DNA from: a virus
Strand: one strand, 5' to 3'
IMG/VR virus record: IMGVR_UViG_3300023180_006024
DNA length: 64,000 bases
The notes under the pieces are model-generated. The model had not been told where the DNA came from. It was given only the letters and a program-made list of their open reading frames with translations, and did no database searches. Both the position numbers and the translations under genes were made by a program. Below are positions 1 to 64,000 of the stretch, in pieces. Numbering within the stretch: the stretch's first letter is position 1; each line of letters begins with the position of its first letter.

Positions 1-339
1 TAATACACGCCTGTCAAACTGTTCTCGTGCTTCGATATAACTCATTTCTGCTCTGCTTTTACAGAAGTAAAGTATTTCACGAGTAAAGTTTTTTTCGCCT
101 AGTGTTTTTACATCTTCGTTCAGTCTATCTGAACTTCCCCAGTATTCACGCCAATCGCTTTCTTTGTAACCGCGGCGTTTGTTCTTTTTGCCTTTTAGTG
201 GTGGCTTGGTTGTTTTAAACTTTGCTAGTTTTTTGCCTACGTATTTTTGTTTTGTTTTTTTATTTGTAATCAGATATACAAAGCCTTCGTATTCATCTGG
301 AATTGTTTCAACTTTTTTGCCTTTATATGTCCAACTCAT
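1..339 (-). CDS. GIY-YIG endonuclease (T4 DenA/endonuclease II-like), runs off the window start
   Basis: Not in the ORF track. Hand translation from ATG at 339 gives MSWTYKGKKVETIPDEYEGFVYLITNKKTKQKYVGKK...ESDWREYWGSS...FTREIL, containing GFVY...YVG (GIY-YIG) motifs; open to position 1. Confidence 0.8.
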   Translation of the reverse strand, partial: MSWTYKGKKVETIPDEYEGFVYLITNKKTKQKYVGKKLAKFKTTKPPLKGKKNKRRGYKESDWREYWGSSDRLNEDVKTLGEKNFTREILYFCKSRAEMSYIEAREQFDRRVL

Positions 340-346
340 ATATTAG

Positions 347-592
347 TTATTTTTTGCCTTGTGCTTCTCTTGCCTTTTTTGGATTATTGTTTTTTCTGCC
401 GTCTTGTACATGTCTAATGTGTTCTTCCATTATCTCATCACGTCTTACTTTGCAGAGATCACGTAGTTCGCCTAGCTTTTTGCGCACCTTTCTACGTTTT
501 AACTCTGCAGGACGCTGTTGGAATATTTCATTCAATGCGAAATAGTCCAATACTGCCTTGATTATCTTGTCATGTGTGTCTTCTTCGCTCAT
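347..592 (-). CDS. small basic hypothetical protein (weak resemblance to Hc1-type DNA-binding proteins)
   Basis: 81-aa K/R-rich helical ORF, start overlaps the gp46 stop (ATGA); RRKVRKKLGELRDLCKVRRDEI. Confidence 0.55.
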   Translation of the reverse strand: MSEEDTHDKIIKAVLDYFALNEIFQQRPAELKRRKVRKKLGELRDLCKVRRDEIMEEHIRHVQDGRKNNNPKKAREAQGKK

Positions 593-2367
593 TCTACAAT
601 GTCAATATCGGTTGCATAGCTGGTAAAGCCATTTTCTTTAACAACTTTTAGTACATTGTTAACTCTACCAACTAGTTCGTCTTTGTGTGAGATAAGAAAA
701 ACATTTTTATTTCGTTCTCTTGTCATCTTTTTAAGAATGCCTATACTATTTTCTACTCCAGCAGTATCCATACCACTGTCAATCAACTCGTCAATAAACA
801 TTAAGTTAATACTTTGGTATAAACTTTCCCAAACATCTCGAAATGCAAAGGAAAGACCAAGTATTAGCCTGTTACGTTCTCCACGTGACAAGTTATCGAA
901 GTCTAAGTCCTGTCCTAGTTGTGTAATCTCTACTGCTAGGTCGTTTTGGAACACCACTTGATGCGGTAAGCCTATTTTATCTAGGTAATATGTGAGCCTT
1001 GCGTTTAAATATGCCAAGTTTTGGTCGATAATCTTCTTTCTAATGAAAGAATCTTTGTTTGTAAGCAGTTTTAACAAGAACTCTTGGTGGTCTTTGAGGT
1101 TGTTTAACTCATTCACCGATGTCCAATCAACTTCTTGCAATGCTGTTGTTTGTAAATCTTCAATTTGTGCCTGATAAGGATCTTCTTCTTGCTGTTTACT
1201 TAGCTTAGTTTGCTTTAAGTTATCTACGTTGTTTCTATGTTCATATGCTTCACGTGCAGTTTCGTAAAATGTAGTGGGTTTGCCGTTTATATTACCAATA
1301 TCATCAAGAAATCTCATGGTTGACTCTAGTTTATCAGCAACTTCTGTCTGATATGCTATTGAATCTTGTAGATCTTTAGTTTTTGTTGCAAGAATCTCTG
1401 CTTTTTTGTCTTCATGCAGTGCTTGACCGCAAGTATAGCAGGTTGCATCGTCTAAATCAGTGATATCCTTCTGTGCTTTGTCAACACTCTTGGTTGCTCG
1501 CATCAAAGCACTCTCTAATGTAGACTTTTCTTTGTTTAAACTGGTTAAACGATTGTTTAATTCGGTCCAATCGCTAAGTTTTTCGTGACTATCTAGCTCT
1601 TTTTCAATATCTAGTTGTTCTAACTCGTTAATAGCATTGTCTAAACGCTGAATATCACTTTTTTGCTTGCTTTTCCATGCTTTTTGTCTATTAAACAGCG
1701 AATCGATACTGGTTTGTATCTTTTCGTTGGCAGAGTTAATAGCATCAATACGTAAAGTTTCTTCTGTAATAGCATCTTTTGTTTCTTTTATGCGATCTTT
1801 TAACGTATTTGCTTTATCACTGAGGATAGTTATACCTAATAACTGTTCAATAATAGCTCTCTGATCGTTTGTACGCATACTTAAGAACGGTTCGGTATAT
1901 GTGTTTAATGCAACAATATGTTTGAACATATCGTGACTCATATTCAATAAATCACTGATACTTTCTTGTGTTTTTCTACTATCACCTTGACTTGCATCTT
2001 GTAAATCGTCAACTTGTTCCTGTTCGTTTACATAAAACTTGAGTACATTAGGCGATCTACCACGTTCGATTCGATATTTGTTAGCGCCTTTCTCAAAGTT
2101 AAGCGTAACTAGCATGCCTTTGCTGTTTGTTTTGTTAATCAAGTTGTTTCTTTTGATGTTTGTAAGTGCTGTACCGTACAAAGCATAGGAAAGAGCATTG
2201 ATAATAGTGGTTTTACCAGTGCCGTTTCTTGATCCTGTGTCATCTCCGCCTTGATCTAGGTTTTCACCTAATACAAGTGTAAGTTGTTCTTCGTCAAAGT
2301 CTACGGCTTGGGTTACATTTCCCACACTCATAAAGTTTTTTACTGTAAGGTCTTTAAGTTTTATCAT
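589..2367 (-). CDS. gp46: recombination endonuclease ATPase subunit, T4 gp46 / SbcC-Rad50 family
   Basis: Walker A NGTGKTT, long coiled coil with CYTCGQ zinc hook, signature LSRGE, Walker B FIDE, ISH H-loop. Confidence 0.95.
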   Translation of the reverse strand: MIKLKDLTVKNFMSVGNVTQAVDFDEEQLTLVLGENLDQGGDDTGSRNGTGKTTIINALSYALYGTALTNIKRNNLINKTNSKGMLVTLNFEKGANKYRIERGRSPNVLKFYVNEQEQVDDLQDASQGDSRKTQESISDLLNMSHDMFKHIVALNTYTEPFLSMRTNDQRAIIEQLLGITILSDKANTLKDRIKETKDAITEETLRIDAINSANEKIQTSIDSLFNRQKAWKSKQKSDIQRLDNAINELEQLDIEKELDSHEKLSDWTELNNRLTSLNKEKSTLESALMRATKSVDKAQKDITDLDDATCYTCGQALHEDKKAEILATKTKDLQDSIAYQTEVADKLESTMRFLDDIGNINGKPTTFYETAREAYEHRNNVDNLKQTKLSKQQEEDPYQAQIEDLQTTALQEVDWTSVNELNNLKDHQEFLLKLLTNKDSFIRKKIIDQNLAYLNARLTYYLDKIGLPHQVVFQNDLAVEITQLGQDLDFDNLSRGERNRLILGLSFAFRDVWESLYQSINLMFIDELIDSGMDTAGVENSIGILKKMTRERNKNVFLISHKDELVGRVNNVLKVVKENGFTSYATDIDIVE

Positions 2368-3377
2368 TCTAGCTCATTGTATATTTCTAAAAGTAACGAT
2401 TTATTAAAGTTTTCACTATCTATTGCTAGTATTTCGTTACTAACAATCTGGTCAACACTTTCAAAGTGCTCGATATCTAGCTCTGAACTAATGTCTTCGA
2501 TGCTTTTTTGTGGAATAAGAGTAATTTCTCTGCACTGATAGTCTTTAATAAAAGTTTCTTTGATAAAGGTAGCTTCTTCAAAGCTAATCGGCAAGTCTAA
2601 TGTAACTCTCAAGTACATGTTAGGCTTAATCAGTGAGTCTTTTTCGTCAATCAACTGTGATAACTTTACTGTACGGTATTTAGGACAATCTAACCAGTTA
2701 ATATATAATGGTTCTGCTGCATTTTCTCTATCCAACACCATCATACCACGGTCATCATCCCAAGCATCTGCATAGTTATGCGGAAATGCGTTACCAATAT
2801 AGTGTACATTCTTCTGACTTTGACGTTTGTGGAAGTGTCCTGTAAACACATATTCAGGTTTTGTTAAGTTTTCTGCTTTAAGTTCGCCGTGATCTGGCAT
2901 TCTTACCATAGCGTTCATTAAAAAGTTAGGAAGTTCAAAGTGTCCAAACATATATTTGCAATCTAGTGCTGCAACTTTTTTCCATTCGTCACTTACCATC
3001 CACGGAACCAGGGCAACATCTTCGATTTGCATAATATCATCAACGACTGTAATGCCAGGAATGTGTTTTGCCCACTCTGTGCTTTTAATATCACGTTTAT
3101 CTTTGAAATACAAATCGTGGTTACCAGCAAACATATAAAACTGATCAAATGCTGCACCTAGTTTTTCTAAACTGCGAATACCAGCATCCATAGTGGTTAA
3201 GTTAAGACTATTTCTATTGTGATTCCAATCTCCACAAAAAATACCAGTCTCGCAACCATGTTCTTTTGCTGTTTCGATGTACCAATCGACAAAATCTTCA
3301 CAATCTTTGTTATGAACACGACTATTGCCTTTCATACCAAAGTGAATGTCAGTAAATACTGCTGCTTTTTTAAACAA
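2364..3377 (-). CDS. gp47: recombination endonuclease nuclease subunit, T4 gp47 / SbcD-Mre11 family
   Basis: Metallophosphoesterase motifs DIHFG, GD, GNHD, GHFE, GHFH; TTG start with GGAG upstream; adjacent to gp46. Confidence 0.93.
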   Translation of the reverse strand: MFKKAAVFTDIHFGMKGNSRVHNKDCEDFVDWYIETAKEHGCETGIFCGDWNHNRNSLNLTTMDAGIRSLEKLGAAFDQFYMFAGNHDLYFKDKRDIKSTEWAKHIPGITVVDDIMQIEDVALVPWMVSDEWKKVAALDCKYMFGHFELPNFLMNAMVRMPDHGELKAENLTKPEYVFTGHFHKRQSQKNVHYIGNAFPHNYADAWDDDRGMMVLDRENAAEPLYINWLDCPKYRTVKLSQLIDEKDSLIKPNMYLRVTLDLPISFEEATFIKETFIKDYQCREITLIPQKSIEDISSELDIEHFESVDQIVSNEILAIDSENFNKSLLLEIYNELE

Positions 3378-3400
3378 ACTTATACTCCGTGTTTAATACT

Positions 3401-3429
3401 ATTGTAAAACACTAATAAATCTAAGTCAA
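3401..3429 (-). promoter_or_regulatory. sigma70-type promoter for gp47/gp46
   Basis: Minus strand reads TTGACT-N17-TACAAT in the gp55-gp47 intergenic gap. Confidence 0.7.
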
Positions 3430-3433
3430 CCGG

Positions 3434-4258
3434 TTATTTTTTCTCTGATTCTCTGCGGAGAGCAGCTTCCCACTCGCCTGCGTGTTGTCTTGTATGACTT
3501 GGATTGAGGTTATTTATTTCAAGAATGTCATCTCGTATGTTTTGATTGCGTTTTTCGAGGTTTATAACTCGAACAAAACTGTTTGTGACTGCTGCTGTGT
3601 AATATGCAAAAGGATTTTGCGACTTTGATTCGTCAAACTGTAACCCAATCTGCGAAAGTTGCAAAATAGCTTGTCCTTTCATTTCGTCGTTGTAAGTATA
3701 TCCACGCACATTGCCTCTTGTGGCATATCTATCAACTAGTTTTAACCACATCATTGCAAGTTTGTTTGTAGCACGACCATTTGCTTTTTCAAAATAGCCG
3801 TTTTCCATGCCACCGACCCAATGACTCTTTCCTACACATATTAAATTGTCGTTTTCGTCAAACTTCCAATGCTGAAATGGTGGAAAGTTTAGTTTTGTTT
3901 TTTTATCTGCAACAGTTTTTGGGTTCTTTTTTCTACCAGGTTCGTCTGGAATGTGATCAAACGTCATAATACGGAAAACTAAATCTTCTTTTTGTATTTT
4001 TTTGTAATCATACTCGCATTCTGCAAGTTTAACCTTGTTACCTATTGATTTTTCATATTCGTATTTTTGATTTGTAAGTAGTTTAGCACGATTTTTCTTT
4101 GCTTCACTGATTGTTCTAATATTGATTTTATCAACTGATGGTAATATAATATCATAACTTGCATATTCGGGATCGACAAAACTACAGAATGTGTTTTTTG
4201 ACTTGTGTATTTCAGCAAGCATGTCTTTATTGTTTAAATAATTTACTTTTCTAGCCAT
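3434..4258 (-). CDS. gp55: late-transcription sigma factor, T4 gp55-like
   Basis: N-terminal YLNNKDML and C-terminal GYTYNDEM...FDESKSQNPFAYYT...F.R.I..EKR match the gp55 pattern; gp55-gp47-gp46 order as in T4. Confidence 0.85.
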   Translation of the reverse strand: MARKVNYLNNKDMLAEIHKSKNTFCSFVDPEYASYDIILPSVDKINIRTISEAKKNRAKLLTNQKYEYEKSIGNKVKLAECEYDYKKIQKEDLVFRIMTFDHIPDEPGRKKNPKTVADKKTKLNFPPFQHWKFDENDNLICVGKSHWVGGMENGYFEKANGRATNKLAMMWLKLVDRYATRGNVRGYTYNDEMKGQAILQLSQIGLQFDESKSQNPFAYYTAAVTNSFVRVINLEKRNQNIRDDILEINNLNPSHTRQHAGEWEAALRRESEKK

Positions 4259-4275
4259 ATGTGCTCCTAAGATTG

Positions 4276-4309
4276 TATTTATAATAAACTACGTACTTAA
4301 AAAAGTCAA
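4276..4309 (-). promoter_or_regulatory. overlapping sigma70-type promoter and T4-type late promoter upstream of gp55
   Basis: Minus strand TTGACT(4309-4304)-N17-TATTAT(4286-4281), plus an exact TATAAATA at 4283-4276; AGGAG RBS follows. Confidence 0.65.
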
Positions 4310-4310
4310 C

Positions 4311-4316
4311 TAAATA
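4311..4316 (+). promoter_or_regulatory. late promoter core (TAAATA) for the baseplate operon
   Basis: TAAATA, then AGGAG, then ATG 4333; the same motif recurs before other structural genes. Confidence 0.6.
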
Positions 4317-4332
4317 CTATAGGAGACTCAGC

Positions 4333-5205
4333 ATGGCTTTTTGGAACTTTTTAGATACTATTGAAGATATTACTAACACTGTTGGAGGTGTTGTTAATAC
4401 AGTTCAATCGGGTATTAACACAGTAAAAAATATTAAAAACACTTTTGACGATTTTATTGACGATCCGTTTGGATTAATTTCAACTATTCGTCGAGGAACA
4501 ATACCTCCAGGAGCAGAACCATTAACTCCTATTATACAAAATGCTAGTTTTTTAGCAGACAATGGTAGTGGCGAAGATTGGAGAGTTAGAATACACATTC
4601 CGGCAAGTCCACAAAACATGTTTGGAGCAGATATTTTTACTCCTTTAAGGAATAGCAACAACAGTATGGTATTTCCAACAACTCCACAGATTTTGGTTAC
4701 ACATAGTGCAAACTATAGTATGCTTTCTCCAATACATACTAACTATCCATATCCTGTTTATCAAAACAGTCAAGTTGAGGATATTACCATTACAGGAGAG
4801 TTTCCGGTTGAAAACGAAGCAGATGGTAGATATTGGATTTCAAGTGTGCATTTTTTAAGAACGATTACAAAAATGTTTTACGGAAACGGAGATGCAAAAG
4901 GTGCCCCACCACCTAGAGTAGCATTAAGCGGTTACGGAGATTTTATTTTTCAGCGTACTCCTGTAATAGTTAAAATGTTTAGTGTTGACTTACCAAGAGA
5001 TGTAGACTATATCAAAGTACCTATTGCACAAAGCGACATAGGCGATGCAAGTGCAGCAGGAACATACACATATGTTCCTACATTAAGCACACTAAACATT
5101 ACAGTACAACCAGTATACAGTAGAGATATCACTAGACAGTTTAATCTTACAGACTTTGCAAGTGGTGCCTATATTACTGATCCTAATAAAGGAGGATTTA
5201 TTTAA
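4333..5205 (+). CDS. baseplate/tail-tube initiator-like protein (gp48/gp54-like)
   Basis: First gene of the baseplate module; FPTTPQI...Y...SPIHTNY...ITITGEF...GAPPP pattern typical of tube-initiator proteins. Confidence 0.55.
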   Translation: MAFWNFLDTIEDITNTVGGVVNTVQSGINTVKNIKNTFDDFIDDPFGLISTIRRGTIPPGAEPLTPIIQNASFLADNGSGEDWRVRIHIPASPQNMFGADIFTPLRNSNNSMVFPTTPQILVTHSANYSMLSPIHTNYPYPVYQNSQVEDITITGEFPVENEADGRYWISSVHFLRTITKMFYGNGDAKGAPPPRVALSGYGDFIFQRTPVIVKMFSVDLPRDVDYIKVPIAQSDIGDASAAGTYTYVPTLSTLNITVQPVYSRDITRQFNLTDFASGAYITDPNKGGFI

Positions 5206-5504
5206 TGGCACAATATTCACAGAAAAGTCCTTATCAGTTTACTAAACTAGAAAAAAACAATCTAGGTTATTATGTTCACGTTCCTATTATTGGCGAAGAC
5301 GATGACATAAACTATACTATACAACCGCAATATAACTTTAGACCTGATTTATTAGCATATGATTTATACAAAGATGCAAAACTTTGGTGGGTATTTACAA
5401 ATCGTAATATGGAAATATTAAAAGATCCTATATTTGACTTTAGAGCTGGTGTTGAAATAAAGCTACCTAAACAAAGTTATCTCAGTAGAATACTTGGAGG
5501 TTAA
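5205..5504 (+). CDS. baseplate wedge protein, gp53/LysM-like
   Basis: RPDLLAYDLY...LWWVF...N...DP...G.EIKLP motif; 99 aa; position in module. Confidence 0.75.
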   Translation: MAQYSQKSPYQFTKLEKNNLGYYVHVPIIGEDDDINYTIQPQYNFRPDLLAYDLYKDAKLWWVFTNRNMEILKDPIFDFRAGVEIKLPKQSYLSRILGG

Positions 5505-7862
5505 ATGGCTACGCTTAGAAATGAACTGCACAAGTTTGTATCTTATAACTATCGTTGGAGATTTGCTTGTTTATCTCAAACCGAGTTTAATACGGGTAAT
5601 ATCACCTACAATAGCGGTGTAACTCTTATTGAAACTGGCGGGCTAGGAAACAATGCTGTTGTACAAACAGCAGTTGAAAGAGCATTAGGCATTAATGTTG
5701 AATATTTCATAGATGATGTAAATATCGAATATTTGCACAGTTTCAATCCAGGTACAGGATATGCTAACGCAACTCAGTTATCGTTTACTGTAACAGAACC
5801 GTACAGTGTTGGATTATTTTTCCAAGCACTTGCAATAGGTGCAGCAGAAGTTGGTCACACTAACTATCTCAATACACCATTTTTGTTAGCATGTGAATTT
5901 GTTGGGTTTGATGATTCAGGTGCAAGCAGTGTTGTGCCTGGTGCATTACTGTGCATAAAACTAGTAGACATGCAGTTTAGTGTAGAAGCGTCTGGAAGTG
6001 TATATCAGCTTAACGCAATACCATACAACCATGTTGCATTTGCTGATACATTTAACACAACTAGAACAAATACTACTTTTTCTGGTGCAACAGTATCAGA
6101 AGTTTTACAAGATTTTATCACTGAAATAAACAGACAAGAATTTCAAAAATCGCAACAAGGTTTAGTTGCACAACCTGATGCATATAGAATAGAGTTTCCG
6201 AATGATATTTCATCTGTTACAGGTGGAACAAATACATATACTCAAACTGTTCAAACTGGCGAAGATGCACAACGTGCTGTAGATGCTTCTTTAAGTGGTG
6301 CAAATGATTTTGTAGAGGCACAAGATTTTATAAGACAAAGAAGCATTGAAAATGCATTTAACCTAGATCCAAACCTAAGATTTGAACAAGAACAAAGTTT
6401 AAATGTTGTTCGAAGTGAAGCAGCGCAAGCAGCATTTGATCCGTCTGTAAACATAATAGGAAATGCTCCTATAGTCAACAACTTTTCTGATTTTGGTATA
6501 AACGATTTTGGTGATAACACTATCATTTGGAATGCTGAAAGAAGAGTATGGCAAAGAGGATCAATGTCTATTAGTGAAACCGATAGAAGATTTCAGTTTG
6601 CGCCAGGAACAAAAATAGAAAGAATAATAGAAGAAGTAATATTAACCAGTGATTATGGGCAGTCGTTATTGTCTCAAACACCAGTTGATGAAATGGTAAA
6701 CTGGTTTAAGATAACAAGTAGAGTTTTTGTAGCAGATGCACAAGAAGATCAAGTATCAGGTAGACCAGCTTATGAAATAGTTTATGTAGTTACTCCATTT
6801 AGAATGCATATGAGTGCTATAAGTCAAGTTACAGCAGACTTTAGTTACTCCTATGCTATAGATAATGCACATAAAGCATATAGATATAGCTACACCGGCG
6901 ATAATAGTGATATACTAGAGTTTACATTTAATATTGATAACAGCTTTTATAAAGAACTTGCAACTACTGCAAACACTCCTGCAAATGTTCACGAAGGTGG
7001 TAATATCACAGGTTTAGAAAATAATGCACAGTATTCTGCATCAGCCAGTGCTTCAGCTAATGCAACAAGCACGATTACAAGACATAATAGAGTGAACTTT
7101 ATTCCTATTGATGCAAGTGGCGGCGCCGGAATGGAAGAAAATGCTCTCAGAGCAGCTAGAATATTTAATGCAAATATTTTAAATAGCGATGTTGATAACA
7201 TCGAACTAGAACTTAAAATATGGGGCGATCCTTTTTATCTGCATGATAGTGATTTTGGTAACAGATCTGTATCTGCGGGACCAGAAGGATTAAATGCAGA
7301 TGGTACAGTTGATTTTTTACGATCAGAAGTTTTTGTTTTGATTGATTTTAAAAGTGCAGTAGATTATAACGGTAACTTATTACAAATAGATCCTATTAAT
7401 CAGTTTAGTGGTGTATACAAACTTGTAACTTTCACAAGTAGCTTTTCTGACGGAATGTACAATAATACTTTAACACTACTAAGAATGGCAAACCAGCCTT
7501 CGAATAGTATTCTAAGATTACGAAACCTACTCAACGATTTGCCTCAGAATAACAATGCACTCATAGACGAGTTATCAAGTGTTGCAAACAACGAGTTTAA
7601 GCCGTTGTTACAAAGAGCACAACAGTTTCAGCAAGCATACACACATTTTCAAAATCTAGATATTGAAAATTTAGCAAAACTTGCACCAGGAAATCTCGGA
7701 CAGGTTCTTAACCAGTTTGATAACCTAGTATCAGAAGCAAGACAGATAGAACAAAATATACAAAAAACTTTAGACTTTATACAAGATCCACTTGCAGGTA
7801 TCAATGACTTTGCTAGAGATTTTAAATCACAACTAGATAACATATTTAAAGGATTACGATGA
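5505..7862 (+). CDS. baseplate hub-like protein (gp27/gpD-like)
   Basis: 785 aa between the gp53-like and gp5-like genes; LKIWGDP and SGVYKLV...F..G.Y...L.L.R C-terminal hub pattern. Confidence 0.55.
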   Translation: MATLRNELHKFVSYNYRWRFACLSQTEFNTGNITYNSGVTLIETGGLGNNAVVQTAVERALGINVEYFIDDVNIEYLHSFNPGTGYANATQLSFTVTEPYSVGLFFQALAIGAAEVGHTNYLNTPFLLACEFVGFDDSGASSVVPGALLCIKLVDMQFSVEASGSVYQLNAIPYNHVAFADTFNTTRTNTTFSGATVSEVLQDFITEINRQEFQKSQQGLVAQPDAYRIEFPNDISSVTGGTNTYTQTVQTGEDAQRAVDASLSGANDFVEAQDFIRQRSIENAFNLDPNLRFEQEQSLNVVRSEAAQAAFDPSVNIIGNAPIVNNFSDFGINDFGDNTIIWNAERRVWQRGSMSISETDRRFQFAPGTKIERIIEEVILTSDYGQSLLSQTPVDEMVNWFKITSRVFVADAQEDQVSGRPAYEIVYVVTPFRMHMSAISQVTADFSYSYAIDNAHKAYRYSYTGDNSDILEFTFNIDNSFYKELATTANTPANVHEGGNITGLENNAQYSASASASANATSTITRHNRVNFIPIDASGGAGMEENALRAARIFNANILNSDVDNIELELKIWGDPFYLHDSDFGNRSVSAGPEGLNADGTVDFLRSEVFVLIDFKSAVDYNGNLLQIDPINQFSGVYKLVTFTSSFSDGMYNNTLTLLRMANQPSNSILRLRNLLNDLPQNNNALIDELSSVANNEFKPLLQRAQQFQQAYTHFQNLDIENLAKLAPGNLGQVLNQFDNLVSEARQIEQNIQKTLDFIQDPLAGINDFARDFKSQLDNIFKGLR

Positions 7863-10800
7863 GATCACAAGAGCGTAGAAGTGCAAGATCTTCAGATAGA
7901 TCTTACAACACAGGACCTTTTATAGGTAGGATTGTATCTCACCTTGACCAAAAGTTTATGGGTGCGTTACAAGTACAAATATTAAATTACAATGACACAG
8001 GAGATGATTATCAAGCAAGTAATGAAGTAATCACTTGTTTTTATGCACCTCCATTTTATGGAGCAACACCTAGTACTGGATTGCAAGGTGGCACAACTTA
8101 TGCAGAAAGTACACAAAGTTATGGCATGTGGTTTGTTCCTCCTGATGTGGGTTCAAAAGTTTTAGTAATGCTCATAGAAGGTAGAAGAGATTTTGGTTAT
8201 TGGTTTGCGTGTGTGCCTGAAGAGTTTATGAACTTTATGATTCCTGACGGTAGAGCAAGTACTTTGAATACTACTGCTAATGCCGATCTGCAAAGTGAAA
8301 TACCTGAAATGGTTGCAGCAGCAGAAGGACTGAAAGTTCCTGTAGGAGAATACAACAGAGCTACTATAGATCCAGCCGGAGAAACACAGCCTACTAACTA
8401 CCCTAAACCTAGAAATGATTTGTTTATTGAAAGATTAACCGAACAAGGTTTATTAGCTGATGATATTAGAGGAACTACAAGCACAAGTGCTAGAAGAGAA
8501 GTTCCTAGCATGGTTTTTGGTGTAAGCACACCTGGTCCTATGGACAAAAGACCAAACGCTCCTACTACTAATATTGGCACTGTGCAAAATGAAATAAATG
8601 TCCCAAGTAGTAGATTAGGTGGCAGTAGCATTGTTATGGATGACGGCGACGACAAGTTTGTAAGAGTAGGTCCTGCCGACAGCACTCCATCTGAATATAT
8701 TGATAGAGAATATGGTTCAACAACTGAAGGCGATGTAACAATACCTGCTAATGAATTGATAAGGATGCGTACTCGTACAGGACATCAAATATTATTACAC
8801 AATAGTGAAGATTTGATTTATATAGGTAATGCCAGGGGAACAAGTTGGATTGAAATGACCAGCAATGGTAAAATTGACATTTATGCAAATGACAGTATAA
8901 GTGTGCACTCCGAAAACGACTTAAACTTCAGTGCGGATAGAGATATCAACTTTGAGTGTAGAAATATGAATATGGTTATTGGCGGCACATATAAAAATAG
9001 CACATCAAAATCTCATAGCACTACATCAGGAGAGTTTTTTGCAGTCAAAGCCGGTGACAGTATAACACACGATGCAGGTACATTTATTTCAGATACTGCT
9101 CAATCAGGCATTTCGCATAGTGCAAATTCAGGAAGCATTGGCATTACAGAAAGCGGCGAAATATGCATTGATAGTGATAGAAATATTAATGTAAACAGTG
9201 CAGACAATTTTAATCTTACCACAGGATTGAACTTTAATCTAAAGAGTACTGGAGGTATTTTCTTAACATCAACTGAAGCTGATTTACATTTGTTTAGCCA
9301 ACAGCGTATGAATATTAACACAAATGCTGTAATGAACCTTAGATCAGAAAGCACAATGAATCTGCATACAAAAAGTAACATGAATACACAAGTTGATGGA
9401 AAGCATAAAAGCACAGCAGATCTTGGATTTGAGTTTTTTACTCCTATTGCATATAATGTTTGGGCCGAAGGCAATATGAACCTAAAAGTTGACGGTGACA
9501 TTCTTAGCTATAGTAATGGTAATACATACATCAAATCTAATAACTACATAAATTTACAAAGTACTAATGATATAAATGTTAAATCATCGCAAGCTATTCG
9601 AATAAATCCTACTGGTGCATTAAGTTTATACTCAGGTAATAATACGGTTTATATTGATGGCACAACTGATGTACGTATAAACGAAGGCGGTAGTACAGCA
9701 GCAAATACTGCTGATACAGCAAGACAAGCAGAAGAAGTAACTGTGTTCGCACCAGAAGCATATTTTGCATCAGAAGCAACACAGTGTGCTACACTTCCTC
9801 CGGTAAATCCTTTTGAAGCAGATTTGCTGGCTCGTAAGCCAATGCATGAGCCATGGGCACAACATGAAAATTTAAATCCGTTACTTTACACACCAGAAAG
9901 AACCGAAGCTGGACAACCATCGGAAGATAGTTTTAAAACTCCTATTGCTGATACATTTATCAATATTGGAAAAGATAGAGGCACAGCAGACACAACTGTT
10001 AGCACCACAACTAACAGAGCTATTGAGCCTTTAGACGAGGGAGGCGATATTGGAGACGATGTAGATTTAGACCTAGTTGGATTAAGCGATAATGTTGAGT
10101 TTGCGTTTAACTATCTAAAACAACAACTAAATCTTACAGATGCTCAAGCCGCAGGTATTGTAGGAAATATACGAGTTGAATCGTATCCAGAAATCAGACC
10201 ACAAGCATACAATGGCGCTGGCGGAGGTTTAGGTGCTAGAGGTATTGTGCAATGGCGAGGAGATAGAATACGCAAGTTTAGAGAACGTTACAATAAAGAT
10301 ATTCTAGAAGCAAGTTTACAAGAGCAGTTAGATTACCTTATTTGGGAAATCACAGATCCTACATCTCCTGAAGCATGGGCAAAAACTTTGGAAAGATTAA
10401 GAGAAACAAGAACACCTGCAGAAGCAGCTAGAAGTTTTGAAGCTACATTTGAAAGATCGGGCGGACATAATCTAACTACTAGAGTTCGTTATGCTGAAGA
10501 AGTCTATCTTGCAGCACAAGATGCATTTGAACTTGTTGAAAGAACAGAACCTGGCTCACCGCCTCATCCAGATGTACGTATCGAAAGAGGTGAAGTTGTG
10601 CCAGAAGGCGAATCCGATGTAGAAACAAATCCAAACGCAGAAAGTAGAAGTCTTTCAGGCGATGCTGGAGATATAGTTATACAACAAAACCGTGCATGTA
10701 GTAGACGATTTGATATTTCTCCGCAGTTAGAAAGAATACTTAGACGTGCCGCCGCTGCCGCAGGTATTACAAAAATCTATATTTCAAGTGCAGGTCAAGC

Positions 10801-11296
10801 ACCAAAAGGACACCCTAATGCAGTGCAAGGAAGATATCCAAACGGAAATAGAGTGAGAAATAGTACAAGACACGACTGTATTACATTTAATGGAGAAAGC
10901 GGATATGCTCATGCAGCAGATATTGATTTGTATCAGGGTAATACTATATTAGATGGTAGAAACTCTAGCCACCAAGCTATACTAAGAAGATTTTTACAAG
11001 TATGTGTTCAACAAGGTGTAAAAGGGTTTGGTTGGGATTCTGGATCTCGTGGGCAATCTAGATATTATATGGGTCCGTGTAGATTCCATGTTGATCTTTA
11101 TGGATTTTTGTCATATTGTCCTGGACCGTGGAGCACATCTAGAGGAAGAGCAAATCCTTCAGGCAGAGTAAGTGAAGGTCCTATTGCAGTATGGGGAGAT
11201 AATATGAGGACTGCACCTACTGCCTGCAGATGGGTAAGAAATGGAAACATAATCAGTCAAAGATATGATTGGTTCCCAAGAGCAGTTTTAAGTTAA
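7859..11296 (+). CDS. baseplate central spike (gp5/VgrG-like) with C-terminal tail-lysozyme and M15-like peptidase domains
   Basis: OB-fold GMWFVPPDVGSKVLV, RTRTGHQILL and beta-helix-like repeats, then AAGIVGNIRVES...GIVQW (phage tail lysozyme) and STRH...AADID...FHVD (LAS/M15 Zn peptidase-like). Confidence 0.8.
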   Translation: MRSQERRSARSSDRSYNTGPFIGRIVSHLDQKFMGALQVQILNYNDTGDDYQASNEVITCFYAPPFYGATPSTGLQGGTTYAESTQSYGMWFVPPDVGSKVLVMLIEGRRDFGYWFACVPEEFMNFMIPDGRASTLNTTANADLQSEIPEMVAAAEGLKVPVGEYNRATIDPAGETQPTNYPKPRNDLFIERLTEQGLLADDIRGTTSTSARREVPSMVFGVSTPGPMDKRPNAPTTNIGTVQNEINVPSSRLGGSSIVMDDGDDKFVRVGPADSTPSEYIDREYGSTTEGDVTIPANELIRMRTRTGHQILLHNSEDLIYIGNARGTSWIEMTSNGKIDIYANDSISVHSENDLNFSADRDINFECRNMNMVIGGTYKNSTSKSHSTTSGEFFAVKAGDSITHDAGTFISDTAQSGISHSANSGSIGITESGEICIDSDRNINVNSADNFNLTTGLNFNLKSTGGIFLTSTEADLHLFSQQRMNINTNAVMNLRSESTMNLHTKSNMNTQVDGKHKSTADLGFEFFTPIAYNVWAEGNMNLKVDGDILSYSNGNTYIKSNNYINLQSTNDINVKSSQAIRINPTGALSLYSGNNTVYIDGTTDVRINEGGSTAANTADTARQAEEVTVFAPEAYFASEATQCATLPPVNPFEADLLARKPMHEPWAQHENLNPLLYTPERTEAGQPSEDSFKTPIADTFINIGKDRGTADTTVSTTTNRAIEPLDEGGDIGDDVDLDLVGLSDNVEFAFNYLKQQLNLTDAQAAGIVGNIRVESYPEIRPQAYNGAGGGLGARGIVQWRGDRIRKFRERYNKDILEASLQEQLDYLIWEITDPTSPEAWAKTLERLRETRTPAEAARSFEATFERSGGHNLTTRVRYAEEVYLAAQDAFELVERTEPGSPPHPDVRIERGEVVPEGESDVETNPNAESRSLSGDAGDIVIQQNRACSRRFDISPQLERILRRAAAAAGITKIYISSAGQAPKGHPNAVQGRYPNGNRVRNSTRHDCITFNGESGYAHAADIDLYQGNTILDGRNSSHQAILRRFLQVCVQQGVKGFGWDSGSRGQSRYYMGPCRFHVDLYGFLSYCPGPWSTSRGRANPSGRVSEGPIAVWGDNMRTAPTACRWVRNGNIISQRYDWFPRAVLS

Positions 11297-11306
11297 GGAA
11301 GAATAC

Positions 11307-12377
11307 ATGGCACAAGACGATTCATTGATAACTGTTGTTGCTAATGCAGTAGATGATGTTGGTCAAACAACTAATGACTTTACGGTGAGAGCAAGAAATG
11401 CTATACAAAACGCAGATACAGTTTTTAATACTTTTGCAGAAAATATCGGAATAGAACTTGGATTATCACAAGTAGTAGAAAATCTAAGAGCTGCTGCATT
11501 ACCAGATTCTCCTGTATCTGCTTTTGAAAACTGTATCAATGTATTTGATAGAATAGAAGGACCAAGAATCAAAGAAGGACTTCCTACTGCTAGTGATTTT
11601 GATGAAAACATAAGTGGATTTGAAATCTTAGAAAAAAATCTACAAAAAGCTCTTGCATCAAACTGGAGGGTAAATGGAAAAAATAAGAACATTTTAGATG
11701 CATTTGTGTTAAGTGGTTATGATTACAGCAAAGATGGATATAAAGCAGAATACAACTGGAATGTTGCATTTATAAATTATATATTAAGCAGGAGTGGCTT
11801 TCGTTATTTAAAAACCTGTCAAGTTACACCGTATGAAAACTATGGTAGATCTATACCATTTACTAAGTTTGACAAAGTTAGAAAAAATGATATTTTGGTG
11901 TTTAAAAGTGTTGATTATAAACAAGTTTTAGGTTTTGTTCAGTCATATGATCCTGCTACAAAAACATGCAGTGCTATTGTAGGTAACGCAAACAGAGATG
12001 TAAAACTTGTTAGAAATATTCCAGTTTCTGCAACCAATCCTAAACTAAAACTAGTAACGATTAGGAGAAACTGGGATATACCTGAAGCATTTGACAAACC
12101 TTTGTACAACTTTAAAAGTCCTAATAATCCAAATAATGCGCAAGATCAGTTTTCTGCAGGATTACAATCTTTAGCAGATGTAGCAAAAGATCTTCCTATA
12201 CCTTTAGATTTTGGAGTAGAAACAGTAAGAAACTTAACCGAAACAGTAAACACACTTGCACCTGGCGTTGTATCTGCGGTAGAGCAAGCAACAAAACAGT
12301 TGAATAATAGTCAAATAGCAAGTGATGTAACAGCAGTAAGTAATAGTTTGAGAAACAAGTTAAGTTCACTACAATAG
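11307..12377 (+). CDS. virion-associated protein with degenerate CHAP/NlpC-like (TIGR02594-like) domain
   Basis: W-N-VAFINYIL..SG...YG.....KNDILVF....VLGFV....IVGN follows the CHAP-like layout, but the expected Cys and His are absent. Confidence 0.5.
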   Translation: MAQDDSLITVVANAVDDVGQTTNDFTVRARNAIQNADTVFNTFAENIGIELGLSQVVENLRAAALPDSPVSAFENCINVFDRIEGPRIKEGLPTASDFDENISGFEILEKNLQKALASNWRVNGKNKNILDAFVLSGYDYSKDGYKAEYNWNVAFINYILSRSGFRYLKTCQVTPYENYGRSIPFTKFDKVRKNDILVFKSVDYKQVLGFVQSYDPATKTCSAIVGNANRDVKLVRNIPVSATNPKLKLVTIRRNWDIPEAFDKPLYNFKSPNNPNNAQDQFSAGLQSLADVAKDLPIPLDFGVETVRNLTETVNTLAPGVVSAVEQATKQLNNSQIASDVTAVSNSLRNKLSSLQ

Positions 12378-12381
12378 GAAA

Positions 12382-12388
12382 ATAAATA
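12382..12388 (+). promoter_or_regulatory. late promoter (ATAAATA) 4 nt before the gp25 start
   Basis: ATAAATA-CGTT-ATG. Confidence 0.6.
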
Positions 12389-12392
12389 CGTT

Positions 12393-12836
12393 ATGAGCAC
12401 TTTAGAAAAAAATCTTTATAAAAATCTACAGATTAACAATCCTAGATACAAAAATAATCCTATTGTAAATAGGAGCTATAGAGGCTTGAGTACAGTTGAT
12501 CCAAACTCAAAAGATTTTGTTTTAAATGATATTGCTTTAATCAAACAAGATATTGTTAATCATTTTCATATACGTTTAGGAGAAAAGTTAGAACAGCCGG
12601 AGTTTGGAACTATTATTTGGGATGTTATATTTGAACCGTTGACAGATGCTTTAAAAAGTGCTATTGTTAAAAATGTAACCAATATTATAAACTACGATCC
12701 TCGTGTATCAGCAAACAACATAACAGTTGATAGCTTTGAATACGGTATACAGATTTATGCAGAACTAACATTTGTTGACTATAATATTAGCGAAAAACTT
12801 CGCTTTACTTTTGATTCAAGAAACAACATCTTTTAA
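12393..12836 (+). CDS. gp25: baseplate wedge subunit gp25-like
   Basis: IKQDIVNHFHIRLGEKLEQPEFGTIIWDVIFEP...YDPRV, the GPW/gp25 family signature. Confidence 0.9.
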   Translation: MSTLEKNLYKNLQINNPRYKNNPIVNRSYRGLSTVDPNSKDFVLNDIALIKQDIVNHFHIRLGEKLEQPEFGTIIWDVIFEPLTDALKSAIVKNVTNIINYDPRVSANNITVDSFEYGIQIYAELTFVDYNISEKLRFTFDSRNNIF

Positions 12837-12857
12837 TGTACGCATATTATAAAATGC

Positions 12858-12864
12858 ATAAATA
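12858..12864 (+). promoter_or_regulatory. late promoter (ATAAATA) upstream of gp6-like gene
   Basis: ATAAATA in the intergenic gap, followed by GAGG RBS. Confidence 0.55.
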
Positions 12865-12887
12865 TTGTATTAGCCGAGGATTGCAAA

Positions 12888-15800
12888 ATGTCATCAACTG
12901 ATAGACAAAATAGATTATTACTTGCCGAAGATTGGCAAAAAATATATCAGAGTTTCAAGTACGCAGATTTCAAAAGTTACGACTTTGAAAATCTTCGTAG
13001 AACTATGATCAACTACATTAGACAAAACTATCCAGAAGATTTTAACGATTATATTGAATCAAGTGAGTATCTTGCATTGATTGATATGATTGCATTTCTT
13101 GGGCAAAATATTAGTTTTAGAGTAGACCTTAATGCTAGAGAAAACTTTATAGAGCTTGCTGAACGCAGAGAAAGCGTTTTACGTATGGCAAGACTTTTAA
13201 GTTACAATGTAACTAGAAATCAAGCAGCAAAGGGTCTTTTAAAGATTTCAAGTGTCAGCACCACTGAAAATATAACAGATAGCAACGGTACAAATCTAAG
13301 CGGTAAAACAGTAAAATGGAATGACACGGTTAACACTAACTGGTACGAACAGTTTATAAAAGTTGTAAATGCATCATTGAATACAATCAATAGATTTGGT
13401 ACACCAAACAAACTTGATAATGTTGCCGGCATACCCACAGAAAAATACAAAGTAAATGTTGCAAATGGTATTTTACCAATATTCACATTTAACTCAAGTG
13501 TGAATGGTGCAGACTTAGAGTTTGAAGTTGTAAGTGCAGACATACAAGATGGCTCTATTGTAGAAGAACCGCCATTACCAGGAAATACTTTTGGTATTCT
13601 ATACAAAGATAACGGACAAGGACCAGGAAGTACACAAAGTGGATTCTTTGTAAACTTTGTTCAAGGTAGTTTACAAAAAGGAGATTTTACAGTAAACTTG
13701 CCAACACCAAATCAAACTATTGATATTAATATTACAAATGTAAACAATAATGATGTCTGGTTATATGGACTAAATGAAAGCAATGTAGAACAAGATTTAT
13801 GGACAAAAGTTGAAGCAGTAGAAGGCAACAATATAATCTATAACAGTGTTTCTAAAGGTATTAGAAACATATTCAGTGTATTGACACGTAGCGAAGACAG
13901 AATAAGTCTAATATTCAGTGATGGAACATTTGGAGAACTTCCAAAAGGCACATTTAGATCTTATTATCGTAGAAGTGCAAATAGAGATTTTGACATTTTA
14001 CCTGCTGATATAAAAAATGTTACTTTGCGTATTCCTTATACAAGTTCAAAAGGCAGAGTTGAAACAATGATCATTGTTGCAGATCTTGCTTCTCCTGTAT
14101 ACACAGCTACAAGCACAGAATCAACAGACAGTATTAAAACAAACGCACCAAGTACATATTATACACAAAACAGACTTATTACAGGTGAAGATTATAATGT
14201 AGGACCTTTAGGTGTAAGTCAAGAGATTATAAAAATTAAATCTATTAATAGAACCAGCAGCGGTATTAATAGATATTATGATTTGACTGACGCTACAGGA
14301 AAATATAGCACAACAAATCTATTTGCTGATGATGGTATTCTTTATAAAGAAACTATTAACAAAGTTGATGCATTTGATTTTTTAACACGAACAGATATCG
14401 AAGCTATTATTAACAACAAAATAACAAGCATATTAGCTGATAATAATATTAGAAACTTTTATTTAAGCGAGTTTACTGAGCAAAACTACACTGAATTAAA
14501 TCTAAAATGGAATCAAGAAACATACGATTCTTCGTCTAGCTCTGGTTACATCACTGATGGAGATATAAACTTTGCAGTTTCAACCGCAACATCAGGGCCA
14601 TTAAAATACGTAGAGCCTGGTGCATTGGTTAAGTTTACTCCGCCTGAAGGATATTATTTTGACAAAGATAATAAAATAGTGTTTGGCACTCCTGCTAACT
14701 TAGGAGACAAAACAGAAATATGGACTAAAGTTATAAATGTTTACGATACAGGAACAAGTGTAACAGATGCAGGACTTGGAGGTATACTTTTAGATGATTT
14801 TGTGCCAACTGATGCTGTTTTAAATAGTTTAAAAATTAAATATGTTAGAGATATTATTGATGATGTAAAAAATCAAATGATTGATCAAGTATTTTCTTAT
14901 AAAACATTTGGATTGCGTTACGATCTTGTTGACAGGCAATGGAAAGTAATCTTACAAGAAGATTTAAATGTTTTAGGAGATTTTAGTCTAGGTCTGGCAG
15001 GTGACGTTACTGGGCAAAAACTAGATTCTAGTTGGGTTGTCTTATTTGAAACTAACGGAGACACCTACAATATAACCTATCGTACAATAAGATATATTTT
15101 TGAAAGCAAAAGTCAAACAAGATTCTATTTTGATAATAACAAAAAAATCTATGATAGTAAAACAGGAAAGATCATAAGAGACAAAGTTTCTGTTTTAAAT
15201 ATCAACAGAGATTTGTACAGTGAAGGAACAACATCTCCTTTTACAGTTGACTATGATTGGGCTATTAGCAGCGAGTTTAGAGACTTAAACGGTTATGTAG
15301 ATAGTAAAAAAGTTGAAGTTATTTTCTTTGATAATGACGACGACGGTGTTGTAGACAATCCAGAAATATTTGAAAAGATTGTTACATTTGGAGATACAGA
15401 TTATATCTTTTTGAAAAAAGTTGCCTATGCAGATAGCGAGTTTTACCAATATTGCGATGATGTTATTACTGTTGGTACTCCAGATGCAACAGTCGACGGT
15501 GTTTGGTACGATGCAAATAATGATACTTTTTATTCTACAAATAGCAGTACAAGAAAAGTTACAGAACTCACTGGATATAAAGCGTTCAGAGGACGTGATA
15601 ATCTAAAGTTCCAATATGTACATGCCAGTGATGAAAATGCACGTATAGATCCTAGCAGCAGTAATATTATAGATCTTTTTGTATTAACAAAAACATATGA
15701 TACATTATTTAGACAATATTTGATTGGTAATGTGGCATCAATGCCATTGCCACAAAGCAGCGATAGTCTTTACAGAGATTACGGCGAATCAATCAATGCA

Positions 15801-16292
15801 ATCAAAAGTATCAGCGATGAAGTAATATACCATCCTGTAAAGTACAAAGTACTGTTTGGCGATAAGGCAGAAAATGCATTGAAAGCAACATTTAAAATAG
15901 TAAAATCAAAAGAGCGTGTTACAAATGATAATGATATTAAGTCAAGAGTTATTGAAGCAGTAAATCAATATTTTGCTTTAGAAAACTGGGACTTTGGAGA
16001 AACATTTTACTGGAGTGAACTTTCTGCATATATAATGAACAGTTTGTCACCTGATATTACCAGTATTGTTATTGTTCCTAATGATAGCACTAGTGCATTT
16101 GGTAGTTTATTTGAAGTAAACAGTGAAAGCGATGAGTTGTTTATTAGCGGCGCAACTGTGGCAGACGTTGAAATCATTACAGCAAATACAGCAGAAAAAC
16201 TCAAATCTCAAGGAAATCTAGTAACAGATACTTCAAACACAACAGCTGGAATACAAAGCACCACTAATATAATAGTAGGTGGAGGATATTAA
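12888..16292 (+). CDS. baseplate wedge subunit gp6-like (extended)
   Basis: DFKSYDFENLR...DFNDYIESSE...ENFIELAERRESV...LSY; FSDGTFG.LP; TQNRLITGEDY; follows gp25. Confidence 0.85.
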   Translation: MSSTDRQNRLLLAEDWQKIYQSFKYADFKSYDFENLRRTMINYIRQNYPEDFNDYIESSEYLALIDMIAFLGQNISFRVDLNARENFIELAERRESVLRMARLLSYNVTRNQAAKGLLKISSVSTTENITDSNGTNLSGKTVKWNDTVNTNWYEQFIKVVNASLNTINRFGTPNKLDNVAGIPTEKYKVNVANGILPIFTFNSSVNGADLEFEVVSADIQDGSIVEEPPLPGNTFGILYKDNGQGPGSTQSGFFVNFVQGSLQKGDFTVNLPTPNQTIDINITNVNNNDVWLYGLNESNVEQDLWTKVEAVEGNNIIYNSVSKGIRNIFSVLTRSEDRISLIFSDGTFGELPKGTFRSYYRRSANRDFDILPADIKNVTLRIPYTSSKGRVETMIIVADLASPVYTATSTESTDSIKTNAPSTYYTQNRLITGEDYNVGPLGVSQEIIKIKSINRTSSGINRYYDLTDATGKYSTTNLFADDGILYKETINKVDAFDFLTRTDIEAIINNKITSILADNNIRNFYLSEFTEQNYTELNLKWNQETYDSSSSSGYITDGDINFAVSTATSGPLKYVEPGALVKFTPPEGYYFDKDNKIVFGTPANLGDKTEIWTKVINVYDTGTSVTDAGLGGILLDDFVPTDAVLNSLKIKYVRDIIDDVKNQMIDQVFSYKTFGLRYDLVDRQWKVILQEDLNVLGDFSLGLAGDVTGQKLDSSWVVLFETNGDTYNITYRTIRYIFESKSQTRFYFDNNKKIYDSKTGKIIRDKVSVLNINRDLYSEGTTSPFTVDYDWAISSEFRDLNGYVDSKKVEVIFFDNDDDGVVDNPEIFEKIVTFGDTDYIFLKKVAYADSEFYQYCDDVITVGTPDATVDGVWYDANNDTFYSTNSSTRKVTELTGYKAFRGRDNLKFQYVHASDENARIDPSSSNIIDLFVLTKTYDTLFRQYLIGNVASMPLPQSSDSLYRDYGESINAIKSISDEVIYHPVKYKVLFGDKAENALKATFKIVKSKERVTNDNDIKSRVIEAVNQYFALENWDFGETFYWSELSAYIMNSLSPDITSIVIVPNDSTSAFGSLFEVNSESDELFISGATVADVEIITANTAEKLKSQGNLVTDTSNTTAGIQSTTNIIVGGGY

Positions 16293-19200
16293 TGGCATAC
16301 GAAAAAAATCAAAACGAATCACCTATTCCTACAGACGAAAACTTTACAAGAACAGCTAGTGAGTTTCTTCCTAAGTATTTTAGAACTGATACAAACAAAA
16401 AGTTTCTACAATCTAGTATAGATCAGATGATTAGTTCTGGAACACTTGAAAAACTGAATAGTTTTGCAGGTAGAAGATATGCAAGAGCAACAAAAGTTGA
16501 TGATGCATTTTATCCAGATGTAACAGAAACAAGAGAAAATTATCAGTTTGAAACAAGCACTGTTATTAAAGATACTTTAGATAATGTGACGTTTTTTGGT
16601 GATTATATTGATTATTTAGGAGCCTTAAAGTACTATGGTGTGGATACAACAAATCATAATATTTTGAATAAGCAACAAAGTTATAGTTTAGATAGCCATA
16701 TTGATTGGGATAAGTTTACAAACTTTAGAGAATATTATTGGTTACCACTAGGGCCAAAACGTATAACAGTAGTTGGACAAAGTAAAAGCGTACAAAGTAC
16801 ATATAAGATTACTACTAGTAATCAAGATGACAACACAACTTATGTGTTTACACCTAATGGATTTACTAATAATCCAACGATCACCCTTTACAAAGAACAA
16901 ACATATCGTTTTGAAATCAATGCACCTGGGCACGGGTTTGCATTTACTTATAATAGAAATGTTGAAGATTTAAATCCTACAAATGAAATAGAACAAAATA
17001 ATCTTTCAAGGATATACACAAAAGGTATTAAAAAGTTTGTCTATGATAGCGAAGGAAAACTAGCAGAAACTGATTTAGATTACATTGAAAATGGTGTTAT
17101 TGAATGGACTGTACCTGTAGATGTACCTGAAGATTTATATTACATAAGCGAAACAGATATTAATACAAGTGGTATTGTGTTAAGTAAAGATATCACAGAA
17201 AACAGCGAAATCAATGTTGAAGAAGAAATACTAGGTAAAAAAACATACACAACAAGCAACGGTATTAAGTTGTCAAATGGTATGAAAGTTAGATTTGCCG
17301 GCAGTGTTACACCCGAACAGTATGCAGATGGTGAATGGTTTATTGAAGGTGTAGGAGATAGCATCAGAATAATCAATCAGCAAGATCTTGAAGTTCCTGC
17401 TGTATTTACTGACGAAATTGAAGTTCCTTTTGACACGTTCAACTTTGACGATGTGCCATTTGAAAATGCTGATAGTTATCCAGCTGTACAAGATTATATT
17501 GTGATTAATAGAGGCAGTGCTGACAGAAATCCTTGGAGTAGATATAATCGTTGGTTCCACAGAGATGTGATTATTGCATCAGCTGAAGCGAACAATGCAG
17601 ATCCTGAGTTAGACGAAGTTTCAAGAGGCAAACGTCCTATTATTGAGTTTGATGCAGGACTGAAACTTTGGAATCACGGAAATAAAACAAAACAAAATAT
17701 CAATCTTGTTGATACATTCACAACTGATGTTTTTAGTACAATAGAAGGTAGCTTGGGTTACAGTATTGATGGTGTCGAAGTAACTAACGGTATGCGTGTA
17801 ATGTTTACAGCAGATCCTGATAGTTTTGTAAATGGAAAAATATATATTGTAAACTTTATAGAACATAATGGTAGAACTCAGATTAGTCTTGTTCCATCAA
17901 CTGATTCAGATCCTGCAGAAGGCGACACAGTACTAGTTACTGGTGGAACAGAATACAAAGGAAAAATGTTTTTCTATGACGGAGATAAATGGAATCTAAG
18001 TCAAGAAAAAACAAAAGTTAATCAAGCACCATTATTTGATTTATTTGATAAAAATGAAACAAACTTAAATGATACTGTTTATTATCCTACAAGTAGTTTT
18101 AGAGGAAATAAAGTATTCAGTTATGCTCAGGGCACCGGTGCTAATGATAGTATTCTAGGTTTTCCATTAAAATATAGAAACATTAATAATATCGGCGATA
18201 TTGTTTTTGATTTTAATCTTTTATCTGAAACTATTTCCTATCAAGACGAACTACAAAACGATTTTACTGTTAACAGTGACGTATTATTTTTAAAAAAATA
18301 CAACTACACTGGCGATACTTTCGAATATAAAAATGCCTGGACAAAAAGTAGTGCTCAAACTATCCAGCCGGTTATATTACAATACAATAATATGTTAAAC
18401 AACTTTCCTATTGATTGTTTTAATAATGCAGGTAATTTAGACGATTTGTTTATCAAACTTTTTGTCAATGGAACAAAAAGAAATGATTACACTATTACAA
18501 AAAGAAATGGATTAGCATTTGTCACACTTGACACTGATCTTGAATCAGCAGAACTTGTTGTTGTAAAATGTTATAGTAATGCGCCAAAAAATAATAATGG
18601 TGTGTATGAGATACCTCTTAACTATGAAAGAAATCCATTAAATGAAAATATAACAACATTTACTTTAGGAGAAGTAAATGATCATGTTAAAACTATAACT
18701 GATTTCCATCCAGAGTTTGCAGGCGATGCACTTGGTGTTAATAACTTGAGAGATCTAGGCCCACTAAGTCCGTATGGCAGATTATTAATGCAACACGAAG
18801 GTCCTCTAAATCTTCCATTATTCCATCTTGTTTCAAAACAATACAATGCTGTTAAAGGCTTAGATGTTGCGAGGAAAAGTTATAATACATTTATAAGAAG
18901 CTTCTTAAGAGAAGCAGAAAAAAATGCTTTTTCTGGTAGTGTAAAAGAACATGTTGATTTTATTTTACAAGAAATAAACAAAGATAAAAGTCCTACACAA
19001 AATTTTTATACATCTGATATGGTTCCTTTTGGAGGATATACAGTTGAACAACATGATATAGATTTTAATGGACCGACATATATTGCGTTAAAGAAAACAT
19101 TTACATTAGATTCTCTAAGTAATAAAGCAGTACTTGTTTACAGAAATGATGTGCAGTTAGTACACAATAAAGATTATACTTTCAGTGACGGGTTTGTGTA

Positions 19201-22200
19201 TATTAGTATAGATTTAGTACAGAATGATGTTATTAAAATATTTGAGTATGAAAACACAAATGGAAGTTTTGTTGCACCTACTCCTGTGAAGTTGGGATTA
19301 TTACCTGCATACGAACCAGAGAAATATATTGATAACACCTATTTAGAATCAAAAACTGTTATTCAAGGACACGATGGTAGTATTACAGTTGGATATGACG
19401 ATTATAGAGACGATCTTTTATTAGAACTTGAAAAAAGAATATACAATAATATAAAAGTAAAATATGATGCTGACATACTTAATGTATATGATTTTATACC
19501 AGGATACGATAGAACAACTAACTTTAGTAAAAATGACATTGATGCATTAATGCTTGGAGGTTTTAGCGAGTGGTTATCTTTTGCAAACAATTTTGATTAT
19601 ACAAAAAATAATACAATCGAAGGTAATGGATTTACTTATAACTATAGTAGTACCAACGACTTTGCTGATAAAACTCTAAAAGGTTCGTGGAGAAATGTTT
19701 ATAAAACATACTACGATACAGACAGACCGCATACACATCCTTGGGAAATGTTAGGATTTACTGTAAAGCCAACTTGGTGGAATGAAGTTTATGGTCCAGC
19801 ACCTTATACAGGAGATAACTTTGTTTTATGGCAGGATTTAGAAAAAGGTATTGTTAGAGAGCCAAACAAACCTATTGTTGTAAAAGACAAATTTAAAAGA
19901 ACCAACTTAACAAAACATATTCCTACTGATCAATATGGCAGACTTTTAGATCCAACTGCTAGTGGTTTGGCAAAAGGAACACTATTAAAAACTGTAAAAA
20001 ATCCTTTTGTTTATGGAGATCAAAGTCCTGCAGAAACAGCTTGGAGAAGAAGCAGCGATTTTAGATTTAGTTTATTACGAGCTTGGATGCTATTAAGTCC
20101 TGCAAAAGTTTTTGGTTTAGGATTTGACAGAAGTAGAATCACAAAAGATATTGTTGGAAATATTGTGTGGAGTGATACACAAAAGCGTGTAAAGCTGCAA
20201 GACATTGTTGTGCCTATGATAAAAAGTGATATGCAATATTTGACAGCAGGCATTATAAACTATGTAACTGCAAATATTAGCACTCGTATTGATACAAAAC
20301 TTTCTGATTATAAAGATGAACTTGCAAAGATTAAAAACCAACTAAGCATAAGATTAGGTGGTTTTGCAGATAAAGATAAAATCAAACTGGTACTCGATAG
20401 CAGAAGTCCTTTAAATAAAACAAGTGTGTTTGTACCAGATGAAAACTACAAAATATTCTTAAACAAAAGTTCAGTACAAGATATACCTTCTATTTCAGGA
20501 ATGATCATTGAACAACTAAAAAATGCAGATGGCGAATCAACTGGTTTTACTATTAGAGGTTACGATATTGAAAATCCTGTGTTTAACTATTATCCTCATA
20601 TTCCGCAGTTTAACGATCCTGGAATAACAGTTGGCGGTATTAGTGAAAGTTATGTAAACTGGGGTACAGATCAACTATACACTAAAGGCACAGTTGTATT
20701 TTATTCAGGTAGATACTATAGAGCATCTATTACACATACCAGCGGTAATAGTTTTGATAACGAAAACTTTGTTGGACTATCCAAGTTGCCTGAAGTTGGC
20801 GGCATTGGAGCACAGATAAGAAAAGTATTTGATTATTCAAATCCACAAAAAATATATTATGGAGCATATTTTTCTAGCGTTCAAGAAGTAGTAGATTTTA
20901 TGTGTGGCTATGAAGCATACTTAAAACAACAAGGATTTATTTTTAATAACGTAAGCGATGCAGGTGTTCTTGAAGATATGACACTTTGTATTAAAGAGTT
21001 TTTGTTTTTCAACACACAAAACTGGGATCAAGGTGCAGTAATCAGCACAAGTCCTGTTGCAAATAAACTTACATTCTTTAGAGATTATTTTGGTGTTGAT
21101 GATATTTACGAACCGTTTTACAACTATAACTTGTTAGGTGGAAACGGACAAAAAATTGAACCAGCATTTGTAAACCTGTTTAGAGACAACACAGACTTTA
21201 ATGTTCAGTCATTAGGCGAAGGTGTTTACCTTGCTAAACTACCTTTAATACAAACCGAACATGTTATTCTAATAGACAACGAAACAGTATTCAATGATGT
21301 TATATACGACACAATACCTGGATACAAACAAGAAAGAATAAAAGTTGTAGGGTATAGGACAGATTTTTGGGATGGTACACTTAATGTTCCAGGATTCTTC
21401 TATGACGAAGCAAAAGTAGTAGAATGGACACCAAACACTGATTATACTGTTGGCGATCTAGTAAAGTTTAAACAGTTTTACTATTCTAATGTAACTGGTC
21501 ATACAAGCGGAGAAACTTTTGACAGTAGCCAATGGACACTATTAAGCAGTAGACCACAAGACCAACTATTTCCTAACTGGGATTATAAAGCAAAACAGTT
21601 TGCTGATTTCTACGATTTAGACACTGATAACTTTGATGCGGAGCAACAAAGATTAGGTCAGCACTTAATAGGTTACCAAAAAAGAGATTATCTAAATAAT
21701 ATTATTACAGATGCAACAAGTCAGTACAAGTTTTATCAAGGATTTATCCAAGATAAAGGAACAAAAAATGCACTTACAAAACTATTTGATCCATTGAGTA
21801 GTGCAAATGCAGATAGTATTGAGTTTTTTGAAGAATGGGCATTACGTCTAGGACAATACGGTGCAATAGATAATATAGAAGAAGTTGAGTATGTTTTAGA
21901 CGATAAAAAGTTTAAGACAGAACCACAAATAGTTGAACTAGTTCAAAATAAAACACCAGCAAGAACTGATCTTACATTTGAAATAGCAGATTTTGAAGTA
22001 TATGCAAAACCTTTAGGTTATAACCATAAACCATTTACTGTTAGAAATGATAATGAAATATACACAAGAGATGCTGGTTATGTTAGAGACAAAGATGTAG
22101 ACTATAGTGTTGCATCTTATGACGATTTAGCAAAACTAGATATTGAAAGCGTAAAAATAGGCGATAATATCTGGGTGCAAAAAATAAAACAATCTTGGAC

Positions 22201-25200
22201 AGTTTTACAAAATGTTGACACTGATTTAAAAGTGACAAGATTAGAAGTTGATAACGATAAGTTACAAGGCGTTCCTGGATATACAATAACTGTAGATACA
22301 TATAACCATAACATCAAAAAAGACGATGTGATTGGTGTATATGCAAGTGTACAAGAAGGCAGAGGCTTCTTTAAAGTAATAAATGTTGAAGGCAAATCGT
22401 TTACAGTTCAAACGGAAAAAGATGTTGATGTAGAACAGTTCAACGATAGTAGTATTCCTGGTATTTCGAGATTTATTGCAAAAAGATATGCAGATGTTGA
22501 TACCTGGAATACAGAGGCAAAAAACAAAAAAACTTATTGGCAGGATAAAGTTTGGTTAGATGCAGACGGCAACGGTGATTGGTCTGTTTACCAGCATAAC
22601 AAATCTTGGAGTTTACAAGAAGAAACAAACAATGAATATGAAACTGATGTAAACTTTTTAACATCTTTTGCAAGTAATGCAACAAATACACATCTTGCAG
22701 TAGGAACTTCACTATATCAAAATCCAAGCAGTCTTGGTGCTGTAAAGATTTGGAATAGAACAAATGAATCATTTACAAAAACAGACATTTATGATTTAAC
22801 ACCAGATGTAGATTATCATGATGACAATAGTGGATTTGGTTCTAGTATTGCAATAAGTGATGATGCAAAGTATATTGCAGTTGGTGCACCAACAGCCTCA
22901 AATGTTAAAACAAAGTTTGTAGGCGACCTTTATAGTTTAGACAGTGCAAATATTTTCTTTAATGACATTGTTGCAGACAGAGGGGTGCTGTGGAAAGCCA
23001 AAAAAAACATTAACGATATTGACTACAAAGTTGGACAAGATGGAAGTACTATTAACAGTTTAAGTCAAGACTTCGAACCTGCTTACATGATACCTGCAGA
23101 CGCAGACGGATTAGCAAGTGGATTAAATAGTCAAGGTTGTGTTTATATTTTTAAAAGAAGCGATTTACAATACTATGTTTTAGATCAAATAATCACAAGT
23201 CCAAACCCAGTTTCTGAAGAAGAGTTTGGATACAGTGTGCAGTTTAGAAACAATCCAGATACAGGATTAAAACTGTTTATTGGTGCACCAGGTGCAGACG
23301 CAGGAAAGATTTACTTTGTAGGATATGATGATATAAATGGATGGCAGTATACAACCAACAGAGACTACAAAGGCGAGTATAGTGCAACGTATGCATACAA
23401 CAAAGATGATATAGCATTATATGATTACAAGTTTTATAAAGCATTAGATAACTTGACACCTGGACAAGCAGATCCAACGGATGCAACCAAGTGGGAAGAG
23501 CTAAGTGAAAATGCAACTTATACAGAGCATACCGGGTATGTACCTAACTATGCAGAAAGTTTAAATGCAGCAAGTCAAGGTATATTTAATGCAGGTTCTC
23601 GTATAGGCGAAAAGTTTGATGTTAACAAACATGGTGATGTATTAGTATTTGCTGCTGTAAACACTGATAATACACCTGAAAGAAAAGTAGGAATATATGC
23701 AGCACCTAATCGACGTTGGCAATATATTCAAACAATAGAAATAGAAGACAGTACAAGTTTTGGAAAAAATATTGCTATTAATGATAACGGTGATAAAGTT
23801 GCTGTTAGTGCAATGCAATATGATGGTTCTACGACTGATACCGGTGCTGTCTATGTTTTCAAAAAAACAGGCACTGGTTTGCAGGCATTTGCACTCGATC
23901 AACTTGTAGAAAATCCGTATTCGGGTAAAGACAAGCTATTTGGTCAAAACATGAAATTTAGCGGAAACAAACTAGCTGTTTCTGGTAAAAATATTGACAA
24001 CAGATATCAAACTATTTTTGATAATGACACAACTATTTTTGATGCAGGAAATACTGCTTTTGGATATTTAGAAGACAGCACCGGAGGCATAGTTGTATTT
24101 GAAGAAATAGCAAACAAGTTTGTGTATTCTGAAACTCTTGAATATTTAAGAGAAACTAGCAACTTTAACTTTGATTATTTTGACTTTGTAGATAATCATA
24201 TTTACGTTGCATTTGAAAATATGGTTCCTGCACTAGAAGGCGAAAGAATTGATACAGATACATATCCCGAATACTTAGATAGTACAAATGTAAACAAAGG
24301 TGTTATCGCTGATTTTAGAATCGCAAAAAACACAAACACATGGAATACACTAGTACAGCAAAGTGAAAAGATTGATATTTCAAATATTAATCGTGTGTTT
24401 ATATACGATAAGAAAACCAAAGATATTATAACTAACTTAGATTTTGTGGATCCTCGTTTAGGAAAAATACCTGGACCTGCAGAGCAAGAAATTTATTATA
24501 AAACTTTCTATGACCCAGCAGTCTACACAACTAGTGATAATGTCAGCACAATCGTTGACAGTGGTATTAACTGGACAGATGAACAGGTAGGTAGATTATG
24601 GTGGAATGTAAGTAAAGCATCGTGGTATAATCCTTACCAAGATTCGAACACATACAGGACTGCTTATTTCAATAAGTTATTACCAAGCTCTGAAGTAGAA
24701 GTTTGTGAATGGGTAGGAACAACATTAACACCAAGTGAATGGAACGAGATTGCCAACACTGCTCAAGGGTTTGCAAAAGGTATAACTGGGACTACACTTT
24801 ATGATGACAACACATTTAGCAGTAAGCCTGTTTTTGATGAAGTTAAACAATCATTTACAAACTACTATTACTACTGGGTAAAAAATACTTTGACTGTTCC
24901 GGAAAATGGAATAAGAAAACTAAGTGCAGACGATGTTGCAAAAGTTATTAGTGCGCCACAGGACTATGGTTATAGATTTATTACACCACTGAGCACTTCT
25001 AGTTTTGCACTGTACAACGTTGCATCTTTTGTAAATGGCAAAGATTCCATTTTGCATATTAGCTTTACTAAAGATCAAGATAATAAAAATAATATTCATT
25101 ACGAATATCAGTTGTTAAGCGAAGGATTTGCTACAACTAAACTAGATTCGGAAATAGAACGAAAGTGGGTTGATAGTTTAGTAGGATATGACGAAAATGT

Positions 25201-28200
25201 TAGACCTGTACCAGATCCAAGTGTTCCTAGTGTACAACAAATAGGAGTTTTAAACTTCCCTAGACAAAGCATGTTTATTAATAGACTTGAAGCTGTAAAA
25301 CAGTTTGTTGAAAGAGTGAACAGCGTGTTTATTCAAAATCCTATTGTTGATAACTTTGTGATCGATAAACTTTTAGAAAAAGACGAAGTACCACTTGCAA
25401 GTTCAGGGCAGTTTGATACAACTGCTGATTCTACAAGTTTATTAAGATTTGTTGAAGTTGCTAAAGTTGTAAGTGCAGAGATTGAGCCTGTTATTGACAA
25501 CGGTAGAATAACTGGAGCAAACATTATTAATCCTGGCAGAGGATATAAAAATGCACCTGTTATAAAAATAAACAGCGACACAGGATATAATGCAAGTATT
25601 AAAACAGTTATTGATAGTGTTGGTAAAGTTGTAGATGTTACTATTTTAGCCCAAGGGTTTGATTACGGAGCAGATACAAATTTTGTGGTTAGAGATTTTT
25701 CTGTATTGATAGAAAATGATGAAACAATCGGCGGAAGATGGGCTATTTACAGCTATCAAAACAAAGAGTGGATTAGAACAAATAACCAAAACTTTGATAC
25801 TACAAAATACTGGGATTATGCAGATTGGTATGCATCCGGGTACGATTCGAATACAGCTATAAACCATATTGCAAGTTATACATATAACTTGTTTGGCTTA
25901 TCAACAAATATTGGTGATATTGTTAAAATAGAAAATGTAGGTTCTGGAGGCTGGTTATTATTGAAAAAAATAGATGACCAGTTAGTAGAAGACTACACTG
26001 TAAACTATGAAACTATCGGACGTGAAAACGGAACAATACTTTTGAGCACAAGATTATATGATTATAGTTTCAAAACCAGTGGATATGATGCAAATATTTA
26101 CGATAGTGGTTTCTATGATAGAGAACCTGTACAAGAACTACGTAACATTCTGTCTGCTTTAAAAGAAGATATTTTTGTTGCAAACTTATATAATGAATAC
26201 AATAAATGTTTCTTTGCATCATTGAGATATGTATTTGCAGAACAGTCGAATGTTGATTGGGCATTTAAAACAAGTTTTGTAAAAGCCAAGCACAATGTGT
26301 CAGGGTTAGATCAAAAACTAAGTTATCAAAATGATAACCTTGAAAGTTATCAAGATTATGTTAACGAAGTAAAACCATACAAAACAAAAATAAGAGAGTA
26401 TGTTAGTGCATATGAAAAGGTTGATCCAACTGGTTCACTAGTAACTGACTTTGATTTACCACCAAATCACAACGAAGTAACAAAAGAAATACAAACCAGT
26501 GATGCTGTAATGCGAAATAATAGCATTGAAAATATTGATAACAAGTACCAATCATATCCTTACAAGAGTTGGATTGATAATAATCAATATGATGTGATTA
26601 GTATTGAAGTTGCAAATGGCGGTAGTGGTTATTTGTCAACACCAAAAGTTATAGTTAGTGGAGATAATGGTACAACAGCCGAAGCCTTCTTGTCAAGAGG
26701 AAGTGTAAAAGAAATACAGATTACAAACAAAGGCGGAAAATATTATACTGCACCAACAGTTACTATAGAAGGTAATCTAGCAGATGACGGCGTTGCAGCA
26801 ACAGCAAGTGCTATATTAGGCAATCCTAATGTACGTAGTACTCATATGGTTATGAAGTTTGATAGGGTATCTGGAAAAACTTATATTGCTGATATAGACA
26901 CCACTGAAACATTTACAGGTACAGGTGCAAAAAACAAGTTTACTCTAGAATGGCCTATGAATGTTAACAATGAAACATTTGAAGTATTTGTTGATGATAA
27001 AAAACTATTATCAAGTGAATTTACATATGGAAATGATGTAAACAGTGATAAAAGTTATAAAAGAAAACAAGGATATATCAATATTCTAAACGCTCCTAGT
27101 ATAGATGCAGCAGTTGTAATCAAATACAAAAAAGATATTTCTATGTTAAGTGCGGCAGATAGAATTACACAATATTATTCACCAACAACAGGTATGCTAG
27201 GAAAAGACTTAGCACAGTTAATGACTGGTGTTGAATATGATGGTGCAATATATGACAGCATTGACTTTGGTACCGATGCTGGTTTTGATATTGGTGGATT
27301 TGCAGGCACAGGATTTGACACATTTGTAAACACATTTGAAGATGAAATATTTGAAATAACATCTGACAGTACTTTTGAAGAAACCTTTGTGTTATCTAAG
27401 CCTTTGGAGACTGGTTATCAGTACAATGTTTTTGTAAAAGTAGCAGGTGAAACACAGTCGGATGATTGGAAGATATATAGACTAGATGATCCAGCATATG
27501 ATGGCAGTACTGTTGCAGACAACGAATATGCTCAAATGTTGACATTGGAAGGTGACGATAGCACAGCAAGTGTAACAGTTGACTTAACAGATATTAGCAC
27601 TGCACCAGGTGATAAAGTTATTGTCAGCAAAAGCACAAGTGATGGCAGCTTTACACCTGTTGCTACAACATATGATACTGCACTTAGCGGCGGAGATTTG
27701 TCGTATACTACTGCAACTGGAATCGAAGCAGGCGATATTACAGTCGACGGCGACGGGTTCTATACACAAAATACTGCAAAAGGTCCTGAAGAAATGGTGC
27801 CTGGAAAAGTTCTTGACACACTTGACATACAGGTATACACTAGAGCCAGTGATGGTGTTGCAAATATTGCTGTCGCTACATATAAAATACAAAACGACAG
27901 CACTGACGAATACAAACTACCTGGATTGCCGCAATCAAATGATGGTGTTATTGTTAAACTAGATGATGTAATATTACCAAGTGAAAGGTATTCGATTGAT
28001 TGGAACAATAATGTTTTATTATTTGATGATAGTACGAGCAACGTAGGAGAGACGCTTGCAATCATCACTTACGGAACGAATGGTACAGGATTAATAGATA
28101 CAGCAACTACAATATTTGATGGTAGTACAACAGGTATTGTTACTTCTGTATCGTGGGATAATGATCGCGGTGCACTAGTTACAGTAAATGGTGTAGTTCA

Positions 28201-30067
28201 AGTTGAAAACGATGCGTACAATCTTATTGAAAGTGATAATCGTGTAAAAATACAGTTTGAACCAGAAGTGTTAACAGAAGGCGATCATATTCAGTACACA
28301 ATTTACAACAGTAAATCTCAAACCTATAGTCAGATTGTTATTGATAATACTTTTGAATCTGATGGAGAAAATGATTATCACAAGTTTACAGGAGATATTC
28401 CTGTACCATTTAATGCACAGCCATTCTCTCATAGATTACTTGTAAAATCAAATAACAAAATTTTAAACCCAGGTTATAGTGTTAATATTAAAATCACTGA
28501 TGCACGTTCGTATAGCTTAGATGCTTGGAACTTTGCAGACACCACTGCTATTGAGCAACAAGACGTATTGGTTTTTGAAGGAATGACTCAACTTGCTGAT
28601 GATGCATGGAGTTATGATCCAGTAAACTGTAAGATTGATTTGTTAAGAACTGACGTTGCACTAGAAGGATCGACAATCAGTGTATTTGTTATTAAAGAAG
28701 CAGAATATTTCTTTGTAGATACTGAAGTACAGTTTGAAAGCATAGACAGTAGTGTTTTAGACATGACCGAGTTTGTAGAGACAGGCGATACATTAACTCT
28801 GCTTGCAGCAGACAGCACTGAATACACCGGACTTGTTGAAAAGATAGTGGATAACTGTATTACTTTAAGATCGATACAAAAAGATATTAAAGATGCATTC
28901 CAAACCGATAACGAGTTTATTGTAAGTGTAGCTGGAGAAGACAGTACTCAAGTAATGGTTTCAGGTGTTGAATACATACTAAGTGATAACTTGTCATTTG
29001 CTACACCACCAAGTAGCGGTGAAGAAATAGAAATATATCAGTTTAGTAATCACGATGTCAATAACTTTAATAGATATACATACAATGTGACCTCAACTAC
29101 TGTGAATGCAGCAAGCGACACATACATAAGAAGAAACTTGCTAAGTGCAGGAGTTGTTCAGTTAACAGATCCTATTATTGGTACACCTTATGCATGGGTA
29201 ATCAAAAATGGAACGTTGTTAACACCTGGTGTTGACTATATTGTTAATGACGATTATAAAGCAGTAAGATTAAAAGATATACCTAACGAAGACGATGTCA
29301 TTGACATTTTACAGTTTGGTGCACAGCCTGTTCATCCGAAGTTTGGATTTAGAATATTTAGAGACATGTTGGGTAGAACTCATTATAAACGTTTGAATGA
29401 AGGCAATAGTTACATTCTACAAAGTCCTTTAAACTATTATGATAACACAATATATCTAGAAAGTGTTGAAGGACTTTATAAACCAAACAGAACTAAAAAC
29501 TTACCTGGTGTGTTGTTTATACAAGGTGAACGCATTGAATACTTTGAAATAAAAAATAACACTGTTACACAACTGCGTAGAGGAACACTAGGCACTGGTG
29601 TGAAAGATGTGTACGAAGAAGGCACCAAGTTGTATGGACAAGCATCAAATGAAACTATCGATTATCAAGATACAACAACAATACAAACTATAAAAGCAGT
29701 AGCAGTAGATAGCACTCAGTTTGTGTTAAATCGAATAGTTTCAAATATTAATGAAATAGATGTTTATGTAGCAGGCAGAAAACTTATAAAAAACCAGATA
29801 TCAGTGTTTAATCCAACATTAGCACTAGATAGTAGTGAAGGTGATACAACAGTTGAAGCTGAGTTTAGTTTAGAAACTAGAATAAGCAGTGATGGAAGTA
29901 CACAAGAAACTGTGCTACTATTAAGAGACGAACCAGTAGAAGGAACAGAAATAAAAATCGTAAGTCAAACCGGAAAAGTTTGGAACGATACAGGAAAGAG
30001 TTTAGGAGATTCGGACAATCCAATATCTAAATTCTTGCGTAGAGCAACTATTAGCTTACCTAAATAA
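16292..30067 (+). CDS. giant (4591 aa) virion structural protein, gp7-like position, with CBM-like and FG-GAP propeller modules
   Basis: Single uninterrupted ORF after gp6; W..(5)Y..G..V.(Y/F)...YY modules, FGSSIAIS...VGAP repeats, G.GY...P.V.I repeats, LRRGTLGT near the C-terminus. Confidence 0.8.
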   Translation: MAYEKNQNESPIPTDENFTRTASEFLPKYFRTDTNKKFLQSSIDQMISSGTLEKLNSFAGRRYARATKVDDAFYPDVTETRENYQFETSTVIKDTLDNVTFFGDYIDYLGALKYYGVDTTNHNILNKQQSYSLDSHIDWDKFTNFREYYWLPLGPKRITVVGQSKSVQSTYKITTSNQDDNTTYVFTPNGFTNNPTITLYKEQTYRFEINAPGHGFAFTYNRNVEDLNPTNEIEQNNLSRIYTKGIKKFVYDSEGKLAETDLDYIENGVIEWTVPVDVPEDLYYISETDINTSGIVLSKDITENSEINVEEEILGKKTYTTSNGIKLSNGMKVRFAGSVTPEQYADGEWFIEGVGDSIRIINQQDLEVPAVFTDEIEVPFDTFNFDDVPFENADSYPAVQDYIVINRGSADRNPWSRYNRWFHRDVIIASAEANNADPELDEVSRGKRPIIEFDAGLKLWNHGNKTKQNINLVDTFTTDVFSTIEGSLGYSIDGVEVTNGMRVMFTADPDSFVNGKIYIVNFIEHNGRTQISLVPSTDSDPAEGDTVLVTGGTEYKGKMFFYDGDKWNLSQEKTKVNQAPLFDLFDKNETNLNDTVYYPTSSFRGNKVFSYAQGTGANDSILGFPLKYRNINNIGDIVFDFNLLSETISYQDELQNDFTVNSDVLFLKKYNYTGDTFEYKNAWTKSSAQTIQPVILQYNNMLNNFPIDCFNNAGNLDDLFIKLFVNGTKRNDYTITKRNGLAFVTLDTDLESAELVVVKCYSNAPKNNNGVYEIPLNYERNPLNENITTFTLGEVNDHVKTITDFHPEFAGDALGVNNLRDLGPLSPYGRLLMQHEGPLNLPLFHLVSKQYNAVKGLDVARKSYNTFIRSFLREAEKNAFSGSVKEHVDFILQEINKDKSPTQNFYTSDMVPFGGYTVEQHDIDFNGPTYIALKKTFTLDSLSNKAVLVYRNDVQLVHNKDYTFSDGFVYISIDLVQNDVIKIFEYENTNGSFVAPTPVKLGLLPAYEPEKYIDNTYLESKTVIQGHDGSITVGYDDYRDDLLLELEKRIYNNIKVKYDADILNVYDFIPGYDRTTNFSKNDIDALMLGGFSEWLSFANNFDYTKNNTIEGNGFTYNYSSTNDFADKTLKGSWRNVYKTYYDTDRPHTHPWEMLGFTVKPTWWNEVYGPAPYTGDNFVLWQDLEKGIVREPNKPIVVKDKFKRTNLTKHIPTDQYGRLLDPTASGLAKGTLLKTVKNPFVYGDQSPAETAWRRSSDFRFSLLRAWMLLSPAKVFGLGFDRSRITKDIVGNIVWSDTQKRVKLQDIVVPMIKSDMQYLTAGIINYVTANISTRIDTKLSDYKDELAKIKNQLSIRLGGFADKDKIKLVLDSRSPLNKTSVFVPDENYKIFLNKSSVQDIPSISGMIIEQLKNADGESTGFTIRGYDIENPVFNYYPHIPQFNDPGITVGGISESYVNWGTDQLYTKGTVVFYSGRYYRASITHTSGNSFDNENFVGLSKLPEVGGIGAQIRKVFDYSNPQKIYYGAYFSSVQEVVDFMCGYEAYLKQQGFIFNNVSDAGVLEDMTLCIKEFLFFNTQNWDQGAVISTSPVANKLTFFRDYFGVDDIYEPFYNYNLLGGNGQKIEPAFVNLFRDNTDFNVQSLGEGVYLAKLPLIQTEHVILIDNETVFNDVIYDTIPGYKQERIKVVGYRTDFWDGTLNVPGFFYDEAKVVEWTPNTDYTVGDLVKFKQFYYSNVTGHTSGETFDSSQWTLLSSRPQDQLFPNWDYKAKQFADFYDLDTDNFDAEQQRLGQHLIGYQKRDYLNNIITDATSQYKFYQGFIQDKGTKNALTKLFDPLSSANADSIEFFEEWALRLGQYGAIDNIEEVEYVLDDKKFKTEPQIVELVQNKTPARTDLTFEIADFEVYAKPLGYNHKPFTVRNDNEIYTRDAGYVRDKDVDYSVASYDDLAKLDIESVKIGDNIWVQKIKQSWTVLQNVDTDLKVTRLEVDNDKLQGVPGYTITVDTYNHNIKKDDVIGVYASVQEGRGFFKVINVEGKSFTVQTEKDVDVEQFNDSSIPGISRFIAKRYADVDTWNTEAKNKKTYWQDKVWLDADGNGDWSVYQHNKSWSLQEETNNEYETDVNFLTSFASNATNTHLAVGTSLYQNPSSLGAVKIWNRTNESFTKTDIYDLTPDVDYHDDNSGFGSSIAISDDAKYIAVGAPTASNVKTKFVGDLYSLDSANIFFNDIVADRGVLWKAKKNINDIDYKVGQDGSTINSLSQDFEPAYMIPADADGLASGLNSQGCVYIFKRSDLQYYVLDQIITSPNPVSEEEFGYSVQFRNNPDTGLKLFIGAPGADAGKIYFVGYDDINGWQYTTNRDYKGEYSATYAYNKDDIALYDYKFYKALDNLTPGQADPTDATKWEELSENATYTEHTGYVPNYAESLNAASQGIFNAGSRIGEKFDVNKHGDVLVFAAVNTDNTPERKVGIYAAPNRRWQYIQTIEIEDSTSFGKNIAINDNGDKVAVSAMQYDGSTTDTGAVYVFKKTGTGLQAFALDQLVENPYSGKDKLFGQNMKFSGNKLAVSGKNIDNRYQTIFDNDTTIFDAGNTAFGYLEDSTGGIVVFEEIANKFVYSETLEYLRETSNFNFDYFDFVDNHIYVAFENMVPALEGERIDTDTYPEYLDSTNVNKGVIADFRIAKNTNTWNTLVQQSEKIDISNINRVFIYDKKTKDIITNLDFVDPRLGKIPGPAEQEIYYKTFYDPAVYTTSDNVSTIVDSGINWTDEQVGRLWWNVSKASWYNPYQDSNTYRTAYFNKLLPSSEVEVCEWVGTTLTPSEWNEIANTAQGFAKGITGTTLYDDNTFSSKPVFDEVKQSFTNYYYYWVKNTLTVPENGIRKLSADDVAKVISAPQDYGYRFITPLSTSSFALYNVASFVNGKDSILHISFTKDQDNKNNIHYEYQLLSEGFATTKLDSEIERKWVDSLVGYDENVRPVPDPSVPSVQQIGVLNFPRQSMFINRLEAVKQFVERVNSVFIQNPIVDNFVIDKLLEKDEVPLASSGQFDTTADSTSLLRFVEVAKVVSAEIEPVIDNGRITGANIINPGRGYKNAPVIKINSDTGYNASIKTVIDSVGKVVDVTILAQGFDYGADTNFVVRDFSVLIENDETIGGRWAIYSYQNKEWIRTNNQNFDTTKYWDYADWYASGYDSNTAINHIASYTYNLFGLSTNIGDIVKIENVGSGGWLLLKKIDDQLVEDYTVNYETIGRENGTILLSTRLYDYSFKTSGYDANIYDSGFYDREPVQELRNILSALKEDIFVANLYNEYNKCFFASLRYVFAEQSNVDWAFKTSFVKAKHNVSGLDQKLSYQNDNLESYQDYVNEVKPYKTKIREYVSAYEKVDPTGSLVTDFDLPPNHNEVTKEIQTSDAVMRNNSIENIDNKYQSYPYKSWIDNNQYDVISIEVANGGSGYLSTPKVIVSGDNGTTAEAFLSRGSVKEIQITNKGGKYYTAPTVTIEGNLADDGVAATASAILGNPNVRSTHMVMKFDRVSGKTYIADIDTTETFTGTGAKNKFTLEWPMNVNNETFEVFVDDKKLLSSEFTYGNDVNSDKSYKRKQGYINILNAPSIDAAVVIKYKKDISMLSAADRITQYYSPTTGMLGKDLAQLMTGVEYDGAIYDSIDFGTDAGFDIGGFAGTGFDTFVNTFEDEIFEITSDSTFEETFVLSKPLETGYQYNVFVKVAGETQSDDWKIYRLDDPAYDGSTVADNEYAQMLTLEGDDSTASVTVDLTDISTAPGDKVIVSKSTSDGSFTPVATTYDTALSGGDLSYTTATGIEAGDITVDGDGFYTQNTAKGPEEMVPGKVLDTLDIQVYTRASDGVANIAVATYKIQNDSTDEYKLPGLPQSNDGVIVKLDDVILPSERYSIDWNNNVLLFDDSTSNVGETLAIITYGTNGTGLIDTATTIFDGSTTGIVTSVSWDNDRGALVTVNGVVQVENDAYNLIESDNRVKIQFEPEVLTEGDHIQYTIYNSKSQTYSQIVIDNTFESDGENDYHKFTGDIPVPFNAQPFSHRLLVKSNNKILNPGYSVNIKITDARSYSLDAWNFADTTAIEQQDVLVFEGMTQLADDAWSYDPVNCKIDLLRTDVALEGSTISVFVIKEAEYFFVDTEVQFESIDSSVLDMTEFVETGDTLTLLAADSTEYTGLVEKIVDNCITLRSIQKDIKDAFQTDNEFIVSVAGEDSTQVMVSGVEYILSDNLSFATPPSSGEEIEIYQFSNHDVNNFNRYTYNVTSTTVNAASDTYIRRNLLSAGVVQLTDPIIGTPYAWVIKNGTLLTPGVDYIVNDDYKAVRLKDIPNEDDVIDILQFGAQPVHPKFGFRIFRDMLGRTHYKRLNEGNSYILQSPLNYYDNTIYLESVEGLYKPNRTKNLPGVLFIQGERIEYFEIKNNTVTQLRRGTLGTGVKDVYEEGTKLYGQASNETIDYQDTTTIQTIKAVAVDSTQFVLNRIVSNINEIDVYVAGRKLIKNQISVFNPTLALDSSEGDTTVEAEFSLETRISSDGSTQETVLLLRDEPVEGTEIKIVSQTGKVWNDTGKSLGDSDNPISKFLRRATISLPK

Positions 30068-30070
30068 ATA
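30064..30070 (+). promoter_or_regulatory. late promoter (ATAAATA) overlapping the giant-gene stop
   Basis: TAAATAAATA at 30061-30070, 19 nt before ATG 30090. Confidence 0.55.
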
Positions 30071-30089
30071 CAGTATAAGGTACAAACAG

Positions 30090-30701
30090 ATGAATGATTT
30101 AAAAGATATTAACGGCATACATGTTGAAGGACACATAAAAATACATGATCCAGAATCAGGCGATGTATATGTGAATAAAAGAAATGCTATTCACTACGAA
30201 AACATGAGTATAGCCTTAGCAGAAAGTCTAGCCAATCAAGGACAAGGCTTTATCAATAGTATGAGTTTTGGCAATGGCGGTACTAGTGTTGATCCAACAG
30301 GTATTATTACATATCTAACTCCTAATAGCACCGGAACAAATGCAACTTTATATAATCAAACATTTGACAAAGTTGTTGATGATAGAAGTGTAAACAATGT
30401 TGATCCAACTAGAAACAAAACCGAAATAAGACATGTTAGCGGAACCAACTATACTGATATTTTAGTCACATGTCTTTTAGATTATGGTGAGCCAGAAGGA
30501 CAGGACGCATTTGATACATCAGCAAATCAAGATGGTATATATGTGTTTGACGAGTTAGGATTAAAAAGTTATAGCTCTAGTGGCACAGGCAGATTGATTA
30601 CTCATGTCATCTTCCACCCAGTACAAAAAAGTTTAAACAGACTGATACAAATCGATTATACTGTGCGTGTACAAAGTTTGAGTGGATTTAACGAGGGGTA
30701 A
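30090..30701 (+). CDS. virion structural/baseplate protein
   Basis: 203 aa; GHIKI.D...NAI...FDELGL...LITHVIFHPVQKS.NR...I.YT; lies in the structural operon. Confidence 0.6.
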   Translation: MNDLKDINGIHVEGHIKIHDPESGDVYVNKRNAIHYENMSIALAESLANQGQGFINSMSFGNGGTSVDPTGIITYLTPNSTGTNATLYNQTFDKVVDDRSVNNVDPTRNKTEIRHVSGTNYTDILVTCLLDYGEPEGQDAFDTSANQDGIYVFDELGLKSYSSSGTGRLITHVIFHPVQKSLNRLIQIDYTVRVQSLSGFNEG

Positions 30702-30704
30702 AAA

Positions 30705-32771
30705 ATGGCAGGCTATGAAGTAAGATTTACAGATTTCACCAACAAAGGAGCAATAACTGTCGATGACAACTCCACAAACAGTGATGAAACATCTATTACA
30801 TTAATAGGTAGAAACTTTAGCGACTTTGGCGAACTGTTAAATACAAATCTTCTTCAAATGCTAGAGAACTTTGCTAACGCATCAAGCCCTAGCAATCCTG
30901 TTGAAGGGCAACTATGGTATGATAATACAACAGGTGTTGATCAACTAAAAGTATATGATGGTGCAGTGTGGGTAAGTGCCGGAGGCATCAAAAAAGCAAC
31001 TAGTGAACCAGAAGCAAGTTCTAGCACTATTGGAGATATTTGGGTTGATACTGCAAATAGTCAAGTTTATGTTTATACAGGCAGTGGTTATATTTTAGTT
31101 GGTCCAGACTATAGCGAAGGTGCTAGTACTGGTGCAAGGTTTGAAGAAGTTATAAACTCTACAAATATTACTGAAAATGTAGTTATTGACAGAGTAAACA
31201 ATGTTCCAGTTGCAATCACTGCACAAACTGAGTTTAGTTTAAAAAAGGCCGAAACAGGATTTCCTGTTTCAAATGTTCTTAAAAAAGGTATAAATCTTGC
31301 AAACGATGCAAAACTTTATGGTGTTGCAACAGCAGCAGAAAATCTAGTTATTTCAAATAGCAATATTTCAGCAGCTACTTTTGCAAGAAAAGACATTACA
31401 AATAACTTTACAAAATCACAAAACATAATTGATAATACTGGTTTGTCTATTGGAGAAAATGGTTTACTAAGATTAAGTATCACAGGTAGTACAGCGCAAA
31501 TTAGACACACAGCAACGGATGGTGCATTAGATTTTAAAACTAATGATTCGGGAACTGTGCGCACTGCAATACGTATCACACCAGACAGAAAAGTAGGTAT
31601 TGCAAACGAAGCACCTCAAGAGGCATTAGATGTTACAGGCAATGCTCAAGTAAGTGGTACTTTGAAAGTTAATAGTGGTAACGGTAGCACAAGTTTTAGC
31701 ACTGGTGCACTAGTTGTGTCAGGAGGACTTGGAGTAAGTCAAAACATGTATCTAGGCGGAAGTTTAGATGTTGCAGAAAGTCTTGTAGCAAAAAACATTA
31801 CCCCAAAAGATAATCTTTCTTATAACTTAGGTACAACTACTTTAAAATATAATAATGTGTATGCAAATAACTTTGTTGGTAATCTTACTGGTACAGTTAA
31901 CGGTAACATAAGTGGTACAAGTGCCTCTGCAGGAAAACTAGCTAGTCCTACTACATTTAGAATGTCGGGTCATGTTACTGCACCAGAGTTTACATTTGAC
32001 GGCAGCGGAACTAGCACAAAAGAGTTTGTAACAACTGTTAGTGAGGCATTTATCACTGGACAATCGTTATCAACTACTATCGAAGGCACAGACGATATAT
32101 TGATTGCCAGAGGCACAGACATTAAAAGAGTCAAGCAATCAACTTTAGTAAGCACAGTTCCAACTTTTACACTAGGCATGATTATGCCATATGCAGCAGA
32201 GGAACTTCCAGCATCAGAAGTTCTTTGGGTGTTATGTCACGGACAGGAACTTGTAAAAGCAAACTATCAATCACTTTATGATTTGATTGGAGATACATAT
32301 GGAGCACCCTCGAGTGCACTCTATTTTAAAGTTCCAGATTTAAGAGGTAGATATGTTTTAGGTCATGTTCCTGACGATGTATCTTATATCGATACAAACC
32401 GTGTATATGATAAAGCAAGCGAAAGTGATTCGTTTGGTGCTTCAAGTGTGATGGGCACAACAGCAGGTCAAGAAAGTGATTGGATTACAAAGGATCAGCT
32501 TCCAAATCACGAACACAGTTTAGAAGGTGATGCAGCAAATCAATACCTAGCAATGACAAATGCAGGCGATGGATCAGACACTGGTGCCGCAGCTAACAAC
32601 TTGTTAGGAAATACAGCAGGGTACGGAATAGACAGGACAGGCGGTGTTGAAGATGTAACATTCACAACAGAAAATATTGACAATGTCAATCAAGAGGTTG
32701 GTACCAAGTTTAAGGTTACTAGTCCTAGTGTTGTAATGAACTATATCATGTACATTGGACCATCTACATAA
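30705..32771 (+). CDS. tail fibre/baseplate protein with C-terminal tail-collar domain
   Basis: Shared N-terminal module LIGRN...LENFA...GQLWYD...LKVYDG; collar motif GMIMPYA...WVLCHGQ...LYDLIGDTYG...FKVPDLRGR. Confidence 0.8.
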   Translation: MAGYEVRFTDFTNKGAITVDDNSTNSDETSITLIGRNFSDFGELLNTNLLQMLENFANASSPSNPVEGQLWYDNTTGVDQLKVYDGAVWVSAGGIKKATSEPEASSSTIGDIWVDTANSQVYVYTGSGYILVGPDYSEGASTGARFEEVINSTNITENVVIDRVNNVPVAITAQTEFSLKKAETGFPVSNVLKKGINLANDAKLYGVATAAENLVISNSNISAATFARKDITNNFTKSQNIIDNTGLSIGENGLLRLSITGSTAQIRHTATDGALDFKTNDSGTVRTAIRITPDRKVGIANEAPQEALDVTGNAQVSGTLKVNSGNGSTSFSTGALVVSGGLGVSQNMYLGGSLDVAESLVAKNITPKDNLSYNLGTTTLKYNNVYANNFVGNLTGTVNGNISGTSASAGKLASPTTFRMSGHVTAPEFTFDGSGTSTKEFVTTVSEAFITGQSLSTTIEGTDDILIARGTDIKRVKQSTLVSTVPTFTLGMIMPYAAEELPASEVLWVLCHGQELVKANYQSLYDLIGDTYGAPSSALYFKVPDLRGRYVLGHVPDDVSYIDTNRVYDKASESDSFGASSVMGTTAGQESDWITKDQLPNHEHSLEGDAANQYLAMTNAGDGSDTGAAANNLLGNTAGYGIDRTGGVEDVTFTTENIDNVNQEVGTKFKVTSPSVVMNYIMYIGPST

Positions 32772-32783
32772 GCAGGAGTAAAT

Positions 32784-34613
32784 ATGAGTTATAAAATAAA
32801 CAAAACAGACGGTACATTACTTGTAGATCTTGTAGATGGTAAAATAGATTCAGATTCCATAGATGTAACACTTATAGGTAGAAATACCACAAGTTATGGC
32901 GAAGTTATGAATGAAAACTTTGTCAAGATATTGGAGAACTTTGCCAATGCAGCCGAACCTGATAATCCACTACGTGGACAAATATGGTACGATACAAGCG
33001 ATGGACGTTTAAAAGTATTTGACGGCACAAGATTTAGAAATACAGACACTACAGTTCTTGGAGCAAGTCAACCTACAATGCTTGCAGGCGATATTTGGAT
33101 TGATAGTGCAAATCAACAAATGTATTTTAGTGATGGTGTAGATGTAATACTTGCAGGACCTACGTATACAAGCACACAGGGCTACACAGGAGTTGAACCA
33201 GTAACATTAGTTGACAGATTTGGACAAAGAAAAACTGTAACGATTTACAAGATTGGAAACCAACCTGCAATGTTGATCAGTAGAGAAGCATTTACTGCTG
33301 CTTCAACAACTGACAATCTTACAAAACTCACAGGATTTACAACGGCTATTAAATCGGGTATCACGATTGCAACTGCACTTAGTGATTTTTCTTTTTATGG
33401 AAACGCAGATAGCACAACAAAGTTGAGCGACGGTACTACTACTTTTGTCCCTAATGATTTTTTAATAAAAGCATCAACTAGTACTCAAGAAGTTTCAGCA
33501 AGATTGCAAGTTACCAACATTGAAGGTTTAAAAGTTGGACCAAATCTAGAAATATTACTAAAAGCTGAAACCAATAAGGTTGTATTACGATCTACTTCTA
33601 ATACAGATGATTTAGCGTTACAAGTTACAAGATCTAATGTACCAACAGATGCTATTTTTATAGACAATGATGTGTTTAGATTAGGATTTAAAACTTCAAC
33701 TCCAGAATATGATTTTGATTTTGCTGGAGATATGAGAGTTACAGGCGACCTAACAGTTCAAGGTGACACTACATATATTTCTACACAAACACTACAACTT
33801 GAAGATCATCAGATTGAGTTGGCAGTTGCAGATGATAGTAGTACATATCCTGATAGTGCTGCTATTGATGACGCAGGTATTGTTATTCGCGGCGGTCCTG
33901 AAGGTTACGAATCTAATACAAAGTCTTGGACTTGGAAAAATGCAACTGACGCTTGGACTCCACATGCCTACATAGATTTACCTTCTGGATATCATTATAA
34001 AATAGGCGGATCTGAAGTGCTATCATCAACTGCACTTGCAACAAGTGTTACTAGTGCATTAGGCATAACACAGATTGGTACATTAACAGAACTTACAGTT
34101 GATAACTTTACTTTTAACAGTAGTACATTAACAATGGCTACTCCTTTAACTCTTACAATCGGCGGCGATATTACATTTACAAATGAAAACAAGTTACTTA
34201 ATGTAGGAACACCAGATGTTAGCGATGATCCAAACACTGCTGCAACAAAAGAATATGTTGATAATGCATCATTAGAACGTGACGAAGCATTTTCTTTAGA
34301 TACAACAGGATTAACAGACGTACAAATAGCTGATGTTATTGAAGATTTATTTCCAGCTATAACAAAAAACCCTGGAGTATATTGTAAAGTGCATTGTACT
34401 AGTTATAGTGGTACATACGCTTATGACGCAGGCGATGGACTTACAAAAAGTTTTGTTACAGTTGACAAAAACGGCGTTGAAAACCAAAGTGTTTTACAAG
34501 ACGTTGCATTTGCTGAACAAACAAACCAAACTGTTACACTCACAGTAACACGAACATTAAAAAGATTTGTAGTAAACGGTGCTCAGCAATGGGAGTTTGA
34601 TACGGATTTATAG
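32784..34613 (+). CDS. tail fibre/baseplate protein, paralogue 2
   Basis: Same N-terminal module (LIGRN..YGE..NENF..LENFA...GQIWYD); AATKEYVD fibre repeat. Confidence 0.7.
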   Translation: MSYKINKTDGTLLVDLVDGKIDSDSIDVTLIGRNTTSYGEVMNENFVKILENFANAAEPDNPLRGQIWYDTSDGRLKVFDGTRFRNTDTTVLGASQPTMLAGDIWIDSANQQMYFSDGVDVILAGPTYTSTQGYTGVEPVTLVDRFGQRKTVTIYKIGNQPAMLISREAFTAASTTDNLTKLTGFTTAIKSGITIATALSDFSFYGNADSTTKLSDGTTTFVPNDFLIKASTSTQEVSARLQVTNIEGLKVGPNLEILLKAETNKVVLRSTSNTDDLALQVTRSNVPTDAIFIDNDVFRLGFKTSTPEYDFDFAGDMRVTGDLTVQGDTTYISTQTLQLEDHQIELAVADDSSTYPDSAAIDDAGIVIRGGPEGYESNTKSWTWKNATDAWTPHAYIDLPSGYHYKIGGSEVLSSTALATSVTSALGITQIGTLTELTVDNFTFNSSTLTMATPLTLTIGGDITFTNENKLLNVGTPDVSDDPNTAATKEYVDNASLERDEAFSLDTTGLTDVQIADVIEDLFPAITKNPGVYCKVHCTSYSGTYAYDAGDGLTKSFVTVDKNGVENQSVLQDVAFAEQTNQTVTLTVTRTLKRFVVNGAQQWEFDTDL

Positions 34614-34631
34614 TTTCCAGCGTATAACTGG

Positions 34632-34637
34632 TAAATA
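34632..34637 (+). promoter_or_regulatory. late promoter core (TAAATA)
   Basis: TAAATA in the 34614-34663 gap upstream of the fibre gene. Confidence 0.5.
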
Positions 34638-34663
34638 CATAAACATAACAAGGTTAGGTAACT

Positions 34664-36232
34664 ATGGCATATACAATTAATAGATTCAATGGAACTGTTC
34701 TTACAAGTGTTGAAGACGGAACAGTTGATCAAACAACAGATTTAAAACTGATAGGTAAAAACTATTCAGGATATGGTGAAGCACAAAACGAAAACTTTTT
34801 GTTTTTATTGGAAAACTTTTCAGGAACTGCTGCACCAACAAAACCTATTACTGGTCAACTATGGTTTGACAACAGTGGTAATAGACTGAAAGTTTATGAT
34901 GGTACACAATGGAAAGGTACAGGTGGTGCCGAGGTAGCCGCTGCTACTCCAACTAGTAGAGCAGAAGGTGATTTATGGTGGAATACAACAACTGATCAGC
35001 TTTATGGTTTAAATGAATCTAACACTTGGGTATTGATTGGACCGCAAAAAGCAGGCACAGGTACAACTTCTATGCAAAGTTTTACAATCTTTGAAGACAG
35101 TACAGGTGTAGCTAAATCAGTGATTGCAGCCGTAACAAACAATAAAATCGTATCTATTATTAGTCCTAACAATGATTTTGTTCCTGCTGTTAATACATTA
35201 CAAACAGAAATACCTGCAGAAATAAAAACTGCCACAGGTGAACTAAAAACTGCTGGTGTATTTCCTACAATCAAAAAAGGTATCACATTATTTGGTGCAG
35301 CATCTGACGGTAACACATATACATCGGATCATTATTTTTGGGGAACAGCAGCCGCAGCTAATGGTCTAGTTGACGGTTCTGGTGTATATCACGCAGAAAA
35401 TGAATATGTTAAAACAGCGTCTTTAGATTTTAGATCAGGTGCAACTGCTGCACAGTTTCCAGATCAAGGATTTACAGTAGGTACTGATAATGCAGATATT
35501 ACAATGCGTATTAGACAGGCAGGAGATCCAAGCGGTGACGGCGTAACAGGAGACACTCCTGTGCTAGAGTTAGATCATAATATGCTTGAGTTTTTATCAA
35601 GTGGTGCAAGCACAACTATTGCTACACTTACAAATACTCATTTTTATCCATTTGGAAACTCAACTTATACATTAGGTAAAAGCACAAACAAGTTTTTAAA
35701 TGTACACGCAACAACATTTACTGGTCAAGCAACTGCTGCTGATACATTATCAGTAGGTGGTACAAACAGAAGTGCTGCAACTGCTGCAACACCAAATACT
35801 ATTGCTGCACGTGATGGCAGCGGAAACATTACAGCAAATGTTTTCACTGGTACTGCAACAAAAGCTCGATATGCTGACCTTGCAGAAAAGTACACAGTAG
35901 AAGAAGGTGTAGAGCATCCGGTAGGAACAGTTATGATGGTTGGCAAAAACAGCAAGTTTGAGATTGAGCCATATCAACTTGGGGGTGTAGCAGTTGGTGT
36001 TATAAGTGAAAAACCTGCTTACCTTATGAATGAAGATTGTGATGGACAGCCTATTGCATTAAAAGGTCGTGTTCCTGTTAAAGTTGTATTTCCGGTAGGA
36101 AAAGGACAAAAACTTTACGGTTGGTCAGATGGCACTGCATCTACTATTCCTACTGACACAGTTGTAGGTGTAGCTTTAGAATCAAATACAGCTCAAGAAG
36201 AGAAATTAGTTGAGGTATTACTACAGGTATAA
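34664..36232 (+). CDS. tail fibre protein, paralogue 3, with C-terminal autocleaving-chaperone-like (peptidase G2-like) domain
   Basis: Same N-terminal module; C-terminal ARYADLAEKY...GVISEKPAYLMN...ALKGRVPVKV...GVALE. Confidence 0.7.
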   Translation: MAYTINRFNGTVLTSVEDGTVDQTTDLKLIGKNYSGYGEAQNENFLFLLENFSGTAAPTKPITGQLWFDNSGNRLKVYDGTQWKGTGGAEVAAATPTSRAEGDLWWNTTTDQLYGLNESNTWVLIGPQKAGTGTTSMQSFTIFEDSTGVAKSVIAAVTNNKIVSIISPNNDFVPAVNTLQTEIPAEIKTATGELKTAGVFPTIKKGITLFGAASDGNTYTSDHYFWGTAAAANGLVDGSGVYHAENEYVKTASLDFRSGATAAQFPDQGFTVGTDNADITMRIRQAGDPSGDGVTGDTPVLELDHNMLEFLSSGASTTIATLTNTHFYPFGNSTYTLGKSTNKFLNVHATTFTGQATAADTLSVGGTNRSAATAATPNTIAARDGSGNITANVFTGTATKARYADLAEKYTVEEGVEHPVGTVMMVGKNSKFEIEPYQLGGVAVGVISEKPAYLMNEDCDGQPIALKGRVPVKVVFPVGKGQKLYGWSDGTASTIPTDTVVGVALESNTAQEEKLVEVLLQV

Positions 36233-36235
36233 ATA
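36228..36235 (+). promoter_or_regulatory. exact T4 late promoter TATAAATA
   Basis: TATAAATA overlapping the stop of the upstream gene; AAGGA RBS and ATG 36254 follow. Confidence 0.7.
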
Positions 36236-36253
36236 CCCTAGTAAAGGAATGAT

Positions 36254-37141
36254 ATGGCAGTAGGAGAAATAATCACAGTAACTAGGTACAACCAAATGCA
36301 AGCAAAGGTTGCTCTAGTTTACGGAAATGGTTCAGGTACATATGGATATGGACAAACACTGAATAGTTCAGCAGTATCAACCTCAGATACTGTGAATGCT
36401 TTTCATATGACAAACTTAAAATCAGATATGACTAATGCTAGAGTGCACCAAACAGGTGCTGCACCTACTTTGTCTAATGTAGTAGCCCAAGAAGATATCA
36501 CTGATGCAGTGTATGCACAGTATGAAACTCAATCGACAAACATTTTAAATGACGCTGCTCTTATATTTGCAACAACACAAGCAAGTGCAGAAGATAAACT
36601 TACTACTCAAAGAACAACAAACTGGGGCGGCACTTCTGAAGTGCAAAGTGTAGAGCATCATTTTACAGTTACATTTAATTCAGAAGATCATAGAAGACAT
36701 TTTTTTAATAGTGGCGGAGAAATACGTTTGACTGCTAGTTTAACTGGTGGCACAGGTTCTAAATACACAGAATGGAACGGTATGCTGTCTGCTCTAGGTA
36801 CAATAAAAGTTACATCGCAAAATACTACTGCTGATAGCGGCACTAGTTCTGGATTAGGAAACTTTGATTTAACAACATCGTATCAAACTTTACTTATAAA
36901 AACAGGTAGTGGTGTATATGTCGATAATGACTATACACTTAAAGCAAAAGCAAATGGAGCAGTGATTACATTTGTTGCAGAATTTAATGATGATGCAGCA
37001 GGCAGCGGTGCTGGCGGCCATGGTCCTATAGACGAATCAGTAACTGGCACACTTACAAGTTCTGTAAGTCAACTTAGAGCAACAGGTTCGTATGTTGAGG
37101 TAGCCACTCCAATATATAATACAACAACATCTTTAGCTTGA
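36254..37141 (+). CDS. virion structural protein (paralogue of 37186-38205)
   Basis: T/S/G-rich; FFNSGGEIR, KTGSGVY.DNDYT and PIDE.VTGTLTS are shared with the next gene. Confidence 0.65.
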   Translation: MAVGEIITVTRYNQMQAKVALVYGNGSGTYGYGQTLNSSAVSTSDTVNAFHMTNLKSDMTNARVHQTGAAPTLSNVVAQEDITDAVYAQYETQSTNILNDAALIFATTQASAEDKLTTQRTTNWGGTSEVQSVEHHFTVTFNSEDHRRHFFNSGGEIRLTASLTGGTGSKYTEWNGMLSALGTIKVTSQNTTADSGTSSGLGNFDLTTSYQTLLIKTGSGVYVDNDYTLKAKANGAVITFVAEFNDDAAGSGAGGHGPIDESVTGTLTSSVSQLRATGSYVEVATPIYNTTTSLA

Positions 37142-37185
37142 CAAAACTGTTTTAATATGTAATAAATGTACAAAGGAGAATAGTT

Positions 37186-38205
37186 TTGGTAGCAACTGGC
37201 GGAAAAATCTTAGCAACTGATTACAATAGTATGCGTACTAATGTAACTGGTATTTTGGTTGCTTTGTGGGGCCAGAGTGCAACTAGTAGCAACGTATCTG
37301 CTACAGTTGACAGCGTTACCGAGGACCAACTATTTGATTTATATATTGATATACAAAAAGTTTCAGTACATCAAACTGGTGCTTTAGATGCTACTATAGC
37401 TGCTGTTAGTGCAGGAAACACTATCGGCGCAGATACTAGTTTCAACTTTAATACATCTACTGGTACTAAAACAGCTATCACAGATGGTACGTTAATGGGA
37501 TTTAATGACTATATTAATGCTGTGACAACAATACAAAACTTTGATGATGAAGTAACAGGTTATCCCCCTCCTAACTTTGATATTAGTTCTCCAGAAACTA
37601 GCCAAAGAACTACTCAATGGGGCGGAGCAAGCGAAGTACAAAGTGTTTATCATGTAATGACTGTAACATGGACTAATGCATCACAAAGAGCATTTTTCTT
37701 CAATGCAGGTGGATCTATCAAGTTTGATGCAAGTCTAACAGGTTCAAGTGGTGCAAAAGGCACAGATTGGGCAAGTATGCTGTCTGCAATGGCAACTATT
37801 GATTTTGACAAATATGCAACAACTGCATCAAGTGGTACACCAGCATTAAACAGCGGTTTTGATGATCTAACTTCGAACTATCAGATTATTTTTACAAAAA
37901 CAGGTAGTGGCGTATACGCAGATAACGATTATACAATATCTGCACGTTTAGATGGTACCACTGCTGTAAGATTTAGAATCGAGTTTAATGACGGCGATGT
38001 TGGTGAAGGTGGTCAAGGGATCGGCGGAGTTAATGATCCTATTGACGAAACTGTAACAGGAACACTAACAAGCAATGTTCGTACTAGTACACCAAATAGT
38101 AGTTTTACAGTTAATGCAGTAAACTATACAGCTTGTAGTCTTACAGCACCCACAATGTCTACAAGCACAAACATTTCTCAAGATTTAAGTACTCCTCCTA
38201 CATAA
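37186..38205 (+). CDS. virion structural protein (paralogue of 36254-37141)
   Basis: TTG start with AAGGAG; FFNAGGSIK, KTGSGVYADNDYT, PIDETVTGTLTS. Confidence 0.65.
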   Translation: MVATGGKILATDYNSMRTNVTGILVALWGQSATSSNVSATVDSVTEDQLFDLYIDIQKVSVHQTGALDATIAAVSAGNTIGADTSFNFNTSTGTKTAITDGTLMGFNDYINAVTTIQNFDDEVTGYPPPNFDISSPETSQRTTQWGGASEVQSVYHVMTVTWTNASQRAFFFNAGGSIKFDASLTGSSGAKGTDWASMLSAMATIDFDKYATTASSGTPALNSGFDDLTSNYQIIFTKTGSGVYADNDYTISARLDGTTAVRFRIEFNDGDVGEGGQGIGGVNDPIDETVTGTLTSNVRTSTPNSSFTVNAVNYTACSLTAPTMSTSTNISQDLSTPPT

Positions 38206-38208
38206 AAC

Positions 38209-38237
38209 TTGACTTTTTGTTTTCACTAATATATAAT
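38209..38237 (+). promoter_or_regulatory. near-consensus sigma70 promoter at the head of the modification island
   Basis: TTGACT(38209-14)-N17-TATAAT(38232-37), then AAGGAG RBS and ATG 38258. Confidence 0.75.
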
Positions 38238-38257
38238 AATTTAAAAGGAGTTCTTCA

Positions 38258-38605
38258 ATGGATGAAAGACTAGAAAAAGCTCTTGACTTCAGTAACTATA
38301 TGATTACTTTAGACAATACAAAAAGAGTTTTAAAAGAACAATATCAAGATGATCTATTACATTTTTGTAATGGTGGGCAGTTTACAGTAACTCCTGGACT
38401 TGTAAGTTTTTGTCAAAGTTTATTAGCACTAGGGCAAGAAGAAACTGTGATTATTGATGATAATGATATTCCTATTCATATTGAAGATTTAAAAAAGTTT
38501 GCTAATGAAATGGTTAATGTTTACACAAAAGCTGCAAACAAGTATATTACAGAATATAACAAGTTAAAAGTAAACAGAACAGTTGAAGGTATTATTGAAG
38601 TATGA
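38258..38605 (+). CDS. hypothetical protein
   Basis: 115-aa ORF with a strong RBS, coupled to the next gene. Confidence 0.6.
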   Translation: MDERLEKALDFSNYMITLDNTKRVLKEQYQDDLLHFCNGGQFTVTPGLVSFCQSLLALGQEETVIIDDNDIPIHIEDLKKFANEMVNVYTKAANKYITEYNKLKVNRTVEGIIEV

Positions 38606-39447
38606 GTCAAGGTGTTGTACTTATAGCTAGAAATAATACCGAAATCGACTATATTAAGCAAGCAGTTTTTCTTGCAAAACGTATAAGCAAGTATTTAAAC
38701 TTGCCCACAACATTGATCACTGATAACATTGAATATCTACACAAAACTTATCCAAAAGATATAGATGTATTTGATAAAGTTATTGAGATTGACAATGATA
38801 AAAAGTATAGTTACAAAAAATATTTTGATGGTATTTTTTCAAAAAAACAACTAGAGTTTAAAAATGGAAATCGTAGTAGTGTATATGATTTAACACCATA
38901 TGAAGAAACATTATTACTAGACACTGATTTTGTAGTATCTAATAATATTTTTAAAAATTGTTTTAACCAATCTAAAGATTTTTTGATATATGATTCTGCT
39001 TATGATTTTGCAGGGTGGAGAGATCCTAACGAGTTTACATATATAAGCGAAATAGGACCAAAGTTTTATTGGGCAACTTGTGTATTTTTTAGAAAGACTG
39101 AGCAAAATAAAATATTTTTTGATTTAGTATCGCACATACAAGATCATTATGCACATTACAGAAATCTATACAAATTAAATACAAATGTATTTAGAAATGA
39201 TCATGCATTTAGTATTGCAATACATATTATGAATGGATTTACAGATAATAACTTTGCAGGTAAAATGCCAGGAACAATGTATTATTGCACTGACAAAGAC
39301 GTACTTTTAGATTTACGAGAAGACAACTTTTTGTTTTTAGTTCAAAAAAGAAATGAAAGTAACGAATATACTCCTTTAAGAATAAAAGGTAGTAATGTGC
39401 ATGTTATAAACAAGTACAGTTTGAATAGGATTATTGATAATGCCTAA
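38602..39447 (+). CDS. GT-A glycosyltransferase (GT8-like nucleotide-diphospho-sugar transferase)
   Basis: YIKQA..LA..I...LITD; TPYEETLLLDTD (DxD); RND.AF. Confidence 0.7.
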   Translation: MSQGVVLIARNNTEIDYIKQAVFLAKRISKYLNLPTTLITDNIEYLHKTYPKDIDVFDKVIEIDNDKKYSYKKYFDGIFSKKQLEFKNGNRSSVYDLTPYEETLLLDTDFVVSNNIFKNCFNQSKDFLIYDSAYDFAGWRDPNEFTYISEIGPKFYWATCVFFRKTEQNKIFFDLVSHIQDHYAHYRNLYKLNTNVFRNDHAFSIAIHIMNGFTDNNFAGKMPGTMYYCTDKDVLLDLREDNFLFLVQKRNESNEYTPLRIKGSNVHVINKYSLNRIIDNA

Positions 39448-40270
39448 CTTTACTATGTTAGCAGAAAATAAAAACAGTGATTATATAAAGCAAGCCTATC
39501 TTGCTGCATGTAGTATTAAACGATATAATAAAAATGCAAATATCTGTTTGATTACAAATGATGAAGTAAGTGCAAAACAAAAAGCAGTATTTGATGAGAT
39601 TGTAGATATTCCGTGGTATAGCGAAACTGAATCTAGATTTAGTGCTGAACACAGATGGAAAGTGTATCATGCTACACCGTTTGATAAAACATTTGTATTA
39701 GACACAGATGTATTAGTTTTAGAAAATATTGAACACTGGTGGAACTTTTTAGAAAAGAAAGATTTGTATTTTACATCAAATGTAAAAACTTACAGAGGAA
39801 CAAAATACACAACTAACTACTACAGGCAATCATTTAGAACACATCAACTTCCTGATATTTATTGTGCATTATATTATTTTAAAAAGTGTGACTTTTCGCA
39901 TAAGTTTTTTAAACTACTAGAAATGATAATGAATAACTGGGAGATGTTTTATGGACAGTTTGCAGGAGGTAAATACTTTCAGAAGTTTCCAAGTATGGAT
40001 GTAAGTTGTGCTATTGCTGTAAAGTTGCTTAACATTGATAAACAAGTAACTAGTAATACAAGTTTTCCTAATATTACACACATGAAGTTGCACGGACAAG
40101 ATTGGTGGGATATTAAGACCGAGACATGGCAAGATAAAGTTGGCGTGTATTTAGATAACGATTGCGACTTGTTTATTGGTAACTACAAACAATCTGGTGT
40201 TTTTCATTATACTGAAAAAGACTTCCTTACTGACGAAATAGTTGAGATATTTGAAAAAGGAATAGCATGA
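39434..40270 (+). CDS. GT-A glycosyltransferase (paralogue of the upstream gene; likely ATG start 39440)
   Basis: YIKQAYLAA.SI...LITND; TPFDKTFVLDTD (DxD); C-terminal FHY.EK. Confidence 0.7.
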   Translation: MIMPNFTMLAENKNSDYIKQAYLAACSIKRYNKNANICLITNDEVSAKQKAVFDEIVDIPWYSETESRFSAEHRWKVYHATPFDKTFVLDTDVLVLENIEHWWNFLEKKDLYFTSNVKTYRGTKYTTNYYRQSFRTHQLPDIYCALYYFKKCDFSHKFFKLLEMIMNNWEMFYGQFAGGKYFQKFPSMDVSCAIAVKLLNIDKQVTSNTSFPNITHMKLHGQDWWDIKTETWQDKVGVYLDNDCDLFIGNYKQSGVFHYTEKDFLTDEIVEIFEKGIA

Positions 40271-40839
40271 GCGTATTTGTAAATGTTGACAAATATGTGT
40301 CATTTGATGAAAATGGCACACTCTTAGGTATTTACAACAGAGAACCTACTGATGCAAACTACATCAAAGTAGAGCCTAGTGATGTGGAAACATTAATCAC
40401 AGGTAAAGAGCAGTTTAGACATTATCTAGTTATATTTGATAGTGATCAAAAAAAGCATGTTCTAAAACATATCTATAATGAAGATAACTACATGCCAAAT
40501 ATCAATGATCAAATATTTAAACTTCCTAGAACAAAAAACAATCCAGACTTAACTGTAACACAAGACATAAAAAATAAAAAATGGACATTTACAGTTGCAG
40601 AAGAAATATGCGAAAACTTTAGAAAAAATAACTTAAACTTTAACCAAGTAATGGGTTTTAGTATTACACGTAAAAATAATCCAAATCATTTACATCGTTT
40701 TTTTACTATTGACATTTCTAGTGTGATTACAGGTGATTATTCTATTGACTTTGACAGCGATTTAGAACTTGACCCTGACGGGTTTAGCGTGTATACTTCT
40801 AAGAGACTAGAAAGTTATTATCACGAGGTATTACTATGA
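40267..40839 (+). CDS. hypothetical protein
   Basis: 190-aa ORF translationally coupled on both sides. Confidence 0.55.
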   Translation: MSVFVNVDKYVSFDENGTLLGIYNREPTDANYIKVEPSDVETLITGKEQFRHYLVIFDSDQKKHVLKHIYNEDNYMPNINDQIFKLPRTKNNPDLTVTQDIKNKKWTFTVAEEICENFRKNNLNFNQVMGFSITRKNNPNHLHRFFTIDISSVITGDYSIDFDSDLELDPDGFSVYTSKRLESYYHEVLL

Positions 40840-41753
40840 CTGAATTTAGGGTATTAGATTATGATATAATTTACCTAAGCTATGATGAGCCAAATGCTGA
40901 AAAGAACTATGCAGACTTGTGCAAAAAGATTCCTTGGGCAAAAAGAGTACATGGTGTTAAAGGTAGCGATGCAGCACACAAAGCCTGTGCTGAGTTATCA
41001 GAATCTGATAGATTTATTACAGTTGACGGTGATAATATTATTAATCCTGACTTCTTAACAAAAAGTTTTAATTTAGATGATCACGAAGATGGACATTGGA
41101 ATAAAAATGTTAGTTTAGATGAATGTGTAATCAGTTGGAGTGCAAAAAACACAATCAACGGATTAGAGTATGGCAACGGTGGTATCAAATGCTGGCCTAA
41201 GCAAAAAGTATTAACCATGCGTACTCACGAAAATGCTGATCCTAATAATGCACATGCACAAGTTGATTTTTGTTGGGATATTGAATACATTCAGATGAAT
41301 GGTTGTTATAGTGAAATAATGAATAACGGATCTCCTCAACAAGCATGGAGAGCAGGTTTTCGTGAAGGTGTAAAGATGGCACTTGATAGAGGACTAAAGC
41401 CGACAGTAGAAGAGTTTCAGAAGAATCATTGGAAGAACTTGCATAGATTATATGTTTGGTTAATGGTAGGTGCAGATGTTGAAAACGGTGATTGGGCAAC
41501 CTATGGTGCAAGAGAAGGCTTGTATAAAACTATGTGTACTGATTGGGACTTTGTAAATGTGCGTGACTTTGATTGGTTAAATGAATATTGGGATAATAAA
41601 GATATTTCAGATATTGATCAACAATCACAAGAACTTGGATACAAGTTGATCGAAGAACTTGAGTTGCCTATTGCTGCTGAGCCATTAAACGGCAATCAAA
41701 GTTTGTTCTTTAAAACTGTATACACCAATCCGCCTAGAACAGCAAAGAGATAA
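40836..41753 (+). CDS. GT-A fold glycosyltransferase-like protein
   Basis: LSYDEPNA...RVHGVKG...AH...FITVDGDN (DxD)...NGLEYGNGG...AWRAGFRE. Confidence 0.65.
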   Translation: MTEFRVLDYDIIYLSYDEPNAEKNYADLCKKIPWAKRVHGVKGSDAAHKACAELSESDRFITVDGDNIINPDFLTKSFNLDDHEDGHWNKNVSLDECVISWSAKNTINGLEYGNGGIKCWPKQKVLTMRTHENADPNNAHAQVDFCWDIEYIQMNGCYSEIMNNGSPQQAWRAGFREGVKMALDRGLKPTVEEFQKNHWKNLHRLYVWLMVGADVENGDWATYGAREGLYKTMCTDWDFVNVRDFDWLNEYWDNKDISDIDQQSQELGYKLIEELELPIAAEPLNGNQSLFFKTVYTNPPRTAKR

Positions 41754-41754
41754 T

Positions 41755-43137
41755 ATGTCAGAAAACACAGACAAGTTAAAAAGTATTAATGCTATTACTA
41801 CACGGCATTTTTCACCTACATTTTGTTTTGCAAAATGGTACCATACAACAATATATTTGCAAACAGGTGAAACACACAGTTGTTATCACCCTGCTCCGCA
41901 TCAGATTGATGTTGACGAGCTCCTAACCAATCCTAGTGCGTTACATAATACAAAGCAAAAAAAGCAAGAACGCAGAGAGATGTTAGAAGGCAAACAATGC
42001 AATGGTTGTAACTATTGCTGGAATATTGAAAACATGGGCGACGATTATATTAGTGATCGACATATACGTAGTGGTAGTATTTACAGCGAAGAAAGATTAC
42101 AAGAAGTAAAGTTTAATCCTTGGGACTTTAATGTTAATCCTGAATACATTGAGATTTCGTTTGGTAACGAATGCAACTTCCGTTGTGGGTATTGTCACCC
42201 GAAAGCCAGCAGTAGATATTATAACGAAATACGACAGCACGGTCCGTATGATATGGTTAAAAATCACAGAAATGATATTGATTGGTTCCGTGTATACGAA
42301 GAAGATCGCAACCCTTATTTACGTGCTTGGTGGAAATGGTGGCCCGAAGTTAGCAAGACACTGAACATTTTGCGTGTTACTGGCGGAGAGCCTACAATAC
42401 AAAAAAGCACATACAGGTTGTTTGATGAACTTGAAAAGGATCCAAAGCCGCATCTTGAACTTAATGTAAACAGTAACTTAGGCGGTAAAGAAAAACAACT
42501 TGAAAAGTTTACCGATAATGTTAATAGTTTATTAAGCCAAAATAAAATCAAAGCATTTAAACTTTTTAGCAGTATTGATACTTGGGGCAATCGTGCAGAG
42601 TATATTCGTGACGGATTAGATATTGAAGTTTTTGAACGTAACCTAGATTACTTTATGCGCAATACAACTGCACCGGTGACATTTATGATTACGTTTAGTC
42701 TTTTTAGTGTAACAACATTTGAAACACTACTTGAAAAAATGTTAGAATGGCGCCGTAAATACAACGATGTTAACAGTGGTAGATGGCAAAGAATACATTT
42801 CGATACACCATATCTAAAAGAACCTTTGCAATATGATATAAATATTTTGCCCAAAGAACAATACTTACCTTACATGGAAAAGCATTTACAGTTTATCAAA
42901 GATAATGTGCAAGAAGGTAGTAAACATCATTTTAGTGAACTAGAGTATGAAAAGTTTCGCAGGGTAGTTGATTATATGAAAACTACTCAATACACACCTG
43001 ATAGAGTTAGAGAAGGACGTAGAGACTTTTGGAACTTTTTTAAAGAACAAGATCGCAGACGTAATCTTGACTTTGAAGCTACCTTTCCTGAAATGAATGA
43101 CTTTTTTGAGTTGTGTAAGGAAGCTAATGGATTTTGA
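41755..43137 (+). CDS. radical SAM enzyme with N-terminal SPASM/twitch-like Cys domain
   Basis: CNFRCGYC, TGGEP; N-terminal FC..KW...SCYH...CNYC; C-terminal D..R...F...FPE. Confidence 0.9.
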   Translation: MSENTDKLKSINAITTRHFSPTFCFAKWYHTTIYLQTGETHSCYHPAPHQIDVDELLTNPSALHNTKQKKQERREMLEGKQCNGCNYCWNIENMGDDYISDRHIRSGSIYSEERLQEVKFNPWDFNVNPEYIEISFGNECNFRCGYCHPKASSRYYNEIRQHGPYDMVKNHRNDIDWFRVYEEDRNPYLRAWWKWWPEVSKTLNILRVTGGEPTIQKSTYRLFDELEKDPKPHLELNVNSNLGGKEKQLEKFTDNVNSLLSQNKIKAFKLFSSIDTWGNRAEYIRDGLDIEVFERNLDYFMRNTTAPVTFMITFSLFSVTTFETLLEKMLEWRRKYNDVNSGRWQRIHFDTPYLKEPLQYDINILPKEQYLPYMEKHLQFIKDNVQEGSKHHFSELEYEKFRRVVDYMKTTQYTPDRVREGRRDFWNFFKEQDRRRNLDFEATFPEMNDFFELCKEANGF

Positions 43138-44356
43138 TAAAGAAAAGTTATTGAACAGTAAAACGTTTTGTATGTTTCCGTGGATACATATGAATGTTAC
43201 GCCAAAAGGAGATGTATATCCTTGTTGTAGCAGTGATTATACAGATCCGTTTGATAATGTAAAAAATAAACCTTTGTCTGAAATATTCAACGATGATTTG
43301 ATGCGTGAACTGCGTTTGCGTATGCTCAATGATGAAAAAAGTAGTATTTGTGAATATTGTTACAAACATGAGAAAAGTTCACCTTTTAGTTTTAGAACTT
43401 ATAGTTTGGAAAACTTTAGCAAATATTTTGACGAAGTTGTTCCTACTACACAAGAAGACGGAACTGTACCTGAGTTTAAAATGAGATACTTTGATGTCCG
43501 TTTCAGTAATATTTGTAACTTTAAATGTAGAACATGTGGAGCAGAATTTAGCAGTCAGTGGGCACAAGAAATGAAACAGCACGATCATGTTCCGCCTAAC
43601 TATAGGATTATAAATCATGCAGATTCTAGTGGAAAACTTTTAGAAGAAATCAAGTCACAAGTTTGTCATATGGATATGGCATATTTTGCAGGTGGCGAAC
43701 CCTTAATCACTGATGAACATTATCAAATATTAGAAGCCATGATCGAAGGTGGTTATAACAAACAAATCACATTACGTTACAACACAAACATGAGTAACTT
43801 TAAATATAAGAAATATGATGTTCTAGATTTATGGAGCCGATTTAAAAAAGTTGAAATCAGTGCCAGTTTAGATCATTACGGTAAACGTGCTGAATACTTG
43901 CGACATGGAACAGACTGGGGAGTAGTTGAAGAAAATCTAAAAAGTATTAGAAACTTAGATTTTATTGATTATCAGTTTAACACTGTATTGAGCGTATTTA
44001 ACTATAGAACACTAGCAGATTTCTTTACATACCTAATGGAAAAAGATTTATTTAGACATAAAGATAGTATTAGTATATATAGGGCTATTACACCTAGTTA
44101 TTTTTGTGCCCATGCAATGCCAAAAAATCTTAAAGAAATCGGAAATAGCAATAATCAAAAGTTATATAACTTTATGCAAAACGATAACTGGTGGCCTGCT
44201 TTACACGTCAAAGATGCAGTAAGTTTTGCAAATGAGCAAGATACATGGGACGAACAAAAAGAACAGTTTCAACATCATATACAAAGACGTGACGAAATAC
44301 GCAACGAAGATTTTTGTAAAACCTTTCCAGAACTTGCGGAGATGATGGATGGATAA
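43127..44356 (+). CDS. radical SAM enzyme with N-terminal SPASM/twitch-like Cys domain
   Basis: CNFKCRTC, AGGEP, YNTN; N-terminal FCMFPW...GDVYPCC...CEYC. Start moved to ATG 43127 (AAGGAAG RBS). Confidence 0.9.
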   Translation: MDFDKEKLLNSKTFCMFPWIHMNVTPKGDVYPCCSSDYTDPFDNVKNKPLSEIFNDDLMRELRLRMLNDEKSSICEYCYKHEKSSPFSFRTYSLENFSKYFDEVVPTTQEDGTVPEFKMRYFDVRFSNICNFKCRTCGAEFSSQWAQEMKQHDHVPPNYRIINHADSSGKLLEEIKSQVCHMDMAYFAGGEPLITDEHYQILEAMIEGGYNKQITLRYNTNMSNFKYKKYDVLDLWSRFKKVEISASLDHYGKRAEYLRHGTDWGVVEENLKSIRNLDFIDYQFNTVLSVFNYRTLADFFTYLMEKDLFRHKDSISIYRAITPSYFCAHAMPKNLKEIGNSNNQKLYNFMQNDNWWPALHVKDAVSFANEQDTWDEQKEQFQHHIQRRDEIRNEDFCKTFPELAEMMDG

Positions 44357-45632
44357 AGAACATTTATTAAAAGAAAACAAGGCATTTTGTATATTGCCAT
44401 GGATTCATATGCATGCCTGGCCTGACGGAAGAGTTATGCCTTGTTGTATTGCTGACAGTGATCAACCATTTGCAAATCTTAAACAAAGTAGTATCGAAGA
44501 AGCCTGGAATAGTGACAGGTATAAAGAACTACGTCTTGCAATGCTTAATGGAGAACGTTTAGATTGTTGTAGACGTTGCTATGAGTTAGAAGATAGAACA
44601 TATGTGTGGACATTACGGAAAAATCACAATCATTGGTATGGAGACAAGCATTTTGATCTTGTAAGACAAACCAACGATGATGGTAGTATTGATGAAATGC
44701 GTATGGTATACCTTGATGTACGCTTTAGCAATATATGTAATATGAAATGTCGTAGTTGTGGACCAGAACTTAGTAGTTTACATGCTAAAGAACATGGCGA
44801 GTTATATGGTAAACATGAAGTTGCAAATATTCTTAATAACGACGGCGAGATTATTATTAATATTGCAAAACAAAATAACTTCTGGGAAGACTTGCAAAAA
44901 TATTTGCCAGACTGTGAAGAAGTATATTTTGCTGGAGGTGAAGCACTTATCACCGAAGAACATTACAAAATACTAGACAAGTGGCTTGAAACTAACAAAA
45001 CAGATGTAGCTTTACGCTACACAACTAACTTTAGTAACTTCAAGTACAAACGTAAAAGTATACTTGAGTATTGGAAACAGTTTAGAGATATACATGTTAG
45101 TGCAAGTTTGGATTGTAATGGTGCAAGAGCAGAATACAGTAGACACGGCACAGATTGGAATGTAATCGAACAGAACCGTTTACAGATGATGGAAGAAGTT
45201 CCTCATGTGCATTTTGAGTTAACTCCTACCATAAGTTTATATAATGTTTGGAACTGGCCCGATTTCCATATGGATTGGGTTGAAAGAGGACTTGTTGATA
45301 TTGAGAATTGTAGATTAAACATGCTTACTGGGCCTGACTTTATGCGTGTTGATTATATACCCGAACATTACAAACAAGAGTTACGTGCAAAATATATCGA
45401 TTACAAAGCCTGGGCATTTGATAAAATCAAAGATAGAGCAGTTGCAAAACCTGAAATAATCAAAGATGTAATAGGCAAAATTGATAGTGTAATACAGTTT
45501 TTTAATGCAGGCACACTCAACGAAGATAAACTTAAACAGTTTTTTGAAAACAATCATCGTCTTGATCAATACAGAGGTGAAGATTTTTGGAGTACATTTC
45601 CTGAAATGGAGTGGTTAAGAAGTTATGTCTAA
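44349..45632 (+). CDS. radical SAM enzyme with N-terminal SPASM/twitch-like Cys domain
   Basis: CNMKCRSC, AGGEA; N-terminal FCILPW...GRVMPCC...CRRC. Confidence 0.9.
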   Translation: MDKEHLLKENKAFCILPWIHMHAWPDGRVMPCCIADSDQPFANLKQSSIEEAWNSDRYKELRLAMLNGERLDCCRRCYELEDRTYVWTLRKNHNHWYGDKHFDLVRQTNDDGSIDEMRMVYLDVRFSNICNMKCRSCGPELSSLHAKEHGELYGKHEVANILNNDGEIIINIAKQNNFWEDLQKYLPDCEEVYFAGGEALITEEHYKILDKWLETNKTDVALRYTTNFSNFKYKRKSILEYWKQFRDIHVSASLDCNGARAEYSRHGTDWNVIEQNRLQMMEEVPHVHFELTPTISLYNVWNWPDFHMDWVERGLVDIENCRLNMLTGPDFMRVDYIPEHYKQELRAKYIDYKAWAFDKIKDRAVAKPEIIKDVIGKIDSVIQFFNAGTLNEDKLKQFFENNHRLDQYRGEDFWSTFPEMEWLRSYV

Positions 45633-46587
45633 GTTACTCAAAATCACTCCAATGGCAGAGCCTTACGCATGTATTACTTGGCAAGTCAACAACTTTTGTA
45701 ACTTTCAATGTACATATTGCAATCCTGGTAACTGGGCAGGCGATGTAAGAAACAATGGTAATCTAGATCAGTATATTGAAAATGTAACAAAAATATTTCA
45801 AACGTACAAAGATAAAGGTTACAAATATTTTAAAATATTCTATAGTGGCGGCGAACCTACTCATTGGGAAAACTTTATTCCTCTTACAGAATATTTAAAA
45901 GACTGGTTAGGAGATACTCTAACAGTTAGTGTTAATACAAACTTATCTCGTCCTGTAAAATATTGGCAACAACATCATCATTTATTTGATGATATTATTG
46001 CAAGTTTTCATATTGAGTTCAGTAAAAAAGATAGATATATTGAAAATGCAAAGTTTTTGTGCGACAAAGTAAACTATTTGTGTACAAAAATGCTGATGCA
46101 CGAAGAACGCTTTTGGGAGATTGTTGAGTTTGGAAATCGGGTAAGAGAAGAAGTACCAAACTATAACTTAGAATGGACACCTCTGTTTGATGAAATGAGT
46201 GTGAATGCAGGACCTTGGGAGTACAGTGATCCTGAAAAAGTAAAGTTTTTAGAAGAAGCACAGTTTGAAACTGTTGAAAAACTTCCCAAGCCTTACAATC
46301 CAAACAAAGCTGTAAGCATGGCACATTATACTGATACTATTGAACCTATTAACAGTAACAAGATTATTGCTGCTAGACAAAACTTTTTTAAAGGATGGAA
46401 ATGTTTTGTAGATGATGCACTGTTTATTAATCCTAGAGGGGAAATCAGCAGTGCAAGTTGTGGTGTAGGACGAAATCATGGTAATATTTTACAAAAAAAC
46501 TTGCAATTTACTACAAGACCTGTTATATGTAGTAAAGAGCATTGTCATTGCGGAACTGATATTATTATACCAAAAGAACGATTATGA
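45625..46587 (+). CDS. radical SAM enzyme with C-terminal Cys cluster
   Basis: CNFQCTYC, SGGEPT, NTN; C-terminal GWKC...SC...CSKEHCHC. Confidence 0.9.
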   Translation: MSKLLKITPMAEPYACITWQVNNFCNFQCTYCNPGNWAGDVRNNGNLDQYIENVTKIFQTYKDKGYKYFKIFYSGGEPTHWENFIPLTEYLKDWLGDTLTVSVNTNLSRPVKYWQQHHHLFDDIIASFHIEFSKKDRYIENAKFLCDKVNYLCTKMLMHEERFWEIVEFGNRVREEVPNYNLEWTPLFDEMSVNAGPWEYSDPEKVKFLEEAQFETVEKLPKPYNPNKAVSMAHYTDTIEPINSNKIIAARQNFFKGWKCFVDDALFINPRGEISSASCGVGRNHGNILQKNLQFTTRPVICSKEHCHCGTDIIIPKERL

Positions 46588-47234
46588 ATATAGAAGAATG
46601 GCAAATATTTTATAAGTATCAAAACAGAGGAATGGTACGTCCTAACATTGTTTATGTTCCTCGCATTAGTCCAAATAAAAGCATATTTTGTATGCAATAT
46701 CAATATGATCGCAGATACTTTTTTGATAGAGCAGGATATACCCAAGCGCATATCGATTTCTTTTTTGAAAATGAATGCAAATGGCTAGAGCATGTTCAAA
46801 AAGAAAAGTTTGCTCCAGAGATTATTGATATCGATAAAAAGAAACAACTGATATTTTTCAAATGGTATGATACAAGTTTAAATCATTTAATAGAAAAAGC
46901 CAAATGGAAGAATGATTACACAAATAAAGTAAATGATGTTCTTGATGCATTAGAAAAACATAATATGATTAAAATGAACTTTTATCCTCATAATGCATAT
47001 TTAGATGATAATGATAATGTACGCATACATGATTTTTATGCATGTGCTAGTTTAAACTCTCCTTATATCCATATGGATAAAATTGAAGTTATTTTAGGTA
47101 ATATCAACAAGTTTTATTATGAAAGACATACAACTGACGGATTAGTAAATCTCAAAGATATGTATATTGAAGTTATTAAAAATAATAGAGGAGAATGGCC
47201 AGTTTGTCTAACTACAAATTTACAAACTTACTAA
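46584..47234 (+). CDS. protein-kinase/APH-fold protein (possibly catalytically atypical)
   Basis: FFENE, FAPEIIDID, KMNFYPHN (catalytic-loop position), IHDFY (DFG-like). Confidence 0.5.
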   Translation: MNIEEWQIFYKYQNRGMVRPNIVYVPRISPNKSIFCMQYQYDRRYFFDRAGYTQAHIDFFFENECKWLEHVQKEKFAPEIIDIDKKKQLIFFKWYDTSLNHLIEKAKWKNDYTNKVNDVLDALEKHNMIKMNFYPHNAYLDDNDNVRIHDFYACASLNSPYIHMDKIEVILGNINKFYYERHTTDGLVNLKDMYIEVIKNNRGEWPVCLTTNLQTY

Positions 47235-47953
47235 TAAACGGGTGTAGTCATTCTGCAGGTAGTGAAATATTTAGAAGTGGACTAGGAGATCACCCAGAAA
47301 ACAGGAAAAGATCTTTTGGAGCAAAGTTTGCTAATAGGCTAGGAGTATCCAAAGTTGATCTAAGTGTACCTGGTGCAAGCAACGATTATATTGCAAGAAC
47401 AACTTTATTTTATATATTAGATAATCCTAGACGTGCAAAAAATACACTGTTTCTTATACATTGGACAGGAGAACATAGAACAGAAATGTTTTATGATACA
47501 CCTGATGACAGTGGAAATGATGTATATGATTATGTAGATTATACACCTGATAAGCAATCAGGTCATGTGCATCATGATCATAGTAGTAAGCTATTTCCAA
47601 GAAAGTTTAACAATAATCAAAAAGTTCTACGTAAACATTTATTTTATAATTCTACGCATTGGTATGTGCAAAGATATTTGAATATTATACAAACACAGGC
47701 AAATATACAAAATATCGGAGCTCAGTTTATTTTTGCAAATGCTTTCCAAGCCTGTAAAATAGGAGGCAGATATCAGTTTTATAGAAACAAAGTCGATAGG
47801 ACTAGATTTAAAAACTTTGATAAGCCAGAAGAAAGTTTTTGGGAACATTGCAAGAGCCGCGGGTTTGATATTAGCGGACAAAAGTATTGGCACCATAAAG
47901 AAGATGCACACCAATACTGGGCAGATAAACTATTCGATGATTATTTCACCTAG
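47195..47953 (+). CDS. SGNH/GDSL-like hydrolase or acyltransferase (GCS variant)
   Basis: NGCSHSAG block I, PGASN block II, C-terminal WHH...AH..WA. Confidence 0.6.
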   Translation: MASLSNYKFTNLLINGCSHSAGSEIFRSGLGDHPENRKRSFGAKFANRLGVSKVDLSVPGASNDYIARTTLFYILDNPRRAKNTLFLIHWTGEHRTEMFYDTPDDSGNDVYDYVDYTPDKQSGHVHHDHSSKLFPRKFNNNQKVLRKHLFYNSTHWYVQRYLNIIQTQANIQNIGAQFIFANAFQACKIGGRYQFYRNKVDRTRFKNFDKPEESFWEHCKSRGFDISGQKYWHHKEDAHQYWADKLFDDYFT

Positions 47954-49261
47954 TTCCGCATTTATTCTGTTGTAAAAGTCTGGTATCAGTTTTATTTGAT
48001 TATGATTGTGTACTAGTATTTCTTCCATATCCTCATACATAAGCCTCATTTCTTCGATTGTAAATGAATCTATGTATTCAATTGTTTCGCATATCCTTGC
48101 AAGTCTATCTTTGTTGCTTATAATATCATCATAATCTTCTGGCCAATACTTGTCAAATGTTTTAAATCCCATATCTTTAAGCATTTGCAAAACACCTGGT
48201 GCCCCGCACAATAAAAATGGTCTGTAACTTTTGATAGCATTGAGTGTTTTTTCACTTATGTTAGGCCATGGTTGTGTAACACGACTTTCTTGCACAATAG
48301 CACAAAAACTTTCAAAATATGTATCTGTAGGATCGTGCGTAGTTCTTGCGTTGCCGCCTGCGTCTTCTGGTTCTATACTATCATTTGGTCCTTTTTTTGT
48401 AGGGTTATTGACAGCAAAACTTAGTGGAACTTTTTGTTGCAATATATCATTGCCTAGCAGTAATGTTTTAGATAGTGTTGGATGACGCAGTTCAAACTCT
48501 TTCCAAGAAAACCACATTCTACGTTTCATGTCTTCATTTGTCATTCCAAAATAAAAACTAACATTGTTAGTATCTATCATATTTTTTCCTGCTAAAAACG
48601 CAGTGATAAAATGTCTACTTGGATCATAACGCCATGCTCCGCTCCAAAACTTTTTTTGTATTTTTTCGGGAAAAAACTCAGGAGGCATTTCTTCTCTATT
48701 TTGGATAAAGTTTTTTCTGTCTCTAAGTTTTACATGACATGTCCACCATTCAACAAAAAGGTCCATAGACAATAGTTTTAGATTTGGATATTTTGGTTGA
48801 TAATATTCCCAACATTTATAATCTGTGCAATATACGTTTACATTTTCAAATCCATGACGCCCTGCCCATTCGTTTAAACTGTCGAGTTCGTATGCTCTAA
48901 TATCTTTAAGTTCGTCGGGTGAGTTGTCTATTTTTAATATATGAGGTTGTTTGTATTTTTCAGGATTGTATTTGTAGTGTGTAAGAGGTTCATAAAAATA
49001 AAATCCTAAAGTTTTACTTGCTAATATTTTTCTATGTTGTTCGGTGATAATCAAACTATCTAAATAGTCAATAGTGTGTGTACCGTTGAATACAGCAATA
49101 GGATGACTACTGTCAGTTATATTTGATTCTCGTATTAAATCAACAAGTTGTTCTATTTTGCTGATATCTTGCATAGATCGTCTTTCGCCATTACTTCCAA
49201 TAAGTTCGGGCAAAAGATTATTTTTTGGTCTAAAATATATTCCCATAAACCAGTTTGACAA
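47930..49261 (-). CDS. GT10/GT-B-like glycosyltransferase-related protein
   Basis: IVQES...NISEKTLNAI...PFLLCG...L..LK.MGFKTF..YW.E.YD resembles the GT10 E..TEK...P...G motif. Confidence 0.5.
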   Translation of the reverse strand: MSNWFMGIYFRPKNNLLPELIGSNGERRSMQDISKIEQLVDLIRESNITDSSHPIAVFNGTHTIDYLDSLIITEQHRKILASKTLGFYFYEPLTHYKYNPEKYKQPHILKIDNSPDELKDIRAYELDSLNEWAGRHGFENVNVYCTDYKCWEYYQPKYPNLKLLSMDLFVEWWTCHVKLRDRKNFIQNREEMPPEFFPEKIQKKFWSGAWRYDPSRHFITAFLAGKNMIDTNNVSFYFGMTNEDMKRRMWFSWKEFELRHPTLSKTLLLGNDILQQKVPLSFAVNNPTKKGPNDSIEPEDAGGNARTTHDPTDTYFESFCAIVQESRVTQPWPNISEKTLNAIKSYRPFLLCGAPGVLQMLKDMGFKTFDKYWPEDYDDIISNKDRLARICETIEYIDSFTIEEMRLMYEDMEEILVHNHNQIKLIPDFYNRINAELGEIIIE

Positions 49262-49281
49262 GTTTTTGTATCCTTTAGCAT

Positions 49282-49302
49282 TAAATATATTAGATATTTA
49301 TA
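49282..49302. promoter_or_regulatory. divergent late-promoter pair
   Basis: Plus-strand TAAATA 49282-87 and minus-strand TATAAATA 49302-49295 between divergent genes. Confidence 0.55.
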
Positions 49303-49312
49303 GGAACATTTT

Positions 49313-50101
49313 ATGGAAGTACATGATAACGGTTTGTTGATAAATCCTGAGCGTATAAATCAAACTATGGCATTTATGGGTCCAGAAGAAGAAGAAGCGT
49401 TTAAAAAAGAGTGTGAAAGAAACCCAGAATGGGAATGGGCAAATCTTCCTATCGAATATAAGTTTAATGAATTTGGGCATAGGACAAAATCTTTAAAAGA
49501 TTTGAGTCCTGGGTTTATGATGACATTTGGTTGTAGTTATACCGAAGGTGTTGGATTACGTCACGAAGACACATGGTCTTGGAAAGTAGCCGAAGCAAGA
49601 TGTACAGATGTATATAACGCAGCAGCACAAGGAACAGGTTGCGATGTAGCATGTTATCAAGCATCACAATGGATTAAAAACGGATTTCCTATTCCACACC
49701 TAGTTATTGTTCAGTGGCCTGCACATACAAGAAAAAGTTTTGTTCTAAATAAAGATGATCATTTCGGTTTTAAAGATATGGCCGAAGATAACGGTATTGA
49801 TGGCAAATGGTATAGACGAAGATATATTATGGACGAGGGTGAGTGTATCTGGAACAATCGTTTGTGGTTTGATCATTTTAATCTGTTATGGAAAAGTGTT
49901 GGTGTTCCTGTGCTTAACTTCACATGGGAAATGGATTATCAACCTATACTTAGAAGTCCTTATCAAGTTTGGCCTATTAGATGTAAAAATGGTAGTATGA
50001 AAGCAAGAGACCTAATGCATGATGGCATCGAGTGGCATCAAGAAACTGCTAATAAAATTTTACCGTTGTTAGATTTACCCGACTTCACGAACAAGATCTA
50101 G
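49313..50101 (+). CDS. SGNH/GDSL-like protein (GCS variant)
   Basis: YKFNEFGHR, FGCSYTEGVG, N.A..G.G, ARDLMH (DxxH). Confidence 0.65.
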   Translation: MEVHDNGLLINPERINQTMAFMGPEEEEAFKKECERNPEWEWANLPIEYKFNEFGHRTKSLKDLSPGFMMTFGCSYTEGVGLRHEDTWSWKVAEARCTDVYNAAAQGTGCDVACYQASQWIKNGFPIPHLVIVQWPAHTRKSFVLNKDDHFGFKDMAEDNGIDGKWYRRRYIMDEGECIWNNRLWFDHFNLLWKSVGVPVLNFTWEMDYQPILRSPYQVWPIRCKNGSMKARDLMHDGIEWHQETANKILPLLDLPDFTNKI

Positions 50102-51082
50102 TGTGCAACAATGAAAACACCCACCTAGTGTTCTAGCATGACGCAATGGTAGCATAGCACATTCTATTCCATGTGCTTCTAATGCTTTACGAGTTGGCTC
50201 TTGATGTTCTTCTAATACAACCAAGTTTGGATTTACACTAAACAAGTTAACATTCCACGTCCATATACTACTATTACATAGTCCTGGATAGTGTCCAGCA
50301 TCAACAGGGTCTGGTGCCCAAATAATATCCCAATCGTTAAAAGGAGCAGGTAAAACATCTTTGTCTTTAATACGACTTGGATTAGCTAAAAGCAGTCCTT
50401 CACGAAGGAAAGCAACGGTGCTATCTATATGCATGTAACTATACACATTTTCAAGTCTGTGCACACGTACATCTCCTGGTTCCATAAAATCGTATCTTGG
50501 TTTATTAATAAAATCTTGTAAATATGCAGCACCTGCTTTGTTACCACTATTGCTGACCAAGTACAAAATGTCATCATTTGCACGTATAGCATTAGCAGCG
50601 TCAAAACAAGGTGCTACTTCAGTGAGGGCAAGACGATCAGGATCGCCTACACAAGTTTCATCGTACAGGTTAGTTCGATCAATCCGATGAGACATATTAA
50701 CACCTGCTATGTGAGGGAGCATGTGATGAAACTCGTTGGTTCTTGCTGTTAAACTCATAGGGGCAGCAAGTAGTTTTTGGCCATGAACAAATACAGTATC
50801 ACGTGGGCAATAGTTGTAATATTCAACATCTGGTGTACGTTTAGGTCTTACAACTTCAACGCCTTCACCTTCTAAAAATTTTACAAACGTTTCAAGATCT
50901 TCGTTGCTTTCTTCTACAACTTGATCTGGATATAAACCAGCCTTGATATCGCTTACATCTTTTTTGTCTGCATAGTTGATACAACGTAAACTTATATCCA
51001 TTTCGGGAATACGGCAATAATCGGCTACGCCAACTACAACCTTCTTTAGTGGATCCCACTCATTAGTGCTATAAATATTCAT
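50075..51082 (-). CDS. amidinotransferase (glycine / inosamine-phosphate amidinotransferase family)
   Basis: NEWDPLKKVVVG, CPRD, FDAA, HIDST, C-terminal GGCFHCCTLDL with the catalytic Cys/His/Asp residues. Confidence 0.9.
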   Translation of the reverse strand: MNIYSTNEWDPLKKVVVGVADYCRIPEMDISLRCINYADKKDVSDIKAGLYPDQVVEESNEDLETFVKFLEGEGVEVVRPKRTPDVEYYNYCPRDTVFVHGQKLLAAPMSLTARTNEFHHMLPHIAGVNMSHRIDRTNLYDETCVGDPDRLALTEVAPCFDAANAIRANDDILYLVSNSGNKAGAAYLQDFINKPRYDFMEPGDVRVHRLENVYSYMHIDSTVAFLREGLLLANPSRIKDKDVLPAPFNDWDIIWAPDPVDAGHYPGLCNSSIWTWNVNLFSVNPNLVVLEEHQEPTRKALEAHGIECAMLPLRHARTLGGCFHCCTLDLVREVG

Positions 51083-51092
51083 ACTATATTTA
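51070..51092. promoter_or_regulatory. divergent late-promoter pair
   Basis: Plus-strand TATAAATA 51070-77 (inside the first codons of the opposite gene); minus-strand TAAATA 51092-87, 4 nt before the amidinotransferase ATG. Confidence 0.6.
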
Positions 51093-51102
51093 AGGATTAT
51101 AT

Positions 51103-51915
51103 ATGGGTAGATTATTCACTTTTGGTTGCAGTTTTACTAGCTACATGTGGCCAACTTGGGCAAACATTGTTGCATATGATCAAGAAGCAGAACACTACAA
51201 TTTAGCATTGCCTGGTTTAGGAAATGTTGGAATACATCATAGGATTATCGAGGCAGATATAAAATACAAGTTTCAGCCCGAAGACAAAATAATGATTTTA
51301 TGGACCAGTTTTAGTAGAGAAGACAGATTTATCGACGGACGTTGGCAAGCAGAAGGTAGTGTGTTTAATGCTGGTTGTAGATACGATAACCGTAGTTGGC
51401 TCAAAAATCACTGGAGTATGCAAAACGATCTTGTAAAAAATATGACTGCTATTATTACAGTTAATAAGTTGTACAAGGATAATATTATTTGGCAAGGGCA
51501 TAGTTTTACTCCATATAATAATGAAGCAGCACTAATATACGACGAATCAGAACACTATAACTTGCTTAAAGATTTTTATTCAAAAGAAATACCTCACATA
51601 GATTGGCATATGTTTGAAACTAATAAACCTTTTGGTACACTACAAGATAGTCATCCTGATATACTAGGTCATTTGCAAAAAGTTAGAGATTGGATTTATC
51701 CAAGTTTAGGACTAGAGTTAAGATCTAAAACTGAAGATCGTTTTACACTTATGCAACATTTTATTGTCGATTTTGTATTAGAAAATAAGATTAAGGAAGA
51801 CTTAGACAAAGTATATGATTTTATACATCGCAATCTTTATTTACGTGATGATTTTCAAGATATTAAAAAGTATTCAAGAAATATTTATGTTTTTGAAGAT
51901 ATGGAGTTTAGTTAA
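51103..51915 (+). CDS. SGNH/GDSL-like protein (GCS variant)
   Basis: FTFGCSFT..WPTWA, N.A.PG.GN, WTS..REDR, DSHP...H. Confidence 0.65.
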   Translation: MGRLFTFGCSFTSYMWPTWANIVAYDQEAEHYNLALPGLGNVGIHHRIIEADIKYKFQPEDKIMILWTSFSREDRFIDGRWQAEGSVFNAGCRYDNRSWLKNHWSMQNDLVKNMTAIITVNKLYKDNIIWQGHSFTPYNNEAALIYDESEHYNLLKDFYSKEIPHIDWHMFETNKPFGTLQDSHPDILGHLQKVRDWIYPSLGLELRSKTEDRFTLMQHFIVDFVLENKIKEDLDKVYDFIHRNLYLRDDFQDIKKYSRNIYVFEDMEFS

Positions 51916-52473
51916 ATCTGGATAGTCTTCTGTGCCCCAAATTTTTGGTAAGGTACTTATTGCGTCAGATAGTTTATCTAAACCTAGTTGTGCAGTTTCT
52001 GGAGTCATATAATAATGATATCCCATAGTTGAAATATCTTGTTCAGCCCATGGTGCATCTCTATGACGCCCGTCATAACCTAGTTTAATAAGAGCATCTC
52101 TATCCTCTTTATTGTCTAATAATATTACACCACCTCTGCCTAAACTCAAATGTTTTTTGTATTGAAAGCTGATACACATAAAGGTACCCGGTATATAACT
52201 ATACTGTCGCCACATAGTTGCAGCATCTATTATTTCATCAGTAATATAATAATATTCTTTCCATCTATCTTTTGCAAAGTTCCATTTTATATTAAGTTTA
52301 CTAAAGGTCATAGGAATGCTCAAGTAAGTATTTTTAGGACATTTTGCTTGATTTACTTGTTTATAACGTAAACATAGTTCAACAGCATGTGTACAACAAT
52401 CTGTGCTCACTGCATAAGGTGCACCAAAAAAATCAGCTATTCTGTTTTCAAATGTGTTAACTATGTCAAACAT
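51874..52473 (-). CDS. DegT/DnrJ/StrS-family PLP aminotransferase, short form
   Basis: FE..IA.F.GA.YAV...CT.A..L, DAA, SFQYKKHL..GRGG (PLP lysine region), GYHYYM; only 199 aa. Confidence 0.8.
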   Translation of the reverse strand: MFDIVNTFENRIADFFGAPYAVSTDCCTHAVELCLRYKQVNQAKCPKNTYLSIPMTFSKLNIKWNFAKDRWKEYYYITDEIIDAATMWRQYSYIPGTFMCISFQYKKHLSLGRGGVILLDNKEDRDALIKLGYDGRHRDAPWAEQDISTMGYHYYMTPETAQLGLDKLSDAISTLPKIWGTEDYPDLTKLHIFKNINIS

Positions 52474-52485
52474 AAGTATATTTAT
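52473..52485. promoter_or_regulatory. ultra-compact bidirectional late promoter
   Basis: CAT-AAGTATATTT-ATG: TAAGTA-N5-ATG on the plus strand and TAAATA-N5-ATG on the minus strand. Confidence 0.6.
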
Positions 52486-53548
52486 GTATGAACTAGAGAA
52501 CCATCATGACAATACTGGTAGATATGTGTTTTATGCTTGGGGGCCTGACGGTCCAGAACCTGTCGAAAAAGCATTACGTCATCCTCGAACCAAAGAAATA
52601 ACTATAGTAGGACCCGAAGAGTGGGAACCTGTGCTTTTAGGCGGCGATCGTGACACTGTAGATGAAACTTTAAAGTTTGCCGCAAGGAAAAATATTAAAT
52701 TAAATGCGTATTATGGTGCAGTTATGGATAAACAACTTAATACTAGATATCAGCATATAGATTTTAATATCAAGCATTGGCCTAATTATTTTGGACATAG
52801 AATAGCGTATAGAAGCAAGTTTGGCATTTATCCTCAGAAGCCTGAAGCAGATATTCTGAAGAAACATTTTGTATCAATGAATGGACGTCCCCATTGGTGG
52901 CGCTGTATGTTCATTGACAAACTTTTTGGAAAAGGTTTGTTTGATTACGGGTATATTAGTTGGCATGAGTTTGATTACGAAGATTATCATACATTATGGG
53001 ATTTTGAATACTGGGAGCCTAAAAACTTAGAGTTTGACAGCGATTTTAAACAAGACAACGGTATGTGCGATATATTCGTACCTCCAAAAGAGTTTAAGAA
53101 CAGTGTTTTTAGCATAATAAGTGAAAGTAATCTAAACTGTCTGTTTTTAACAGAAAAAACATATATGGCAATCTATCATACTCGTCCGTTTATTGTTTGG
53201 GGTGTTCCTTACACGCATAGATATTTAAAAAATATAGGTTTTAAGTTATTTGATAATGTTATTGACTATAAGTTTGATAAAATAGAAGATGACGAAAAAA
53301 GATGCGAAATGTTTATTCAACAAGTACATGACTTTTGTCTTATTGATAAACAAGAGTTACACAAACTTACAAAAGATGCAGCAGAATACAACTTTGAAGT
53401 TTTTTTAGATCATTTAAAAACAAAAAAGTTTGTTCCTGAAGGGTTTGAAAAGTTTTGTATTGAAAATATTGATAACCACAAACAGCTTTTAACATATTTA
53501 GAATGTGTAAATAGTTATGAGCCATTAATGGAGTTTTTAAAAAGTTAA
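52484..53548 (+). CDS. GT10/GT-B-like glycosyltransferase-related protein
   Basis: F.SMNGRP..WR; IISES...FLTEKTYMAI...PFIVWG...L..IGFKLF...DY.FD. Start set at ATG 52484, because the track start overlaps the opposite gene. Confidence 0.5.
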   Translation: MYELENHHDNTGRYVFYAWGPDGPEPVEKALRHPRTKEITIVGPEEWEPVLLGGDRDTVDETLKFAARKNIKLNAYYGAVMDKQLNTRYQHIDFNIKHWPNYFGHRIAYRSKFGIYPQKPEADILKKHFVSMNGRPHWWRCMFIDKLFGKGLFDYGYISWHEFDYEDYHTLWDFEYWEPKNLEFDSDFKQDNGMCDIFVPPKEFKNSVFSIISESNLNCLFLTEKTYMAIYHTRPFIVWGVPYTHRYLKNIGFKLFDNVIDYKFDKIEDDEKRCEMFIQQVHDFCLIDKQELHKLTKDAAEYNFEVFLDHLKTKKFVPEGFEKFCIENIDNHKQLLTYLECVNSYEPLMEFLKS

Positions 53549-53549
53549 C

Positions 53550-54461
53550 ATGAGAATATTACTAACAGGATCTAGCGGATTTATTGGGCAGCATTTGTTG
53601 CCAAGATTGAAAACAATCGGAGAAGTATTTGAACTAAAAAGTGATCTTACACATCATACAGGAGTACAGCAAGAGGTAAAAGAAATCAAACCCGATATTG
53701 TTGTACACTTGGCTGCTCGCACAGAAGTACAAAAAAGTTTTTATGAGCAGGTAAGTTTTAGTGAAGTAAACTACGTAGGAACAGTAAATCTTATCGAAGC
53801 ATGTAGAGCTGTTGATCCTATGCCATATTTTGTGTTTGCAAGCACAATGGAAGTTTATGGATGGCAACCTATTAGTGACGAGGTAGAACAAACTGGCACA
53901 TATGTAAATAGTGTTGCATTTGACGAAAACACTACCCCTCATCCTAATGCACCATATGCAGTTGCTAAGTATGGTTGTGAAAAGTATTTAGAATATGCAG
54001 AAAGAGCATATGGATTAAACTGGGCAAGTTTTAGACAAACTAATGCATATGGTCGTAAAGACAATGATTTCTTTGTAACAGAACAAATCATTAGTCAAAT
54101 GCTCAAAGGTGATACTTGTAATCTAGGTTATGCCGAACCATACAGAAACTTTATTTACATTGAAGATTTGCTTGATGCATGGATGGCAGTTATTACAAAC
54201 GGCGATAAAGTCAAAGGCAACATATTTACTATTGGTCCAGACGACCCACGGAAGATTAGACATTGTGCAGAATATATTGCAGAACAACTAGAATGGACTG
54301 GACAAATCAATTGGGATACAAAAGATCCTCGTCACGGAGAGATTTGGTGGCTAAACAGTAATCATAATAAAATCACCGAAGTTACGGGATGGGCACCTAA
54401 AATTACCTACGAAGAAGGAATAGATAGGACCATTCATCATTGGAAACAAATAATCAACTAA
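53550..54461 (+). CDS. NAD-dependent NDP-sugar epimerase/dehydratase (extended SDR)
   Basis: TGSSGFIG, HLAA, ASTMEVYG, YAVAK (YxxxK), NAYG, RNFIYIEDL. Confidence 0.92.
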   Translation: MRILLTGSSGFIGQHLLPRLKTIGEVFELKSDLTHHTGVQQEVKEIKPDIVVHLAARTEVQKSFYEQVSFSEVNYVGTVNLIEACRAVDPMPYFVFASTMEVYGWQPISDEVEQTGTYVNSVAFDENTTPHPNAPYAVAKYGCEKYLEYAERAYGLNWASFRQTNAYGRKDNDFFVTEQIISQMLKGDTCNLGYAEPYRNFIYIEDLLDAWMAVITNGDKVKGNIFTIGPDDPRKIRHCAEYIAEQLEWTGQINWDTKDPRHGEIWWLNSNHNKITEVTGWAPKITYEEGIDRTIHHWKQIIN

Positions 54462-55567
54462 ACTACTGTGATGTAAAACACACAAGATACATTGAGCCAT
54501 TTAACTTACACACAAAAAAATACAGTGAATGGTTAGCTAATCCTAGTGGAAAATATTTCTTTATAGTTCCTATTGCAAATATATTCAACTGTGAGGATAA
54601 AATACAAGAAGCAAAAAACAACAAAGATGTTTATGTTTTGTTTTCCGATGTATTAGAAGGATATGCACTTAGATATTTTCCAAAACTTTATGAATGCACA
54701 CAAAAATATGATTGTATTAATAAGATATATTTTGCTACAGGTTTATATCAAGCAGAAGCTGAATATAATCGTTGGTTGCGTGAAAAGAAACTTAAAAAAA
54801 CATTTGAAGTATTTTATTATCCTGAATGGTATCATAGAGTATACGACAACTATTATGATCAGCCATTAGACGATATTCATCTAATAAGAAAACATAACTT
54901 TTTTTGTTGTCTAAATAATCGTCCACGAGCTCATCGTATGCAAACTGTTGCCTACTTGAATCATTTAAACATGTTACAATACGGCAGAGTAAGTTGCTTA
55001 GACAATCACTACGAAAGAGATACAAATAAACTAACACCTGAACAACTTTTATTTCCTTATAGTCAAAACTATAGCGATAAACATAAACAAATATTAAAAG
55101 AACAAACAACTGAACTTTGGAAAAAGTTACCTTTAAACATCGATACAACAGACTTTTCTCAAGGTTGTCGCCCGCATGATTACAATAGAGAAATATATGA
55201 AGATTGTTTTTTAAATATAGTGACTGAAACACATTATCATGAAGTACATCAAAAACATTATCATATATTTTTAAGTGAAAAGATGTGGAAGCCCATTGTT
55301 TGTAAACAAGCGTTTATAGTGATAGGTCCAAAAAATACATTACAATATCTAAAAAAACTTGGCTTTAAAACATTTTCGTGTATAATAAACGAAAGCTATG
55401 ATTCTGAAGACGAAAATACAAGATTGTTTAGTGCAATTGATGCGTTGAAAGAAGCAATGATGAAATATGATAGAGCCACAATGATACATCTAACTAAAGA
55501 TATACGTAAACACAACTTAGAACATTTTTTAAGAATACAAAAACAAATGGTTAAAACATGTTGGTAG
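54440..55567 (+). CDS. GT10/GT-B-like glycosyltransferase-related protein
   Basis: FCCLNNRPRAHR; NIVTET...FLSEKMWKPI...FIVIG...L.YLK.LGFKTF...INESYD. Start codon uncertain. Confidence 0.5.
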   Translation: METNNQLNYCDVKHTRYIEPFNLHTKKYSEWLANPSGKYFFIVPIANIFNCEDKIQEAKNNKDVYVLFSDVLEGYALRYFPKLYECTQKYDCINKIYFATGLYQAEAEYNRWLREKKLKKTFEVFYYPEWYHRVYDNYYDQPLDDIHLIRKHNFFCCLNNRPRAHRMQTVAYLNHLNMLQYGRVSCLDNHYERDTNKLTPEQLLFPYSQNYSDKHKQILKEQTTELWKKLPLNIDTTDFSQGCRPHDYNREIYEDCFLNIVTETHYHEVHQKHYHIFLSEKMWKPIVCKQAFIVIGPKNTLQYLKKLGFKTFSCIINESYDSEDENTRLFSAIDALKEAMMKYDRATMIHLTKDIRKHNLEHFLRIQKQMVKTCW

Positions 55568-56163
55568 ATTTAGATGATGTTGCATTTTGGATGGATGCAA
55601 TACGCAACAGTGAAAACCACTTTGGTGTGCTTGAAAGTTTTTGGAAAGGACAACTCAAAAGCAAAGTATGGCTTGTAAACCAGTTATCTAAACATGTACC
55701 CGACAAACCTCTCAATATAGTAATACATGGCGGCTGGAATGGCGTGCTTGCAAGTTTGTTATTTAACAGCAATATGAAAATAAATGACATTCGCAGTGTA
55801 GACATTGATTCAAGTTGCGTAGAAACTGCAAATATGATTTGTAAAAGACAAGAAATGTCAGGCAAGTTTAATGCTATTACTGCTGATATGTGTGAATATG
55901 AATATGAGTTTGATCCTGATGTTGTTATTAATACAAGCACAGAACATATTAGTCAAGAACAGTATGATAAATGGTTATCTAAAGTGCCTTCGACTAGTTT
56001 AATAGTTCTACAAAGCAATAACTATTATGACTTGCCTGAACACATTAGATGCTTTGCCAATGTAGTAGATTTTTATGAACATAGTAAACTTAGATATATA
56101 AAACAGCATGACACTTTAGAACTGCCTTTATACAATCGATTCCTTTTGATTGGAGAAAAATGA
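55558..56163 (+). CDS. class I SAM-dependent methyltransferase-like protein
   Basis: IHGGWNG (motif I), RSVDID, ADM, DVVINTS.EH. Confidence 0.65.
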   Translation: MLVDLDDVAFWMDAIRNSENHFGVLESFWKGQLKSKVWLVNQLSKHVPDKPLNIVIHGGWNGVLASLLFNSNMKINDIRSVDIDSSCVETANMICKRQEMSGKFNAITADMCEYEYEFDPDVVINTSTEHISQEQYDKWLSKVPSTSLIVLQSNNYYDLPEHIRCFANVVDFYEHSKLRYIKQHDTLELPLYNRFLLIGEK

Positions 56164-57542
56164 ACAAAGACTTGATTGCAATGGTGCAAAACACTATTGC
56201 TGAAAAAACCACTCCAACATTTTGTGCATTGCCGTGGATACACATGGCAACAAGACCCAACGGAGACATGAGATTGTGTTGCAGTGCTAATGCTAGTGGT
56301 GCAGGATCGGATCACACAGTAGGATTAGTCAAACAAGAAAACGGTGATCCTATCAACTTCAACACTGTCACACCTATGCAAGCGTGGAACAGTGATTACA
56401 TGAAAAGTGTGCGCACAACCATGATGGAAGGTGCAGTGCCTGCAAGTTGTACCAAGTGCTTTGCCGAAGAGTCGCAGGGTGTTGTTAGCAAACGCCTATG
56501 GGAAACAGGAACATGGATGGAGCGTGGACTCAATGTAGAAGAACTGCTCAACGAAACAGACAAAGATGGTAGTTATAAAGAAGAACTGCAATACTTGGAT
56601 TTGCGATTAGGACACACATGTAATATCAAGTGTGTAATGTGTTCACCTCATGACAGCAGTAAGTGGGTAAAAGACTGGAAAGTGCTAGAACCACAACTGG
56701 AAGATCCTGAAGTAAAGCGACAAATGCAATGGGACAAAGCTGCTTTCAACAACAAGTGGCATGAAAATGAAATATTCTGGGAACAGTTGTACAAGCAAAT
56801 ACCCAACTTGAAGGAAGTGTACTTTGCAGGTGGCGAGCCATTAATGATTGCAGAGCACAAAAAGTTTATTGAAGAAATAGTACGCAGTGGGCATAATACA
56901 CATATTAGATTGCGATACAACACCAACGGTATTCTTGTAGACGAGGATCTTATCGAACTTTGGAAACACTTTGATCTAGTAAAAGTGGGTGTAAGTATTG
57001 ATGCTGCTGGCCCTAGAAACAACTACATTAGGTACCCAACAGATTGGGCAACTGTAGAACGCAACTTGCACATGTTGGATCGCACACCTGACAACATTCG
57101 TCCAAGCATTGCCACTGCTATACAAATATTCAATATCAAGCATTTGCCTGATTTTATACATTGGAAAAACACACAAAACTTCAGCAAAGTAAACACTGAA
57201 ATGATTAGGGGTGTTAGAGCAGGCGGCGGCTTAATAAACATGCATTTGCTGTATATTCCAACATTTATGAGTATACAAATATTGCCCAAAGAGGACAAAG
57301 CAGAAATAAGAGATTTGTTTGCCAAGTTCAAAAGTTACTTGTACGACTTTTACACAAAGGATCCTGTGTTTTGGGAACAGAATCCATATGGTTGGCGCCG
57401 TTGGGAAGCAATACTAAATCACATGGATGCACAGGACAACAGTCATTTGTTGCCAGGCTTCAAAGAGTATGTAAACAAACTAGATGCAATAAGAGGAGTA
57501 AATGCACGGGATGTATTTCCTGAACTTGCACATTTGTTATGA
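56160..57542 (+). CDS. radical SAM enzyme with N-terminal SPASM/twitch-like Cys domain
   Basis: CNIKCVMC, AGGEP, YNTNG; N-terminal FCALPW...GDMRLCC...CTKC; C-terminal D.IR....FPEL. Confidence 0.9.
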   Translation: MNKDLIAMVQNTIAEKTTPTFCALPWIHMATRPNGDMRLCCSANASGAGSDHTVGLVKQENGDPINFNTVTPMQAWNSDYMKSVRTTMMEGAVPASCTKCFAEESQGVVSKRLWETGTWMERGLNVEELLNETDKDGSYKEELQYLDLRLGHTCNIKCVMCSPHDSSKWVKDWKVLEPQLEDPEVKRQMQWDKAAFNNKWHENEIFWEQLYKQIPNLKEVYFAGGEPLMIAEHKKFIEEIVRSGHNTHIRLRYNTNGILVDEDLIELWKHFDLVKVGVSIDAAGPRNNYIRYPTDWATVERNLHMLDRTPDNIRPSIATAIQIFNIKHLPDFIHWKNTQNFSKVNTEMIRGVRAGGGLINMHLLYIPTFMSIQILPKEDKAEIRDLFAKFKSYLYDFYTKDPVFWEQNPYGWRRWEAILNHMDAQDNSHLLPGFKEYVNKLDAIRGVNARDVFPELAHLL

Positions 57543-58468
57543 TAAAGTCGATATCCAACAACAGCACTAGATTACGCATTGAAATAATGTTGGGCAATCT
57601 CTGCAATTTCAAATGCAGTTATTGTTTTCCTGACAGTAACAGCGGTACTATGCCTTGGCCAGATGAAGAACTTTTTTACAACAACTTAAGACATTTGTTA
57701 CACAGTTACAACAAACCTGTGATATTGTATTTCATCGGCGGCGAACCTACTATATGGAAAGGCTTACCGTCTGTGATGCACAAACTCAAAGCAGAGTTTG
57801 ATGTTGTTTATCAAATAAGCACCAATGGCAGCAAAAGTATCGGTTGGTGGAAACGGCATATAGATTGTTTTGACATAGTAAATGTAAGCATACATCACGA
57901 ATATACCAAAGTTGAGCATAGCAAAGCATTGTTAGATTTACTGTATCAACACAATATAGAGTGCAATGCAGATGTGTTGATGGATCCGTTGTGTTTTGAC
58001 AAATGTGTTGATATAGTACATCAGTTGACAAATAGTGAATATCCGTTTACAGTTATAGCAAAGCCTGTGATAGGTCCTACAGAATACACAGAAGCACAAA
58101 AAGAATACTTGAGCAATAGTGTTAAAAGGTATCCAGAACTTGATTGGTACAAAAACGCTGCACGAGTGCCGCAAACACGAATATTAGTCGAAACAGACAC
58201 AGACACTATAGAACTTGACAACGACAACTGGTTTCACATAAATGGATACAATAACTTTGTAGGATTTTATTGTAATCTTGGATTAGATGTTTTAAAAATA
58301 TTTAGAGACGGAGCGTTAACTGGAAACTGTCAACAGCATTTATACGATTGTAACTTTTATGATGCTGATTTTGTAAACAAGTTTACAGCAAGAACAGAGC
58401 CTGTGATATGTGAGCAATCATACTGTGGATGTAGTGGAGAAATGGGAGCAACAAAATGGACATTTTAA
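57539..58468 (+). CDS. radical SAM enzyme with C-terminal Cys cluster
   Basis: CNFKCSYC, GGEPT, STNGS; C-terminal GFYC...NC...CEQSYCGC. Confidence 0.9.
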   Translation: MIKSISNNSTRLRIEIMLGNLCNFKCSYCFPDSNSGTMPWPDEELFYNNLRHLLHSYNKPVILYFIGGEPTIWKGLPSVMHKLKAEFDVVYQISTNGSKSIGWWKRHIDCFDIVNVSIHHEYTKVEHSKALLDLLYQHNIECNADVLMDPLCFDKCVDIVHQLTNSEYPFTVIAKPVIGPTEYTEAQKEYLSNSVKRYPELDWYKNAARVPQTRILVETDTDTIELDNDNWFHINGYNNFVGFYCNLGLDVLKIFRDGALTGNCQQHLYDCNFYDADFVNKFTARTEPVICEQSYCGCSGEMGATKWTF

Positions 58469-59478
58469 AACCCGTCAATCCTAAAATGTTTGATGTACAA
58501 TGGGAAACAACTCTCAAGTGCAATCTAGATTGTTCTTACTGCGGAGACGGTCATGATAACAAAACTGATCATCCTGACTGGCAGGATTGTTTGTCCACTG
58601 CTGATTTTATAGTTGAATATACCAGTAGAATATTAGACACAAAGCCTGTAGATCAACAGTATGCAGGTATCAATATACAAGGTGGTGAAAGTTTTTTTCA
58701 GCCTGGTATACTCAATGTTTTTCAACACTTGCATTACAGAATAAAAGATACAGGTAAAAATATAAATATCAGCACTATCACAAACGGTGTTGTAGGAAAG
58801 AAACTGTGGCATAGAATGATGCAGTACATTGATTACTACACTGTTACCTTTCATGCCGAAACAGAACCAAAGCAGGTAAAGATTTTCAAACACAATGTAT
58901 TGGGATTAAAAGTTGCTAACAAACAGTTTCAAGTCAACATAATGATGCATCCAAAGCATTGGGAAAAATGTGTAGCTATGGTTGAGTGGTGCAAAAAATC
59001 AAATGTGCCTTACCACTTGAGAGAAATAGATCATCATTGGTTAGATTTTAGATTCAACTACAATGCTGAACAAGTAAAATACCTGCGTGGAGAATCTCCT
59101 ACCAAGTTAAACAAAAAATTGTTGGCTATAATCACTCGTGGATTTAACACCAGTGACAAAAGAGCTTGTTGCGGTGGAGCAAAACTTTGTGCAGATGGAT
59201 GCACTGTGGACAAAGTTGAAAATCGTTTTGAAGGGTGGCATTGTAGTGTAGACAAACATTTTTTATATGTGCAACAACACAGCAAAATGGTTTACACCAA
59301 CAAAGACTGTAGAATGAACTGGGACGGTGGTATAGGCCCTATTGGTACACTTAACAACACAAAAGAAATATTGGACAGGCTAGGCACCACTGACACAATA
59401 GTGTGTAAAAAGAAATCATGCTGGTGCGGTGTATGTGCACCCAAAGCAAGGACGAAAGCATTATATGATACCATTTAA
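58456..59478 (+). CDS. radical SAM enzyme with C-terminal Cys clusters
   Basis: CNLDCSYC, QGGE, ITNG; RACCGG...GWHC...CKKKSCWCGVCAPKA. Confidence 0.88.
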   Translation: MDILKPVNPKMFDVQWETTLKCNLDCSYCGDGHDNKTDHPDWQDCLSTADFIVEYTSRILDTKPVDQQYAGINIQGGESFFQPGILNVFQHLHYRIKDTGKNINISTITNGVVGKKLWHRMMQYIDYYTVTFHAETEPKQVKIFKHNVLGLKVANKQFQVNIMMHPKHWEKCVAMVEWCKKSNVPYHLREIDHHWLDFRFNYNAEQVKYLRGESPTKLNKKLLAIITRGFNTSDKRACCGGAKLCADGCTVDKVENRFEGWHCSVDKHFLYVQQHSKMVYTNKDCRMNWDGGIGPIGTLNNTKEILDRLGTTDTIVCKKKSCWCGVCAPKARTKALYDTI

Positions 59479-60526
59479 AGAAATAAAAACTGTACATATA
59501 GAACTTACAAATCGATGCCAGGCATCGTGTCCTATGTGCGATCGCAACTGGCATGGAGGATTGGAAAATAGTCGTATTAGCATAGCAGATTGGACGATAC
59601 ACGATTTTAAAAAAGTATTTCATAAAGAAATTATATCTTCAATAGAACATTTTTATATTTGTGGTAACTTTGGAGATCCAATGATATGTAAAGACATATT
59701 ACCAATATTGCAGTATATTAAAGAATACAATCTAAGTGTGGAAATACACACAAATGGAGGTATGCATACACCAGCTTGGTGGCAAAGTTTAGTTTCATGC
59801 TTACCAAAAAAACATAAAGTTATCTTTAGCATAGATGGTTTAAGCGATACACACAGTATGTATAGAATAGGAACAACATATGATAGAGTGTTATCCCATG
59901 CAAAACATTTTATGCTCAATGGGGGTAACGCTATATGGAGTTTCTTAGCATTTAAACATAACGAACATCAGATTACTGAAGCAAAAAAACTTAGTAAAGC
60001 ATATGGATTTTCAGATTTTTATTTGAAGCACAGTAGTAGGTTTGCTTTCGATGATAGTTTTGCAGTATTTGACAGTAAAATACGTTTTCAATATTTTTTA
60101 TATCCTAGCTCACAGGCAAATAATATTCAATTATCAGACAATGAGATAAACAACATTCAAGATTTTGTTGACAATACAAATATTTCTTGTTATTCAAAAC
60201 ATGCTAAAGAAGTTTATATTGATGCCCATAAAAACCTTTTTCCGTGTTGTTTCTTGGCAAGTATTCCTTATCAGCCTTATGAAAATCCTAAGTTAGATGA
60301 TATACGATTACATATTGAATCTCAGTATAAGGAGTTATTAGCAGATCTTGGTAATACAAATGTTTTAGAAAAAGATATTAAACAAATAGTAAACGGAAAA
60401 GAATATCAAAACGTTTGGCAAAAATACTGGACTATTAATAAACTGTATACTTGTGCTAGGACTTGTGGGGATAAACTTGTATCCCCAAGTGAACAAATTA
60501 GTAGTGCCAATAAGGTAACAAGTTAA
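59465..60526 (+). CDS. radical SAM enzyme with C-terminal SPASM/twitch-like domain
   Basis: CQASCPMC, GNFGDP, HTNG; ISC...FPCC...TCARTC. Start set at ATG 59465. Confidence 0.88.
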   Translation: MIPFKEIKTVHIELTNRCQASCPMCDRNWHGGLENSRISIADWTIHDFKKVFHKEIISSIEHFYICGNFGDPMICKDILPILQYIKEYNLSVEIHTNGGMHTPAWWQSLVSCLPKKHKVIFSIDGLSDTHSMYRIGTTYDRVLSHAKHFMLNGGNAIWSFLAFKHNEHQITEAKKLSKAYGFSDFYLKHSSRFAFDDSFAVFDSKIRFQYFLYPSSQANNIQLSDNEINNIQDFVDNTNISCYSKHAKEVYIDAHKNLFPCCFLASIPYQPYENPKLDDIRLHIESQYKELLADLGNTNVLEKDIKQIVNGKEYQNVWQKYWTINKLYTCARTCGDKLVSPSEQISSANKVTS

Positions 60527-61586
60527 GATCTCCTGCTCGTTGATCAAAGTGTACCATTGCTCCAATATTATCTGCAAACTCAATAATTTTCTGTTCTTTT
60601 TGTTTTCTATATTCTGTGCTATAGAATGGAGTAGTGCATTCGAAACAAAAAACATTACTCATTTCGATATATGTAAGTCCTCCGTTAAATCCTATCATTT
60701 CGATAAAGTCTTCTGTGTTAGCTATAACATCAATAACGTGATATTCTGCACTCAAATGACTTGTTTTTTCTTTAATGTATTCTATTGCTTTAGGTGAATG
60801 ATCAAAAAACTTGTAATGAGTATCAGGTCTGCCTATGTACTCATACATATTGCCGCTTGCAGGCAAAACAGCAACCAAACAATTCCTTGCCCTGTCTGGT
60901 AAGTTGTCACTACCAGTATTTTCTTTGTAAACTAAATCTGTAATAGAGTAATGATATCTTTTATGCAAATAATCTATGCCAGTGCCGTTTGGATAAATGT
61001 AGTTTTTTGAGTTACGTTGTTTCTCGTTAAATGCATACATCTTATGTCCGTTATTAATACCATGGCTAATAACTTTCCATCCATGTAGTTTGTGTCGATA
61101 ATTATAAAACTTATATCCAGTGTCTATCCATAAAGGAGTATAATCGTCATGAATGTTTTCGTCACTTTTTACAGGTATTACTTGTCTGTTATATGTACAG
61201 TGTTCTGTTTGTCCGATTTCTGTGTCTAACATTTTTAAATTAATGACATAGCATTGTTCATGTAAATGAAAATATGCATCTCCCATGTCTAAAAGGTGTC
61301 CTAGCAGATAATAATCACCTTTTATTGAATCAAAAAAATCTTCGCCGTGTAAAAACTCTGTGCCAGCACTTATAACAACAGCTTTTTCGTAGTCCAACTG
61401 AGCAAGTGTATGTTCTTCATCTCTTGTAACATACACATCAAAGTTCATACCTACACAGTTCTGTATTGTATAATCTGCTTGATTTTTAACATATTCTTTT
61501 GTAATGCCAGAGTACTTGTGAGTATCGTCTACAATAACAACACAAAAGTCTTCTCTGCTGTGAAACTTACCTGGATACTTTATCAT
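60498..61586 (-). CDS. hypothetical protein
   Basis: 362-aa ORF coupled to the upstream hydroxylase; HEQCYVINL and HDDYTPLW motifs; no confident family. Confidence 0.55.
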   Translation of the reverse strand: MIKYPGKFHSREDFCVVIVDDTHKYSGITKEYVKNQADYTIQNCVGMNFDVYVTRDEEHTLAQLDYEKAVVISAGTEFLHGEDFFDSIKGDYYLLGHLLDMGDAYFHLHEQCYVINLKMLDTEIGQTEHCTYNRQVIPVKSDENIHDDYTPLWIDTGYKFYNYRHKLHGWKVISHGINNGHKMYAFNEKQRNSKNYIYPNGTGIDYLHKRYHYSITDLVYKENTGSDNLPDRARNCLVAVLPASGNMYEYIGRPDTHYKFFDHSPKAIEYIKEKTSHLSAEYHVIDVIANTEDFIEMIGFNGGLTYIEMSNVFCFECTTPFYSTEYRKQKEQKIIEFADNIGAMVHFDQRAGDLNLLPYWHY

Positions 61587-62256
61587 ATTGCTTCTTATAA
61601 CTCCTTACAACAAGATTTGCAAATAGTGTGTGCATACTGCCAGGAATAACATGTGTGATATTGTGTATTCTATCTGTGTCAGTTGGATTATGCACATTGT
61701 GATCTTTGAAAATGTTTACCAAAAACTGTTTTCCGTCAGCAAATGGAACAACAGTGTTTTCTACACGCATCTCACATCCTACAGGATGATTGATTGCAGT
61801 GTTGATTGGTATTTGCAGTGTGTGCCATGCACTTAAATCTATGTCACCTGGATTGTCGTTGTGTGTGTCTATCATACCACCTGCACCAAGTTTCATAAAT
61901 CTACTTCTGTATATAAACTCTGCAGGAAACTGCAACCAAAAGTTTTTGATGTACTGACACAAGTTGCCAAGTTCTGTCCAATCGTGTGCAGGAGGCAGTT
62001 CGTAATCGTACACCCACCAGTGATTGGTTTTGTCTGTGTCTATGCCGTACAGTGTGCAAGCCTGCCACCCTTGGTGTGAGCCTTCGCCTGTGCTTTCATC
62101 TCTGTGATCTACATAATAATCATCTGCAAGTTCTGCTTCTGCTTTGAACTGGTTGATATTCAGCATAGGATAATCCAGTTCTATGTAATCAAAGTTGCTT
62201 TCTTGGAATATCCAAGTCACTTGATCATACAGTGGTAGGTCTGGTAATGCTTTCAT
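61567..62256 (-). CDS. 2OG-Fe(II) oxygenase, aspartyl/asparaginyl beta-hydroxylase-like
   Basis: RFMKL..GG.I.THND (HxD), H.V.N.T..DRIH. Start reassigned to ATG 62256 with AAGGAG RBS. Confidence 0.7.
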   Translation of the reverse strand: MKALPDLPLYDQVTWIFQESNFDYIELDYPMLNINQFKAEAELADDYYVDHRDESTGEGSHQGWQACTLYGIDTDKTNHWWVYDYELPPAHDWTELGNLCQYIKNFWLQFPAEFIYRSRFMKLGAGGMIDTHNDNPGDIDLSAWHTLQIPINTAINHPVGCEMRVENTVVPFADGKQFLVNIFKDHNVHNPTDTDRIHNITHVIPGSMHTLFANLVVRSYKKQYDKVSR

Positions 62257-63286
62257 ATTCGCTCCTTGATTGTGCTTTGGGCACACACATGCCACATCCG
62301 CACCTACTGTTTGGACACACAATAGTTCTATCTTGGTTTTCCAGCACATAGTTGAGTATACCATCTGTGTTGCGTAAACTGCCTATTGCACCTCTGCCTT
62401 CAAACTTGGCTTTGCAAGTCTGATGATGATACACTTTTTGTGTGTGTTGGTCTATGTGTAAAAAGTGTTTGTTTACACTGCAATACCAACCTTTGAAGTT
62501 TGTGTTTACAGCACTGATCTTGCTCCAACAGTTGTTGCACTTGCCCAGTATGTCTCTGTTACCACAACAACCTCGTGGCATTTGATTGCCACTTAATATT
62601 TGTTCCTGTGTGTCTGCATCAATGCCGTGGTAGTCAAAAAACCATGCTTGCTGTTCTTGCGTGTAAGGATGACTTGTTCTACGCAATACACCTTCGCCGT
62701 CTTTGAACCACTCTGTTGTGCCCAAGTTACCGTCTCCAATAATAGTAGGAAATACTATTATACCATATTCTCGCAAAATGTCAACTGTTTCTACACATTC
62801 TGCCCAATGGTCTGTGTGCATCATTACATTAACTGTTAGCCATACACCGTTGTCTTTCAACAATCGAGCATTGTCTATGGTTCTTTGTTTGCTGAAGTGT
62901 TTTGCTTCTGCATGATAACTCAATGTAACGCCCACAATATTTTGTTTGATAGCGTCTATGTGTTTTTCTGGCCATGTGCCATTACTGGTAAGTCCTACTG
63001 TAAAGTCACTGGTATCTTTTATGTGTTGTACAAAGTCCCAAAATCTAGGATTGACAGTTGGTTCACCGCCCGTAAAGTTGATGTTTGCATTTGGTTGGTT
63101 GTACATCGTTGTGTAGTTTTTAACAAACTCATATGTGTGCAACAGTTCTTCCCAGCTTGTAGGTGCACTGTATGTGTTGTGTCTATTGCTTTCGCAGTAA
63201 GTACAGTCAAAGTTGCAACGGCGCCCTATATCCCATGTAACTGTCATGGGTTCGGGTTTGGCTAGTTTTATTGCTTCTACTTCCAT
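62225..63286 (-). CDS. radical SAM enzyme with C-terminal Cys clusters (paralogue of 58456-59478)
   Basis: CNFDCTYC, TGGEPT, TSNG; RGCCG...GWYC...CPNSRCGCGMCVPKA. Confidence 0.9.
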   Translation of the reverse strand: MEVEAIKLAKPEPMTVTWDIGRRCNFDCTYCESNRHNTYSAPTSWEELLHTYEFVKNYTTMYNQPNANINFTGGEPTVNPRFWDFVQHIKDTSDFTVGLTSNGTWPEKHIDAIKQNIVGVTLSYHAEAKHFSKQRTIDNARLLKDNGVWLTVNVMMHTDHWAECVETVDILREYGIIVFPTIIGDGNLGTTEWFKDGEGVLRRTSHPYTQEQQAWFFDYHGIDADTQEQILSGNQMPRGCCGNRDILGKCNNCWSKISAVNTNFKGWYCSVNKHFLHIDQHTQKVYHHQTCKAKFEGRGAIGSLRNTDGILNYVLENQDRTIVCPNSRCGCGMCVPKAQSRSEYESITRPTTV

Positions 63287-63999
63287 TTTGTTATATTAAT
63301 GTCTGCGGCACAAGTACACCACTTGCGTGTGCAAACAACAGGCTCCTCTGGTAGTTTAAATGTGTTATTGTATATATTGCCCAAACTTCCACCTACTCTA
63401 CAAGTGGCTCTGTGTACTTCACCGTCCCAGTTTATCATTAGGCTTTCTATACCTGCCATACAGTTCCATCCTTCGAACTGATTTAGATGTTCTTTTATTA
63501 CATCGTTGGCGTGCTTTAGTTCGTGTTCGTCTATCAGTGTATTGGGTTGAGCAGTTGCAGTGTTGCGCATTATCCAATCCAAGTCATTTTGATTGTATTT
63601 TAAATCGTCAAACCAATCGTGCTTTTCTGTCCACCTTATTCTTCTAACTGTGTATGGTATTTCGTGTCCGGTGAGATATGCTGCTGCTTTTTTGACATCA
63701 CTCATATGATCCTGATGTGCCATTAATGCAATGTGAAAATCTTTTGGAAACTTCAAACTTTCTGTTGCAGTTGCAAAGTTCATAATATTGTATAATCTTT
63801 TAGCCCATTGTGGATCTTCAAAGTGTAAACTGAACACAATATAGTTTACAGGTATGCGTTCATAAAACTCTGTGGTCCTTGTGCCATTGGTTGTAACACT
63901 TAACCATTTGATCTTGGGTCTTGCATACTCTAGTAAATCTTCAAAAGCAGGATGCACAGTTGGTTCTCCACCTGTGAAGCTGATTCTAGCATTTGGTAT
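63277..63999 (-). CDS. radical SAM enzyme with C-terminal Cys cluster, 5' end outside the window
   Basis: Frame is open to the window edge: IPNARISFTGGEPTVHP, TTNG; C-terminal GWNC...TC...CTRKWCTC. Confidence 0.85.
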   Translation of the reverse strand: MPNARISFTGGEPTVHPAFEDLLEYARPKIKWLSVTTNGTRTTEFYERIPVNYIVFSLHFEDPQWAKRLYNIMNFATATESLKFPKDFHIALMAHQDHMSDVKKAAAYLTGHEIPYTVRRIRWTEKHDWFDDLKYNQNDLDWIMRNTATAQPNTLIDEHELKHANDVIKEHLNQFEGWNCMAGIESLMINWDGEVHRATCRVGGSLGNIYNNTFKLPEEPVVCTRKWCTCAADINITKWK

Positions 64000-64000
64000 T

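Follow-up and report, generated by a model that had tools for sequence, protein, structure and literature searches.

What would a phage do with an amidinotransferase encoded among enzymes of nucleotide-sugar metabolism, and which amine would receive the amidino group? This question is raised by positions 50075-54461 of IMG/VR virus record IMGVR_UViG_3300023180_006024, within a stretch of 64,000 nucleotides that is called here the window. A preliminary description had proposed that an NDP-sugar SDR, a DegT aminotransferase and an amidinotransferase turn a keto-sugar into an amino-sugar and then into a guanidino-sugar or cyclitol, by analogy with streptidine synthesis, with a kinase-fold gene as a further member. 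The three genes were confirmed at their positions with the standard code, and reading TAG as Q or TGA as W gave no better frames.

The phage and its tailoring island

The window comes from a giant phage of marine origin that has not been cultured. Its gp46/47-like genes, baseplate hub, tail fibres and 4591-aa ORF mark it as a jumbo phage with a distant relationship to T4. Past the tail-fibre genes, Pfam matches, gene clustering, a hydropathy scan and an Atlas lead for 40836-41753 point to a tailoring island at 38602-60526. It contains GT2-like ORFs, about nine radical-SAM/SPASM enzymes, one methyltransferase-like ORF, three GT-B paralogues and three SGNH-like paralogues. The hydropathy scan gave no transmembrane candidate in 28 island ORFs, all of which are predicted to be soluble.

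Two genes absent from the preliminary description lie between its three. One of them, at 52454-53548 on the plus strand (the ATG at 52485 may be the real start), encodes a putative glycosyltransferase of GT-B fold. It has no Pfam match and no PDB sequence match; the assignment comes from an AF2 model (pLDDT 85) whose top structural matches are all GT-B glycosyltransferases, with VIA Z values from 11.5 to 8 and GT-B enzymes only among the top 40 rows, and with Foldseek probabilities of 0.9-0.99 for fucosyltransferases, exostosins and GT4. Its paralogues are found at 47930-49261 (minus strand) and 54440-55567 (plus strand). The other gene, at 51103-51915 on the plus strand, encodes an SGNH-like protein with an 'FGCS' motif and has no Pfam match; its Atlas clusters are virus-only, some of them with DUF6071. 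One of its two paralogues (47195-47953 and 49313-50101) also matches DUF6071, at 47195-47953. The SGNH-like protein is a possible glycan acyl esterase or transferase.

The three enzymes

The gene at 50075-51082 (minus strand) encodes 335 aa and is, judged from its sequence, an intact amidinotransferase of the StrB1/AGAT type, belonging to the guanidino-group-modifying enzyme superfamily, as had been described. None of the Pfam and NCBIfam models reached threshold on it. Its best PDB match is StrB1, the L-arginine:inosamine-phosphate amidinotransferase of Streptomyces griseus (1bwd; E 1.8e-56), over residues 6-332 and thus at full length, followed by HsvA (9e-35), AGAT (1e-28) and SxtG (9e-26); in bits, StrB1 reaches 194.8 vs 123.5 for HsvA, 103 for AGAT and 94 for SxtG. 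In the alignment, D95, R114, D161, H218, D220 and C325 correspond to StrB1 Asp108, Arg127, Asp179, His227, Asp229 and Cys332, and all six are invariant across 15 viral homologues. The likeness to StrB1 extends from full-length homology to the Cys-His-Asp set and the Asp/Arg substrate residues: Cys325 and His218, with an Asp, are predicted to be catalytic, and D95, R114, D161 and D220 to bind substrate. Homologues were found in 66 viral and 17 bacterial loci. Fusion proteins occur among other relatives, at 34-39% identity, with a TauD oxygenase, a class II aminoacyl-tRNA-synthetase-like domain, a halogenase or an NRPS A-T module as the second part, so the family also appears to act on amino-acid-type substrates.

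The aminotransferase-like gene (51874-52473, minus strand) belongs to PF01041, as proposed, and conserves the PLP residues, but the protein is not of normal size. The product, called here mini-DegT, has 199 aa vs about 360-400 aa in two-domain DegT proteins (the normal enzyme has around 370 aa), and corresponds to the PLP-binding large domain of a sugar aminotransferase, without the C-terminal small domain that aids nucleotide-sugar binding in solved DegT enzymes. Its match to PF01041 (E 1.1e-13; 51.6 bits, cut-off 19.8) covers the profile in parts only. That it might be a gene fragment was ruled out by more than 8000 metagenome relatives of 193-208 aa; the longer relatives are fusions to other domains, one of them to an SDR (P0247), and none is a full-length DegT.

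Across 32 family members D83-x-A85 and S102-F103-x3-K107 are invariant, and these motifs line up with their counterparts in 4zwv. Mini-DegT is thus predicted to keep the PLP lysine, K107 in SFxxxK, and the aspartate for the pyridine nitrogen, Asp83. For the AF2 model (pLDDT 95), 153 PDB structures match at E<=1e-3; the ones listed are sugar aminotransferases or closely related enzymes such as AHBA synthase and ColD. The best Foldseek match is GDP-perosamine synthase (E 2e-10), followed by ArnB, PglE and WbpE; TM-scores of 0.65-0.74 normalised to the query and 0.34-0.41 normalised to the target indicate that only the large domain is covered. In loci without an amidinotransferase, mini-DegT is flanked by a GDP-mannose 4,6-dehydratase (GMD; E 1e-111) and a hexapeptide acyltransferase. 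The modelled match to GDP-perosamine synthase and the gene contexts elsewhere suggest that mini-DegT behaves like a putative nucleotide-sugar 4-aminotransferase.

The third gene (53550-54461, plus strand; 303 aa) encodes an extended SDR of the nucleotide-sugar epimerase/dehydratase/decarboxylase type, in agreement with the preliminary description. It matches PF01370 (E 5.8e-39) and PF16363 (3e-37), and contains the Rossmann motif GSSGFIG and the catalytic YxxxK motif as YAVAK. Among SDR subtypes, 4,6-dehydratases carry Thr-Asp-Glu and decarboxylases Thr-Ser-Glu; here ASTMEVYG, with Thr-Met-Glu, is conserved in 37 orthologues. The PDB matches are scattered over GalE, GDP-6-deoxymannose reductase, RmlB and UXS with no clear winner, and at 24% identity the protein does not count as an orthologue of GMD. 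We propose the SDR as the source of a 4-keto sugar. Its orthologues, at 53-62% identity, adjoin mini-DegT and amidinotransferase genes in divergent lineages.

Gene linkage in other viruses and in bacteria

Loci for comparison were picked for their similarity, related phages among them, and the counts that follow are therefore of non-independent samples. In 51 of 68 viral loci mini-DegT and the amidinotransferase lie within 4 kb of each other, and the linkage persists where the amidinotransferases share only 33% identity. In several lineages the stop and start codons of the two genes overlap (L059, 9306-10004 and 10001-10996; likewise L041, L040 and L032). The commonest neighbour of the amidinotransferase is the GT-B family (55/68 loci), the SGNH-like gene is present in about 35/68, and further recurrent neighbours, sugar enzymes too, are the UDP-glucose/GDP-mannose dehydrogenase family and a NodU/CmcH carbamoyltransferase.

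Independently of the viral loci, DegT-type genes pair with relatives of the amidinotransferase in four bacterial phyla. Bdellovibrio sp. HCB2-146 has SPASM-rSAM, UGDH, SDR and mini-DegT genes in this order, with an amidinotransferase and a GT-B paralogue a few kb away. In Lentisphaerae, Phycisphaerae, Victivallales and Pirellulaceae a full-length DegT gene stands directly downstream of the amidinotransferase, and the Lentisphaerae locus also holds an NDP-hexose C-methyltransferase. The preliminary description had named a lack of co-occurrence with sugar aminotransferases as evidence against its proposal; instead, the pairing spans divergent viral lineages and several bacterial phyla.

Two partners of mini-DegT did not meet in any sampled locus: among 133 mini-DegT loci, 75 have the amidinotransferase, 34 a hexapeptide acyltransferase, none both and 24 neither. 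In a tree of mini-DegT sequences, copies linked to the acyltransferase fall into a single clade (support 98); those linked to the amidinotransferase account for the rest of the tree, with its deeper diversity.

Synteny thus supports the proposed passage from keto-sugar to amino-sugar to guanidino-sugar, with the exception of one viral group (L048-L066; amidinotransferases 33-36% identical) that has no DegT within 10 kb of the amidinotransferase and contains a UGDH and a small 2OG oxygenase. In the groups L037/38 and L044-46 there are no sugar genes near the amidinotransferase, which is surrounded by small unrelated ORFs. The kinase-fold gene did not hold up as a pathway member. This ORF (46584-47234, plus strand; 216 aa) is weakly protein-kinase-like through a PDB match to ROCK1 only (E 1.5e-3; residues 106-160 only, covering protein-kinase catalytic loops), has no Pfam match, occurs in about 6/68 related loci and does not belong to the conserved module. 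The cyclitol branch and the full analogy with streptidine are not supported either, the recurrent partners being the SDR and the UDP-glucose-dehydrogenase family instead of cyclitol enzymes.

The closest known phage case is Synechococcus phage S-SCSM2R (ORF305-310; PQ898602), which encodes an amidinotransferase 64% identical to that of the window and a 195-aa 'AHBA synthase', a mini-DegT, 52% identical. The two genes are 2.9 kb apart, amid glycosyltransferases (GT2/GT25-type), a radical-SAM enzyme and a small 2OG oxygenase, whereas orthologues of the window SDR, of the GT-B paralogues and of the SGNH-like genes are lacking.

A possible guanidino-sugar route and its alternatives

Gene identities, conserved residues and synteny make it somewhat probable that the SDR, mini-DegT and the amidinotransferase carry out three successive steps from a nucleotide-activated sugar to a guanidino-deoxy sugar. 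The SDR, with its NAD-binding region, Tyr-x3-Lys and Thr-Met-Glu, would produce an NDP-4-keto sugar by oxidising C4 of the sugar, a reaction that may or may not include dehydration or decarboxylation. Mini-DegT, with PLP on Lys107, would then convert the ketone into an NDP-amino sugar, as its family, fold and context suggest. Finally, the amidino group of L-arginine would be transferred to Cys325, ornithine being freed, and from there to the sugar amine; kinship with StrB1 and the conserved gene linkage point to this step, and it is from the linkage that we infer the sugar amine as acceptor. The product would carry a guanidino group with a permanent positive charge, at an amine of the kind that other phages N-acylate. 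The GT-B paralogues may then transfer this sugar to an acceptor in the cytoplasm, for which a macromolecule of the phage, for instance a virion fibre protein, is the most plausible candidate, and the SGNH-like, methyltransferase-like and radical-SAM enzymes may tailor the sugar further.

The same scheme is known from the GDP-perosamine pathway (GDP-mannose 4,6-dehydratase, the perosamine synthase Per and the N-acetyltransferase PerB) and from Ugd/ArnA/ArnB, which makes UDP-L-Ara4N: an SDR yields a 4-keto sugar, a DegT enzyme the 4-amine, and a further enzyme caps it. The succession UGDH-SDR-mini-DegT in Bdellovibrio resembles these pathways, and the difference lies in the cap, an amidinotransferase here and an acyl or formyl transferase there. 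The logic of StsC and StrB1 in streptidine synthesis is also alike: a DegT-type enzyme transaminates, and an anionic amino-polyol is then amidinated at the expense of arginine. On the other hand, the phage context differs in its nucleotide-sugar enzymes and glycosyltransferases, its 199-aa aminotransferase and the lack of a conserved kinase; the Pfam/NCBIfam/PHROGs matches, which cover part of the ORFs of the window and thus of an incomplete phage genome, include only the aminotransferase-like step of that pathway and no cyclitol synthase or inositol dehydrogenase. Mimivirus fibril sugar clusters include a DegT aminotransferase, and glycan machineries of this type likewise combine soluble nucleotide-sugar tailoring enzymes and glycosyltransferases near structural genes. 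We know of no amidinotransferase in virus-encoded glycan machineries such as these.

Other acceptors have to be weighed. The amidinotransferase could act in the island on an amine other than that on a ring carbon of a nucleotide sugar, for example on an amino acid or diamine attached to a uronic acid through an amide bond, or on an amino sugar already present in a finished glycan or glycoprotein. Related to this, a gene of the UDP-glucose-dehydrogenase family, which makes uronic acids, and the 2OG oxygenase are constant in the group without DegT, and the fusions to amino-acid-handling domains point the same way; however, the tight and often translationally coupled pairing with DegT in most lineages and in four bacterial phyla, and the absence of ATP-grasp or amide ligase genes from the window according to Pfam, make this unlikely. 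An entirely stand-alone function, in which an auxiliary metabolic gene turns host arginine into a free guanidino compound (guanidinoacetate, homoarginine or an amidinated polyamine) and the neighbours are unrelated, is the least probable of the alternatives: although AGAT, HsvA and SxtG are among the solved relatives and L037/38 and L044-46 seem to show such isolated genes, the StrB1 match is far above those three and the synteny with DegT and glycosyltransferases is kept across lineages.

A free aminocyclitol or aminoglycoside-like product, an 'antibiotic' of streptidine or bluensidine type, was suggested for the S-SCSM2R homologues, which were called 'antibiotic synthesis genes' by annotation alone (PMC12801897). 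StrB1 is indeed the closest solved relative, and some related loci contain carbamoyltransferase and B12-radical-SAM genes typical of aminoglycoside clusters. We nevertheless hold this to be very improbable: the Pfam, NCBIfam and PHROGs matches, an untargeted set for part of the window ORFs, include no inositol-phosphate or 2-deoxy-scyllo-inosose synthase and no inositol dehydrogenase, the kinase-like ORF is weak and unconserved, the partner genes encode nucleotide-sugar enzymes (GMD, UGDH, SDR) together with several glycosyltransferases, and no exporter accompanies island proteins that all look soluble. Solubility would also fit the addition of the sugar or guanidino group to phage DNA as a base hypermodification. 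In the structural comparison of the GT-B paralogue, T4 DNA beta-glucosyltransferase ranks first (Z 11.5) and T4 alpha-glucosyltransferase is on the list too, but many ordinary GT-B enzymes stand within about 1-2 Z units. Thymidine hypermodification pathways use PLP enzymes, radical-SAM enzymes and kinase-like proteins, which also speaks for DNA. Nevertheless, no gene of the thymidylate-synthase/dCMP-hydroxymethylase family was found in 4/5 related viral records, among them one of 320 kb with an estimated completeness of 92%, and the module is present in bacterial chromosomes too; DNA as the target is accordingly given little credence.

Taking the guanidino-sugar route in its wider form, it is a tentative proposal, with chances not far short of even, that a guanidino-deoxy sugar in nucleotide-activated form is made by many giant phages of aquatic habitats, and by a few bacteria including Bdellovibrio, by means of a minimal 195-aa sugar aminotransferase and a StrB1-type amidinotransferase, and that this permanently cationic sugar is placed on a phage macromolecule (virion fibres, possibly DNA). 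A full-text literature search for 'guanidino sugar' returned no paper, and we know of no virus and no cell-surface glycan for which a building block of this kind has been described.

Enzymes of the candidate module

The amidinotransferase of the window (335 residues; 50075-51082, minus strand) has no named match in Pfam, NCBIfam or PHROGs, and the gene was identified by the search against solved structures alone. Over residues 6-332 it matches StrB1 from Streptomyces griseus best (1bwd; 194.8 bits, E 1.8e-56), by a wide margin over HsvA (123.5 bits), AGAT (around 103) and SxtG (93.9), the kinship to these enzymes being judged from the bit scores. Residues D95, R114, D161, H218, D220 and C325 align with Asp108, Arg127, Asp179, His227, Asp229 and Cys332 of StrB1, the last of which is the nucleophile, and none of them varies among 15 viral homologues with identities down to 36%. 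The amidinotransferase noticed in the preliminary description is present with every catalytic and substrate residue kept. The family is small worldwide (798 representatives at E<=1e-3 among 1.84 billion). Relatives with 34-39% identity occur as fusions (P0269, P0277, P0288, P0294 and P0330) with a class II aaRS-like domain, a TauD-type 2OG oxygenase, an FAD oxidoreductase, a HalD halogenase or an NRPS A-T module.

The neighbouring aminotransferase (51874-52473, minus strand) matches the DegT family with an E value of 1.1e-13. The preliminary assignment to this family stands (PF01041-type, with the PLP residues kept), but the protein is not an ordinary full-length enzyme, as it has 199 residues; it is referred to here as mini-DegT. 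At least 8000 metagenome proteins of 193-208 aa, all below E 1e-3, are related to it, and both K107 (the PLP lysine, in SFxxxK) and D83 (the cofactor-binding aspartate) are invariant in 32 members. The predicted model (pLDDT 95) can be overlaid on the sugar aminotransferase large domain; GDP-perosamine synthase is the best structural match (E 2e-10), ahead of ArnB, PglE and WbpE. The longer relatives examined (P0121-P0252 set) are fusions with methyltransferase, SDR (P0247), PF08795, PF05050 or GTP-cyclohydrolase-I domains, and no close full-length DegT relative was found among them. The idea that mini-DegT is a fragment, or one half of a split gene, was rejected because thousands of proteins share its length, its model is compact and of high confidence, and close full-length relatives are absent. 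A recoding artefact was also rejected, since alternative codes (TAG=Q, table 4) give no better frames. Mini-DegT is an atypical, reduced member of a known family; to our knowledge, none of the sugar aminotransferases characterised so far lacks the C-terminal domain.

The third enzyme is an extended SDR acting on nucleotide sugars (53550-54461, plus strand; PF01370, E 5.8e-39), which had been recognised earlier as an NDP-sugar enzyme and in which the Rossmann (GSSGFIG) and YxxxK (YAVAK) motifs are present. Its Thr-Met-Glu motif is kept in 37 orthologues, and its solved relatives are a mixture of epimerases, reductases, 4,6-dehydratases and decarboxylases; from the motif, the SDR could be of the dehydratase or the decarboxylase type. 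Like the amidinotransferase, it belongs to a known enzyme family. Three paralogous proteins of the same region without an assigned family (47930-49261, minus strand; 52454-53548 and 54440-55567, plus strand) have, according to structural modelling, the GT-B glycosyltransferase fold. The listed start of the second one is a GTG at 52454 that overlaps the start of mini-DegT; the ATG at 52485 (MYELENHH...) is likelier, and with it the divergent start codons of the two genes lie about 11 bp apart. The kinase-fold gene that the preliminary description had noted about 3 kb upstream does not belong to a conserved pathway: this ORF (46584-47234) matches protein-kinase catalytic loops weakly (E 1.5e-3), and of the 68 related loci about 6 have it.

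Gene neighbourhoods in viruses and bacteria

A total of 66 viral contigs encoding amidinotransferase relatives (33-91% identity) were fetched and all their ORFs were clustered. Members of the GT-B paralogue family (in 55 of 68 loci) and mini-DegT (in 51 of 68) are found beside the amidinotransferase more often than any other gene, although these and the following counts give a pattern and not independent statistics, as the loci were picked by similarity with related phages included. In many divergent lineages mini-DegT lies directly upstream of the amidinotransferase, on the same strand and with overlapping stop and start codons (for example loci L059, L041, L040 and L032), and the overlapping pair is also found in a lineage whose amidinotransferase is 33% identical to that of the window. 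SDR orthologues (53-62% identity) flank the pair in several lineages. Further recurrent neighbours are the UDP-glucose/GDP-mannose-dehydrogenase family, a NodU/CmcH carbamoyltransferase and B12-radical-SAM enzymes. A small 2OG/Fe(II)-oxygenase-like protein (about 170 aa, with invariant HxD...H...R) adjoins the amidinotransferase in many lineages (L050:9465-10001, alignment A1; L001:8504-8998), where it might serve in keto-sugar formation or hydroxylation. This protein is absent from the island of the window, which has instead an Asp/Arg-hydroxylase-like ORF (61567-62364, minus strand). One viral group (L048-L066) combines a UDP-glucose-dehydrogenase family enzyme (UGDH), the 2OG oxygenase and the amidinotransferase, and no DegT gene lies within 10 kb. 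In this group the amidinotransferase is followed by an ORF of 419 aa that matches nothing in Pfam or PDB. A UvdE-like gene (UV damage endonuclease/xylose-isomerase-like TIM barrel; E 2e-31; L050:10953-11972; cluster c14, 16 loci) recurs just downstream of the amidinotransferase in this group.

Bacterial relatives of the amidinotransferase are about 40% identical to it. The whole module is carried by Bdellovibrio sp. HCB2-146 (L148:8677-19162, in a 2.2-Mb contig), in which the amidinotransferase stands between two radical SAM genes. Within a few kb of it are a GT-B paralogue and a row of SPASM-radical SAM, UGDH, SDR and mini-DegT genes that all point the same way. A full-length DegT gene is the direct downstream neighbour of the amidinotransferase in Lentisphaerae, Phycisphaerae, Victivallales and Pirellulaceae, and in Lentisphaerae an NDP-hexose C-methyltransferase gene comes next. 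As judged from gene order, these linkages are independent support for the association of amidinotransferase and aminotransferase. The preliminary description had named a lack of co-occurrence with sugar aminotransferases as a ground for refuting its proposal; co-occurrence was found in the viral loci as well as in bacteria, and the proposal is not refuted on this point.

The reciprocal search, with mini-DegT as query, gave 80 viral loci, of which 56 have an SDR, mostly adjacent, and only 26 the amidinotransferase. In a typical locus free of amidinotransferase (L136:9454-11575; also L077:9459-11599) the order is hexapeptide acyltransferase, mini-DegT and GDP-mannose 4,6-dehydratase (GMD, E 1e-111), with UDP-GlcNAc 2-epimerase, GT2 and GT17 genes alongside in L136. 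By analogy, this layout looks like a phage pathway of N-acyl-perosamine type, with mini-DegT in the aminotransferase position. Among 133 mini-DegT loci, 75 have the amidinotransferase nearby, 34 the acyltransferase, none both and 24 neither; for unique mini-DegT sequences, the numbers are 40 with the amidinotransferase, 25 with the acyltransferase and 20 with neither. In a quick maximum-likelihood tree of mini-DegT, the acyltransferase-linked and unlinked copies form one clade (SH-aLRT 98), and the amidinotransferase-linked copies, those of Bdellovibrionota included, make up all the remaining, deeper diversity. The simplest reading of these patterns is that the amidinotransferase would fill the role of the enzyme capping the newly made sugar amine.

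The phage and its tailoring island

The standard code suits the window and its reading frames are normal. It belongs to a large phage, a distant relative of T4, with gp46/gp47-like recombination nucleases, a baseplate hub, tail-fibre proteins and an ORF of 4591 residues. Jumbo phages, Pseudomonas PA5oct and Sinorhizobium Phosso among them, have the closest relatives of the gp46-like protein (48% identity). Near-relative IMG/VR contigs of 76-170 kb have an estimated completeness of 21-48%, so that the full genome would measure about 350 kb. No isolate phage matched the 47-57 kb region by megablast, and T4-type late promoters (TATAAATA) are not enriched (6 observed against about 10 expected).

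The module lies in a tailoring island of about 22 kb (38.6-60.5 kb) behind the tail-fibre genes, which contains about nine radical-SAM/SPASM proteins, the three GT-B-fold paralogues, three SGNH-like paralogues (one at 51103-51915, plus strand), a methyltransferase-like ORF and GT2-like ORFs. A hydropathy scan (Kyte-Doolittle, 19-aa window, threshold 1.6) gave no transmembrane helix candidate in the 28 proteins of the island and flanking ORFs (36254-63286), so that the whole machinery looks cytoplasmic. Nucleotide identity between 40000-61000 and the closest contig, L008, is a mosaic: 95-100% at 46.0-47.0 kb and 94-96% at 55.5-57.5 kb, falling to 71-81% across 49-53.5 kb, where the amidinotransferase, SGNH-like, mini-DegT and GT-B genes are located. 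This mosaic points to a central cassette that was exchanged by recombination or that diverges faster.

Proposed route, alternatives and implications

The comparisons of sequence and gene order support well the SDR, mini-DegT and amidinotransferase as a conserved module, and the guanidino-sugar route proposed for it is plausible but unproven. In this route the SDR would make an NDP-4-keto sugar that mini-DegT would transaminate; the amidino group of arginine would then pass through Cys325 to the sugar amine, giving an NDP-guanidino-deoxy sugar, which the GT-B paralogues would transfer and the SGNH-like, methyltransferase-like and radical-SAM enzymes would decorate. The logic is that of the StsC and StrB1 steps of streptidine synthesis, although here it would concern nucleotide-sugar chemistry and phages. 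The UGDH-SDR-mini-DegT run of Bdellovibrio is reminiscent of Ugd/ArnA/ArnB, which lead to a 4-amino-pentose, and the GMD-mini-DegT pairing of phage loci recalls the perosamine pathway. As all the proteins are predicted to be soluble and no flippase, polymerase or polyprenyl-phosphate transferase was seen, the target is more probably cytoplasmic than a surface polysaccharide linked to lipid. The position of the loci, near fibre genes in the window and near giant ORFs in L039, L041 and L042, hints weakly at virion proteins as acceptor.

The amidinotransferase might instead act on a non-sugar amine of the same island, that is, on a substituent and not on the ring amine. The viral group without DegT is in favour of this, as are the fusions of relatives to TauD, aaRS-like, halogenase or NRPS modules, which indicate that the family can act on amino-acid-type amines. 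A free antibiotic of cyclitol type corresponds to the reading given to the homologues within ORF305-310 of Synechococcus phage S-SCSM2R, annotated without experiments as 'antibiotic synthesis genes' (PMC12801897) in the sole literature found on the module. It is not supported here, and neither is the cyclitol alternative of the preliminary description: no cyclitol enzyme came up among those ORFs of the window that the profile scans covered, the kinase-like ORF lacks conservation, and an exporter is absent.

DNA hypermodification is suggested by T4 beta-glucosyltransferase, the top structural match of the GT-B gene, but this match is statistically tied with ordinary GT-B enzymes, and a gene of the thymidylate-synthase/hydroxymethylase family is missing in four of five related records, one of them 92% complete. 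The conserved synteny of the amidinotransferase, for its part, is hard to square with a stand-alone metabolic gene.

Full-text literature searches found no guanidino sugar described in glycans. Myomycin-type antibiotics may contain a guanidino-mannose; nothing relevant was found on myomycin or on an amidinotransferase with a nucleotide sugar. Cultured carriers, phage S-SCSM2R and the bacterium Bdellovibrio sp. HCB2-146, make the guanidino-sugar hypothesis testable. Marine metagenomes contain mini-DegT in great abundance, and no known scaffold of a sugar aminotransferase would be smaller. Provided that the guanidino sugar exists, it would be a new type of charged sugar for glycobiology, made by enzymes formerly tied to aminoglycoside antibiotics. 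On virion fibres or DNA its permanent positive charge could alter how virions adsorb to anionic cell surfaces, how they withstand host nucleases or glycan-binding defences, and how stable they are in seawater.
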